DNA of 62,252 nucleotides, filler included, from Rhabdomonas costata (taxonomy: Eukaryota), in NCBI GenBank assembly GCA_019059605.1. It is 35 parts of 35 records of this genome, joined end to end, with 100 filler letters (N's around TTAATTAATTAA, not from the genome) between each part and the next. Parts side by side here need not be neighbours in the genome. Positions count along the whole stretch, not along the records: positions 35,654 to 37,334 come from JAHMHO010010751.1; 34 more parts are not named here. One strand, given 5' to 3'. A model generated the notes under the pieces. It was not told the DNA's origin and searched no databases. It saw nothing but the letters and a program-made list of their open reading frames with translations. The stretch's first letter is position 1. Each line of letters begins with the position of its first letter. This document shows positions 1 through 62,252 of this stretch, one piece after another. A program made the position numbers and the translations under genes.

Positions 1-522
1 GTGGGAGGGGGGGCTGACAATGGCTTATCTCCTCAGAGGCGCTACTTTGGACCCTAAACTGAAGCTGTGCCACCCGTCCGCCAAGACCAGAACACAAAGT
101 TGCATAAAAACCATTTCGAAGGCGGGCAGTTCAGGAAATCCTGGTTAACAAGCATAGTCAATCATTCTGATTACGTAGGCCGGTACTGTATGGATGTGTG
201 CAGGGGGGGGGGGTTGTGAAGTGGATTACATATGACACGTCGGGCCACGTGTTCTATGGAGGCCTAGCAGCGCTGCACTCAAGCTGTCTTTACTGGCCAG
301 CCTCTGAAGCTTGCCGGGAAGAGACTTTCACGGATTGTCTGAATGCTGATAGAACATCATAACAAGCTGTTAATCTGCGGAGATGGTTATTTCTATCGTG
401 CCTGAGAATGGCTGTCTTTGCTGTGTGTTTTGCTTTTGCGTCGTTAGCTTCGAATCACCCGGACATTGTCCGGAAAGGTTTCAGACATATATCTGTGTGT
501 TGTTTGTATGTGTGTGTTGCAG

Positions 523-1459
523 CCGGTGACCACCCTGCCGTACCCCCAGCCGCAGCCAGGACTCTTCTGCGCTGCGATGAGTATGGGGTGGGCCCAGCCC
601 ATTTCCTTGGGTAGCATGCTGTAACACCTCACCACCACTCGCCCCCAGCACACGCGCGGGACACCAACGTTTTCTTTTTCGCTCGACGGTGCACAGTCAT
701 AAGAAAAGCATGTTGCACAGCGGTGTCAGCTTCTGTAGATATCCGTCGCCCCTGGTGTTTCCTCCTTCCTTCCCCCCCGAAGAGAAAAACCGCGGATACA
801 CTCAAAAGCCGTGAGTCAATCGGGACGTCTTGTGCTGCTCTCTGGTAGCTGTTTCCCGTTGCTTTGTCGGATGCCGATTGGCTGTGTGGGTACTTCGAGC
901 TGTGCGGCTTGCGTGCCTGCACGTCATAGACTTCCGCAAAGCATTTTGAGAAGATCAAGGTGGTCTATTACTGTTGACAGGATGGTGGCAGATGGGACGG
1001 CTAAAGCGAACCATTCTGTACAATTTTCTTCCACATGTTCAGTGATGGTACGGGTGCCACCTCTCGGAGTCTTGCGTCTTCGGTAAAAGCTCTGTTGGGC
1101 TGCGCGTTTTTCTTCCCTCACCTCCCCCACTCCCACCACCACGCGCACGTATCCCAGGCACCCTGTTGTAGATTCTTGGGATGGCCTCATGGGTTTCTGC
1201 CCCAAGAAACCTGGAGGACTGTTCCTCCTTTTCAGTGTCTTTTTCGCTCGACGGACGTGTACACGTGCTCACGCTCGTGGCCGTGCCTGCTTTTGCTGAC
1301 AGTTGACTTTGCGGGTGGTGTTGTGACGTTAAGATCTCGCTTCTCCCTCGCTGCCCCGTCGGCCAAGGGCTGCGCAGGTCTGGAATGTGATTCCGTTGAA
1401 CCTTTCTTCGGATCACCATGCAAAGTGAATGAAAAATGGTCTTCGGTTGGACTCGAAAG
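523..1459 (+). CDS. Hypothetical protein, three internal exons (partial)
   Basis: Exons 523-610, 1158-1234 and 1378-1459 have AG/GT borders and compatible phases (...EYGVGPAHFLGHPVVDSWDGLMGFCPKKPGGLFLLFSLECDSVEPFFGSPCKV...). Last donor is GTAAGT. No family recognised. Confidence 0.4.
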
Positions 1460-1682
1460 GTAAGTGAGATCCGGCACAAGGTGGAAGGTGTCAACAGCAA
1501 GCTTGCGATGACCCATTGGGCATTGTATATCGCTGCCTAAGACTCTCGTCAGTTGAGGGTGGGTGAACCACCTCACTTTGGTCCGTAATTTTCGGCAAGT
1601 CGGTGTCTTTATTGCTGTTGTCAGCAACTCTCCGCAAAAGCAAATGCATGGGCTGTAGAACCTGTGGGCGTTCCCCCCACAC

Positions 1683-1782
1683 NNNNNNNNNNNNNNNNNN
1701 NNNNNNNNNNNNNNNNNNNNNNNNNNTTAATTAATTAANNNNNNNNNNNNNNNNNNNNNNNNNNNNNNNNNNNNNNNNNNNN
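1683..1782. other. Artificial scaffold linker N44-TTAATTAATTAA-N44 (first of 34, recurring every ~1.78 kb)
   Basis: Identical 100-nt spacer at 1683, 3474, 5256, 7039 ... 60474. TTAATTAATTAA gives stops in all six frames. Confidence 0.99.
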
Positions 1783-1856
1783 TAACCCTAACCCTAACCC
1801 TAACCCTAACCCTAACCCTAACCCTAACCCTAACCCCTAACCCTAACCCTAACCCC
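1783..1856 (+). repeat. Telomeric repeat (TAACCC)n = (TTAGGG)n, ~12 units
   Basis: Eight perfect TAACCC units at the contig start, then variant TAACCCC units at the inner edge. C-rich strand lies 5', as expected for a chromosome end. Confidence 0.92.
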
Positions 1857-2170
1857 ACCCCAGAGTATTGTGCAGTATTGTGACAATTGCCAGTGACAGT
1901 TGCAAGCAAGATTTCTGTGGACCTGATCCTCTCCTTAACTCGCCCGGTGCTGCTCAGGGCATTTGGTCTTTCCTCGTCTTCTTTGTCTTCTCTTCCGGCT
2001 CGCTTTGGGGATTGCTCCGCGTCTTTTGTATTGCTTCGCTCGAGTAGTGTGTGTTGCTTCGTGATTTGTGTGGGTGATAATAGCAAGAGGATCCGAAGAA
2101 GTTGTCAGCAGACTTCCGCAGCATTTTCAGGGGCGCGACTTTGCCCGGGAGTGGAAGCCGGAGGTGAAGA

Positions 2171-2374
2171 ATGGAACTGGAGAAGAGCGTTGCCGCAGTG
2201 GTGGGGTCGGCGAAGGCCGTGGTGTCGGCCTCTGCGGAGGGCGTTCAGACGGCAGGCCTGGTGACGTTCCAGGCCATCGAGCAGATTGGGGTGGGGTGCT
2301 GCACCTACCCCACTGACCTTGGGGTGAAGGCCTGCGGGCTTCTTGGTAGCTTTGGGAAGAAGGTGTGCAGCTAG
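2171..2374 (+). CDS. Small 67-aa protein next to telomeric repeats
   Basis: ATG..TAG ORF with G/C-ending codons like the other exons here (MELEKSVAAVVGSAKAVVSASAEG...CCTYPTDLG...KKVCS). Pyrimidine tract and AG sites lie upstream. Confidence 0.55.
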   Translation: MELEKSVAAVVGSAKAVVSASAEGVQTAGLVTFQAIEQIGVGCCTYPTDLGVKACGLLGSFGKKVCS

Positions 2375-3093
2375 AGAGGCGCTGGTGCTTCTTTTATGAA
2401 CGAATTGTATTGTGCTCGAAAGGAGGAGCTTTCCTATTGGGGGAAGGTTTTGAATTTGTGGTATTGCGAGAAAAAGCACAGGCAAATGAAACCGTTGCGA
2501 GCCATCGCTGAGTCAGTAGTCTTTGCGAGCTATAAGAGAACCTCAATGAAAATGAAAATGGAACTTGGGCTGAATTTAGCCTTTGCTACTTCCCAAGGCT
2601 TTTTAAAGCGGTTTTCCGTGAGACGTACTTTTTGGGATTTACGATTATGTGAAACTCCACTTTTGTATAATTCGAGGAACCGATTAATATGCAAATATTC
2701 TCAATCATTTGGACCCGGGCTTGTTTCAGAGCATACCTCACCTCTCTCGAAAGACTCGTTGTTTGGGGTAGTGTTCCGCGGACGAAGGGACGCTCAGACA
2801 CACAACCATACGGCCTAGCAGCTAAGGGTTTTTTGTTTTTTGAAACCCGTTGCGAAGGAAGTTGAGGACAAAAACCTTGTCTGGACTCCTTTTATCCATG
2901 ACTTGACACGGTCTGATGGATTTGTATGTGTCTGTGAGTGTTTGTGTGGTGTTAATCGGGTGTTAACGGTTGTTAAACGGTGAGTTACTAGGAGACTCCG
3001 AGACTCGGAATACTTTTCCTCGGTATTTTGGTGCGTTGGAGATCGGGATGAGTGGGGAGGCAGACGAACGGGTCCCAGGAGATGGCACACTAA

Positions 3094-3297
3094 ATGGACA
3101 GAGCTATTTCAGTGGCGAAGGCCAGCGCCGCGCTGCGGGGACGTTGTCTGGGGAGAGTGGGGGAGTGTTCGCACCAAAAGCAACTTTGTGAAGTGGGTTT
3201 TCGGGTGGCCGAGTCAACCTGCACATTCCCTGCCAACTCTATACCGCACCAGCTTCTACGTGGCTTTCGCGGTTGCCCCACGCAGGCGTATTCTTAG
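3094..3297 (+). CDS. Second 67-aa ORF, possible divergent paralogue of 2171-2374
   Basis: Same length and strand. Shares M[ED]xxxSVA, CT[YF]P, LLxxF and a terminal Ser-TAG. Confidence 0.3.
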   Translation: MDRAISVAKASAALRGRCLGRVGECSHQKQLCEVGFRVAESTCTFPANSIPHQLLRGFRGCPTQAYS

Positions 3298-3605
3298 CGC
3301 GTACACAGCCTCCCATGTGAGTGTGGCGGTCCGTCAAGTTCCACTCCTCTGGGACCGCACACCGCACTGCCCACCTATGGCGACTCGTTTGACAACGGTG
3401 AGGGGTGAACCCGAAGCAGGCCCCTTTACTTTCTTTTCTTCTTCTTCCCAAAACAACCAACCACACCCACCACNNNNNNNNNNNNNNNNNNNNNNNNNNN
3501 NNNNNNNNNNNNNNNNNTTAATTAATTAANNNNNNNNNNNNNNNNNNNNNNNNNNNNNNNNNNNNNNNNNNNNGGTGTGATGAGACCAGTGAAGCTGCAG
3601 TCCAC

Positions 3606-5063
3606 CACCACAACCCCATCACGGCGGCGCACGTTGTACACCTGCGGAGAGTCCGCGTATGTGGACTGCAGCTTCACTGGTCTCATCACATCACGAAGGA
3701 CCAAATGCTCAAACCTGGACTTGCACTCTTCAGCTATGACGGCAAATGTGGCTAACCCTGCGGCTCAAACTTTCCCTTATAAAGACTGGGCAACATCTTG
3801 CCTTGAAATTGCACTGTTCATGGCTGAAATGTTCTCAGATTAAACCGCCAATTATGTTTCACTCTACCATCATATCATAATACTGCTTATGGTAATAATG
3901 TTGTTTATGTAAACGACTTTTTTCGTTACTAGATCTTGCGGGGTGCGCAGAAACACAACAGACTACCAGCACAAGGCATTGGTTTGGAGGTTTTTTTCTG
4001 TCTCCAGCGGGATTTCAAATCTCTCCCACTGCAGCTTCTCAGAGTACAAATCACCCCTCTGCTGCCACACACACAAGCACACATACGCACACACACAGGT
4101 GCGTATATGCACACCTGCCGCACTACCCAGTCGATCCGTGAGTGCCCCCTCTGGGCACACCCATAGTCTGGGAACGTAGAGAACCTGAGGGGCCCCACAC
4201 TCGCCCCCATTACCCAAGACTCCCTTCAACAGTTCACGACATTGAGGAAGAAGGTATCATAATTCTACTCACGAAAATCCAAAGAAAAACATTAAGAGAA
4301 GAAAAGACATAAAAGACAAGCCAAAGACATACATAGAAACAGCCGTGGTTAGGTGGTTTGGCTATTTTGGAGGGCACAAAGGCAATGAACAGATTTGTGA
4401 CTGAGGCAGCGCCTTAGCGAGAAAATAGGCTTTGGACAAAACCATCCAACGAAGGACCTCCCGTTTCCATTCCCTGAGCTGCGAGCGACACCAAAGGCTT
4501 CTGGAGCAGAGTTTATTGTCGTCATCCATAAATGCTCGTCGGCAGAAAGAATACTTTGTGAAGGTTCACGGAAGGATGAAGACACAAGGGCTCGTGGAAC
4601 TCCCCTCAGCACCTGAATTCATAGTGTGCGGAGATCAGCCGCTTCCAGGGGTCCACGAGGGGCTGACAGCCCTCCTGGCTGCTGGGCGCAGCACTGGAAA
4701 AACGTGAGTGAAATGGAAATGGCACGTCGACCTCACGACAGTCCACTGTTCACGACAGACAAAAAAGCAACGCACAGCCTCCACAGGCAGCGGTCCATAG
4801 TGTGATCAAGCGGTGCAGTATTTAAGCCAAGGGGAGAAGCACATAGGGACATATGGGTCACCGGAGCGGCTGGCAAATGTAGAGGGAGGGAGCGTGGAGG
4901 TGGATCAGTTGGGGAAAAGCTGCACCGCGAACCTCAAAGGTCCCAGAGGGTCACCCTTGGACACGTTGCACCGCACTTGGACTGTCTTCTCGGGGATGGC
5001 GGGCACATCGCTGCCGTTCTCCGGCCGCGCGCGCGCAGTCACCACCATCAACGGAGGATGAAC
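3606..5063 (-). CDS. Hypothetical protein, four exons (partial)
   Basis: Exons 5063-4933, 4693-4613, 4184-4115 and 3641 onward join via GT-AG introns in phase (...GDPLGPLSAAPSSQEGCQPLVDPWKRLISAHYEFRFSTFPDYGCAQRGHSRIDWVVRQVYNVRRRDG...). Confidence 0.6.
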
Positions 5064-6248
5064 CTGCACGGGCGAGAACGATCTGGCACTTAATTCGCAG
5101 AGCAGAAATAGCAAATTCTCTATCCGCTCTATTCTGTTTCAAGTCAAGGATACCCCCTTCCAATTCCACTCGGACCCCCCACCGCTCTACAATCGCAGCC
5201 ATAACTCCCACGGTCGAGCACACGCAAAACGCTAAGCTCCCAAAACAAAGTGACANNNNNNNNNNNNNNNNNNNNNNNNNNNNNNNNNNNNNNNNNNNNT
5301 TAATTAATTAANNNNNNNNNNNNNNNNNNNNNNNNNNNNNNNNNNNNNNNNNNNNTTGTTTTGGTCAGACCCGCTCTCCCTGGCGCTGTTTGCGAACATC
5401 ACTGTCTCCACGACGTTCCAGTTGGGTAACTTCAGTGCCCCCCCGATGAACTCCACCGAGCTCACCTCTATGATGAGCATCATCATGGACTCCAGTCGCC
5501 CCGCAACGGCACAAACGCACACACACACACACACGCCCACTTACTCACACGCTCACACGCTCACGCCCACCTGAGTTCCTGCTTTGCTGACTTGACCGCA
5601 CAAGGTATTTGACAATTTGGCTGTTTGCAGTGGGCCAAGCAACGTCAGTTTTTGCAAAGCGTGTCAGTTCTGTGAAGTGGGTTCACCAGTGGAGGAAAAC
5701 GGACGCAGGTCGGAGCCGTATTAAGAGTGAGTAACAATGTTTTGTGCAGTGCACAGGAAGTGGCGGACTTTCCCTTGGGGTTACTGTGTCCTCACTCATC
5801 CCTTGGAAAAGTAAGAAAGGTTAGGACAGCTTTGAAGCCCCGCCGGTCTGCAATGAGTAATTCGCAGTCATGGCCGGATCACCCAGACAACTTTACAACT
5901 GCGATCGTCGCTTTGCATGGACAACCAAACCTTTATCTTTCAGTGTGTGTGTGTGTGTGTGTGTGTCGCCAGAAAAAAGTCGTTCCGGCCAAGTGCACAA
6001 AGTGTGTGCATGTATACATGTAGCCTACTTATGAGCACACTCTGTATCAGTCCTGACCTGCACCTACTGCCCCCATGTTGCAATGGGGAAGACCATTTGA
6101 GGTGAATCCCAGAGTTGCCTACAGCCCCACACCTGATCCTTGATGAACACCAGCGTGTTAGAGCGTTATGTGGGTTTGAGCCGATTTCGATGCCTGACAG
6201 TGCCCGTACTAGTGTTTACCCTTCACACCCAGCGCATTGTGTGTTTGT

Positions 6249-6304
6249 GTGCGTGTGCGTTTGCGTGTGCGTGTGCGTGTGCGTGTGCGTGTGCGTGTGC
6301 GTGT
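6249..6304 (+). repeat. (GCGTGT)n microsatellite
   Basis: Direct reading. (GT)n also at ~5943-5966 and (CA)n at ~12628-12655. Confidence 0.9.
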
Positions 6305-7383
6305 ACGACTGAGAAAATGGGTGCGAGTGGATTCTGGTGGCTGACTGTACCCGTGCCGGTGTCTTACTCTACACCCAGATTCGATGACGTGTGTGAGAAG
6401 TCGCATATACATCTTGTTCTTACATCCGTTGACTGTCCTTCCATCGCGCTAATACTGCCCTTACAGCCACCCTGAACTTCCGAGGGGAGGGGGCCGCAGG
6501 TCGTAAGCACGGAGATTGTCGCGGCCGCGGCGGTTTCTGTTGACCGGTTCTCCGCGGCGTCGCCTGTTGCTCTGCAACGCACGGCGGACTCTCCTGCGAC
6601 CTTCGTGCTGAGCTTTGGCAACTGCACGGCCGCCATTGTTGCCACCGTCCCCCCGGCCACCGCCCTTTCCAATCAGCCAGCGCTGTCAAACCCCGGTGCG
6701 TGTTTGTGAGCTGTTTCTTCTGCCTGTGAGGCGAGGTTTTCCCTCTTTGGAACGCCCGTGTTGCACGGCTGCTGTCAATGTTCACGTTGTCCGTGCCAAA
6801 GAGCACAAATTGCAATTAGATCAAAGGAGAGCTGCCGCGGGGTCGAATGCACGCCGCTGTTCATGTGTCTGGAGTCTTTCGATGCGCGCACATCCACCTC
6901 ACCAACGATGCAATCTGGCCCCGCGTCCGTCGTACGTTCTTTGCCGCATCCGCACCAAATTCGCATTTGACTCCGCAAAGTGCAAGAAAGGCAGCAATGT
7001 GAGCTGGGGGTGAGTTGCCGCGGCTGCAACCCCCCACCNNNNNNNNNNNNNNNNNNNNNNNNNNNNNNNNNNNNNNNNNNNNTTAATTAATTAANNNNNN
7101 NNNNNNNNNNNNNNNNNNNNNNNNNNNNNNNNNNNNNNCGGAAAAAGAAGAAAAGGAGGAGGGCTGAAAGGGGAAGCCAGCGGACAAGGAGCGGCAAAAA
7201 GGAGCCAGCCGTGGTGGCCAGAAGCTCTTCAAGAGCTTCTCGAGGATGCGAGCACAGAAGGTTATTAAACCGCGGAAGGTTATTAAACCCATTAAACCGT
7301 GGTTCTAATACGCCAGTGAGGTTTGTAAAGGACTTCCGCAGAGTCCTCGGAGGCCTGAGCGTGCGCTGCCTGTGTGGGTGTTC

Positions 7384-7416
<33 letters not shown>

Positions 7417-7425
7417 GTGGCATAG

Positions 7426-8411
7426 GGTGCTGCGCTCATTGGGTACATGGTGCTGATGAAGTACGCCCTTGGAGGGCTCGTGGAGCTTCCCTTCTTTGGC
7501 GCGGTGGCGGCTGTGGTGATCATTGGGAAAAACCTGGGTAGATCACCCCATCTATTTTTTGTCAGCGGAAATCGTCAGCGTTTTGGAGAAGTTCGCTGTG
7601 AAACTGGGAGTACCGTGCGCTTGATTTTTTCGACAAGAGCGGTAGCCTTTTTTTTTTGGCATGTAATCCTCCGAGCTTCACGTGTGACCTGCACCTGTTC
7701 TCGCGTGTTTTGTGGAATAGTTCGCGCAGTGATTCAATCGTCACATCCACTTTCGTGCGTATGTCTGTTTTGGATCCGCGGTTGTCTGCATTGTTGGCGA
7801 GAGCTGTTTCCTCACAACGCATTTTCGGGGTGCAGGGATGACGCTGCGGCAGTGCACGCACGTGTGGCTGTCCTGCCTGGGCTCCGCAGTTTGTGCCGAC
7901 GTGGTGTTCGGACTAGGGTTCCCCATCCACGACACCTCCGTGGGGCCCCGGCTCGCTCTGGGGCTGATCCTGTGCCTGCTGTGCTTCCTGGGCATGCGCC
8001 TGACTCCTTGCGCATTTGATCTTGGTCCCGTTTGATGGACTGTTTTGACTGCCTTTATTGCGTATTTATTGGGGAAATTTCAGATACTCGTGACTGCTGC
8101 TGGCAGGGTCCAGAGAGAGAGAGTGTGTGTGTGTTTGTGCGCCTCAGCAGTCCACAGACTTTGGGCATGCTCGCCGGTCCCAACCACCCAGGGCAAATGG
8201 ACGGTTAGCGCGCCAAAGCAGCAGCGCGGTATCGACTCACGCTCATGCGCGTCAGCACCATCTCTGCTCGATAGGGTTCTTTGTGAAGGCTGTGCTGGCC
8301 AGGAAGTTCCTGCTGGCCCAGTTTGTGGTGTACCTGCTTGTGCCCGCAACCCGGCCCGTCACGGTCCCGCTGTTGGTGTACCCTTGGCGGGTTGTTCACG
8401 GCTTTTTCTGG
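7426..8411 (+). CDS. Multi-pass membrane protein, ALMT/FUSC-like (partial, three exons)
   Basis: Exons 7426-7537, 7836-7991 and 8275-8411; the second donor is GC (GCATGC). Hydrophobic product with FFGAVAAVVIIGKNLGMTLRQ, resembling the ALMT/FUSC 'avvv...G.tl' motif. Confidence 0.55.
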
Positions 8412-8925
8412 GTACGCCAGGCACAATCCGTCTCCAATTCTTCTTCTTTTTCTTCTAGTCCCACCCCACCCCCTTTTTGATTCGATTGGGTGTGATAGCG
8501 GGAGACAAGGGTTGATTGGTTCTGTTTGTGGTGTCTGATGTGCCCATGCATCCTGCCCTTTCGCACATGAACAAAGTCAGCCCATCAGAACCTTCCTAAC
8601 AGGCAGCCTTCTGATGTCCAGCCAAACTGGAGGGCTGGCCGCCTTTCCTCGTTGTCCTTGTCACTTGCGGTTTTTCGATTCCCTTGTTATGAAGTATGGT
8701 GGAAAATAAGAAATTATGATAATAAGAAACAAGCCAAATGTGCAGGGCGTGCGCCTTGCCACTGGTTCCATGGAATCCCTGGGCCCTCCTCTTTTTGGCC
8801 CCTCTCGTACCACAAACCCCNNNNNNNNNNNNNNNNNNNNNNNNNNNNNNNNNNNNNNNNNNNNTTAATTAATTAANNNNNNNNNNNNNNNNNNNNNNNN
8901 NNNNNNNNNNNNNNNNNNNNTGCAG

Positions 8926-10327
8926 GATGTCGACGGGGGTGTCCGTCAGCGGCGGATGTGGGAGCGCTGGGTGCGCGGCGCGGAGTTCCGCAAGGCCACC
9001 TCCCAAGGTAGTGTGGCCTTGCGTTTCATTTTTGCTGGCGTTTATTAAGTGCCAGTTGTTATGATACCATACCTGTAGTAACAGCGAGCTGGCTGAAAAT
9101 GTGCGTGTTTTTTCCTTAAATCTGTGTCTGGCTGCATGGCGGTTGCCTCCAAACGATTTTTAATGTTAGGGTAAATTTTATTGCCCCCCCCCAGACGATT
9201 GTTTGTGAGGCTAGCACCCCTAAATAGCTGCTCGTTGGTGCGGAGAAGCCACCGCAGCTGAGGTGGGGAGATGGCCTTGAGACCCCAATGGCGCGCCAAC
9301 GATCTGAAGAGGCTTCAAAAAACAGCTACCACCTGTAATGGCTATCGGTGCTCGCTGAACTCGCTTTTTGTTCCGTTCTTCTCGCCTCGGGTGCGTGCTT
9401 GAGCGAGACAAGAGACAAGCCAGTCACCACAGTGAGGGTTTTCACCACCCTCCCACTCCAATGGTCGCCTCCCCGCAACAAAGGGATTGCCGAGGCTTTA
9501 CGACGGCTCTACAAGCTTAACGAGAACCGCCCCGTGAGCGGCTTCCTTGTGCTCGTCCTACGGCCCGTGGGAGGCCCGCTCCCTGCTTCTTCCCGGTGGG
9601 GTGGCGGTGGTCCGAGGCCTCCCCGAAACTGGGGCCGGAGGGACTTTCACATGATGAACTTTTACGTGTATGAGGACCCCTCGCTGCGGAACGCTGCCTC
9701 AGCCGGGGTTGCAGAGCCGCCGTCGCCTGTTACAGTGCTGTTTGTGGACGCGCAGCGGGACTGGGTTTCGGAAAGTCTACCCCCGTTCCATGACTCTGAG
9801 CATGGGTATGAGGACACGGTGTTCTACCGCCCTTCTCCGGAGCTTGGGCGGTGGGCACTTTGAGATGGATCCCCGGACGACGTCAGTGCTCGAAAAGCTG
9901 AGACCTCGTGACACCCACAGTGCTGGTCAGCGCTGGGCTTGGGACTTAACGCACCTGTCCTGTTTCAATTTTGATGTACATGTGCGCTGTTTTGTTGGAT
10001 CGGGCCTTTCCACCGATTGCCTGCAGCGCTCTGGAAACGCACAAGGAACCACGAAACTCAACTTCAGATGGCATCTTTGGGTGTGCTTTCTTTTCGGATG
10101 GATGTGGGCCTTTTTATTGTGGGTCGAACATGTCCCACTGTGGGGTGCATACAGAAATCACTACCCATCCTGCGTCGGGTACGGATGAAAGTTTGGAAGG
10201 CGACGGAAAGTTGATCTTTCCTGGCTCCGTCTGTCTGGTCGTATCCCATAAATTGCCCGCGGGTTTCGAGGAAGCGCCGTTCGATTACAAGCAAAATGCG
10301 GTCAAAGGCTTATTATACTCCCTCTGA
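8926..10327 (+). CDS. Hypothetical protein, three exons (partial)
   Basis: Exons 8926-9007, ~9416-9850 and 10192-~10327 join in phase (…DTVFYRPSPELGR|LEGDGKLIFPGSVCLVVSHKLP…). Confidence 0.5.
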
Positions 10328-11402
10328 GTTTCAGAAGTATAAAAATGGGGTCCGGGAGCAGTCAGATTGCTTATTTGGGCTATTATATTTTTATATTTAC
10401 CTATTATACCGTATTTACCTGTTTATTTATTGTGAGTTCGAGTTGGATTTTCTTTTCACTAATGATTCCCTCACTCCTTTTTCGTGCAAGTTCTGTTTCT
10501 TTCTCCATCCTAATTTTCCTTTCTTTTCAACGCTTCTAAACGCACAGGCAAATTCACTGAAAGAGAGGTTCATTTTTGGGGCTTTTCACAGGTGGAAGGT
10601 CNNNNNNNNNNNNNNNNNNNNNNNNNNNNNNNNNNNNNNNNNNNNTTAATTAATTAANNNNNNNNNNNNNNNNNNNNNNNNNNNNNNNNNNNNNNNNNNN
10701 NAGAGGAGCCTGTGCCCTCGGTGCTTCCTTTCGTGCGTGACCTCTCCGGTGCCCGGATTGTACGCCGTATGCTTCCAAAGGTCGGGAGTTGGGGCACATA
10801 ACCCGTGGGCACACAGACCTGCGCCACGTGGCCTGCAATCCCCTCTTTCCGGAACGTCACCGCCGAGATAAGTACCACTATTACTTGGGGGCTATGATGA
10901 GCCGCCACCTCCCCCCACCCGTTCCCCTTCCTCCCAGGCATCTTGCTTGAACGCAAGACAAAGGAAAGAAGAACGAGCAATGGAGTGCTGAGAATTTCAC
11001 TGAGAGGGTTGACGAGGGGTGATGCCGATGCCAGCAGCATCATTTCATCTTGCGGCCAGGAACATCCCACTGCGGGGGCGAGCCGTAGCCTGGAAGAGTC
11101 CCTGCTCGAAGAAGAGCCATGCCCTGTGAGCGCCCAAAAAGGTGGTCGCACACCAGATGAACCATCAACCACGGCAGATGCCCATAAGTTTCCATAAGCT
11201 TGCCTGTGCTGAGTTACCACTGTTACAACCAGCCCAGGTCAGTAACAATTCCTTCCAGGAGGAGAGGGCTTCAACATCGCAATTGAAAAAGCAGATGGAC
11301 AAAAAATGGTGCTGAAGAAACGCGAAAGGTATCGATATGACCTGCGAATGGATAAGCCGAAATCGAAAAGCGGGGGAAGTTGGATGGGAGTGAGGAGGGC
11401 AC

Positions 11403-12010
11403 TGCGGGAGAAGAAAGGCCTGGACCTCGCTTAGCATCGCCTGGTGGATTGCGTCACGGGGGAAGTCCACGTACGTGTGGGCGCGAAACGGGTTCAGGAG
11501 GTACTCACAGAGCTGCAGCAGGGCCTGCAGAATACATCAAGGAGCCAAGCGTGGAGGTGGGTGTATATGTAAGTGTGGATCTAAGACCATCCATCCATCT
11601 CTCATTTTCATTAGGTTTCGAAAGTCTACGCCGCCAATACCTTTCATTGCATTGAACAGAGTTTTCCTAACCAAACCGTAAGCAACAATCTTTTTGCTCG
11701 TGTGCTTGTGCTGTCACCAGGAGAAGGTGCGCTTTGCGCCGCCCACCTGGTACAAGGTGGGGAACATGATAACCCAGCCCAGGTTGATGCCCACGGTCCA
11801 CCCGTCCCGCCCCCAGGCCCGGGCAAAGCTCACCCCGGAGGCGAAGGCCTGCAGCAGGTTGTGGGTCCACACCATCAGCGACAGCAGGTGGACGTACGCG
11901 AAGGGCAGCTGGGCGTCCAGGTAGGTGAACAGGGTGCGGATGGCCTGACGGCCGCGGCGGCAGATCGCCAGGAAGTCCATCATAAAACCCTCGAAGTTGG
12001 GAACACGGCC
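11403..12010 (-). CDS. Bestrophin-family channel (partial, two exons)
   Basis: Exon 12010-11747 (…LFTYLDAQLPFAYVHLLSLMVWTHNLL…FPTLYQ) splices GT-AG to an exon from 11524 (ALLQLCEYLLNPFRAHTYVDFP). This matches the bestrophin 'P..Y.....' TM3 and 'L.NPF....DF' motifs. The 3' border at 11403 is uncertain. Confidence 0.8.
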
Positions 12011-12624
12011 CTGAGTGCATCCCACACGCACGCAGTGAGGCACGAAGGCATGAAGGCATGAAGCTAGCTGATGGCAGAAATCCTCTGAATGTCCTTTGTC
12101 CACTACATACATGAGGTGAGTGCCTTCTCCGGTGTCTGCGGCACGCATGTCTCCAGCTTACGCTCGTTGATAGCGAGCTGCCCACGGAAAACTAAATCTA
12201 CTCCCCTTCCTAAGGGTCCCTGGCTCGTCCCAATGATATGGTGATGCCGCCATACTGGCATACTCTTCTTTATGCCGTCATCCAACGCCGCCCCGCCTCC
12301 CCATGCGTCGGTTACAGCTCCCGCTGGTTGGTTCTGGGATGTGGGGCGAACTTGTGCAGTGCCACATCCCAGAACCAACAACNNNNNNNNNNNNNNNNNN
12401 NNNNNNNNNNNNNNNNNNNNNNNNNNTTAATTAATTAANNNNNNNNNNNNNNNNNNNNNNNNNNNNNNNNNNNNNNNNNNNNGTGTTGGGTGTGGTTGGT
12501 GGGGGGTGGTAGGCTCTAACCGCTACTCTCCCAGGGTTTTCCGTACCATCCCCCGCCGTTTCCTTGACCAAATTCCGTTTCCTTCACCCTCGCCTTCCTA
12601 TCCTGTTTCAGTCTTTGCCTTTAC

Positions 12625-12659
<35 letters not shown>

Positions 12660-15336
12660 GTTCCTTCCTTTAAATTGTTTTTTGGGTTACCCTCTTCCCG
12701 ACCTCTTGCGCCTGTGCGGCCGTGCCAGGAGTCCCGGCCTTTAGGATAATGCCCGTGATCGTTTGAACCCGGAAGAATATTTGCAGAGGGTTTTATGGCG
12801 ACGCTGTGAAAATCAAAATAAAGACCCCATTTTCGACTCTTACAAGGTACCACCGCACCGCGGTAGGTCAAAAAGGGCCAAATTTTGGCTAAAAATCGTC
12901 CTTTTAGGGTCAAAGTAGTTGAATAAAAGTTCCAAACCGTGTTTTTCGGGTTCCCCAACCCAAACCTTTATAGCGCGATATCCTTTTTCTAAAAAAAAAA
13001 GAAGAAGCTAAAAATGGTGTTAAAAAAGTCGACGGAAGCGGGGCCAAAAATTTCCGCCAGTGCTACCACCTGGCCTTCGAGTCGGCAAACCGGACCACCT
13101 CCATTGGATAGCCTCCTATCACTAACCCCGAGGCTTCGAGAAAAAGAAAAGAAAAAGCTCCATACGGACACACACACATACTCGGACATTTCTATATACT
13201 AAATCCTACACTACACTCGTAGCTAGCTTCGAGACGGTAACACAACACGACGTTTCGGACGCCCGGTTTTTTCGGGGGGGTTTGCCTTCCAAAAACTGGA
13301 CTTATGTGGTGATTAGCGGTTGTTAAGGGTTGTTTGCTCCCGGGGGAAAGGGCAAAAAAAGTCAACGAAGCAAATGTGAACAGCAACAAATGTCGGCAAA
13401 GATAGCGCAACTACTAGACACAAATTGCTGCACGCATTCTTGAATATGATCGGGTTTTAAATCCAGCACAAAGCCTGACGAACCAACGCAAAGTAGCGTG
13501 CGCAGTGCCTCTGCCTCACCTGAGGAAAGGCGACATGACGGAAATACAGGACTTGAACAGCTTCCTCAGATGGCAAGGGCAGCGCGATAAAAAGGGAGAA
13601 TGGCACTGCCCTTCTCGAAGCAATGTAAATGCATAGAGAGAGAGAGAAATCCTTCGTACAAAGAGCCCCTTTACTGGTGCACCCAACGACTACACACTAC
13701 GTGCACAAGGCATCGTTTTGGTGGAGGTCTTTTCTCCAGCGGGATTTCGCACGCGGACACACACATACACACACCAACCCAGCATTGAGAAGGGCGAGGA
13801 GGCAGGAAGCGACACAGGACTACTTGTGCGTGGTTGTGGGGGAAACGGTGCATGTGAGTATGGGAACTGGTGTACAGTCGTTGCCACGGTGGCACACGAC
13901 CACCCTCGAAACGGGCACATGAATGTGACAGTACGGGAAAGTCAGGAAAATAGTCCGCTCTCACAGACCTCAAAGAAGCATGAAGCAGCAATCAAACATG
14001 CGTCAGTCCCATCCACAGGAGTGTATTATTGTCTGAGCGTGTGAGGGTCAATCCGCGATTAGATCACTTGCCAGTCACCCATCTAAGTACCCAAGGTAAA
14101 AGTAAGCCCACTCTCTGATCCTTTATGCTCTCGGACAATAGTGACGAAGAAACCCCACACAACCACNNNNNNNNNNNNNNNNNNNNNNNNNNNNNNNNNN
14201 NNNNNNNNNNTTAATTAATTAANNNNNNNNNNNNNNNNNNNNNNNNNNNNNNNNNNNNNNNNNNNNGTGGTGGGTGTGGGTGGGTTTGGGGGTCAATAAG
14301 GGATGCCTACATCCACTGCCCTGGCTTCCAAGAAAGGGCTGCAATGCTCTTGCGTCTTCCGTGACCCGCCGCGTTTGCGAAAAATCCCAAACACAGCCAA
14401 GCACATGCCAAACAGCAAAAATAAAAAAAGAGCCAAAAACAAGACTCTGGCATCAGTGGAAGGAAGCATTTCGGAGCTTTGTGGGGCAGTCAAACATACC
14501 TGGGACGTAACAAGCCATTTCAAGCTAAAACGAGAATTTTTTTTCCATTTTTTAGCGACGGCACATTAAATTCGAGTCTTGTCATCTCTTATTTTGATGA
14601 AATTTTCTTCCTTGCAATGTTTGTTCTCTCTCTTTTAAGGTTGCTCGAGTTGATGAACCTGCGGGGGCTGTCGGTGCAGTTCCCCATTTGCAGTATGCAC
14701 TCCTGCACTTTTCCCGCCTGGGCAAATAATTTTTGAAATGTTTTGTTTTCTTTGACTTCAGGATGGCAAGACCGACAGTGCCACTTTCAGAAGGTGTGAC
14801 CAGCTGTATGTGCACGGTTTTGTACTATGTGGGGCAATTATGTGACTTTTAAAAATCTGTCCAGACAATTTCTGCCAGGGAATGGAAGGGCCAGTTTCGT
14901 TTTGCCGTTCACGCCATCTCGTGCCATCGTGCATTATTCCTTTGAAAAGAAACCACAGTCGACTGTCATGTTGGATGGAAGCCACTGTATGAAAAGCGTG
15001 CTCTTTATGAGTTCGTTAGCACACCTGCTGTTGTCTCGCGTCCGCAACCTAAGCAACGGGAACTCTGCTTTGGCATCCGTTTACCAACAGGTCCATCAAC
15101 GCCTTACCCCCTTTTGGTTCACAGCTGCACCGGTGCAAGCTTTTTGTTGGCAGAGTGGGGTTGCAACAACATGCTCCGGATCCTCAGCACCAGCGGTGTT
15201 CGCTTTGTTGTATTTTTATTCTCAAGGCGGTTTCCAGAAATCAGCTTGAAAAAGTTAAGGGCCAGAGCTCGGCCAAAGGGAAGAAGCAGCATGCTTATGC
15301 GCATTTGAGTTTGAGAACGTAAGTATGTCCGGTTGA

Positions 15337-15777
15337 ATCCGTTATAGGGGCGAACCATCCGTGGCAAATGCTACCGGGTCTGAAACTTTTTTGAGCTCGT
15401 TAGCATTTGCTATCGGGGGGTCGATGGGGTGAGTGGGGTTCTGTGAATGGAATGGTGACTTGTACAGTTAGGCGTGTTTGGGTCCCGTCATTGTATTGAG
15501 CCGTAATCTTTTGTAAGGAAAGAGATAATGAGATTATTTAAGGGGAAAGGCGCCCGCTGCCAAAGGCCGCACTGTGGAGGTGGGTTGGGAGGGTCTGTGA
15601 AAGGGTTTTAGGTTTATCTTCGAAGGCTTGGAATTCTCAGCAAAAGTGCCGGCGATAGCATTTGCTAACGTCGACGCTCCGACGGCATCATTTTGCTATC
15701 GGCGGCCCAACTGCAAATGCTACCGTACGGACTTTGGGTCGGTGGCATGAGCTACCGAGGAGGGGCCTATAACGGAT
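15337..15777. mobile_element. Putative non-autonomous DNA transposon (MITE-like)
   Basis: 12-bp inverted repeat ATCCGTTATAGG (15337-15348) / CCTATAACGGAT (15766-15777). Subterminal GCAAATGCTA/TAGCATTTGCTA motifs at 15364, 15401, 15656 and 15713. No ORF. Confidence 0.55.
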
Positions 15778-17989
15778 CCGTCCTAAACGTATCCCCTCCC
15801 TGAAATGAGTTCGCGCGAATCACGTTGCACCGAGACGAATCCCTTTGTATGTCCCCTCCCTCGGTAGCAAAGGTGCCAACACAAATGTCTATCGTCGGTC
15901 CGATGCCAACTACGAAGCTTGACCGATAAACCAGGGTCCAACAACACNNNNNNNNNNNNNNNNNNNNNNNNNNNNNNNNNNNNNNNNNNNNTTAATTAAT
16001 TAANNNNNNNNNNNNNNNNNNNNNNNNNNNNNNNNNNNNNNNNNNNNTGTGTGGTTGGGGACAGATGGCCGATACAGTGAAAGTGGCGGAATACCCCGGG
16101 TGAAAAAGAGAGCCAGTCCACGGGAGGGAGGCCGGATGGAAGGGGAATTCGTCCACACGACCAGACTGCAGTGATTCAGCGGTATTTTTTCGGAGTTTTC
16201 AGAGGAAGAAGAGCTTTAGGTGAAAGATACGAGGAGGCCGAAATTTTAGAGGATTTCCACAGACAAGGCCTCAGCGGATGCAGGCGGAGAAGACGGACAG
16301 TGTGAGGTGCCCAAAAGAACCACAGCAGAGCCGCAGTCCAGAGCCGAGCGGAGACCAGGAGGGCCCGGCAGATTGTACAGAGGGCGGTGGGTTTTCAGAA
16401 CGTGAGGGGTGGGAACGCTGTTACACAGGACAGAGTGTGTGCAGTTGTGTGCCCCTTCCCCATCCTTTGCTTTGGTTGGGAGATCGGGGAAAGGCATAAG
16501 CGGCGAGGCCCGCCCAGCGGAACCTTCCACAGCCCAGAAGGTATGAGCCCTAAGGCTCGACAGTTCGACCCCATCTGTGTCCAGAGCAGCACCTTCCCAG
16601 AGCCACACGTACATCTCACCCCACCCCGTCATTTGCAGAAGCTGTGCCCCCAAAGGTTTCCAGAGTCCAAACCGGCTTGGTGAAGGCAAGTGGTCGGCGC
16701 CCGCCCCATTTCAGAAAGGCGACGCTCCACAGCGACCCCCGGGAAGTGAAGAAGAGAAGCCACGGTCTAGGTGCGAGTCACCTATGTAAGTTGATGCAGC
16801 GCCCACCTTGTGCAAGCAAGGTCGGGATACAGCCCAACGCGAGCAGGATCCAGAGGCATCACCACCTCCAGATGTAGGAGCCACGTAAGTGTTCCCGCAA
16901 TATCGTTGGAGTGGAAAGTCTTGCGAGCAATCTGCGGCGACGTTGAGCCTAAGGCAAGTCATGAAAGAATATGACAGAGGGACATGTAATCTTTCAGTGA
17001 CCAAATTGCCAATCTACGGTCCACAGTGACCAAAGTGTTCGTCTATTGCTTCTAGCGCGTAAAATACGAAAGCCGGGCTTAATGTGCATGTTTTTGTTAA
17101 ATTTCCGGAAAAAAGACCCGCCAATTTGCTGGCCTTTGCGATCAACGTGCGCAGGCGCATTTCAAAGCAAGCGGGATCCAAGACAATGGGTAAAGCCTTA
17201 GACTGGCAACGAAAGCGTGGTTTGTTTGATGATGGTAATTAAAAATAGGACTTAGGATTTAGCAAACGGCCCCATAGGATTTTTGTGAAGGAGCGCTGTC
17301 GGATGCACCGGAAGAAACACCTGGGACGTACATAATTTTCAGACAATTTTCGCAACATGGAATCAGTCACAAAACCTGAGCTCTGATCAACACCATCTGT
17401 TGAAAGGATCTTCCATATCTGAAACTTTCAGGCTCTGTGCAACTCTCTAGAACCTCAACCAAAATATGTTAGGTAATTGCTCAGCAAGTCTTCTCAGCTC
17501 CTTGTGTACACAGCTTCTCTGCCTTTTATCCACGTAACGTCATGATTACGTGGAACTCATGATTCAACCACCTCACTTGAATATTCTATAAACTCCATTT
17601 CAATCATCATAATCCTCTCTGGATTGTCTAACACTGGGTATTTACAAAACCATCAACTTTGGAACTGTCTCTGGAGCCGCCTTGGGAACTGCACTCTCTG
17701 TGGAAGTCGAGGGCGTGGCTCTGGCCACCNNNNNNNNNNNNNNNNNNNNNNNNNNNNNNNNNNNNNNNNNNNNTTAATTAATTAANNNNNNNNNNNNNNN
17801 NNNNNNNNNNNNNNNNNNNNNNNNNNNNNGGGGGATGGGGGGGAGCAAAACAATAAAACAACTGTCTATAAGATTCTTCAGATGCTTTGCTGCGTCACAA
17901 CTCGCAGCAAAAAACTTTGAGAGAGATGCTGCGAAGTAAAGGAAAGGAAACGTAAAGTGCGCGTGGTTAACAACACCCACCCATTTACG

Positions 17990-18678
17990 CCGCCAAAAGC
18001 CGAGGCAATGGTCGTCCAATAGCGATCGAGAACATACGGTATGGGTCTATTCCGGCAGGCCTCATTTCCCAGTAGCGCAAAAATTTCGAATCTACCGTCA
18101 TCGACTTGGAAGCGGGTGGCGGCCATATCTTACTCACGGTGGAGCTCTCAAAAATTCACCTGGCATGCTCATGCACGCAGTGTGCATATGTGTGCAAGAG
18201 GGGGGGGGGTCATTCAACTAGAGCTTCACAGCTTTCGAAAGGTTAGTCACAGTTTCAGCTCCGGTGATCCGATCTGAGTACGCAAAAATCAGCCCGCAGG
18301 CAAACCAATTGACGAAGATTCCGATCCAGACGCCAGTCGTTGCCCTACTCAACGAAAAAGGATGCCAGCACGCATCCCAACAAAAGTTGTCGACGGGCGG
18401 GGAAGTCCTCCAAAAAGAGTCTGCCTGGCCGACGTGTGGGAAGTGATGTTGTGTATGTGCGTATTTGGGAGGTTGCGATCGCTTGTGCAAGAGTATCGCA
18501 TGCTTACGGTCGGAAGCGCGGCGCGGTGTGCCGGGGGGACGTACCGCGGTGTCACGGCGATACTGCACTGGGTGTACTGGGGAGGGAAGGCGAGGGCAAA
18601 GAAAAATGAAAAAAAGACGCATTGTTTTCTCACTGGGAACGGGCGCGGTCATGACGGCGTGTAAATGGGTGAAGGGAT
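17990..18678 (-). pseudogene. Spliceable exon chain with in-frame stops, probable pseudogene
   Basis: Exon-like blocks with AG/GT borders join in phase but contain TAG (18345-18347), TGA (18148-18150) and TAA (18130-18132). Confidence 0.3.
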
Positions 18679-19203
18679 CCTGCGCACAGCTTTGCGAGCA
18701 AAACGGGAGATGGTGTAACCCAATTCCCGGATTAGAATTTTCTTCACCCGTATTCTTACCCAACGAGCATCTCTCTCATCAAGCAAACAAAACTCTCTCT
18801 GGGGGGTTGAAGCCGAAGCACATCACATGCAGCATCACTCTGCTTCAGACCACAAGCCAAACGACCAACTGACAATGCACCGTAAAAAAAGACGAAAAAA
18901 GAGGGGAGGGGGGAGAATCGCCCAAGGAAAAGGGGAAAAACCAAAACACGTATGGGGGAAGAAAAAACCACGGAGTCCCTTGCTGAGTCTCTTTGCCGGA
19001 GCTACTTGGATTTTTCTTGGTGACAACGGCTCCGGTTGTCACCACAGGGGTAAAACACATATGACCGCAGCGATACTTCGACCTACAAGGACATCCAATG
19101 GAGAAAGTGTGTCTGAGAGCGTTCCAGGTGCTTGTCTCCAAGCCTCTCCTTTTCATTCACACGTCGCCCCACACAAAGGGAACACCCAAACAAAGAGACC
19201 TTG

Positions 19204-19204
19204 C

Positions 19205-19245
<41 letters not shown>
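19204..19245 (+). repeat. (CAA)14 microsatellite
   Basis: Direct reading. Confidence 0.95.
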
Positions 19246-19326
19246 AAGCTCTACGGTCGAACTCACGGTAAGGGAGCTAGTATGGTGAACGGAAAGGTGG
19301 AGAGAGCGTTAGGCTCGGGGCTACAC

Positions 19327-19523
19327 CCCTTCCATGTCAGCAACTTCTAGATCATCGGCCTGATGGCAGGACGAAGGATCGAAGAAGATCTTTCGCACTT
19401 CTCCACTCGCAGAGACGTACAGCGCGTCCCCGAAGAGGGCGTCATCCATCCAAAAGCCTGAATGGAGAACCCATTCGCCGCACCATAGCCGGCCGAGGGT
19501 GAAAAGTCTTCTGACCCCAACAA
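19327..19523 (-). CDS. Exon with a MORN-repeat-like segment (partial)
   Basis: Open frame …HSGFWMDDALFGDALYVSASGEVRKIFF… resembles the MORN consensus Y.G.W......G.G.Y....G. Confidence 0.3.
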
Positions 19524-20645
19524 NNNNNNNNNNNNNNNNNNNNNNNNNNNNNNNNNNNNNNNNNNNNTTAATTAATTAANNNNNNNNNNNNNNNNNNNNN
19601 NNNNNNNNNNNNNNNNNNNNNNNTGTTTGTGGAATGTGCCAATCGTCTGACATTCACACCGAAGGGAGAATGAAGGATTGCCAGACGAGAGGTAAATAAA
19701 CGTCGGGACCAATTTGGTTTTGTTGGAATTTTGTTCAAACCCGTAGAGGTAATGCGCTTTGAAAAACGGGAAACGGGGAAGAACGGGGAGCATCAATTCC
19801 CACAGTGCTGGGGAGAGTTCTTCGGTGGGACAACAAGAGGGGTAGGGCACCTGTCCCCGTTGGGATAATTCTTACGAAAGTCATAGCGGCCAAACATGTT
19901 TGCCAAGAAGACAAGAAGAAACGCAAACAAACACTGTGAAAATGATATTAAATAAAAATCAAAAATCACGTAGAACCACACAAGTTCTGGCCATTTTTTA
20001 CCTCACTGACAAGAAAGCTTAAATCTTGTGCTGGCGTGTTTGGGCTTGCTGCGCTCGCTACACAACTCTTTCTCCGCCCTTTCTCCCTTTTACTCACTCT
20101 TTCCACTCCCGTGCAAAGCCACTTTTCCCGCGACAAGCGTACCTACGTTCGTCGATCCGATCCAATTTCTTGATTTTCGGCTGCAATCGGGACCGCACTC
20201 CAAGCGTTTTCCTTGTTATTTCGAGCTCCTGTTCCTGCCAAAACTGAAATATGTGGGATGCTAAAATGGCACACATACATACACAGACAGGCAAGATTGA
20301 TGCTGGCAAAAGTCAGGGGTTTGCTTTCTGCGCGTTGACTTCACAGTCACCTCCATTCATATCGCTATTTCACTTTTTTTCATGTACATATCCCTCCCAC
20401 AAGTGCAAAGAAGAAAGGAACAAATGCTGATGGCAGGAACTCGCAAATGTTTTCAAATAAGGTCAGCAGCAATTCGGGGGAGTTTCAGCACCATGTCAAG
20501 CGCGTGAACAGCAAAACACTCAATACTCACGAGCGTGGAGGCAAGAGATAGACTAACACACAACCGCACAGTACAGCGATCTGCTGTTGCGAAAGCGCGA
20601 GCGCACCGTGATCCACCCGAAGGTCTCAAGGAGGGGAAATCCCTG

Positions 20646-20981
20646 TCAGTCATGTCTGCCCTGGCTTTCTCTCCAAGCCCTGAACCGTCGCAACTCCTCC
20701 TTCCCGCGCGTATACGCCCAGACAAAAGTGCCGGCGTCATCCAGGTATCCGCCAATGGGAATGAAGTCAGGGATAAGGTCGAACGGGAGGACAAAATAAA
20801 GGACAGCAAAGATAAAAAGAAAAAGCGTCATTCGGTCCATCGTGTACTGGCCCTGAAAATGGCGCAGCACCATTTCAGCAGCGTCGCGAGCATCCGGAAG
20901 AGCTGAGGAGAATGCCTGGGGAACCGAGGAGCCCCGAAGGATGCCAAAGGCATACCCTATGATGCTCAGCAGAGATCCCAT
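20646..20981 (-). CDS. DUF1232 / YkvA-family membrane protein, intronless
   Basis: Complete 111-aa ORF with the hallmark AVLYFVLPFDLIPDFIPIGGYLDDA. Pyrimidine tract and AG lie 5 nt before the ATG. Confidence 0.88.
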   Translation of the reverse strand: MGSLLSIIGYAFGILRGSSVPQAFSSALPDARDAAEMVLRHFQGQYTMDRMTLFLFIFAVLYFVLPFDLIPDFIPIGGYLDDAGTFVWAYTRGKEELRRFRAWRESQGRHD

Positions 20982-21906
20982 GTTTGCTCAGGACGCAGAA
21001 CAGGAACCCGTAATAAGAGCGAAAAGCAATTAAAACGCAACGAAACCTAAACCCACAAAAGTGCACATTCCTCATAATGGGGTACCAAACGACATGTCAA
21101 CATGCCACATGCGGGTCATCACGAGTGGAGTCTCAAATCCCATCTCCATGAAATCAACACACTGGGACCACGTTCTCAGAACAATAAACTGCGCAAACGT
21201 GGGGGTGTGTGATAGGCTCTGGGAAGCATCCTTTTGTATATCCTTTTATCACCCGCGACAGCACCAATAAATTGATTTTCGCCCCTTCCTCCATCCCCGC
21301 CTTCCNNNNNNNNNNNNNNNNNNNNNNNNNNNNNNNNNNNNNNNNNNNNTTAATTAATTAANNNNNNNNNNNNNNNNNNNNNNNNNNNNNNNNNNNNNNN
21401 NNNNNGGTGGGGGGGTGTAGATTTTTGAACCGGTCTACCACGGTACCTGGATTGGAGGATGTGGAGAAAAGCAATTCAACTCGCAACCCTAACGACTGAG
21501 GCCTGAAAGGCTTTGAAAACCATTGTGGGGCAGCCCCTCCTTCATCCGGGCAAAGGACAGCTGACAGCTGCAGGCATCAGCAGGATCCACTCGCAAACGA
21601 GTGGTCACCATCGCCAATGTTAGCCCCGGTGAACGCCGCCACAGTCACCAAAGCAGCCAACAGTATACATACAGCAACATCAGAAGTACAAAGAACCACC
21701 CACCATTCTGAGTCATGCAAACAGTGTCGCCATCAGAAGTGCAGAGAGACAAAATTGCTGTCTTGACCGCTTTTGTGAGGCGGACGAAAAATTGGTTGAT
21801 GACGTTCCAGTCCAGTTGACGGACACTTGGCTTGGGGAAGGGGGTGTGCGACTTACAGGCCGCCAATGTTGCCTCCAAATCGTCTCTCACATGCCCGCAC
21901 GCACAC

Positions 21907-23008
21907 CCAGGGCGCACTCCGCGCGGCGCAGGCGAAGTTCCAAATCCTCCTTCAGGTGCTTCGCAGAGACGGAGCCCAGGAGGTCCACGCAGTACCGGCA
22001 CGCCTCGCGGCGGGCGGATGACCCCGAGGGCTCGCTGGCGGTCTGTGTGAGCTGCCGCTCCATATAGCTCATCTGCTCGGCCACCTCGCGGTATACCCGC
22101 GCCTATTCAGCGCATACAAACCACCCATCCATACAGACGTTGACCAAAGCCAAGGGTGAGCGTCAAATCGAGAGGTGTGACGGCGACGTGAGGAGCGCCC
22201 CCAAATTTGGACGTACCGTATTGTCAGGACTACTGTGTAAACTTCTTCAGTGAAACAAACCTGCCCATGACAGCAACACTCCAGAGCGTCAAGAGCGCAG
22301 TGGGTTTCCGTCCCCGGTTCACACACACAACAACTATAAAGAATAAAGTCATCCACTTTCCCTATCCGATTTCATGCTGAATGCAATCTCAATGCCGAAG
22401 GAGGAAGCATAATTCTGAGCACAATTCTCGTCTAATCACTTGTGTGAGCATCGTTAACAACTGAGACCATCTGGAGGTCACTTAGACCACGGTTCAAATG
22501 CTCACCCTCCTTCTTTTCTGAACACGGACCGACTCCTGATGCTCAGCGGCCTTCTTGGGGTCCAACGCCTGCAGCTCCTGGTGGTCCGCCGCGGCCTCGC
22601 TGAACCGACTCAACTGGACCAGCACCTTGGCCCGCAGGAGGTAGGCCTGGAAAGGGGAGAGGGGGGGGGCGAAGGCATTGATAAGGTACTGCCAAAAGCA
22701 GCATCGTCACCTAGTCACCCAATAACAAAAGAATTCATTAAAGAAATTTGAATTGGAAAAATCAACGACAGACGAAAAGTGGGCACAAAGCCGAAAAGCC
22801 GTAGAGGGAAATCCGAACGATAGGGCGTGCGAGAGAAGTCACATGAGGAATGGTGGTGGGCGAGCAAGCATGCACAGCACCGACTTCGTGGGCTTCACTC
22901 CAATCAGCTCGGTGAGGTCCCGGTGGGCATCCTCGTAGAGCTTCAGCAGGTTGCACACCTCGGCGCGCTTGTACAGCACCCGATGCCGGGAGTCTTCCGG
23001 CAGAAGCT
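21907..23008 (-). CDS. TPR-repeat protein (partial, three exons)
   Basis: Exons 23008-22881, 22646-22530 and 22102-21907 are GT-AG and in phase. TPR-like helices LYKRAEVCNLLKLYEDAHRDL..L...P and AYLLRAKVLVQLSRFSEAAAD...L..LDP. Confidence 0.75.
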
Positions 23009-23516
23009 CTGTGCAAGGCACCCTACACCGAGTGGACATCTATCTCCCCCCCCCTCCAACGACACAGAACCTCCTGACAACCCACANNNNNNNNNNNNNN
23101 NNNNNNNNNNNNNNNNNNNNNNNNNNNNNNTTAATTAATTAANNNNNNNNNNNNNNNNNNNNNNNNNNNNNNNNNNNNNNNNNNNNACGTTGGACTCATC
23201 CCAACGCTCCGACCATATTTAGGTGTAACCCGCCTTTTTGGTGGAACCCGTGCGTTGCCACTGTCATGCTTCTGCTTTCGTGCTCTCAGTTGTCATCCGC
23301 AAGGCTTACCCCAGGTTGGCAATACATAAGTCTTGGTAATTGTATTTTCTTTATTCCCAGCAATCGTCGTGTTATTGTGTGTTGGGTGCAACTGCTCCCA
23401 GCCCCATCTGAGAGCACGTGAGGCTTCTCCGGAGACATCTCCTCGTCGTTTCTGCTGGGGCCTAAGTTCTGACCTTTCCCTGTGCTTTTTGTTTGTGTGA
23501 GTGCATGTCTGTCGTT

Positions 23517-24697
23517 ATGGCTGAGGCGGACTCTGCGCCCCCACTGCTGGGTTCGTACGCCATAGTTGGAACCCTTGCCAGGACCCGCAGGTCAGTGGTT
23601 TACCACGTGGTGCGGCAGAGCGATGGCAAGAAATTTGCCGCAAAGGTCTCCAGCAGAGAGAGAGAGAGAGCGTGCTTGAACTTCTCAAGAAGCCTCGTCT
23701 TGCAGTAGAACCGTGATCCGTACCCGAGACGCGGCTTGGAAGTAAATGAAGATTTGTAAAATTGATCTGCCGGAGGCAGCAATGCCTCGTGTGTCTGCTA
23801 TTGCACGTTCTCGAATGGTGAAGCTGATTCGCGCCCCCCCCCCTCCGGTGATTCTCCCCTGAATCAGCGGCCATTCGGGCTTTCACTGACCCTACGGTTC
23901 AGCAGCATTTCTTCCCCTTGGCCTTTGGGAATGACAAAGAATAGGTTCCTGAGACCACAATTGGCCCATGGCGTTGGAGGGTGGCCCTTCGGTCTTTTGT
24001 GGGTGTTGAAATTGGTGGGGGTGCAGGTTCCCTTCGATCCCACGGATAGCTTGACAGCTCTGGAGTATGACTCGCTGCGGCGGATCTGGTCCCGCAGTGC
24101 GGGGCCCTGTGTGGTAAAGCCCGAGGAGCTGTTCTACCTGGACACTGGGGGGCCTGCCGTGGTTTGCCCCGTCTGCTGTGCTTTGTATTTAGGCAGTGGG
24201 GTGTCGAACGGGAAGCGTGCCGTGCCTTTGCTCTTGTCACCCTTGAAACTACCTCTGTTTACTAATGGACCGGTGTTCTATTGGAGAGCATACGAAACCT
24301 CATCAGCCCGAACTTCAAAACATTGGGAGCGATGCGGAATCTCTCACTTCCCGTCAAGCTCGCGACCACAGTGGCAGCTCGCCAACCGCACAGCTTGCCG
24401 TCGCAACTGTTGCCCAACTTTTTGAGTTGGTGGTGTGTGTGTGTGCGTGTGTGCGTGCGTGTATGGAACCGGGTTCAGAACTGGACTCGTGAGGGGCCCA
24501 TATGTTGTGGGTGGTAAATTTAGTACTGATTTTATGTGTCGATTGGCTTTCTTCTTGTGAAAGGTGATGCAACTGATGGACGAGACCTTGGCAGGGTTCC
24601 TGCAGCAGAAGCCTGGGCACTGCCTCGCTGAGTGGTCGGAGCTGCTGCATATCTTCACTGGACTGGTCTCCGCAGTACATCATTTGCACCAGATGAG
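23517..24697 (+). CDS. Divergent protein kinase, N-lobe to helix E (partial, three exons)
   Basis: Exons 23517-23645, 24027-24161 and 24564-24697. Motifs VVYHVVRQSDGKKFAAK (VAIK-like), LEYDSLRR (helix C), VVMQLMDETL (hinge) and IFTGLVSAVHHLH. Confidence 0.75.
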
Positions 24698-25410
24698 GTG
24701 GAGTGTGTGGTTAAGGATGGGCTGTTCTCGCAGTCACGCCCTCTTACGGTCTTTCGCTGTTTCATTGCACTGGTCACAAACTTAGAGCCATGTGTGTGTA
24801 CTTGTGTGTGCTGTTCCCCTTCTTTTGTTCTAGGGAAGACTAGAGCAAAAGAAGGGGAACACCACCCNNNNNNNNNNNNNNNNNNNNNNNNNNNNNNNNN
24901 NNNNNNNNNNNTTAATTAATTAANNNNNNNNNNNNNNNNNNNNNNNNNNNNNNNNNNNNNNNNNNNNGGTTGTGGTGTGTCTGCTTTCCGTTTAGTGCTT
25001 CGCCATCCACTCGACTGACCCGAAACCTTTTCACGCCAGCGTCACTTTTGACCATTTCCACCATGGGGTTTCACTGCAGCTGCGCATGGGCTTCCAATAT
25101 ATGGAATTCCAATAGAGGATCACTGGGAGTGTAAGCAGGTGGTTCGCCCTTCCCTGGATGTTGGTTCGCAGTTCCAAGTGAGTTCATGCCTCTTTCTGAC
25201 TCTCGGAAGAGAGGATTCCAATAGAGCAGAAGAGGGAAGCACATCGGCACAGCCTGACCCTTGCAAGCTGTTGCTTCTGTTGTGTTGCGCTGCGCCCCAG
25301 TCACTCCTTAATTGAAGTGAAAGCTCCCATGTTTCCTCGCATGACCTCATTTCGGCAAACGAGTGCGCCTCACGCCTCTGGGCTCAAGCCTTTTTTTAAC
25401 TCCCGCTCAG

Positions 25411-26625
25411 GATGAGCTGAAGAGGCTCCTTCCTGGCCTGAGCCAGGCCATCCTCATTGGCGACCGCCGCAAGTTCCTCGTGGTGCTGGTCACTCTGAAG
25501 ACCCGCCCAGACCCCACCACCGGGGCCTTCACGGGGGAGCTCATCGATGATGCCCGAGAAGTCTCCCCGGGTGTCACCACGGTGGCGCAGGCCCAGCAGG
25601 ACCCCCGGTGGCAGCAGTACATTGGCCACGGCCTCCACGCATACAACTCAGGGTTTTGCCCTTATCTCCCTTTCACCCTCACTTTCGCTCTTGCCTGGTA
25701 ATTGTGTTCGGAAACGCGGTGGGTCGGCGTGGGTTCGGATGACATTAAACGCAATGCTTTGCCTCTGTTAGAGGGTCAGATGTTCTTGATGCAGCATCAG
25801 CGTCTTGCACTCTGACACATTTTCAAGCACCTTCAAATTGGATGAGGGCATTGAGGGCCATTTTTTTATGATGGTCGCCAGATTCATTCCTGTCGACTGG
25901 ACTGCACACCAGCACCAACCCAACCTGTTTCTTCCAAGCCTGCCCCACGCTTGCCGGAGAGATTGATGTCACGACGGGAATATGCTTTTCTACAGCTGCC
26001 TCTACCTTACCACTTTTTCTGAGCTCTCTCACGTTCGGTTGCGCAGGACATGCGTCTCCAATGCCCAGAAGATCCAGAAGTTTGCCGTGCTGCCCACGGA
26101 CTTCTCGGTTGCGAGTGGCGAGTTGACCGGTATGGAGAATGGCGCGGTTTCAGAGGCTCTCAAGAGGGGGATGAGGGGGAAGGGGATGAGGAGAGAACTG
26201 GGCTCCGCTTAGTATATGGATGGGAATGGTTGGGTTGTTTGCCTTTTTTTGTTGGATACCCCCTGGCTGAAACCCGGCTGGCTGAAATGCGTTTTCCGGG
26301 TTTGGCGGTTGCTCTTTCATCTCACTCAAGCAATCTCAGTGGTATAGAGGAAGAGTAGGTCACGTTCTTAGTGAAAGGGGAACTTTGTGGGGCTTTTGCC
26401 TAAACACCCTGCTCGACATCCGAAATGGGCGAGATATGTGCAGTCAGGTTTCGAGTAGGATGCCTTTTTCCTGAAAGCAATGCCCCGTCTGTTCAGGCAA
26501 GTGTAGAAAGAAGGATTCTCCTCAATGCTTTTCTTCCAGCCACGATGAAGCTTCGCCGCTCCGTGGTGTGTGAGAAGTATGCCAGCCTCATCGATAGCCT
26601 GTACGCTGGATCGGCCAGTGCGTAA
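25411..26625 (+). CDS. Long-chain acyl-CoA ligase, bubblegum/ACSBG-type, C-terminal three exons
   Basis: Exons 25411-25652, 26047-26129 and 26540-26625(TAA). Motifs [49 protein letters not shown] and YASLIDSLY. Confidence 0.92.
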
Positions 26626-26748
26626 GGCACAGTGGCCCCACCCCACACNNNNNNNNNNNNNNNNNNNNNNNNNNNNNNNNNNNNNNNNNNNNTTAATTAA
26701 TTAANNNNNNNNNNNNNNNNNNNNNNNNNNNNNNNNNNNNNNNNNNNN

Positions 26749-28430
26749 GGGGGTGTTGTGGTCGCTAGTTGGAGTTGGATGGTGTGCAGTGGGTTCGGGT
26801 GTCGTAGGTGTGTGGGTGCGCGGTAGCGATTGTGATGTGTTAGTGCTGTGGTATGCTGGGTTTCTGAGTTCTGTGTCTGGGGTCTGTGTTCGGAGTTGGG
26901 GTTACGGTTTCTATCGCTACGCATCTAGTTCTTTTACATGTGTATACGGATTTGGTTGGACTTTGGTGGAGCGTGGTGTTGAGCTGGTGCGGTTGGGTTG
27001 CTGGGTGTGTTTTGGGGTGTAGGTATTGTCGGCTAGGCTGGTCTGGAAAGATTGGGGCTGGGTGTGTGTTTGGCAGAGTGTGCAGGTGTTTTCTACGGTG
27101 CTTGTGTATGGAAAGTTGCTAATGTTGGGTTCGCGGACATGCGGTGGTGCTAGGTGTCGAAGGGTGTGTTGCAGCGTTGTAGCTTTGGGCGTGTGTTGCG
27201 GTGGTACTTGGTGCTCGATGTGAGCTTGCATTTCGATGTGTCTTTATGGGTGTGGTGTTGCGGTATTGTGCTATTTGTGACTCCGTTGTTGTGTCTAGGT
27301 TAGCGCTGGTGGTTGCATGTGGTGGGGTAGGTGGGTCAATGTGTTTCCCAATGTGTTACAAGTGGTGTCATGGCGTGGTATGTGGCTTCTTGTGTGCACG
27401 TTATTCGTAGTGGATTGGCGTTGGTGAATTGGGTGTAGCATGGTGTTTACATCTGTGTCCATATGTGGTTGGTGTTCGTGCTTCATGCGTTATGTGTGGC
27501 TTCGTTCTGTGCGTTAGGGGTCGTGTGTGGTATGCCATTGGGAGAATTGGTGTGGTTGTGGCTTGGTGTTTGTGTTGCTTTGTTGCTGTAGGTTGGCCTC
27601 CATATATGTATGTGTGTACGTGTCGTTCTCCGTATCCTTTGCCTAGTAGTGCGCGTTCTCGTAGTTTGCTGCTGTGTGTTAGTGCGTGTCGTTTTTTCCT
27701 TCCTGTACGGCTTTGCGCTTCCATGTGAGTATCCATGGGTTTGGTATGGCATTCAGTGTGTTGGCCTTTAATTCGTTTGCGTGTGAGTTCTTCTTGTATT
27801 CTAGTGTAGGGTATGTTGTATGGTTATGTGTATGCGGTAGGTGTATGAGTAGGTGTAGGTGTAGGGGTGGTTGTTGTTGTTGGAGGAGGAGTTGTCTGGT
27901 TCTGTGTCTGTGTCTGTGTCTGTAATTGTGTCAGCCCTCAAAACAACACGAAGCCCTCACAGACACGCTCAAATGAGCACATATACACACCGCAACCATT
28001 GACAGAAAAACACACACAATCACTGTAAGAGAGAACGGTAGCAAGAACACACAAAGCACACAAGAAGCACTTGAGACATCAACTCACACAGAAGCATAAA
28101 CCCAGTACTTGAAACACAAACACCATCAGACTTCAGAACCACCACAGAAGCATGAAACAACCACTACAAACAGAGAGCATTGCAACAGACACAACCACTA
28201 CAGAAGCACTTACACACACAGAAACAGACACACAAGCACCAACACTAACACCCTCACCCAGAGACCCTCAGACCGTAACACCATGAACCCACCAACACAC
28301 AAGCATTAACAAGCACTAACACGAATCCTCACACAGAAGCAATATAAAAGCACAGTCCCCAGTGGTCACCACAAACCAGTCAACCAGTCACCCAGGCAAC
28401 AGCCAGCACGCAATGCGCCCAACACACACC
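26749..28430. other. Low-complexity contig with a G/T-rich left arm and a C/A-rich right arm
   Basis: Strand composition flips abruptly near 27930. ORFs are compositional only (V/C/G or T/H-rich). Confidence 0.7.
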
Positions 28431-29102
28431 NNNNNNNNNNNNNNNNNNNNNNNNNNNNNNNNNNNNNNNNNNNNTTAATTAATTAANNNNNNNNNNNNNN
28501 NNNNNNNNNNNNNNNNNNNNNNNNNNNNNNTACTGCGATGGGCTGCCGAAGATGCGCCAAGAGATGCGTCTTGGGGAACAGATCATCAGTCGCGCCAATC
28601 CTTTTTGCAGAGAGTGGTGTCAAACGGACACATAATACCGTCCACATACTTAGGAGACTGGAACCTTTGTGTACACAGGGGTACACATCCACTCCCACAC
28701 CGACGTACACGATGACTTCCTAAGCGGCTTAATCGCCATCGCCATCTTCATCTATAAGGGCAGACCGAAATTCGGCGAGTATGCGCGACCTGGGAATTGT
28801 AGTCTGTGGGAGGCGCAGGGAGCGGTGTCCAAAGATCGCTCCTCGGGCTCCTCAGTCTCTAAAGAGTGCAGCCTACGACACGATTTCGTTCGACGCCAGA
28901 TGAAGCGACCTTGTGCCTTGAGTGGGCCTTCAGATCATATTCGATTACGAAATAAAGAACTGTGAACACAACGAAGCAAATTGTGAACAGTATTGTGTGT
29001 CAGATACGTGGTGACGTAACCCTGTTAAAAAGATTACGAAATAAAGGATACATATGTGCGCACACATACACACTTTCTCTTCTTTTGGTTCCCCTCCCGC
29101 AG

Positions 29103-29402
29103 GGCTTCAGCTGCTTCATTGTGGTCCCCGCTGTCCCCGCTATGGTGGAGGGCTCGCGGGACGCGGGCGCAGGTGCCACGGCGGTGCGGGTCGCCGCCAG
29201 CCTGGGCGCCAGCTCGTACTTCTTCGGGGAAATCGCAGGCCCCTTGCTGGGCACCGCGCTGACCTCTGTGATAGGCTTCCCTGGGGCAATGATGGCGATC
29301 GGGGCTTTGGTCTGCCTTTGGGGAGCCGTGCATGCCCTGGCCACGGGCTGGGGGGAGGTTGTCGGGTTGTGGGTGGACCACCATGGGAAGGACGACGGCT
29401 AG
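29103..29402 (+). CDS. MFS transporter, last exon
   Basis: Pyrimidine tract and CAG acceptor, then …SSYFFGEIAGPLLGTALTSVIGFPGAMMAIGALVCLWG…TAG, typical of MFS TM11-12. Confidence 0.75.
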   Translation, partial: GFSCFIVVPAVPAMVEGSRDAGAGATAVRVAASLGASSYFFGEIAGPLLGTALTSVIGFPGAMMAIGALVCLWGAVHALATGWGEVVGLWVDHHGKDDG

Positions 29403-32400
29403 AGGGACCTGGCAGTGGATCAGCGGATCGATTTCTTTATAGTTTTACATAACTCGCAGGGTGGGAGTGAAGGGACCTGTCGAAAGATCTCACTGCGCAA
29501 GAGCCTGCGAGCTCTGACTCCCTTTAATGCCTCTCGCTGCAACACTGGATATTGGGGGCTGGAATACGCTGAAAAGTCCGCGGCACGTTCCACATCTCAT
29601 GGGATCGTTTTCCCATATAGTGAGTTAAATAACATGCTGTGGGGACGTCGTGCGACTGAGAACGATGCTTGGTTGATGTGCGACGCTATCGTAGGACGCA
29701 CCACGTGTGACTTTGCTACCCGCATGGTACCGTGCAACGCGGATCGCTGGCCACCCACGCTAGCGATGAAAACGGTGAGAATCTCTTGCGTCTACATAAC
29801 CGCTTCACATTTTCAGTCACACTCAAATAGCCGTCTCATTGGAATTCTGGGAACAGCCTCTGCATCGCCGTGTGTGGTACCTCTTTCCTTGCTGTTTCCC
29901 TTTGTCAAATCGGCACAAGAAAGTCTCTTGTACACGATCCAATAGACTTCATTCTGGAAGCACCGTCTGCTCTGCTCCTGGGTGTAGGTGCGTCCTGCCC
30001 GACTTTACATGACTTTTCTTCAGTGTGCTGCTGTGTCTTCTTTCTCTCCTCTCTTTCTCTCATCACTTCTTCCCTTTCATCCCTTTCCCCCTCTCGTTTT
30101 TCGGTTTCCCTTCACCCCACCCTTCGTTCGTCAGCGTGTGTTTCCACTTTCCAATTGTTTCAAGGATGGACACCCCCTGTGCCCCCACACACCCTAAACT
30201 CACCCAACACANNNNNNNNNNNNNNNNNNNNNNNNNNNNNNNNNNNNNNNNNNNNTTAATTAATTAANNNNNNNNNNNNNNNNNNNNNNNNNNNNNNNNN
30301 NNNNNNNNNNNGTTTTTTTTGTTTTTTGTATTAGTTCTTCTCGATATGTTAACTAACACGAGTGATGATAACGGATGACCTATGTTTCGTCAAAAGACAA
30401 GGAAGTCCTCAGTCGCAATTCCAGAGGCACTTACCTGCCCAACGCACCCCTCCGCGCACTGGTGGCGAACTAGCCTTCACCAGTAAAACAATTCTATCCC
30501 ATCCCATTGCTACTTCCCATCCGGTGCCTAGCAGCATGCAACATGCAACATGCAACATGCGGTATTGGCCGTCTGTGGTAGTCAGGAATTTTCAGCGGCG
30601 GATATGCGCAACGCCCCGAAACAGCTGTAATGCTTGCGCAAACGCAGAGACACCTTGGCAAGCACCCGGCCATAATTGTGAGAAACAAATTTTGGTATCT
30701 TGCTGTCTGCGGCCAAACCGGTAAAATTAAGGAGGAAAACAACCGCCATCCCCCAATTGGCGCGACACGCAGATGTGTTGAAAGGCGTGTGTTTGTTTTG
30801 GAACGATAATTGTCAAAACTTGCGAAAGTCTTACGTCATAAAACCCCCGAACCCAAAGATTCGAATCTCAGTGGAAGCAATCTTTTATTGCTTTAATGCT
30901 CTGATCAATAATGTAAAATTATACAATAGTCCGGGTTCGGACGGCACTTGTAGAAAGCCAGTATTGATCAAACCAATTGTCCCACGGTACGTATTGTACC
31001 CTTGAACCCAAAAATTCCAATGCGTTTTGCCGGTTGAAGATAAATTTTTTGGAATCCTTTCCCATTTCCAGAGCAAATCGCCGTAAAAGATGAGAATACG
31101 CGGTCTGCGTCGGCCGTGTCCAAACATATAAAAGCACGAATGGTTTCAGCGGCGTCTCTGTGCGGAGTCCCGCCGCTGCCAGGCGCCAAGCGCCACCCGT
31201 TACCTGTTACATCCACCTTTTCCACGCGTTTAGGGTCCTTCAATCCAAATGCCATTTAAAAAAACGGCGCACCAGGACACCGCGAACCATTGGTTCCCTT
31301 TGCTAGCACGGTACATGCCCACTGCTGTTCAGCTCCAGCCGCAATTACCTTCCGCAGAAAATCCGTAACAAACAAAAAGAGAAAGCGAGATCCGATTGCG
31401 CAGAGAAAAGCCTTCATGAAGAGAAGGTTACGCAGCATAGGATTCCAATCTGAAATATAGCGCATGAGGAAGAGGAATGGCGCAGGACTAGAGTGATAGC
31501 TATGCCGTTGAGTTGCCGGGCGCGCAAAGCTGAGCAACGAACGAATTGGACCCGAAGGTTTCACATAACTAGCCCAATATCCCGGGGAAAACAAGCCCTT
31601 GATGGACCGCGCTGTCGAAAAACGGCCTTTGGCGGGTTCTGGAAGCCTTCCGCTTCCAACGACGTTCCTGCCAGTCTCTTGCAAAGTGCCATTGGTTCCC
31701 TCTTCTTCGACAAGAAGCGGGGCTGGAAGAAAGGCTAAAGAACAACCCGCCGGGAGCGGAGCAGATGAGATGCAGCCCTTATTCAGTTCAAGTTAGCGCA
31801 AAGAAAATTTGAATCCAGGGCAAAAAAAACAAAGATATAGTTTTTTGTGGGCTAACTTTTTCACCTTTTCAAAGATTTCCCGTGTCCTTGTTGAAAACGC
31901 ATTAAACGTACCCGCGGGGAACCCTCCTAGGCGGTCTCAACATCTGCATCAAGTAGGACAGACAAAAAGAAACCTTCATATAACACCACAANNNNNNNNN
32001 NNNNNNNNNNNNNNNNNNNNNNNNNNNNNNNNNNNTTAATTAATTAANNNNNNNNNNNNNNNNNNNNNNNNNNNNNNNNNNNNNNNNNNNNGTGTTTTTG
32101 TGAAGACTGCACACCTGCGTGTCTGGTTGTACTCAGCAACAAACAGACACGCAGGTGTGCAGTCTTCACAAAAAAGCACAATGGCTGTTTCACGACAGTT
32201 ATGCACGATACACGAAATGTTTAGGCTCTCGAGGTGCACAACTATTCACCAATGTAACGAATTGAAGGCAGCACCGCGATTATGTTCAAGTCTGCACGAC
32301 GCAAGGCAAGGGCAGGGGCAGAGGTTATACAATGTGGGACGGAGTATATGGTCGTTTGCAATACCAGCAGCCATTGCAGATTTCGGTTGTGGGACATGAT

Positions 32401-32662
32401 CAGTTGATGTACTTTCGGTAAGAGTAAAAAGACAATAAACCGTTACTCAACCGAACTTTCGCCGTGCGCGTGCAAATGGAGCACGCGTACAACGTAAGCA
32501 CAATGTAACGAAAACGCGGCAACGGTCATCCATTGGTAATCGTCCGGCGTCGATTCTTTAGCACAGAGAACACTCTGCACGGTGAAAGATACCCACGATC
32601 CGAAAGTGCCGGGCAGAAGGGGGAGGGGAGAGGCAGAGGGAAGGGGTAGGGTGCGCGTCCAC

Positions 32663-33130
32663 CTTTCACGTCCGAGTGCAAGATGTCGATGCTGTGCAGG
32701 AAGTCAAGGGCCCGGAGGATGTGTTCGGTATACCTCCTGTGAAGTTTGTGGCAAGCATGGACCTATCCGTCAAAAGACTTGGGACAGTAGCTTGCGTTTC
32801 AGACCGTATACGGAGTGATACCTAAGTTGCCAGTCAGTTGCTGCTGGTTGCATGGCAAACCAAAATTCAGAGAAAGATGACTCTGGACGCTGGGCTCTCA
32901 ATAAGGCTAGAACCACCATCCGGAATTCAGCTAACCACACACACCGCAAAGAAACACAGGCTGTACCGCATGGAATCTGGCTTCAAGGGGCCACGAGCCT
33001 TTACGATCGAAGCAAGGCTGCCCCCGGAAATGCACTGCATGGCCAGATAGCTATAGTCTCCCTCGTCGTACAGCCAATGCACCTTGACAATGAACTTGCA
33101 CTCCACGCACTTGGACAACAAATGAAACTC
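32663..33130 (-). CDS. Protein kinase, STE/MAP3K-like, subdomains III-VIb (partial)
   Basis: Exons 33130-32967 and 32736-32663 give EFHLLSKC..FIVKVHWLYDEGDYSYLAMQCISGGSLASIVKARGPL....RRYTEHILRALDFLHSIDILHSDVK. Confidence 0.8.
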
Positions 33131-33872
33131 CTGCCACAAAGCGCGAAGGGACTCGCACTCACTCACTCAAGAAAGGCGCTGAACTCATGCCCCGTGAGGG
33201 ATTTGGTGGGTTCCTGTATTTTTCAAAGGGTTCTGTGTGCTTATACCGCCGGAATACGTCCAGGGGGTTTGCATATGCAATGAAGAGATGCTGTTAACTG
33301 AGAAATAGCGAGATTCCAAATGGGGTCACGGTCCATACAAAATACCGCCAACGCAAGCATCAGATGCGACGCGTCTCAGCCGCTCCCAAGAAAAACAAGA
33401 CTGAGCAATTGCTGCTCTGAAACCTACATCATGATTGAGGGACGTGAACCAATGGTAGTGAGGGGGGCAGTACAAGTTCACAAGTTGCACAGAAAAGACC
33501 CTGATCGCGGTGTCTGAGGGCTTCATCTTCAACGCAAAGGCGGGAATGACTCGAACTGGTCCGCGGGCATCCTCGGGGCAGTTCCCTGCATTCCAGAACT
33601 GGCGCATATGCTCAGAATAACGCACAGCCGAGGTGAAGGTCGTGTGCGACGAACCTGAAAATAATCCGAAAACAATGACCCTTTTGGAAAGCGGAATGAG
33701 ACTCTGAAACGGGCGAAAGTCAGGCTAAACTAGTAGAAGTGGCGCAGAGCAGAGCAATCAACACCACCACCCNNNNNNNNNNNNNNNNNNNNNNNNNNNN
33801 NNNNNNNNNNNNNNNNTTAATTAATTAANNNNNNNNNNNNNNNNNNNNNNNNNNNNNNNNNNNNNNNNNNNN

Positions 33873-35553
33873 GTTTTTGAAGCGGTATGAAAGGAAGCGC
33901 TTTAGCTGTACGGTTTGCTGTTTGTTGTGAAAACATTTCGCTTGCAGCCAGGTTGCCTATCTTAATGGGGACACCACAACGTTTATTGTTGCCTCATTTT
34001 CAACATTTGGTAAATTTGTTGCGACAAACATAAATGGTGTTCTTTGTTGGCAATACTAGAAGAAATGGCGTGAAGTTTTTGCAAGCGTGTGCTAGAGAAT
34101 GAGAGAATGTATTACAGTAACACGTTTGGCGTCATTAACTTCGCCTCAGTCGTTAAACACGAGCTGCGGTTGATTTGTGCTCAATCGACCGTATAGTACA
34201 TTCCACAACACCCACCATTTCAATGTGGCGACGCATCCGCATTGATTTATCTTGTTTTTACTGTAGACTGACTCTTTTTGATACCAAAATCTGAGTTCGT
34301 AGACGCCACAATGCAGATGAATGACTGGCTTTTGGCGTTTGGAGCACCTGAGTCAACCATGCCATGTTGGTGCGCATTCATGTTGAGCAAATCAATTCTT
34401 TCTTAGAGCCACCAATTTTCTTTCTGAAGCATGCGGAGTGCTTTATCATATGGCATGCTTCGTGCTGTCTGATAAATGCTGCTTGCAAAGCGCTTTTCCA
34501 GTAACACGCGTTAATGACTCTGCTCTTTATGCCAGTAAAATTTGGAGCAAAGGCACACTTTGATTTGCTGGAATCGGAAGTTTTGTACTAGTTCATCATT
34601 TTAGAGGTTGTTGGTTAATCAGGCTACAAACTGTTTCATTTAACGTCACAGATTCAGTTAAATGCTGCAAATTGGAGTATTACGACAGTTGAGCACTATG
34701 TTTGATTGCAATGAGAGATAGTGAAGTTGCATGTGAGTGTTTTGTTTGAGTCTGATTGACACATCAAACTCATCAATTCAACCATTTGATTAACTATTTG
34801 AAGATACAAAGCTTACTATTTTTACGGTTGCAGAAGCAATTCGGATGTAATTATCATCCATCTCACACTTCATTTCTTCTTCCGCAGATGTAGATAACAA
34901 ATCAAACTCTGCTCAGTAAACTTTTTCTATGGCAAATGCTGAAATTATGTAAAATATACAAGCAGCAAGGCTGTTATGCAAATACAATGCACACCACATA
35001 GCCGTATGTTTAGATATTGCCAGCAAAGAATATGTGGTCATTAAATCCGGAAACAGTGTGATCATTTTAACGTACGCGCCTTTGCAGCAACTACCGGTAT
35101 GTATGGCCGCATTGCACCGCATCACATCTAAGTTGTTCAATCACATAATTGTGAACCACATCGCGAAACAGTCGTATTGTGTGTGGCGCATATGCTGCTG
35201 GAGTACATTTCGACACACCAGGTGTGCGTTCACAAACGCCGGTGAGTGTTCTATACTAATCTGGGTTTGTATCACTTTTAGTTGGAAAGGCTTCGAAATC
35301 CATGCCTCTCCTGATGATTCAGAGCACCTAACCCATAATTCCCTTATCGACCATGAAGCTTACAATACACTGGAGTTCAGCGAACTGCATGATGAATTTT
35401 CCGTGTTGAACGCTCCGAAAAGGAAAATACTTCTCATGCATATCTCCACATATTTCACTTTCAAGCAATTTTGTCTTGCACCATTCACGTTGTCATCTAT
35501 TATTTTAGGAGTTCAAGGCGGATGCTCCGTATCTGCATCATCACCCACAACAC
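33873..35553 (-). pseudogene. AT-richer decayed coding-like sequence, possibly a DNA-transposase relic
   Basis: Lower GC than other contigs, no exon/intron texture, and protein-like stretches broken by stops and frameshifts (EKYFPFRS…, DKALRMLQKE…). Family not securely identified. Confidence 0.25.
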
Positions 35554-35805
35554 NNNNNNNNNNNNNNNNNNNNNNNNNNNNNNNNNNNNNNNNNNNNTTA
35601 ATTAATTAANNNNNNNNNNNNNNNNNNNNNNNNNNNNNNNNNNNNNNNNNNNNGGGTGGGGTTAAAGGCAATCGCCTGCTGGGCACCAGGGCTATTGGCC
35701 ACACCCGTGCTCGTGGGAGGCACCTTCGAAGGGACGTTCCAAATGCGGTAACCTCATTGATGCCCAGTGCGGGGATATGGGTGAGATTCGACAGTGAAGG
35801 AACCT

Positions 35806-36591
35806 TGGGGCTTCGCTTGACTGTGCAGGTGGAGGTCTGCGTGCGCTGGGTGTGGAGCATCTCCCCTTCGCCCGCCGTGGCATCGCAGCTCCTGCCCTCG
35901 TGCCCGACCGAGCCACGGCTGCCGCTGCTGCTTTCACCACTGCTACCACTCCCACTGAGCGAATTTGGAGGGCAAGACCAGCCCATAGTACGCAAGGAGG
36001 GTACGAACCGTGGACACCACGGGGTAGCGGGAGCGAAGGAATGAATACAAAATGGAAAACAACGGGCATTGCCAAAAAAAAGCTTCGTTCACCATATTAC
36101 AATTTAATGGACTAAGTGGAAAGGCAATACAACAAGATTTCTGCGGTATTGCGGATTTTTCGAAGAAAAAAATCCAGGCGGTGTCCCAGATCATGGGTCC
36201 TAAACCCCTCCCGGGGAGCAACGCGGTTCACCTCCTTGCCATCAGAGGACAACGCAACCCTGATGCCCACCATCTAATTCATATGTGGTTCAAAACCTCG
36301 ATGGTCTATGTTGGATGGAATCAAGTCATTATAGACCAATGCTTGACCTCCAAATCCGCTACCACTGCCGCTACCGCTACTACTACTGCTGCTGGCTGCG
36401 GAGCCCCCGGCAGTGGCCGCGGCACGGTGAGTGTTGAACTCCACCGTGGCACTGTTCTCGGGGTGTTCCAGGTCCACAATGTGGGCCTGCGACAGCCCTG
36501 CGGAGAAGGCCTTCTCCAGTGTGTCCTCCACCTCTGCTGGGTAGGGCTTCCACTCTGAGCTGGACTGCTCTAGCCACATCCACCGCACCAG
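35806..36591 (-). CDS. WWE-domain protein (partial, two exons)
   Basis: Exon from 36591: VRWMWLEQSSSEWKPYPAEVEDTLEKAF…ATVEFN. Downstream exon (~35956-35806) supplies GEMLHTQRTQTSTCTVKR, matching the WWE C-terminal 'M.Q.....tg..r.VkR'. A Ser/Gly-rich linker lies between. Confidence 0.7.
35957..36360 (-). other. Candidate non-conventional stem-loop intron
   Basis: Ends pair as RNA (AGCGGAUUUGGAGGUCAAG / CUUGCCCUCCAAAUUCGCU, extending ~13 more pairs). Removal restores the WWE frame. No plausible GT-AG pair near the junctions does so. Confidence 0.65.
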
Positions 36592-38225
36592 CTGTGGACC
36601 ACCACCCAAACGCACGCGTAATGCAGGACTTCGAATAAAAATAGTCAGTGCTACATTAAAAGTGAGTTTGAGATGTTCTCTAAAGGAGGCGTTTTTTTAC
36701 ATTGGCGATAGTTACTAGGGGAAGTCTGCTGTGGAATTTCTATTGAAATGTTGAATTTTAACTGCTTGGCTCGTGGAAAAAGGCATCTTCGCAAACGGCG
36801 ACCATAAAAGACGACATAGTGGCACAGCTTTCTCTTATACCACTCTTTGTTTAGCAACTTTTCAGCCCAACACTAAAACGACCTTAATGAGTGTCATTGC
36901 ATCTCGACTTTCGTGGTCCGTTTTTGCAGAAGTATCGTTTCAGCTGTATCTCTTAATTAGGACATGACCCGCGCCATGTGATGCCGACTACGCAGAAAGG
37001 TCGGCTGCAAAAACCATTCCCTGTTGTTGTTGATCGATGTGATGTTTTCCTTTTCGTACCAGGGCCTTTGTCTTCCGTCTTTTGTGTACTCCGGCCCCGC
37101 CTCCCTCCGTGTAAACTTCAACATTGCAAGAAAAAAATGCTGGCAATAACCTGCTTGCTAATGCTGCTGGGCTCTGGCGGACGGACTGGAGAGGCATTTG
37201 TTCATAAAAGAAAAAACCGCAGCCGATCCGGGACTGTGGCGGACGGCTGACGCGGCGTAGCCTCAAGTAGGAGGAACCAAATACCACAACAAATGCCACT
37301 CGCACCAAGAATCCGACCCAAATGCCCAAAAACANNNNNNNNNNNNNNNNNNNNNNNNNNNNNNNNNNNNNNNNNNNNTTAATTAATTAANNNNNNNNNN
37401 NNNNNNNNNNNNNNNNNNNNNNNNNNNNNNNNNNTGTTGGGGGGTGTGCATCTATATGTGCTTGTGCAGGCGTATGTGTCTGGGAGCGCTCCTCGTTTCT
37501 TTTTCTTTTGATTTGCTGGAAGCTGCTTGATGACTGTCTCGCGGGGGAGGGGGGTCGATCCGACAATTCTGGCTTACGCTCGGCTGCCATGCTTGGTATG
37601 TGGAAAAGTATTACCAGCAGCGATCCTCAAGATTTGCGAAGTCAAGCCTCCTCCAGAGTGGTTATTGCGGATGCTTTTTTAGGCTTTTGGCACATGTGGT
37701 CCCCGAACCTTTTAGATGGTGCCCTTGCCTCTTGTGGTTCAAAGACTGAGCAAAGGGGAAGGAGGGGTTCCTTTTCCAGTAATTTTATTAGACTGTTTTG
37801 AATGGGGTTTCAGGGTGTTTTTTGAGGGAATTGATGATTGAGGTTGAGCTTTGCAGGGATGTGACACGTTGATTAATATTGAAGGTTTTCACGGTGGTCC
37901 GAGGTTTTTTTAAACGAGCCAACAACGTATTCCTCCGTCTCCCATAACCCCCCCCCCCTCCACACACACACACTCCCAGACATGCTAACTTTTCTTAATC
38001 AACCCCTATGATTTAACACGGGCTCACCCAAAAAAGAAATGAGAAATCTGAACCGTTTGCATCTGTCTCCGTCTCTGGTATAGTGAGTTTGCAGCGGTGC
38101 ACATGTGTGCGCCGTGTTCTTTTTCACTTTCGTGAAGTGAAGAGGAGGATGTAACAACGGCACGAAAGAAGCTGCCCCCTCGCTCACTTATGTCTCTCAC
38201 ACTCATGTATTCTGGCGATGCTCAG

Positions 38226-38364
38226 ATGGGAAAGACAATCATAGCGGCTGCTCTGGTGGCTGCCCGGCCTCTGCGCGGGCCCGCGGGCACAAGAAAGCAG
38301 GGGCTGGGTCCCCGCAAGTTGCGTTCTGGAGGGACCTTGGTCGTCACCGGGGTCTCTTTGATTG
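38226..38364 (+). CDS. SNF2-family (Rad5/16-like) ATPase exon, motifs I-Ia
   Basis: CAG|MGKTIIAAALV…RSGGTLVVTGVSLIG|GT matches (E)MGxGKT and GGTLVVxPxSLxxQW. Confidence 0.7.
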
Positions 38365-39214
38365 GTACGGGGTGGGCATGGTTGCCTCTTTTATGGACCA
38401 TGCCTATGCCGATTCAACCCTTACTGTTTTCATTCGCTTTGGCCAGGCCAATTGATTAAGTGTATTTTGGAACCGTCTCCGAAAATATAGCAAGTATATT
38501 CACAACAGTTGCATCTGATAGAATCTGCAAGTGAATTCGTCCGTGGCGTTTCAAGTTGACGCTTTTTTTGGTCTGCATTTTCACCACTGGGCTTTTGTAA
38601 CACATACAGTCCCTTCATGAATGCGTTTGGTTGTCAACTGCATAAACTCTTACAAGATGCATGCCCGAGGTATGCAACACCGTCCCGACTTTTCTGGTGC
38701 CGATCAAACAAAATTGTCGTGCGGCATGGGGCCCCCTCACCCGGTCGAAGTGGAAGTTTTGGGCGGGGGGGAGCACTTCGAGCGCGAGCCGGTACAAACA
38801 GAGATGAGGCAGCAATCCCTCCCCTCCTCCCACTATGGCGCGTGATTTGTCTCTTTGAGGTGTGGAACCCATAGCACCACGGGAGCGTTTTGATGCAGCA
38901 TTCCTCCTCTGGCAATGGGGCTTTGTTGTGCGTTTCGGGCATTTTAGATTCTGAGCTTTTTGCCTTCGATTGGCAGGGACCTGGGCTAAATGATAGTCTA
39001 CATGGCTTCCCCAATGAATTTCAGTTGCTCAGCAAACACAAAAGAACCACTCGAGCGATGCCAAAACATGGACAGACAAGAGATACGGGCAAAAAACCGG
39101 GGGAGGTGAGAAATNNNNNNNNNNNNNNNNNNNNNNNNNNNNNNNNNNNNNNNNNNNNTTAATTAATTAANNNNNNNNNNNNNNNNNNNNNNNNNNNNNN
39201 NNNNNNNNNNNNNN

Positions 39215-39931
39215 TGTGGTGGGGAGGTGGACCGGGGCTGCGCGGAGGTTTTGGCGAAGGCCCCCGTAGGGGGCTTCACTGTCGTGGGAATCGGAGTGGT
39301 ACACCTCCTTGCCTCCTTCCGCTGCTCCTTGCTAACTCTCTCGCTCATTCACTCACTCTCAACGACTGCCTTTCCTCCTTGGGCTGCATTTGGAACCCTG
39401 AAATCGTAGATGGGCTCTGGGGTGTTTGCGTTCTTTCCAATGCATGGAAAAGCAGACAGCACGACTCTGTGTGCGTCTGCGTGCATCCCTGAGTTGCAGT
39501 AATGGGTAGAGACACGGGCACTCGGGCGCCGGGAAACACGCAGCACTCTCCAACCCCTCACTGTCACCGTCGAATTTGGGGAACCTGCGGAGTGCACTTT
39601 GAGAGTGTGTATTGCAGTGAGCTTTGGGGCCGGGGATGCCCGGCACTTGTGGAACGTGCAGCAAAATCTGTGAGAGTCGAAAAGCCCACAAATTCTTGTT
39701 CCGTGGGGCCTCGGAATTTCGAGGCGACTGTCATCTTCACGGCTTGTCTTTCTCCCTCCTCCCCCCGTTGGATTGCAGGGCGAGGATGTGGAGGAGGTAT
39801 CTGGAGTGTTTGCGAACAACGTTTGCGTGCGGGAGGTGGAGGAGCTCCCGGAGGCCGTGGGGCGTGTGTTGCGGCATAGCTTGGACCCTGGCCACACAGG
39901 AGCCGCCAAGGGCACCCGTTCCCGGGTGTGA
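39215..39931 (+). CDS. vWA-domain C-terminus (CobT/NorD-like), last two exons
   Basis: Exons to 39298 and 39779-39931(TGA) give FTVVGIGVGEDVEEVSGVFANNVCVREVEELPEAVGRVL, a typical vWA terminal beta-alpha-beta-alpha pattern. Confidence 0.6.
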
Positions 39932-41338
39932 CCTGTGCTGCATCAAGTGATTTCTCTTTGCAACTTGTGGGGTGCCGGCCCGCTCGTTATGCCTGTGCCT
40001 CATTTTTTCGCGTATTCGTTCCTGTGCACACCAGGTTGGTTTTCAGCAGTCTTCTTTTGCACTGAACACTATAACGACGAGGGTTCCGAGGTGCCACGGA
40101 ATGGGCATACAGACTTCTGCGCGGCTTATACGCACTAGAAGAAGGAGCGCACCCTTTTTTGTTCTTTTGGTAGAATAGGTGATAGGGAGGTCCTCTTACG
40201 CGTTTAATCTCACAACTGTGGGCCTTCTTTCTTCTTGCTTTCTTCTTGTTCCCTTGCTCCCACGTTTACATTACGGCCTAGCTCGCCCCCATGCCCCCTC
40301 CATGCCCCATCCCGGCAGCCACTGCCATCACCACCCTCATCGTCATCGAGCTTGCTGTTCACGTGGCATTCATATTTGTCACCCCATTTCCGCGTGTTCT
40401 GGCTTTCTACTTTTTGGGTTGCATTGGCTCTCCGCCACTGCACTTTGGCACATCAGGCGTGTTTCTACGCTCCCTGCGCGCTGCACCAAACCCTGTTGTT
40501 GGAGAAAGGTGGTTGTGATGAGTGACTGGGGGTGCTCGCCAAAAATTGCAATGTCAGGAATGGGTGGAACGGGCCTGACGCCGGGCCGGGGGGCATGGGA
40601 CTGTGAGAGAGAGAGCCTCCAAACGGGAGCACAGGGGGGCATGTCAGGTTCTTCTTTTTGTTGATCATGCCTCCCTCAAAGCTGAGTGAGGGCCCATCTC
40701 CCCATTGCTGGCGGTTTAGCAGGTTTGAAAATAGAAAAATGACATTGGCATGCATTTCGTCCCTCGGCAGAACCGTGCTCCCTTACTTCTTGCCTTCTTG
40801 TCTGTATGACCCGATCTCGATCTGTCTCGTCAGTCATCCGCAAATTTTTCCTTTGTGACCTTGTGGGCCAACCAACCCCAAACACACCCACCACNNNNNN
40901 NNNNNNNNNNNNNNNNNNNNNNNNNNNNNNNNNNNNNNTTAATTAATTAANNNNNNNNNNNNNNNNNNNNNNNNNNNNNNNNNNNNNNNNNNNNGTGGTT
41001 GTTTAAGAATGGGGCAATCATTGGTTAGTCGGTCAGTCATCTGCACAGTGCGAGTGTCGATCTGGCTTATTGGTGAATGAGTTTTTAAACGGGCTCGACT
41101 AGCTCACTGTGAAATCTCTGTGCCTCTTTTAACAGGATATCAGTATTCTTGGCGTCCCTGTACCTATTTCTTTGTATTGAACCGTGTCCTCTGTACTGCC
41201 GAAAGGGCTCGTGGAAGGTGTGGGGTGGGGCCGTGGGCTGGCGTGTGAGAGTCCTTGCTTTGCCCTCGCATGAGTGTGCCAAGGCGAGTACCACTGTGAA
41301 CAAGCACAGGCTGCGGGGGCCTCCCTGCTGCCAAATAA

Positions 41339-42463
41339 ATGGAGAAGTTTGGCTATGAACGGATCAAGGTGATCGGGAAGGGCGCCTTCGGGTCCGCGGT
41401 TCTGGTGCGGTGCCGGAAGGATGGGCGGAAGTATGTCGCTAAGGAGATCAACATGACCCTGATGAAGAAGGAGGAGCGCGACGAGGCCATGCACGAGATC
41501 AAGGTGCTTTCCAAGCTGTGCCACCCCAACATCATCCGCTACATGACCCACTTCGAGGCCGGGGGGATGCTCTACATCGTCACGGAGTACGCTGACGGAG
41601 GTTCGCGTGGCCCCCATCCACGCCCCTGCACAACGTGACAAACGGCGCCATCGGAAGAGTTTTGGTGGTTTTGCTGAATGTCGTGCAGTCCCATTTGCAA
41701 GACCATCAACTTTTGATAGGAATGAAGTGTTAGTTTTGGCGTTGGACATGGCTGAACTTTTTCCTTAGCCCTTGCCTTGCACTGTTTCTTTCCCTTATCT
41801 GTGTTCTGGTTTCTCAGGGGATTTGGATACGAAGATCAAGAACCAGCGCGGAGTTCGCTTTCCGGAGCCCACCATTTTGCACTATTTTGTCCAGGTGGGC
41901 CTCTGCAGACATTACTGTCTTTCAGAACATCGTGCTCTGAACGAGACATGCGGTGTAGCTTGGCGGGACACAATCGTTGTGTAATCGTGAGGGTGCGCTG
42001 GAGATTCCGGTTGTCCGGCATAGTCTCCTCGGAAGTGGTGCTGTCCTGTGCAATTGGTGGCTAGGAGTGAGAAAGAGCAAAATTGCTGTGTAGATTCGCT
42101 GACGACACGTATGAGACGGAATACACGTGATTCGTAGGTCGGCTGCGACAATTTGATTCGGGGCTCTGCTTGGAAGCGTCCATGTGGCGCAAGGGGGTCA
42201 CGTCATGACGCAAGCAGTCGCAACCCATGCTTTGCGTGTCCGTCCGTGAGGGTGGGAGTGCATTGCGGAAGCTGTTGAACTAGTGCCGTTGTGTTCTTCT
42301 TATGAGTGGGCAATATTTCCCCTTCTCCCTGCGACCCTGAAAGTGGTCATGGGGCTTCCACAGGTTTGCATGGCCCTAAAGCACCTCCACGACAAGAAGA
42401 TTCTCCACCGTGACCTGAAAGGGCAGAACGTTTTCCTGACCTCAAACAACATGGTGAAGCTAG
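41339..42463 (+). CDS. NIMA-related (NEK1/3/5-like) Ser/Thr kinase, first three exons
   Basis: Exons 41339-41600, 41818-41894 and 42364-42463 are GT-AG and in phase. Motifs [56 protein letters not shown]. Confidence 0.95.
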
Positions 42464-44362
42464 GTACAGGCTCCCGCCACCCCTCCCTCCCTGATGCTCA
42501 CCCGTTTTAGACGTAGATGTACAGTGTCTTGTCGTTCTCTGTTCTGGGTTTCTTGTTTGACTTCCTTCCTCCGCACCAGATCCCCACATTCGCCTGTTTG
42601 CTTTCTTCACAGGTTCCATCCCTGCGACTGGTTCCACCCGACCCTTTGCATTACCCAAATGCCATATTCTGCGTNNNNNNNNNNNNNNNNNNNNNNNNNN
42701 NNNNNNNNNNNNNNNNNNTTAATTAATTAANNNNNNNNNNNNNNNNNNNNNNNNNNNNNNNNNNNNNNNNNNNNTTTGTTTTCATCTCGCTTTGTGTCGT
42801 TAAAGGCACACCGATTTTGCCGCCAGTATATCGTGATACATCCTTTGTTGTGTCTCTAGGTCGAAGGCAGTGCAGTGTGTAGTGTACACTCCGGTTGTGG
42901 GGGATGCCCCTGTCGCGCGAGAACCGCCCTGCTGTGCCGATGAGCAGGTCGCTTGTGGTGGTCACTTTGTCTTTCTTCTTTTTCCGGAACGCTGCGTGGA
43001 AACATTCTTTTAATGTGGTTGGTGTGTTTGGTTGAACCCGAAGTTGGCCTGACACAGAACGGGCATCCCTGCCCGAGCGCTTCCCTCGCTTCAACGGTAT
43101 GCAGCGTCGGAGCTGGGAATTTCACTTTTCACCCTTTTCATGATGCCTATTGAGCAGAAGCCGCTGACCTCACCTATGCCTTTGCTTAACAGTTTACTTT
43201 GGGGTGGATGATTCAGGTGGAAGATGCGGCTAGTCCCGACCCCAGTGCCGGTGAGAATATGGTCCGCGGGGAGGAAGCCGAGGAGGATGCGCAAGGTGCC
43301 ACCCCCTGCCTCTGCCTTTCTCGGTGTTTCCCTCGCCTCAGAATTTCTGCGAGAGTCAGGTATGCTCCGCAGACCTATCCTCCGCAGACCCCCCCTTGCT
43401 GCACACAGATTTGCACTGGTCGCAATTCTCTGCTCGGGATTGGGCATCAAAAGCTGAATACATTCTGTGGTTTTATGCTAATCGTTTCCAAACCGACACG
43501 ACGCTTGCTCGTACGAACCCATTGCTTTGTTTTTGTTACGATCAACTCCGCTCTGTGGCGCAATTTATGTCTATATCCGTTTGGATGCGCCTGTTGAGAA
43601 GTCTTGTGTGACCTTATTGCGGTGGGTCGCCGTTTGCAGGGCAGTGCCGAGAAGCTTGTGAGATATCGGCCTACCCCACCACCGGCGGGGTGTGCCGCCA
43701 GGTTGTGGCCCGATACAGGCCCTGGGCTTTCTGCTATCCTTGAAATGGCAATGCCTTGTGAAATTGACCTGCTCCGGGACCTCATGTTCCCTATTTTCCT
43801 ATTGACTTGCTCTGAAGTAGATTTGTATGATATCTACCGGACCAAGGAATTACCGGCAGTGGAACACCTGTGTGTGGGGCGGCGTATACAAAAAATCCAA
43901 AGTCCCCGAATGCGCAAAGCGAAACTTTCGATGCTGTTTAATTCCAGCAATTTGAATCGAGTTCGTGGTCGATCGGTCTCTTTTTCTTCTTCGAACATTC
44001 GGCGTATGTTCTGTGCACTGCTTCTTTTCAGTGGGCGTACTACGGGCGGTGCACCCGTAGGCGGTGCAGGGATCCTCACCCCGACATCCCCACGGCCGCT
44101 CGCAAGGCGCTGTACCAGAGCGCCATCCGGGCGCGTCGAAAGGCATGCGCCTTAACATCCCATCGCCCCTTTCCACTCGCCACATCTTTCCGTCAATGAA
44201 TTCGATGGGACGCATCTCACTGCCAAAGCCTCAAACCCGTTCTATACAAATCTCCATCACCCACACCGCCCACGATGCATGCCTCACATCTCTTTCCGAT
44301 TTACTGGTGCCTCGCGGTTTTTCTGTCGCATGGTGACCAATAGACAGTGAGCAAATTGTTGC

Positions 44363-44430
44363 TGGTAGCGTGACGCCTTTTTGAAAGCGAATGAATATTC
44401 ATTCGCTTTCAAAAAGGCGTCATGCTACCA
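44363..44430. repeat. 68-bp spacerless palindrome
   Basis: TGGTAGCGTGACGCCTTTTTGAAAGCGAATGAAT|ATTCATTCGCTTTCAAAAAGGCGTCATGCTACCA; 33 of 34 pairs match. Confidence 0.95.
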
Positions 44431-46334
44431 TATCACCTAAACTCACCCAACACANNNNNNNNNNNNNNNNNNNNNNNNNNNNNNNNNNNNNNNNNNNNTT
44501 AATTAATTAANNNNNNNNNNNNNNNNNNNNNNNNNNNNNNNNNNNNNNNNNNNNGGGTGTGGGGGCGATTGAGTCCAGGCCCCCCATTCGCTTCCTTACA
44601 ATTCCTCGGGTTTATCCTGGACCTCGGCGGTGTGCTGGCCCTCAAACGTTGTGCTTTGCGGTGGTGCCTGCGCGCCGTCGCTGGTGATGCCATTTCGGTG
44701 CTATTCTCGCATCGATTTTGGCACCTGGATGTATACAGTGAGACGCATGACTTAATCAGTTCACATTGTGTTAAAAACGAGGGCGGTGGACAGTTTTCCC
44801 ACTTGCCCGTTGGCATTTGCTCAAACACCTCAAAACTGTTTAGACTAAACCTTAAACCGTCGCAACGTCACAAACACATGGGAGATCCCCACCCCGTCAA
44901 GACGGTGAACGGGGATGTCCAGCGCCCCCGGCCCCCGCCCACACACCTGAACATCCCTACCGGCCCCTTGCAGCGTCGAAGTGAGACCCAGGGTCCATTG
45001 AACCAAAACGAAAAAACGCGGGCTGGTACTGTTTTGGTGTGGATAAAAAAGTCTCCATCTCTCCAAACTGAGGTCTCTTGACACACGACCTTAGGTGCCC
45101 AGAGATATTGCTTGCAAAATCGTAATGCACACTAGCTATTATTAAGACCACAGCGCAAGGGATGTCAGACCACTCACCTGCTCTCTGTCACCCACGGCCC
45201 GCGCGATGAAACAAAGTGCACTACACGACCCCGCAGACAAAGCGACGCCAGTCGCTGCCGCACGCGGCTGAGTCGAACGAGTTGGGAACCACAACGGGGA
45301 TAGTGCGCGCGCACACATAAAACACAAACAAAGCTAGATCTATGTCAAGAGATCTCGAGTCCACCCCCACCACACTCTGCTCAGTGCAAGACTCCGAGCG
45401 ATGCGAAAAAGCGAAATCCAAGCCCAGAGGAGAGCGCGATGGTCGACCCGAGCTGGCGGGGGCTTTGTTGGACGTCCCACCATTTCTGAAACCGTTCCAA
45501 ACGGAAACCCCCCGCTCTTCATTTACAGAGAAGCCGGTTGTCGGCTGTCGAATGCACAGCGCCGGCCACATAGAAGGGGGCGAACCAACCGCAGCAACAA
45601 AACGGAGGGTAGAGAGATTGAGGGAGGGAGGTAGCAGAGTATTTACAGACAGGCGGAAGGTCCCGCAATAGCAAGGAAACGAAACGGAGCTGAACGCACA
45701 CAGAGGGACGAGACTGGCAAGCAAAGAAGTGGGACGCTTCTAAGATGTACGTAACATATGACAATGAGACAGGTGGGCTATTCTCGGTGCTACCTCTGGA
45801 TCTGAAACTGGAAAAAGGTAATTGCAGTGAATGGTTCTCGGACCGCGGGGTTAGCATGCCTTGGGAAAAGAGCTGAGGGTACGGATCCCGCTAACTGTAT
45901 GCAATCATAAGGCCCGAGCTAGATGACTGTTGGAGCCACAGTAGCGTGGGATAGACGTTAGCATTTATTTTAGCTTTCGAAAAATACACGCCCGAAAAAC
46001 CTGATCAAATACTCACGTGCCCCTCCCTGCAGTGGACTAACTCATTCAGGTGGAAGAGCTGATAACCGACTTTTGCTAAAAACAATTCTGCAAACTACTA
46101 CTACTGCTACTAAAGCCTTTCCAACATAGACGTACTAAAGAAACGCACTAAATACACCGCAACCGCCCAGTAATGGGAGTGTGTGAAAGGAGTGACAACT
46201 AAAACCATTAATGAACTTGTCAGTCAAAACCACANNNNNNNNNNNNNNNNNNNNNNNNNNNNNNNNNNNNNNNNNNNNTTAATTAATTAANNNNNNNNNN
46301 NNNNNNNNNNNNNNNNNNNNNNNNNNNNNNNNNN

Positions 46335-46859
46335 GGGGGTGGTGGTCAATTTTTCGATCCACTCCGTGAACACGCCATCGGAGTTGTTAGCTGTGAGGAC
46401 GGGAACCGCGGCGTAGGTCATGGTGAGGGGGCAACCCGTTCCTTGCTCAAGCTGGTAGTGCAGGTAGCTCAGCGCTGCACGGGAAACTTGTTGACCAGGT
46501 CGTTTCCAAGCGAAAGAGGGAACCTCGTTTGCGATCGCTACTTCCATAAGCTTATGGTAGCTGTCGACAAAGGTCGCACCGTTGATGCGGCGGCCCTGGC
46601 AGTCGAACGGGGTGAAAACTGGACCGGAGTCATTGGCCAGACGAGCGTGCTCCAGCCAGCCCGCGTTGCCGACGATCTCGCCGTACTTGGAAAGATGAGA
46701 AAAAACATCTGATGAAGGAGACTCGTAATGCTGAACGCACTCATGAAGGCGGCGGTTGGCAGTGAAGGCATTGAAGCCCTCCATGAGAGGAACCTGGTTA
46801 ATCACTTCATGAGTCTCACGGTGAAATGCCTGCAGCAGGGGTCGCAGAGAGCGCATCAT
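46335..46859 (-). CDS. aidB: AidB-like acyl-CoA dehydrogenase, N-terminal part, intronless over 525 nt
   Basis: Motifs THEVINQVP, FDCQGRRI…F..SYHKLM and RAALSYLHYQLEQGTGCPLTMTYAAVPVL match the AidB family. N-terminus MMRSLRPLLQAFHR is Arg-rich and non-acidic. Confidence 0.85.
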
Positions 46860-46885
46860 TCTCTGACCAAAGGCTGTAGACCCTT

Positions 46886-46910
46886 CTGGGAACAAAAATG
46901 AAATGTAGAA
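46886..46910 (-). promoter_or_regulatory. Pyrimidine tract + CAG 26 nt before the AidB start codon (candidate trans-splice acceptor)
   Basis: TTCTACATTTCATTTTTGTTCCCAG immediately upstream of a short 5'UTR. Confidence 0.5.
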
Positions 46911-47782
46911 TCGAATGTGAAAACCATAAACACGGAGAAAAATGAGACGGATGTTAACGCTGCTAGTAGAGAACAGCGTTACAACTTGAATCCGCCATAT
47001 TATGCCTGCAACAGCAATGTCAATTTATTATCGCTTTGCGCGCTGAGCGTACCGCAAGAAAACCGTGGCAAGAAAGAACAAAACTGCCCTCGTGGAGGAT
47101 TCACGGCGTAGAAGGAAATCAAATGAATTTACAGCTTCGACCTTTTGGCGATAGGGTATGCAGGGATGTTAGCTTTTGACATTCTCCACTTATTTGTTTC
47201 CTGCTCACACGCTTTTAAGGACTGTGAGCAGAACAACAAACCAAACCCAATTAATTTCCGTTACGAAAAAAGGTTTAAAGCATCGTTCAGATAAACGATA
47301 AGCAAACGTTTATAGTTCACCTTCAGTGAAACGCAAATCCTCCAAATATCAGATTAGTAAAGTGTGATGATCAAGCTCGAAGTTAAGTTCACAAGGTAAG
47401 GTGGAGTACCCAAAGCCCACTCTGACCCACAAACCCCAGACCCCAGAGGAATCAAAAATCGGAGACGGAGGCGAGGCGCAGTTTGCAGAGGATGCGCGGA
47501 ATTCCACGAGTGAAATCCAGCCTACAACCATCCCGTTCGTGCCTGAAAGTCTCCGCAGCACTCCGTTAAGACCCAATGAAAGGCGAAGAGTGGAGAGCTC
47601 CTGAAAGGTAGGTGAATGTTGGCAAAAGAGGGAGTTTGCTAAAACAGAGCACCAAAACCAAGATACCTCTGTTCGCGGAAGCAAGAGGACAAAGCACAAA
47701 CTCTCAGTAGGAGAGGCTTACTAAGCCTCAAGTCCGCAAACAAGGTAAGGAAGGGAGTAAAGTGAGCAAACACTAGCCAGGC

Positions 47783-48014
47783 TCAGGAAAAGACAGTGTA
47801 GGTGCTCGCATGAAGTACAATCGAGCGGGTCGACGCGATGCATCCCATGATACCCACGCAGGTCAGCGACACAGCGATGACCACGTTCACCCAGAACTCC
47901 AAGCTGCGGACGCTGGGCCGGCGAACCTGAAGCCAAAGTACCGACGGCAGCACAAACGTGGTGGGCGTGGTGCCGATCGCACCAACCAGACCCATCAGGT
48001 CCCCAAAACACCAC
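47783..48014 (-). CDS. Amino acid/auxin permease (AAAP; LHT/GAT/ProT-like), C-terminus
   Basis: FGDLMGLVGAIGTTPTTFVLPSVLWL…FWVNVVIAV…GCIASTRSIVLHASTYTVFS-TGA matches the plant-type AAAP tail. Confidence 0.85.
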
Positions 48015-49894
48015 NNNNNNNNNNNNNNNNNNNNNNNNNNNNNNNNNNNNNNNNNNNNTTAATTAATTAANNNNNNNNNNNNNNNNNNNNNNNNNNNNNN
48101 NNNNNNNNNNNNNNGTTTGTTGGGCAACCTGTTGTCCGGTGTGTTTAGATTGACTTCTCACCCTGAGAGTGGTCACGGTCTGCCCCCTGAAACATGACCG
48201 CAACGAGCAAGGATCCAGGAGGCATGGCTCGATCACACCGACCACGTTATATCTTCCGCACGACCGGGTTGCGGGCATCTGCTATGCCATGCGGAGTTCC
48301 AATATGCGTTTGAGACAACCTGTATCCAGTATCCAGTAAGGCAGAACATTGGGCGGTTTCTTTTCGACGAATCACCATTATAAACGAGATGGAGATCGAG
48401 AAGAGAGGAGAGGGCACGGCGACACGAGCAGCACGGCATCTCACTGTTTGTTAGCTGCACTTCGGCTCACAGTCTGGCGAACCACTCTCACATTTATGCC
48501 AAGACTATAACGCAGAGTGACCAACGATCCGCCGCGCAAATCAATGTTCCCTGTGATGATCAGAAATTCCCACCGCATGTAAACTTTGGTTAGCAAGGTT
48601 AAGCGGTGTGAATCGTTTCCGACATGGGGGCTGCAGAGCAGTCCGCAAACATATGACAGAAAGAGCCCGCCAATTCGGAGAGAAAGGAGGGCTGGGGAAA
48701 TGCTAACCAAGGTCAGTGCATCCTTCAACGCTGTGGCTCCAAAACCCGTCAGGAGCGGAGTCACCGCGAGTATCTCGAGGCGCTAAGCTCGGTCCAGCCT
48801 GCACTGTGGTGGAACACCCACCTTCGGGTGTGCCGGCCGGGCTGGGTGGTCCCGCAGTGGCCCGCAAACTCCCGTGGGCTGACCGCCGCCGCGGAGCTCA
48901 TGGAGTTCGTTCCCCTCCTCCTGCCTTGCTCTTCCCTGTCCTGCGCAGTTGCACACACTCTCTCTCAAACGACAATTGAGGGGATACCCCAATTGAGGTG
49001 ATGCAGCGCCGTTCCCTAATGGTACCTCTTGCATGCGCCGCCCGTCAGTGCACAACAGTCGCCAAGAGTCAGTCGGGGAACAGCCAGTGCGCTGCCAAGA
49101 AACGGCGCTGAAGAGGACCGCGTGTTTTTTTCCTCAAGAAGGAATGACAATTCATTAAAATATGGTTTGATCAGAGGTAGGGAAAGGATGGAAAGGAAGT
49201 GTAGGTACAGACGCTGAGATGTGTGTCGAACAACGAAGGATGCTCTGCCAGACGCGGGCGCTAGAATTGTCCCCCTGCAATGCCAACGCTGTATCTTTTT
49301 CTTTCCTTTGGTCTCCCTTTTTCTCATTCTCTCCACAGGCTCGCTTCGGATTGCCTCTGCAGCTACGCTCCGACCTCTGCAGACACGCGATTCGAGTACG
49401 TTGATTTCCCTCACCCTCCTCCTCTTCCGTACAGTCGTCTTCCCTTGACAGTCACTCTTTTGTTGCTGCTGCTGCTGCACCTCCCCTCCAAGAGAGACGC
49501 GCCCGCTCACATGCAAAATATGACATAACTTTCTAGGGCATCCTGTTCTCCTTTTCTTTTATTTAACCTGTTGAACATGTTGTGACTCCAATTCACGGCG
49601 TAACATCAGAAGAAAAGTCTTCAGAACAGAGAAAAACGCGGACAGCTTCAGGCGCCACTAGAACATGCGCGTGTCGTGTATGTCATATATCAGTATGTAT
49701 TTTGTATGTTTATGATAGCTTAGCGTCCGTTGCCTACCAATACCTTATCGTGAAAAGCTTCAACTCCATCTCCTTCTTCATCCCACCGCAAAACNNNNNN
49801 NNNNNNNNNNNNNNNNNNNNNNNNNNNNNNNNNNNNNNTTAATTAATTAANNNNNNNNNNNNNNNNNNNNNNNNNNNNNNNNNNNNNNNNNNNN

Positions 49895-50694
49895 TTGTGG
49901 GGCCGTGGCCGATGCCCCACCACCGCGCCGGTGGTGGGGCACCCATGAGGCCTCGGGAGGATCCATACCCCATGGCCGCGGCCCCCCACTCGGGGTACCC
50001 CCCGCGGTTCTCGGGACCTCACGAACGGTATTCCAACGTGCGTCATTCTTTACTCACGTGTCGGTTTCGATTTCAGCCCTACCTGTTTTCTTACGGGGGA
50101 AGGCCGAAATTGCCGTGAAAAGAGGACTTTTTTGGCAAAAGGAGACCTGTACACAAGAGCGTTTGGAAGAGCACCCAGGGGGGACCTTTGCAGAAACTCG
50201 GGAGGCTTCAAAGGCTGCTTCGTGCCGTTTGGGGGTCACATCGACATGCGATAACCGAAAGGATCATTCAGAAAATGTGCCATGCGAAGACGCAGAGCAA
50301 GGGAAACCGGTAACGCACGTTGCGACTGATCGGAATATATGTGCTAGGTTTCTGTGTCAACGTAAAGGGATGGTTGGCCAAGCTATCCGGATAGCCAGCC
50401 AATAATAATAGGAGAGCAAGACCGAGGCGAAGTTTTTGTAATTGAGGATCCGAATGGTTTAGATTTTTCTGCAATGGTTCCTTATTCAGTCGAAATGTGC
50501 CCAACGTTTCGGGGGCGCTTGCCTTCCCAACAAACCCAGACACAAACCCAGGGTTACGCGTTCCTGCGCTGTGGGAACTGGGAACGCTCTTTCTTTTTAG
50601 GGAAGACCCTCGGTTTCCCTACCGCCCTCCTGCCTACCCGTACCAAGAGTCTCAGGGGGCTTCCAGACGACCGCCCCCGCGGCGGTACTATTGA
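49895..50694 (+). CDS. Pro/Arg/Tyr-rich C-terminus of an unknown protein, last two exons
   Basis: Exon to 50027 plus exon 50601-50694(TGA), GT-AG and in phase (…GPHER|EDPRFPYRPPAYPYQ…RRYY). Confidence 0.55.
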
Positions 50695-51220
50695 TTCCAA
50701 GGCTGTTGCCATTGGTGCTCCTTCGTAGCTTGAGGAGTGAGTGGACGACATTTTTGTGTTGGCTACAGGTGCCACTGATGCTCTTTTTGAAGTATAGGGA
50801 CCGATCGTTTTGTGAATTCGGGAACCCTTGTCAGCACTTCTTCTGTACAGCGTTGGGGCACGCTTGCAAGAGCGGGCAGGGGCTCGCTTTCCGGAAGTGA
50901 GGAAACAATTTGTTTCACTGAAGAAGACAGGTCTGAGCTGGCGAGAAGGTCGACGGAATTCCCTCACTCCCAAAACCTGTTTACTGATCTCTTTGCCGCC
51001 CGTTCTCCGGAAAGCGCAGTTTGTCATGTGGCAAAGGTGGTTGTGTTGCCACGGGTCACCTCTGTGGTTTCAACAGTTTTCTTTCTTCTACATTCTCTGC
51101 ACCTGCACCAAATTTTGCTTGGAGACTCACGTCAGCTGAAGGAACACACAAGTCCCTTCGCGCTTGCATTCAAACCCTATTTTGAGCAGCAGAGAGAGTG
51201 AGAGAGAAGAAAGAGTGGTA

Positions 51221-51416
51221 ATGGCTGGTCGACATGGCCACGGCGGCCGGTACTACGGGGTCACTGATGCCGGGGATAACGTGGCAGAGGAACCCCTGCC
51301 ACCCCTTGGGGGTGGCCAAAGAGTGCTTCTGGGACTGTTCGCGGGCGTCGACCTTGCTGCGGTGGGCTTCTTGTACGGCCAGCGGTACCACTTTGACCTC
51401 GACACGCTTTTGAAAG
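51221..51416 (+). CDS. First exon of an unknown, probably membrane, protein
   Basis: ATG at 51221, GC-rich codons, hydrophobic VLLGLFAGVDLAAVGFLY, donor G|GTGTGC. Confidence 0.5.
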
Positions 51417-51974
51417 GTGTGCGAGGGGTCATTTTTACTGTGTTTTGCTCTTTAGTTAGGGTTGGACATTTGTTACCTTCGTCACTTTCATTTGCACGCG
51501 AAACTTCGTGAGCAGAAACAGAAAAAGAAACTCGAGCAAGCACAAGTGTGCCTAAGTCAAAGAGCCACAAACACNNNNNNNNNNNNNNNNNNNNNNNNNN
51601 NNNNNNNNNNNNNNNNNNTTAATTAATTAANNNNNNNNNNNNNNNNNNNNNNNNNNNNNNNNNNNNNNNNNNNNTGCTTCGAAAGACAGAAGTTTGGATG
51701 GGGTAATATCCTGAAACGGGGATATTCCAAGGAAATGTTGGGCTTGGTCTTCCATAAGGCAGGAAGTGCACACCTGTTCTCTGGGCTTGCTCTGCTCGCG
51801 TGGAGGAATGGGCTGCACGAGGCCAAGGCCTCTCCTCTCTAAGAACACAGAAGGCGTAAGCAGGCATGGCGCAGCTATCATCTTTGAGAAAAAACATACC
51901 AACCAGGCATCACAGGTCGGAGCACCTCCCTTTCCCTCTTGCATCGTAAGTGGGGAGGAGTGCCTTGTGCAACC

Positions 51975-53180
51975 TGGCCGCTTCATCCTCGAGATGTGGT
52001 CCGTGACGCTTTGTTGCCGCTGAAGCTGCAGGTCGGGCGCGTTTTCTGCGGAGAAATATGTGAACCTGTGTCGCGTTTCTCGTGGACGAAGACCAATAAG
52101 GAAAAACCCCAATGTTCCTTCTTCGGTGAATGATGGAAGCAAGAAAAAACATAATGAGCACGATTTGGTTGTTCAGCTGTTTCGGTCGCTTTCCAACGGC
52201 ATCCCGTCAAGAAACCAGAAGGAAGGCAAAAAAAACAGCCGGAGGGAGAAATGCGAACGCACACTTCTCCGCTTCGGGGGGTCCGGGCCGGTCAGCGTGG
52301 CTCCCGGCATGGGCAAGTACGGGCACACCCACGCCCGCTTCTCCGCCTCCGACATCTCGCTGACCAAAGGGGTGGAGCTCCGAGTCTTTGGCGACACCTG
52401 GCCCCCCGAGAGGAGGTCCGCGAAGCTCGAGGACTCCGTCAGCAGGGCGAAGGGCCGGATCTCAGCTAAGCTGCGGGTGCGGCTCCGGCTGCGGCTTCGC
52501 AATGCACCCGGCACGGGATCGTGTGAAGCGGACTCACACACACGGGTCCAGCTCTCAGCGGTGGCGAAATGCATATTTTATAGGAGCTCGAAGCTTCTGA
52601 CGTGCAGCTTCCTTTGAATTGGCACCTTATGGGTGGAGCCGCCCTTCCGCGGGCGCGGGACGAGGAAAACCCCCAATGCAGACCCGTGAATTTCCTGATA
52701 GCCATCCCGTATGGCGATGGCCATCCTCAGCTTTTATCTTCTTTGACTCAGGGACCCAAATTTCCCTATTTTTGTTCACAGTCTCTTTCCATTCTTACAC
52801 CAAACAAAACCTGGTAAGTCAAGAGCAAGTCCTCTTTGAAAATAAAGGAATGGCAAAACCTAGACGGTCCAACAGCATTTTTCTGGGAATGAAATTTCTT
52901 GCTGGAGAGCCCAGTTGTTTTTCCACGATGTTCTTTTGTTCGCCGCGGCTGTGAGAGGGGGGAGAGGTGTCGGAGGGTCCCTGCAGGAGCACCGGGGGGA
53001 GAACGGGCAGCACGGGGATAGCGGTGGCTGCCGAGGTGCTGCTGAGCCCCGGGCTGGCCGCGGTGGAGGAGAGGAGGGTGGTGGCCGCGGTGGCCGGGGT
53101 GCGGGAGGAGGCCCCCAAGCCGGTGCGAGGGGAGATGATGGACTGGTGCCGAGAGGAGATCCCCGCGAGGAGGTGACCCC
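51975..53180 (-). CDS. Ser/Pro-rich hypothetical protein, about three exons (partial)
   Basis: GC-rich blocks at ~53180-52944, ~52465-52266 and ~52045-51975 can be joined in phase. Borders are approximate. Confidence 0.4.
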
Positions 53181-54339
53181 GCGAGGTGGGAGACTGTGCA
53201 CGGGGAGGAGATTTTCGTAAAAAATAACGTGAAAAAAACGAGCAACAAAGAGAATCAGAGAGAAAATGAGAGAAAGGAGGGGGGGACTAGGACGTCCGCT
53301 GACCTTATACATAATGGCGTTACATCACTGGTTTACAATGTCGACCAACAAACANNNNNNNNNNNNNNNNNNNNNNNNNNNNNNNNNNNNNNNNNNNNTT
53401 AATTAATTAANNNNNNNNNNNNNNNNNNNNNNNNNNNNNNNNNNNNNNNNNNNNTTTTTTGCTTTATTTGAGAGTTTATTTTGTTTCAGGATTCAAGATG
53501 CCTCCATGAAAAATGCATCGAATCCCAGTTGCTGCCAGTGCGAGGGTGCTCAACAGTTTGGCAGCATCCGCGTTTGGGAGGCTGATTTGGATGTGGAATT
53601 TTTGTACCAGAGTGTATGTGTGAATTTGGTGAATTTTTTTTGCCTAGCGACAGTTCCACCCACTTGCCCGGTTGCCTGGTGTTTGTTTTTCTCGAAGGGT
53701 CGTGTGAGTGGGTGCTGATTTTTCTTGCTTTCTTTTTTTTACAGCTGATGGCTTTTTCTTCTTTGAGTCAATTCACTTCTTTTCAACAACATCTCGCTCC
53801 TTCTTTCTGTGCTGGTTCGCTACTTGCCGTTGCCGCGTATTCATGCATTGGAAATGCTCCGCTTTTAGTATTCCTCGGTCGCTGCTTTTGTGCCGTGACC
53901 TTCCTCGCTGGCGGATGCAGACTTCTGGTTGGGTCATCAAAAATGGCTCCGTATGTCGTCGCTGCCCTCGCCCCCTGCTCGAATTGGTACAGGACTGGTT
54001 GAGCGCTGGAATTCAGTAAAAATCTGTTTTTTGGAATTAGTACATTTCGATACATCGCCCAATTCTCTGTGATGTTTTTAGAATGCACCATATGATGTTT
54101 CAGACCCTTCTGCTATGTGGGGCAAAAAGTGGCGTGAAAGTGATACGAATACGATTGTTCTGTTGGTTTGCCCCATAAGCACGGGTGAGTTTGTGGGGTC
54201 CTTCCTTCACAAGCATAAAAAAAAATACACAATACCCTAAGCTGACACCTCTCATCTAAAAATATTTCCAAGTTACTGTGGAGACCCCACCCCCCAGCTT
54301 GAACATATGAGCTATCGTTCCGGATGGTACCGAATCCGG

Positions 54340-54530
54340 GAATAGTGCCCACTATTCACAATTCTGCGTGAAGAGTGGGCACCATCCAGAAATTCACAAA
54401 AACCTTGGATAGTGCCCTCTACGAGGTTGGGTAGTGAGCGCTTTTCAAATTCAAGGCTTGTGCAGTGCCCACTGTCGAATCGTGTGGAGTGGCGTCTATT
54501 CAAACAACCACGGCGAATAGTGCCCACTAC
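54340..54530. repeat. Array of ~7 TAGTGCCCACTA-like quasi-palindromes in alternating orientation
   Basis: Copies near 54341(+), 54374(-), 54409(+), 54431(-), 54463(+), 54488(-) and 54515(+). Confidence 0.7.
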
Positions 54531-55592
54531 ACGCGTTTTAACGGCAATACACTAGAGAGCGATACACGTTCCCCAGACTTCCAATAAATTGTTTGCAGGG
54601 GGTTAGAGGCGATAAGCGTTCACCACTCTTCCAGTAAACTGGACTTCATCAGTATTTGCAGCGGGTCCTCCCGATCTCGACGACAGTTGAACAGGAAGCA
54701 GGGAAAGAAATACTTGTCCTGAATAGGGACCGCATCGCTACCCGAGACTCTTCTCCATCTCTTTCACACACCTTTTTTCAAAACTGCCCAGAAACCTTCA
54801 ACGGCATTCGTGCAAACACCACTGCGCGAAAGAAAACCTGTCTTGCGTTTCACTGTGCCGTACCTGTACTTTCGTCGAATCAACGATAAACAGCAAGTTG
54901 GTCTGTCAAAACTCTGCAACCTTCGCAAAAAAGGCGCTTTCACCGGGTGGGATGTGAAAAGTAGCCGCTCGACGAACCACGAACTTTTCTCCGATCCGAG
55001 AGCCACAACATTTCAACTCCTCCCTATCCAACTCTTCTTCTGCTTAATTGCTTTTTCTCGCTGATGTTTCCCTCTGCATCTGTCCAGGCACCGTCCAGCG
55101 TCCAGCGCACCCCAGCATCCCTCTCCCAAAAAACNNNNNNNNNNNNNNNNNNNNNNNNNNNNNNNNNNNNNNNNNNNNTTAATTAATTAANNNNNNNNNN
55201 NNNNNNNNNNNNNNNNNNNNNNNNNNNNNNNNNNTGATGACCGGTTGACGCATAATTTCCATGCACCATGGATTGCCAGCAACAGAGCCACCCAAAAGAA
55301 GAGCTATCGGCATATTGCGCGAGCAACACCGCACAAAGGATCGGTTGTCACAGATAATGCAGAAAAAAGCAGGATATGAGGGGCAAAATTCAACGAAAGA
55401 CTTATAGGGCTATAGATCAAAAGAGAACAACGAAGAAAGAAACAAAGAAGAACACACGGAAAAAACTCAACGCATTAAAATTAGCCGCATTCAAATCGAT
55501 TCACCTCTATTCTGAACTGAATCTCTCTCCGCATTAGTGCCCTGAGAAAAATACAATCGTATGAAACGCGTTGTGTCGGGTGAGATGTAAAC

Positions 55593-56906
55593 CTGATCGC
55601 ATACACAGCGGGCCTGGAGCCCTGGAACGGGAAGGAAGCACAGGCCGTGCCCCGAGCAGGCCAGAGAGGCATTCGTGGTGGCACACCGCAGGGTGCACAG
55701 CGGCCCCACGGCGTTTACGGAACAGCTCTGGCAGGCCGTAGCCCTGAGAATAATCAGCGTGACGCAACCGAACAGAAGCGCGAATAGACCCACAACACCT
55801 CATGGAAGTACAGCATGCCGACAGAACCTACTGTCATCAGAGCGACTAAATCCGTTCCCTGCAGAAGGAAATACACATTTCTTCTGGCCACTCCCTCTCA
55901 CCTTGATTTCGGATAAGTATCCCGCACACCACGATTGTTGAGGTTCGGATCGCGTAAAAGCAAAAAACTAACATGGATGATTGGAGTAGTGGAGAAGGGA
56001 TGGGGGTGTGCATACGAGTCCCAGTACCCATTCACGGGGTCGCTGTAGCACGTGCACCGCCCGGTGAAAGAGTTGCATTGTCCGTGGCCGTGGCAAGGCT
56101 TCGCCGCGCCCCCTTCGCAAGGCAGGCTGCAGTCGAGGCCGGCCCAACCGCTGAGGCATCCGCAGGTTCCATTGCTGCACAACAAATGGACAAGCGGGAC
56201 AATTCCGAAGCCTCTGCGGGTCGAAAAGGAACCCGATGGCAGGTGTACCTTCAGCGAGCAATGCCCAATGCGCATGATGCAAGATCACCAAAATACCTAT
56301 TCCAAGCACAAAAAAAGGGTCTGGGTCTTTAAGTGGTCGGAAAACCCGAATCCCGAACACTCACCACAACCTTGGAGACAACGTCAAAGAGGGCAAACGA
56401 GTTCTGAGCGAGTAAGTCAACCACTCGTCCAGATGCTTGAGCAGCACGAAAGATGAGAAAACGACTTTGTGTGAAAGGGCTCTGTGGCGGGCGACCTCTG
56501 GAGCTACGAGTAAGGAGAGACGGCGACTCAAAGACCACTCATTATTATACACCCCGAAGCCCCTTAAACCTCCAAGCCAACCACCCAGTAGTAAGACATG
56601 CTTGGCACATACCCAGAGACTCCCCCGGAGTAGCTCGAGGCGTGGCCCGAGCACACCACCACCGTAGTTACTCCCTCGGCGGACACCAAGGAGGTGTACC
56701 CTGGCACAGTGGAGCTACAGTTGGTCCCGAAGAGGCCCACGCTGCAGTCCTCACAGACCGCCCCAATCCACCCCGAGGCACATACGCAGCGGGCACCCCC
56801 CACACCCGCCGTGCACACGCCATGGCCAGAGCAACTGACGTTAGCACCAGCAGAGGATGAGCCCAGCAGGCATGTCTGGTCACAGGCTGGACCAACGTAG
56901 CCGCTT
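55593..56906 (-). CDS. EGF/laminin-EGF repeat surface protein (partial, three exons)
   Basis: Exons 56906-56613, 56174-56016 and 55743-55593 are GT-AG and in phase. Repeated CSGHGxC…CxCxxGWxGxxC. Confidence 0.88.
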
Positions 56907-58300
56907 CTGAAAATNNNNNNNNNNNNNNNNNNNNNNNNNNNNNNNNNNNNNNNNNNNNTTAATTAATTAANNNNNNNNNNNNNNNNNNNNNNNNNNNNNN
57001 NNNNNNNNNNNNNNTTGCTCGATTTTTGGTCTTTGCTTCTTTTGTAATCAAGGTGCAGGCTGCTGCTGGTTTTTTCAGCAAAAAAACTATTTTGTTAGTA
57101 ATGATTTGTGATCCGGTCTGTTTTTTTGGGGAGTGGGGGCGTTAAACGGTATAGCACCATTATACGGTCATAGGGCGGTATATGAAAAAACGATTTTTGG
57201 CCATTCCGTTGTCTTTCACGTTGGTCAGTATTGGTGGAAGGAACTCATTCCTTGCTGGGAAAAGGGATTCGATTAGTTTAGGGGCGGAAGCCAGCCGCGG
57301 CGCGGCCGTAGCGGGCGGGGACGTTCCCTTGGGGGTATATTTCAATTTGTGACGATACAGCTCAAACCGAAGCATGTACACTAATGTATAGGTGGGCAGG
57401 GGTCCCGGGAGTTTGGTCCCTCGTCGTATGACACCATTTAACGTGATACCGTCTTTGATGAACCGCAGATGGGGTTCAAAAGTGCCACGTCTGGTCTGCA
57501 CGCCAACTTATTAAATGGCGGTAGCAGCATGTTCTGACCTGTGCTGTGGATGTGTGAACTGCAGTACTGTACAGGTACTTCTCCGAAAACCCGGGAAAAT
57601 AGTAAGTCCAACAAATATTGTCCGCGTCTCGTCCAAAACGTCACAACCGAAAAAAGTGCAGTCTATATCATCATTTTCCGACCCAGAAAGAGACTGTGAA
57701 AAAGCTGGTTTTTACCTGGAGGTGCTTTTGCTTATTGTTGTTTCCACCCCCACTTCTTGCTTTTGAGACGTCGCGGGCCAAATGAACCATGGTTAAAAAA
57801 TCCTGTGAGGGCGTCTGCAGAAGCAGAGTGCAGGAAGCTTAGTACTTGCAAACAAAACACAGAAAACAAGGGGAACGTTTGAAAATTGGTGTGCAGAAGA
57901 GAATTTCATGTGTGGGGCAGGAATAATTGCGTAATTTGGGGACTGACAAGTGGGCTTGGTAGGATGAGCAATGTGAGAATCAGGGTGGGAGGAGAGGAAA
58001 GTAGTGGAGAAAGGGGGTGAAAAGGGAGTGATACGGTTGGTGTTGCAAAAAGAAAAGAAACTGCGGGGAAATTTTCATTTAAAAATGGCCGACATTGCAG
58101 GAATGAAAATGTGCGACAAAACCAGCGAATGTCCACCTGACATAAAAGTGGGTGAGGGTAAGTTGAGCCCAGAACTTCACCCGGCTGGAGTGAGGGGGCG
58201 ATGAGGTCCCCGAGAGAGGAGGAAAGAACTCAGCCTGAGATCGGGTTGAGAAATGGCTCACACCAATTTCTGTGTGATAGGGGATGTGGGGTGTTGGAAG

Positions 58301-58470
58301 GTTCCAGCGAAACCGAGGGGATCCCGGTCAACCCGGTGTACAACGTGGGCTTCTTCAACCCCAAGTGGGATCCGGTCCAGGGGCGGCACCTTCCCAGGGA
58401 GCGAATTGGCCTATTTGCTCCATTGAAGCTCGAGGAGAGAATGCTCTACCTGTTCTGCCGCAATCCTGAG
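58301..58470 (+). CDS. Exon resembling the C-terminal lobe of SAMHD1-like HD-domain dNTPases
   Basis: VNPVYNVGFFNPKW…RERIGLFAPLKLEERMLYLFCR fits 'NP...V.F…..llP..f.E..lrvyck'. AG/GT borders. Confidence 0.6.
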
Positions 58471-58815
58471 GTGAACAGGAAGGCGTGTCTTGTGCGCACT
58501 CACACTTACACATACCCCGAGATTCCGCAGCGGAAAGAAGCTGGAAGACGAACATGTTTGCCCCACGATGGTGATGCCGGCAGGGGATGGCCTGCAAGTG
58601 CCAACGGTGTCCATTCGTCCACCCGAGGGAGGAGTGCCTAGAACGAACCCGTGTGGAGATGGACCCGTGCAGAGGCAGAAGCCCACCCACCACNNNNNNN
58701 NNNNNNNNNNNNNNNNNNNNNNNNNNNNNNNNNNNNNTTAATTAATTAANNNNNNNNNNNNNNNNNNNNNNNNNNNNNNNNNNNNNNNNNNNNGGTTTTT
58801 GTGGGGGGCGGATAC

Positions 58816-59915
58816 GTTCAGCGAGGAGTTGTAGCCCAGGAAGGACTTGCAGGACTGGCACCCGTACAGCGGAGTGTTGGGGGGCGTGGAAGGTTTCGCG
58901 ATGACCTGCGGTGTGTATTCATGTGTACGCTGCGTGGCTGGTGGTGCCTTGGGTCCATGGGGAAGTTCACAGTGAGGCAGCGACTATATTGCAGGTACCA
59001 TGGATGATGGGACCCGGCGATGTTGTTGCTGCTCATCAGACCTTGAAGACTTCAAGAAGGTAATTCCTGCTGCGTAGCAAGGTGAGGCAATCCGCATGGT
59101 GGACCTATCCGGCGACTACTCGGGTACCTCTCTCCTGCCAGTGGGGAAAAAACCATGGGGATGGGTGAGGGCCTTTCTTGTCATCCAGTGTGTGGTCCTT
59201 CGTTTGCTAATCGGGTGCCCCGTTTCCGTGCTATTCCTGGATGCCTCTCTTCCTTGTACTTTTCATTACTAAAATCATCAGGAACTGCCCGACACGGCGG
59301 AAAAACTAAAATGTGCTTTTGCCTAAAAGGTGTTGGTATATTTATTAACCTTGGGTTTGAGATTTGGAATAATAACATCTAAATGGCCAAACTTATGCTA
59401 AAAAAACTTTACACATCATTTGTGGTGGCTCAAACCTACTGGTGGGCGCCTGGTAATTCAAGCTCCTTGCTTGCACTTTTATCAATTAGGCTATAAGTAA
59501 TCCAAGTACACATTAAACAGAAAGAAACAGAGCTGGGCCCCAATTCCTCCACAGCATCTTTGGGTCGCCTTTGAGCACGCATGAAAAGTCGAAAACCCGT
59601 GACCAGAAGGGAAAGGAAGGGGATTTCAGAGAGGTCTGCCCGCCCCCTATCCAGACACTCGCAAGTGCAAGTAGGCAGATTTCGCACATTTTAAATAACG
59701 CTGTCTTCCGCAGCGTCCGCGATTCATCGGAAGGAATATTGCACTTGCCTGACGACCTGAAGCACGCGGCTGACCGGCTCGTAGTCGATGCGGTGGTTGA
59801 TGCAGAAGATGAAGGACCCGGTCTGGCCGATCGCGAAGGTTGCGCGGCGGTTCTCGTCCAGCGGGCGGGGGTCCCCCCCAGGGGCCACCCCGACACAGCT
59901 ACCGTACAGCGGCAC
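58816..59915 (-). CDS. Hypothetical protein, three exons including a microexon (partial)
   Basis: Exon 59915-59749 (GC donor GCAAGT), microexon 59066/59069-59042 and exon 58905-58816 join in phase (…VSRVLQVVR|NYLLEVFK|VIAKPSTPPNTPLYGCQSCKSFLG…). Confidence 0.5.
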
Positions 59916-62252
59916 CTTCACCCACAGCGTAGAGCACCCTGCGCAACAGGTGCGCTCAACATGAAAAACACGTTTTCATGTTTGAAAATGTCGAAGGCTG
60001 TATCTTCCCGCGCACGCGTCCACAGAAACACATTCACCCTCACCCTTACAACAGCCCTTGAACAGGGTGGAGTTGACCTGTTCCAGTATCTACCACTCGG
60101 GTATGTTTTCTTCCTCTTGTGAAGGACCAGGAAACAGAAGCCGACCCTACTAGTGCGCTGTAATATTCCTGTTCTGAAGATGTTCCTGCTTGGCTGCTTT
60201 GGAGAGGGCATATGTACATCATGCCCAAGCACCGTCACAAATAAGAACGTCCCATCTCGCCTCATCTATTGTTTTCCTTTCCCGGAACGCCCCAAAGCGG
60301 TCAATAATCAATCACGACAACGTGTCTCATTGTTCTTGCAGATACGCTCTCTTTTGCTCAACCGTCGCAGCCGCGCTACGTGGTCCCTTGTGTCCAAAAA
60401 GTGAGAGGATGAATGGAAAAAATAACTAAAAACACCACCAAAACGGAGCCAAAAACGCAGCTATGCTTCAAAANNNNNNNNNNNNNNNNNNNNNNNNNNN
60501 NNNNNNNNNNNNNNNNNTTAATTAATTAANNNNNNNNNNNNNNNNNNNNNNNNNNNNNNNNNNNNNNNNNNNNGTTTTGTGTGCATTTCTTCAGGGCTTT
60601 CTAGACTTCAACAGTGGCGTGCCCAAGAAAGCCCCAGCAAGCGAACTGCCCAGCAAAACACAGGCAAGACTAAGAGCAAACAGCACTGGCACTGTAGAAG
60701 TCTAGAAAGCCCTGAAGAAATGCACACAGGAGGCCAAAATTGTCACCTTCGAAGGCAGCGGAAAAATCCGGGACACATCAAAGGGAAGAGCCACAGCAAG
60801 TCACATTGAGGAAGCCCTTCCCTTCCCCGACCCTTCCCATACCGCTGCCTTCTGACCCCCCACTGCGACGGTAGAGAAAAAGGCCTTCGAAAGTGGACGG
60901 AAACCCGCGGGGATTAGTGCAGGAGCAGGAGGGAGGAAGGAGGCTAGGAGACAGATTTCAACATGCGGAACAGAAAATGTCGTCCTCGGAGTCCGCTGTG
61001 TGCGGTTTTCTCCAGCAATGTGGGGTGCCAGGAAAATCCCGCCCAGCCGCGACACAGGCACGACATCCGCACATCTTCCAAAGCACACTCAGAAGAGTGG
61101 CAACCAAAAATGATCTCGCGCCCATCCTAGCCACATCAAAGCAGTCTAAAAGACCCCGAAAACACCCCACCTACCACACCCACACACCCACATACACGCA
61201 CACAGGCCTTCGCAAACTCTGGCCCGGCTGCGGGTGGCCAGACCAACCCAACTCCGAGCAGCCCTTCCCTTCCCTTCCCACGCCTTCCCCAAATATTGTT
61301 ATGGGAACTTGCTGGCTGGTGTTGAGGGAACACCTCACAACGCAACGGCTCTGAAGCAACAAAAGACAAGGTGACGGGCCATCCTCCTTATCCCGAACCG
61401 CCGCAGCACTCCTCGGGCGTACAAGTGCGTGCGGCGCAGCGCGTCGGGCTGGTGAGGATCCGTGGGCCGTTCGGGCAGAGAATACCCCGGCAAGAATATT
61501 CTGAGTGAGTGAAAAAAGGTAGAAAAGACACAAAACGCGTAGGAAGAAACAGAGAAAACGGTGGACGGAGAAGGTGCCACAAAACGTGCCGGCAGCGCAC
61601 CCGAGTGGCTGCAGAGAGCTGAGCGCAACAGCGGCACGCCACTCAGGAGGTCAGATAGTGTCTCTGCACAGGTGCTTTCAGGGAGAGTTGGGAGGTGCGG
61701 GTTGACTATTGGGGTAGTGAGAGAGTGGATCAAGGGTTGACGGAGAGGTTTTTTTTTTTTTGGAAAAAGACCATGTGGGTGCTGTCGTGAGCCCTCCGCT
61801 GTGTGGAGTAAGAACGGTTCCAAAAAGGATCATCACAACCGGGAGGGGACTCAGGAAATCCTGACCCCCAAAACCGGTCTCGCGGCGTTTCGGGAGGCCT
61901 GGCTGGATTTACAAAAGACCCCAGGCCGGCTTCGGCTTTGCCCTCAAGCGACGACAATGCCACTTTATTCCTCCCGCCTCCACCTCCGACCCGGACCAAC
62001 TTCCCACATCCATGGTTGATGCCTATCAACGTCGTCCTCAGCTGAGGTGGAAAATTTGTACAGAGACGTCCTTCAGGTCATTCATAACTTGGTGGTACCA
62101 CACGCATCGCATGAATCTTGCTGTGTTGCCCCACTCTTTCTGTGGTGGTTGCCCATCAGCCTCGGCCAGTCATCCCATCCTTCCGCCTCCCATTCCAACA
62201 TTCCCTCCTTACAAAACCGAGCCCACTATTATCATCGGGTCCACCCACAACC

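Follow-up and report, generated by a model that had tools for sequence, protein, structure and literature searches.

A 407-nt insert in a WWE-protein gene of Rhabdomonas costata is, with a probability that we put at roughly 0.55, a euglenozoan nonconventional intron of a known kind, removed through the pairing of its ends and possibly descended from a small inverted-repeat element. It had been annotated initially as a euglenid-type intron that splits and, on removal, restores a WWE domain. The paired ends, the absence of GT-AG, the CGG/UCG pairing and the Ser/Gly frame all support the first part of that description, but the completion of the WWE domain is not supported by profile tests. The features on which the argument rests are listed below in order along the coding strand.

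36362..36618, minus strand: exon 1, encoding the N-terminal two thirds of the WWE domain and then an Ala/Ser/Gly run; its 3' part is certain, its 5' limit uncertain
36362..36367, minus strand: direct repeat CAGTGG, left copy, one base upstream of the 5' arm
35955..36361, minus strand: candidate nonconventional intron of 407 nt, placed by the published spacer rule, in frame, GC 0.477
36327..36360, minus strand: 5' arm of the terminal stem, from position-by-position pairing and RNAduplex
36356..36358, minus strand: CGG at intron positions +4..+6 (the CDG element), from the sequence and the code given in PMC12501133
35960..35962, minus strand: UCG at intron positions -8..-6, a variant (the published code has C first) that pairs with the CGG
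35958..35990, minus strand: 3' arm of the terminal stem, from pairing and RNAduplex; its outer 19 nt were also found as an inverted repeat
35952..35957, minus strand: direct repeat CAGTGG, right copy, directly past the 3' arm
35807..35954, minus strand: predicted exon 2, opening with a Ser/Gly run and continuing for about 35 more codons, from the codon model and GC

Sequence context and coding content of the window

The window, by which we mean the whole 62,252-nt stretch of DNA analysed, is made of 35 contigs of 1679-1694 bp each, chained by N44-TTAATTAATTAA-N44 linkers (e.g. 35554-35653), and adjacent "genes" in it are therefore not genomic neighbours. The insert lies in the contig at 35654-37334, which limits its true context to 1681 bp. 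Average GC over these 35 short contigs is about 0.49. Rfam matches across the window numbered zero, and 10 of 257 ORFs of at least 85 codons, on 5 contigs, had a Pfam match at E<=0.001, so that recognisable genes are confined to few contigs. An acyl-CoA dehydrogenase-like ORF (46335-47024, minus strand) covers the AidB N-terminal domain in full (Pfam E 4e-43) and runs off its contig end, and an ORF at 20649-20987 (minus strand) matches DUF1232 (E 2.6e-11). Long microsatellite tracts of (CA)n/(GT)n and (CT)n/(AG)n lie at 5515-5966, 6260-6307, 7384-7400 and 8112-8123, and produce many spurious long-range 'stems' in inverted-repeat scans. For frame assignment we used a codon model trained on 8 exons elsewhere in the window (from two kinases, the AidB-like dehydrogenase and EGF repeats), which in leave-one-out trials chose the correct frame for 9 of 9 exons.

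Two same-frame exons flank a non-coding insert

Exon 1, with a GC of 0.63-0.68, scored +16.6 bits in its own frame versus -56.1 and -41.4 in the other two. On the far side of the insert, 35956-35807 scored +8.2 bits in the Ser/Gly frame versus -31.2 for Val/Ala and -21.7 for the remaining frame, and the GC3 of exon 2 is likewise higher in the Ser/Gly than in the Val/Ala frame (0.78 vs 0.55). The insert itself scored negatively in all three frames, and GC falls from 0.675 in the exon 1 tail to 0.477 in the insert, then rises to 0.682 in exon 2; for comparison, five introns elsewhere in the window lie at 0.49-0.54. Codon model, GC and frames therefore point to two exons of the same frame around a non-coding insert whose length is 2 modulo 3. 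Translated products lacking 401, 407 or 410 nt are in frame and open to the contig end, and by the same arithmetic the removal of ~404 nt keeps the Ser/Gly frame, as the initial annotation had held. Exon 2 probably ends at AAG|GT, with the GT at 35806-35805; over the 153 nt past this point (35807|35806) the frame is lost and the codon model gives -15.0. The WWE gene probably has further introns. Exon 1 may have its acceptor at 36618-36630 (minus strand), where a T-rich tract runs up to AAG| at about 36629.

An (AGY GGY)n coding repeat lies on both sides of the insert (repeat families D1 and D2). The CAGTGG direct repeat is ambiguous as a target-site duplication because this coding repeat forms both flanks.

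The ends of the insert form a long stem rich in wobble pairs

On the coding strand, arms 36360-36327 and 35958-35990 (minus strand) align over 33 positions. Of these, 24 are Watson-Crick and 7 are G-U, the other 2 being mismatched (U36346xC35972 and A36329xC35988), and C36341 is bulged. This recount agrees with the '31 pairs over 33 nt, 7 G-U' given initially, and the sequence itself is as it was then described. RNAduplex kept 29 pairs between the coding-strand arms at -39.1 kcal/mol, as against 17 pairs at -24.1 kcal/mol for the antisense arms, and in a 421-nt fold (35950-36370) the whole terminal stem formed on the coding strand but only its outer part on the antisense strand. The expectation that the coding strand would fold better is thus borne out for the arms and the terminal stem, but not for the molecule as a whole, for which the folding z-score was no better on the coding strand (-2.32 vs -3.69 antisense). 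The outer 19 nt of the arm, allowing up to 3 mismatches, occur twice in the window, as the arm and its inverted partner, versus 0.01 occurrences expected from 100 shuffles.

The stem contains 8 transition-type imperfections, 7 of which are G-U pairs on the coding strand and 1 an A x C mismatch. The one-sided binomial probability of this bias is 0.035, or about 0.07 once the earlier reader's choice of strand is allowed for. Within the inner 11 pairs there are 6 Watson-Crick and 5 G-U pairs, with zero A x C. A G-U bias on the coding strand is the pattern that selection on RNA, not DNA, would give.

The same arms could belong to an insertion that is not spliced at all, i.e. a MITE-like or foldback inverted-repeat element sitting in a Ser/Gly-coding exon and kept in the RNA, in which case a stop at 36276-36274 would cut the gene short 29 codons into the insert, or the gene would be a pseudogene. 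Such an element would account for the 19-nt terminal inverted repeat, in which 17 positions match, the 6-nt direct repeat at the borders, and the shortness of the insert (about 404 nt) and its GC below that of the flanks; indeed, elements of this sort have been proposed in the literature as the source of nonconventional introns (PMC3935182, PMC11282704). Decay of a DNA repeat should, however, yield G-U and A x C equally, and the inner pairs hold only the former. Exon 2 still scores as coding in the frame that in-frame removal restores, and the direct repeat may be just part of the flanking coding repeat. Searching the 62-kb window turned up no second copy of the element, which is weak evidence in a window this small. 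We consider an unspliced insertion unlikely.

Borders of the candidate intron and their fit to the splicing code

Knock-in genetics has yielded a code for nonconventional introns of the form 5'-N3-CDG ... CH'G-N5-6 followed by a purine, with CGG-CCG and CGG-CTG variants functional and pairing past the motif required (PMC12501133). In an earlier survey, positions +5,+6 were paired with -8,-7 in 55 of 55 introns, and usually +4 with -6, while CAG/CTG was found in 33 of the 55 (Milanowski 2016, PMC4770533). Applied to the insert, a 3-nt spacer places the 5' border at 36362|36361 and a 5-nt spacer places the 3' border at 35955|35954. In this 36361-35955 register C36358 pairs with G35960, G36357 with C35961 and G36356 with U35962, and 26 more pairs follow inward. 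The 5-nt spacer gives the in-frame removal of 407 nt, whereas a 6-nt spacer is out of frame. Sliding the borders of the 407-nt junction one base either way leaves the mRNA identical, and the three equivalent border pairs so obtained are GT..CA, TA..AG and AG..GT. As GT-AG occurs at none of these equivalent positions, we rejected the 'intermediate' intron that had been offered initially as an alternative.

Compared with the published Euglena code, the candidate has the N3-CGG, but it carries TCG as the 3' element, and exon 2 begins with T in the 5-nt register. A slide of one base gives a border in keeping with the pyrimidine|purine rule (PMC3935182), but the motif is then one base off. This departure from the full code does not exclude membership of the class because the full code was found in 61.2% of nonconventional introns (PMC12501133). 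We infer that the insert is spliced from the RNA and at which exact border; the fit of its end pairing to the code is directly observed, as are the stem, the strand bias and the flanking frames.

In the mechanism that we envisage, the host would be the transcript of a WWE-protein gene, interrupted in a Ser/Gly-rich stretch past WWE profile position 51. The ends of the intron would form a stem of about 31 pairs in the pre-mRNA, bringing the exon 1/intron border (about 36362|36361) beside the intron/exon 2 border (about 35955|35954), and removal would be carried out by a machinery recognising 3 nt plus CDG paired with CH'G plus 5-6 nt, instead of GT-AG. The element from which the intron arose may be a small inverted-repeat transposon, in line with published hypotheses.

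The WWE match ends within exon 1

Exon 1 matches Pfam WWE (PF02825) with an E value of 4.3e-06 and 27.4 bits (cut-off 21.1) over profile positions 2-51 of 67, the match running to query residue 64. Exon 2 has no Pfam match in either the Ser/Gly or the Val/Ala frame. A search of protein representatives returned 7 weak WWE relatives (best E 1.5e-06), from 6 of which we built our own WWE profile of 16 WWE copies, excluding P0003, which carries a different repeat, and dropping stretches below 5 bits. Seven sequences were scored against it, namely the read-through, exon 1 by itself, and joins both in frame (three) and out of frame (two). In all seven the match stopped at position 50 of 73, at 43.6-46.3 bits, so that no spliced product gained over another when scored in the way the initial annotation had proposed. 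A C-terminal WWE sub-profile run on 2093 six-frame peptides of the window ranked the exon-2 ORF 1481st of 1852 matches, aligning just the last four residues of the motif, and hhalign aligned the same 4 residues (E 0.53). The spacing from Met to Val-Lys-Arg matches that of the relatives by eye, a resemblance and not a test, and in the joined product about 60 low-complexity residues would separate the two putative parts of the domain. These tests do not support a role of exon 2 in 'completing' the WWE domain, positions 52-67 having been found in it by neither Pfam, our own profile, the sub-profile nor hhalign. Searches for homologous proteins with exon 1, covering longer and near relatives, gave no relative bridging the junction, and a metagenome scan matched 591 patterns, with 0 relatives among them.

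Possible conventional splice sites around the insert

With its many pyrimidines and its terminal CAG, the 3' arm could plausibly contain a spliceosomal acceptor. Enumeration of 363 GT/GC-AG and AT-AC combinations identified one GT donor (36439) in phase with the AG at 35956-35955. The initial annotation had stated that the nearby GT donors and AG acceptors are out of phase, which is correct, but had not listed this more distant donor. Two donors need to be weighed.

36346..36347, minus strand: first rival donor GT, G|GTCAAG; with AG 35956-35955 gives a 393-nt intron and the Val/Ala frame
36438..36439, minus strand: second rival donor GT, GGA|GTTCAA; with AG 35956-35955 gives a 485-nt intron and keeps the Ser/Gly frame

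Use of the first donor would make the insert a conventional 393-nt GT-AG intron, from 36347 to CAG| at 35955, after which the protein would continue in the Val/Ala frame. Both sites are good, with G at donor position -1, an open Val/Ala frame continues over about 87 codons, and the other introns read in the window are GT-AG. Against this, the codon model puts Val/Ala at -31.2 bits versus +8.2 for Ser/Gly, with a GC3 of 0.55 versus 0.78, a single DNA repeat would have to be read as Ser/Gly upstream and as Val/Ala downstream, and the Val/Ala frame is without a Pfam match. We therefore judge this reading very improbable.

The second donor would instead give a conventional 485-nt GT-AG intron, from 36439 to CAG| at 35955, that takes in the Ala/Ser/Gly tail of exon 1 and renders the stem incidental. 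This intron is in frame and open, has a pyrimidine-rich run ahead of the acceptor CAG and a GTTC donor of the type used in the NEK-like kinase gene of the window, and the tail that it would absorb (36364-36438) scores only -4.5 bits in frame under the codon model. However, its donor has A at -1, in contrast to the G of all 7 donors read in the window; the WWE match extends beyond 36439 and would be cut; the GC of the tail (0.675) exceeds that of all five measured introns (0.49-0.54); and both the stem and its G-U bias would be left unexplained. We regard the 485-nt intron as improbable and retain the nonconventional intron as our preferred reading.

Other introns and inverted repeats in the window

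Five other complete introns were read in the window, and all of them can be drawn as GT-AG. In the NEK-like protein kinase gene (41339-42463, plus strand, ATG at 41339), two GT-AG introns span 41601-41818 and 41895-42363, and a third GT donor follows at 42464. A second protein-kinase fragment (33130-32663, minus strand) is interrupted by a GT-AG intron at 32966-32737, with another GT donor at 32662. EGF/teneurin-like cysteine repeats at 55593-56914 (minus strand) are encoded in three exons with two introns, the second of which reads either as GT-AG (56027-55745) or as a non-GT-AG intron that begins about 6 nt further downstream and is flanked by a GGG repeat, both being in frame. These GT-AG introns do not argue against a euglenid host because in some euglenids introns are reported to be mostly conventional, with a handful of nonconventional candidates (PMC8219788); they fit euglenids, but equally many other eukaryotes.

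Scanning the window with the published code gave 167 matches in a loose form, versus a mean of 149 in 20 shuffles, and 10 in a strict form with a 12-pair stem, versus 1.7 expected from 25 shuffles. Six of the 10 strict matches are three near-perfect contig-start palindromes, each counted on both strands, and the window is therefore no independent sign of a genome rich in nonconventional introns. The candidate itself was not caught by the scan because its 3' element is TCG. The three palindromes are inverted repeats of 30, 36 and 39 nt at 3576-3690, 32095-32174 and 60578-60728, begin 2-4 bases from the contig start, and have stems that each enclose a CAG/CTG pair. Probably they arose during assembly or amplification, or mark places where contigs broke at a repeated foldback element. 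An artefact of this kind was also considered for the insert and rejected, its repeat being internal, imperfect and G-U-biased, unlike those at the contig starts.

A more specific account would see here a young nonconventional intron close to its origin, in which an inverted-repeat element with a 6-nt target-site duplication entered the Ser/Gly repeat of the WWE gene in a lineage whose introns are otherwise GT-AG, as they are in the window, subsequently drifted in a manner that preserves RNA pairing (7 G-U vs 1 A x C), and works with a UCG that falls outside the code. This scenario strikes us as rather unlikely, but if true it would give direct single-locus support both for a transposon origin and for selection on an RNA stem.

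Comparison with known splicing systems

Nonconventional introns have been described as a class since the 1990s. We consider the candidate to be a further, probably ordinary, example of this known class, and if it is spliced it would add one more case to a well-documented series and change little alone. Its novelty is low because nonconventional introns make up 71.8% of the introns of Euglena agilis and a genetic analysis of their code appeared in 2025 (Nomura et al., PMC12501133). Three of its properties would nonetheless have modest value beyond the count: the UCG 3' element, which forms a G-U pair, falls narrowly outside the knock-in code and so offers a natural test of it; wobble pairs in the long stem are clearly biased towards the coding strand; and the combination of inverted repeat and flanking direct repeat fits the proposed transposon origin.

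The closest match is to the nonconventional introns of euglenids, reported from Euglena gracilis, E. agilis and others (Milanowski 2014/2016; Gao 2024; Nomura 2025). Like the candidate, these have no GT-AG at any equivalent border, and their paired ends join the borders; positions +4..+6 pair with -8..-6, and CGG is one of several 5' elements for which splicing has been demonstrated. In both, the intron is 'slidable' owing to direct repeats at its borders, such short repeats being present in 84.4% of E. agilis introns (PMC12501133) and described as target-site-duplication-like for nonconventional introns (PMC11282704), which are also reported to be released as circular RNA (J Mol Biol 2021, cited in PMC11282704). 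The length of the candidate falls within the published range, and its gene probably also carries conventional introns, as genes with euglenid nonconventional introns do. It differs in its 3' element, UCG, whose U forms a G-U pair and replaces the C of the genetically defined code, and in having T as the first base of exon 2 in the 5-nt register, where a purine is preferred. Its stem of 31 pairs is far longer than the few pairs treated as required for euglenid introns.

MITE-derived introns, or introners (Mobile DNA 2024, PMC11282704), are a second point of comparison. Unlike these, the candidate has 0 other copies in 62 kb and its direct repeat is ambiguous, but it shares with them terminal inverted repeats, a target-site-duplication-like repeat, small size and a position within coding sequence. 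Finally, the introns reported from the hemistasiid diplonemids Artemidia and Namystynia (RNA 2025, PMC12621601) resemble the candidate both in being without GT-AG and in the extensive pairing that draws their ends together.
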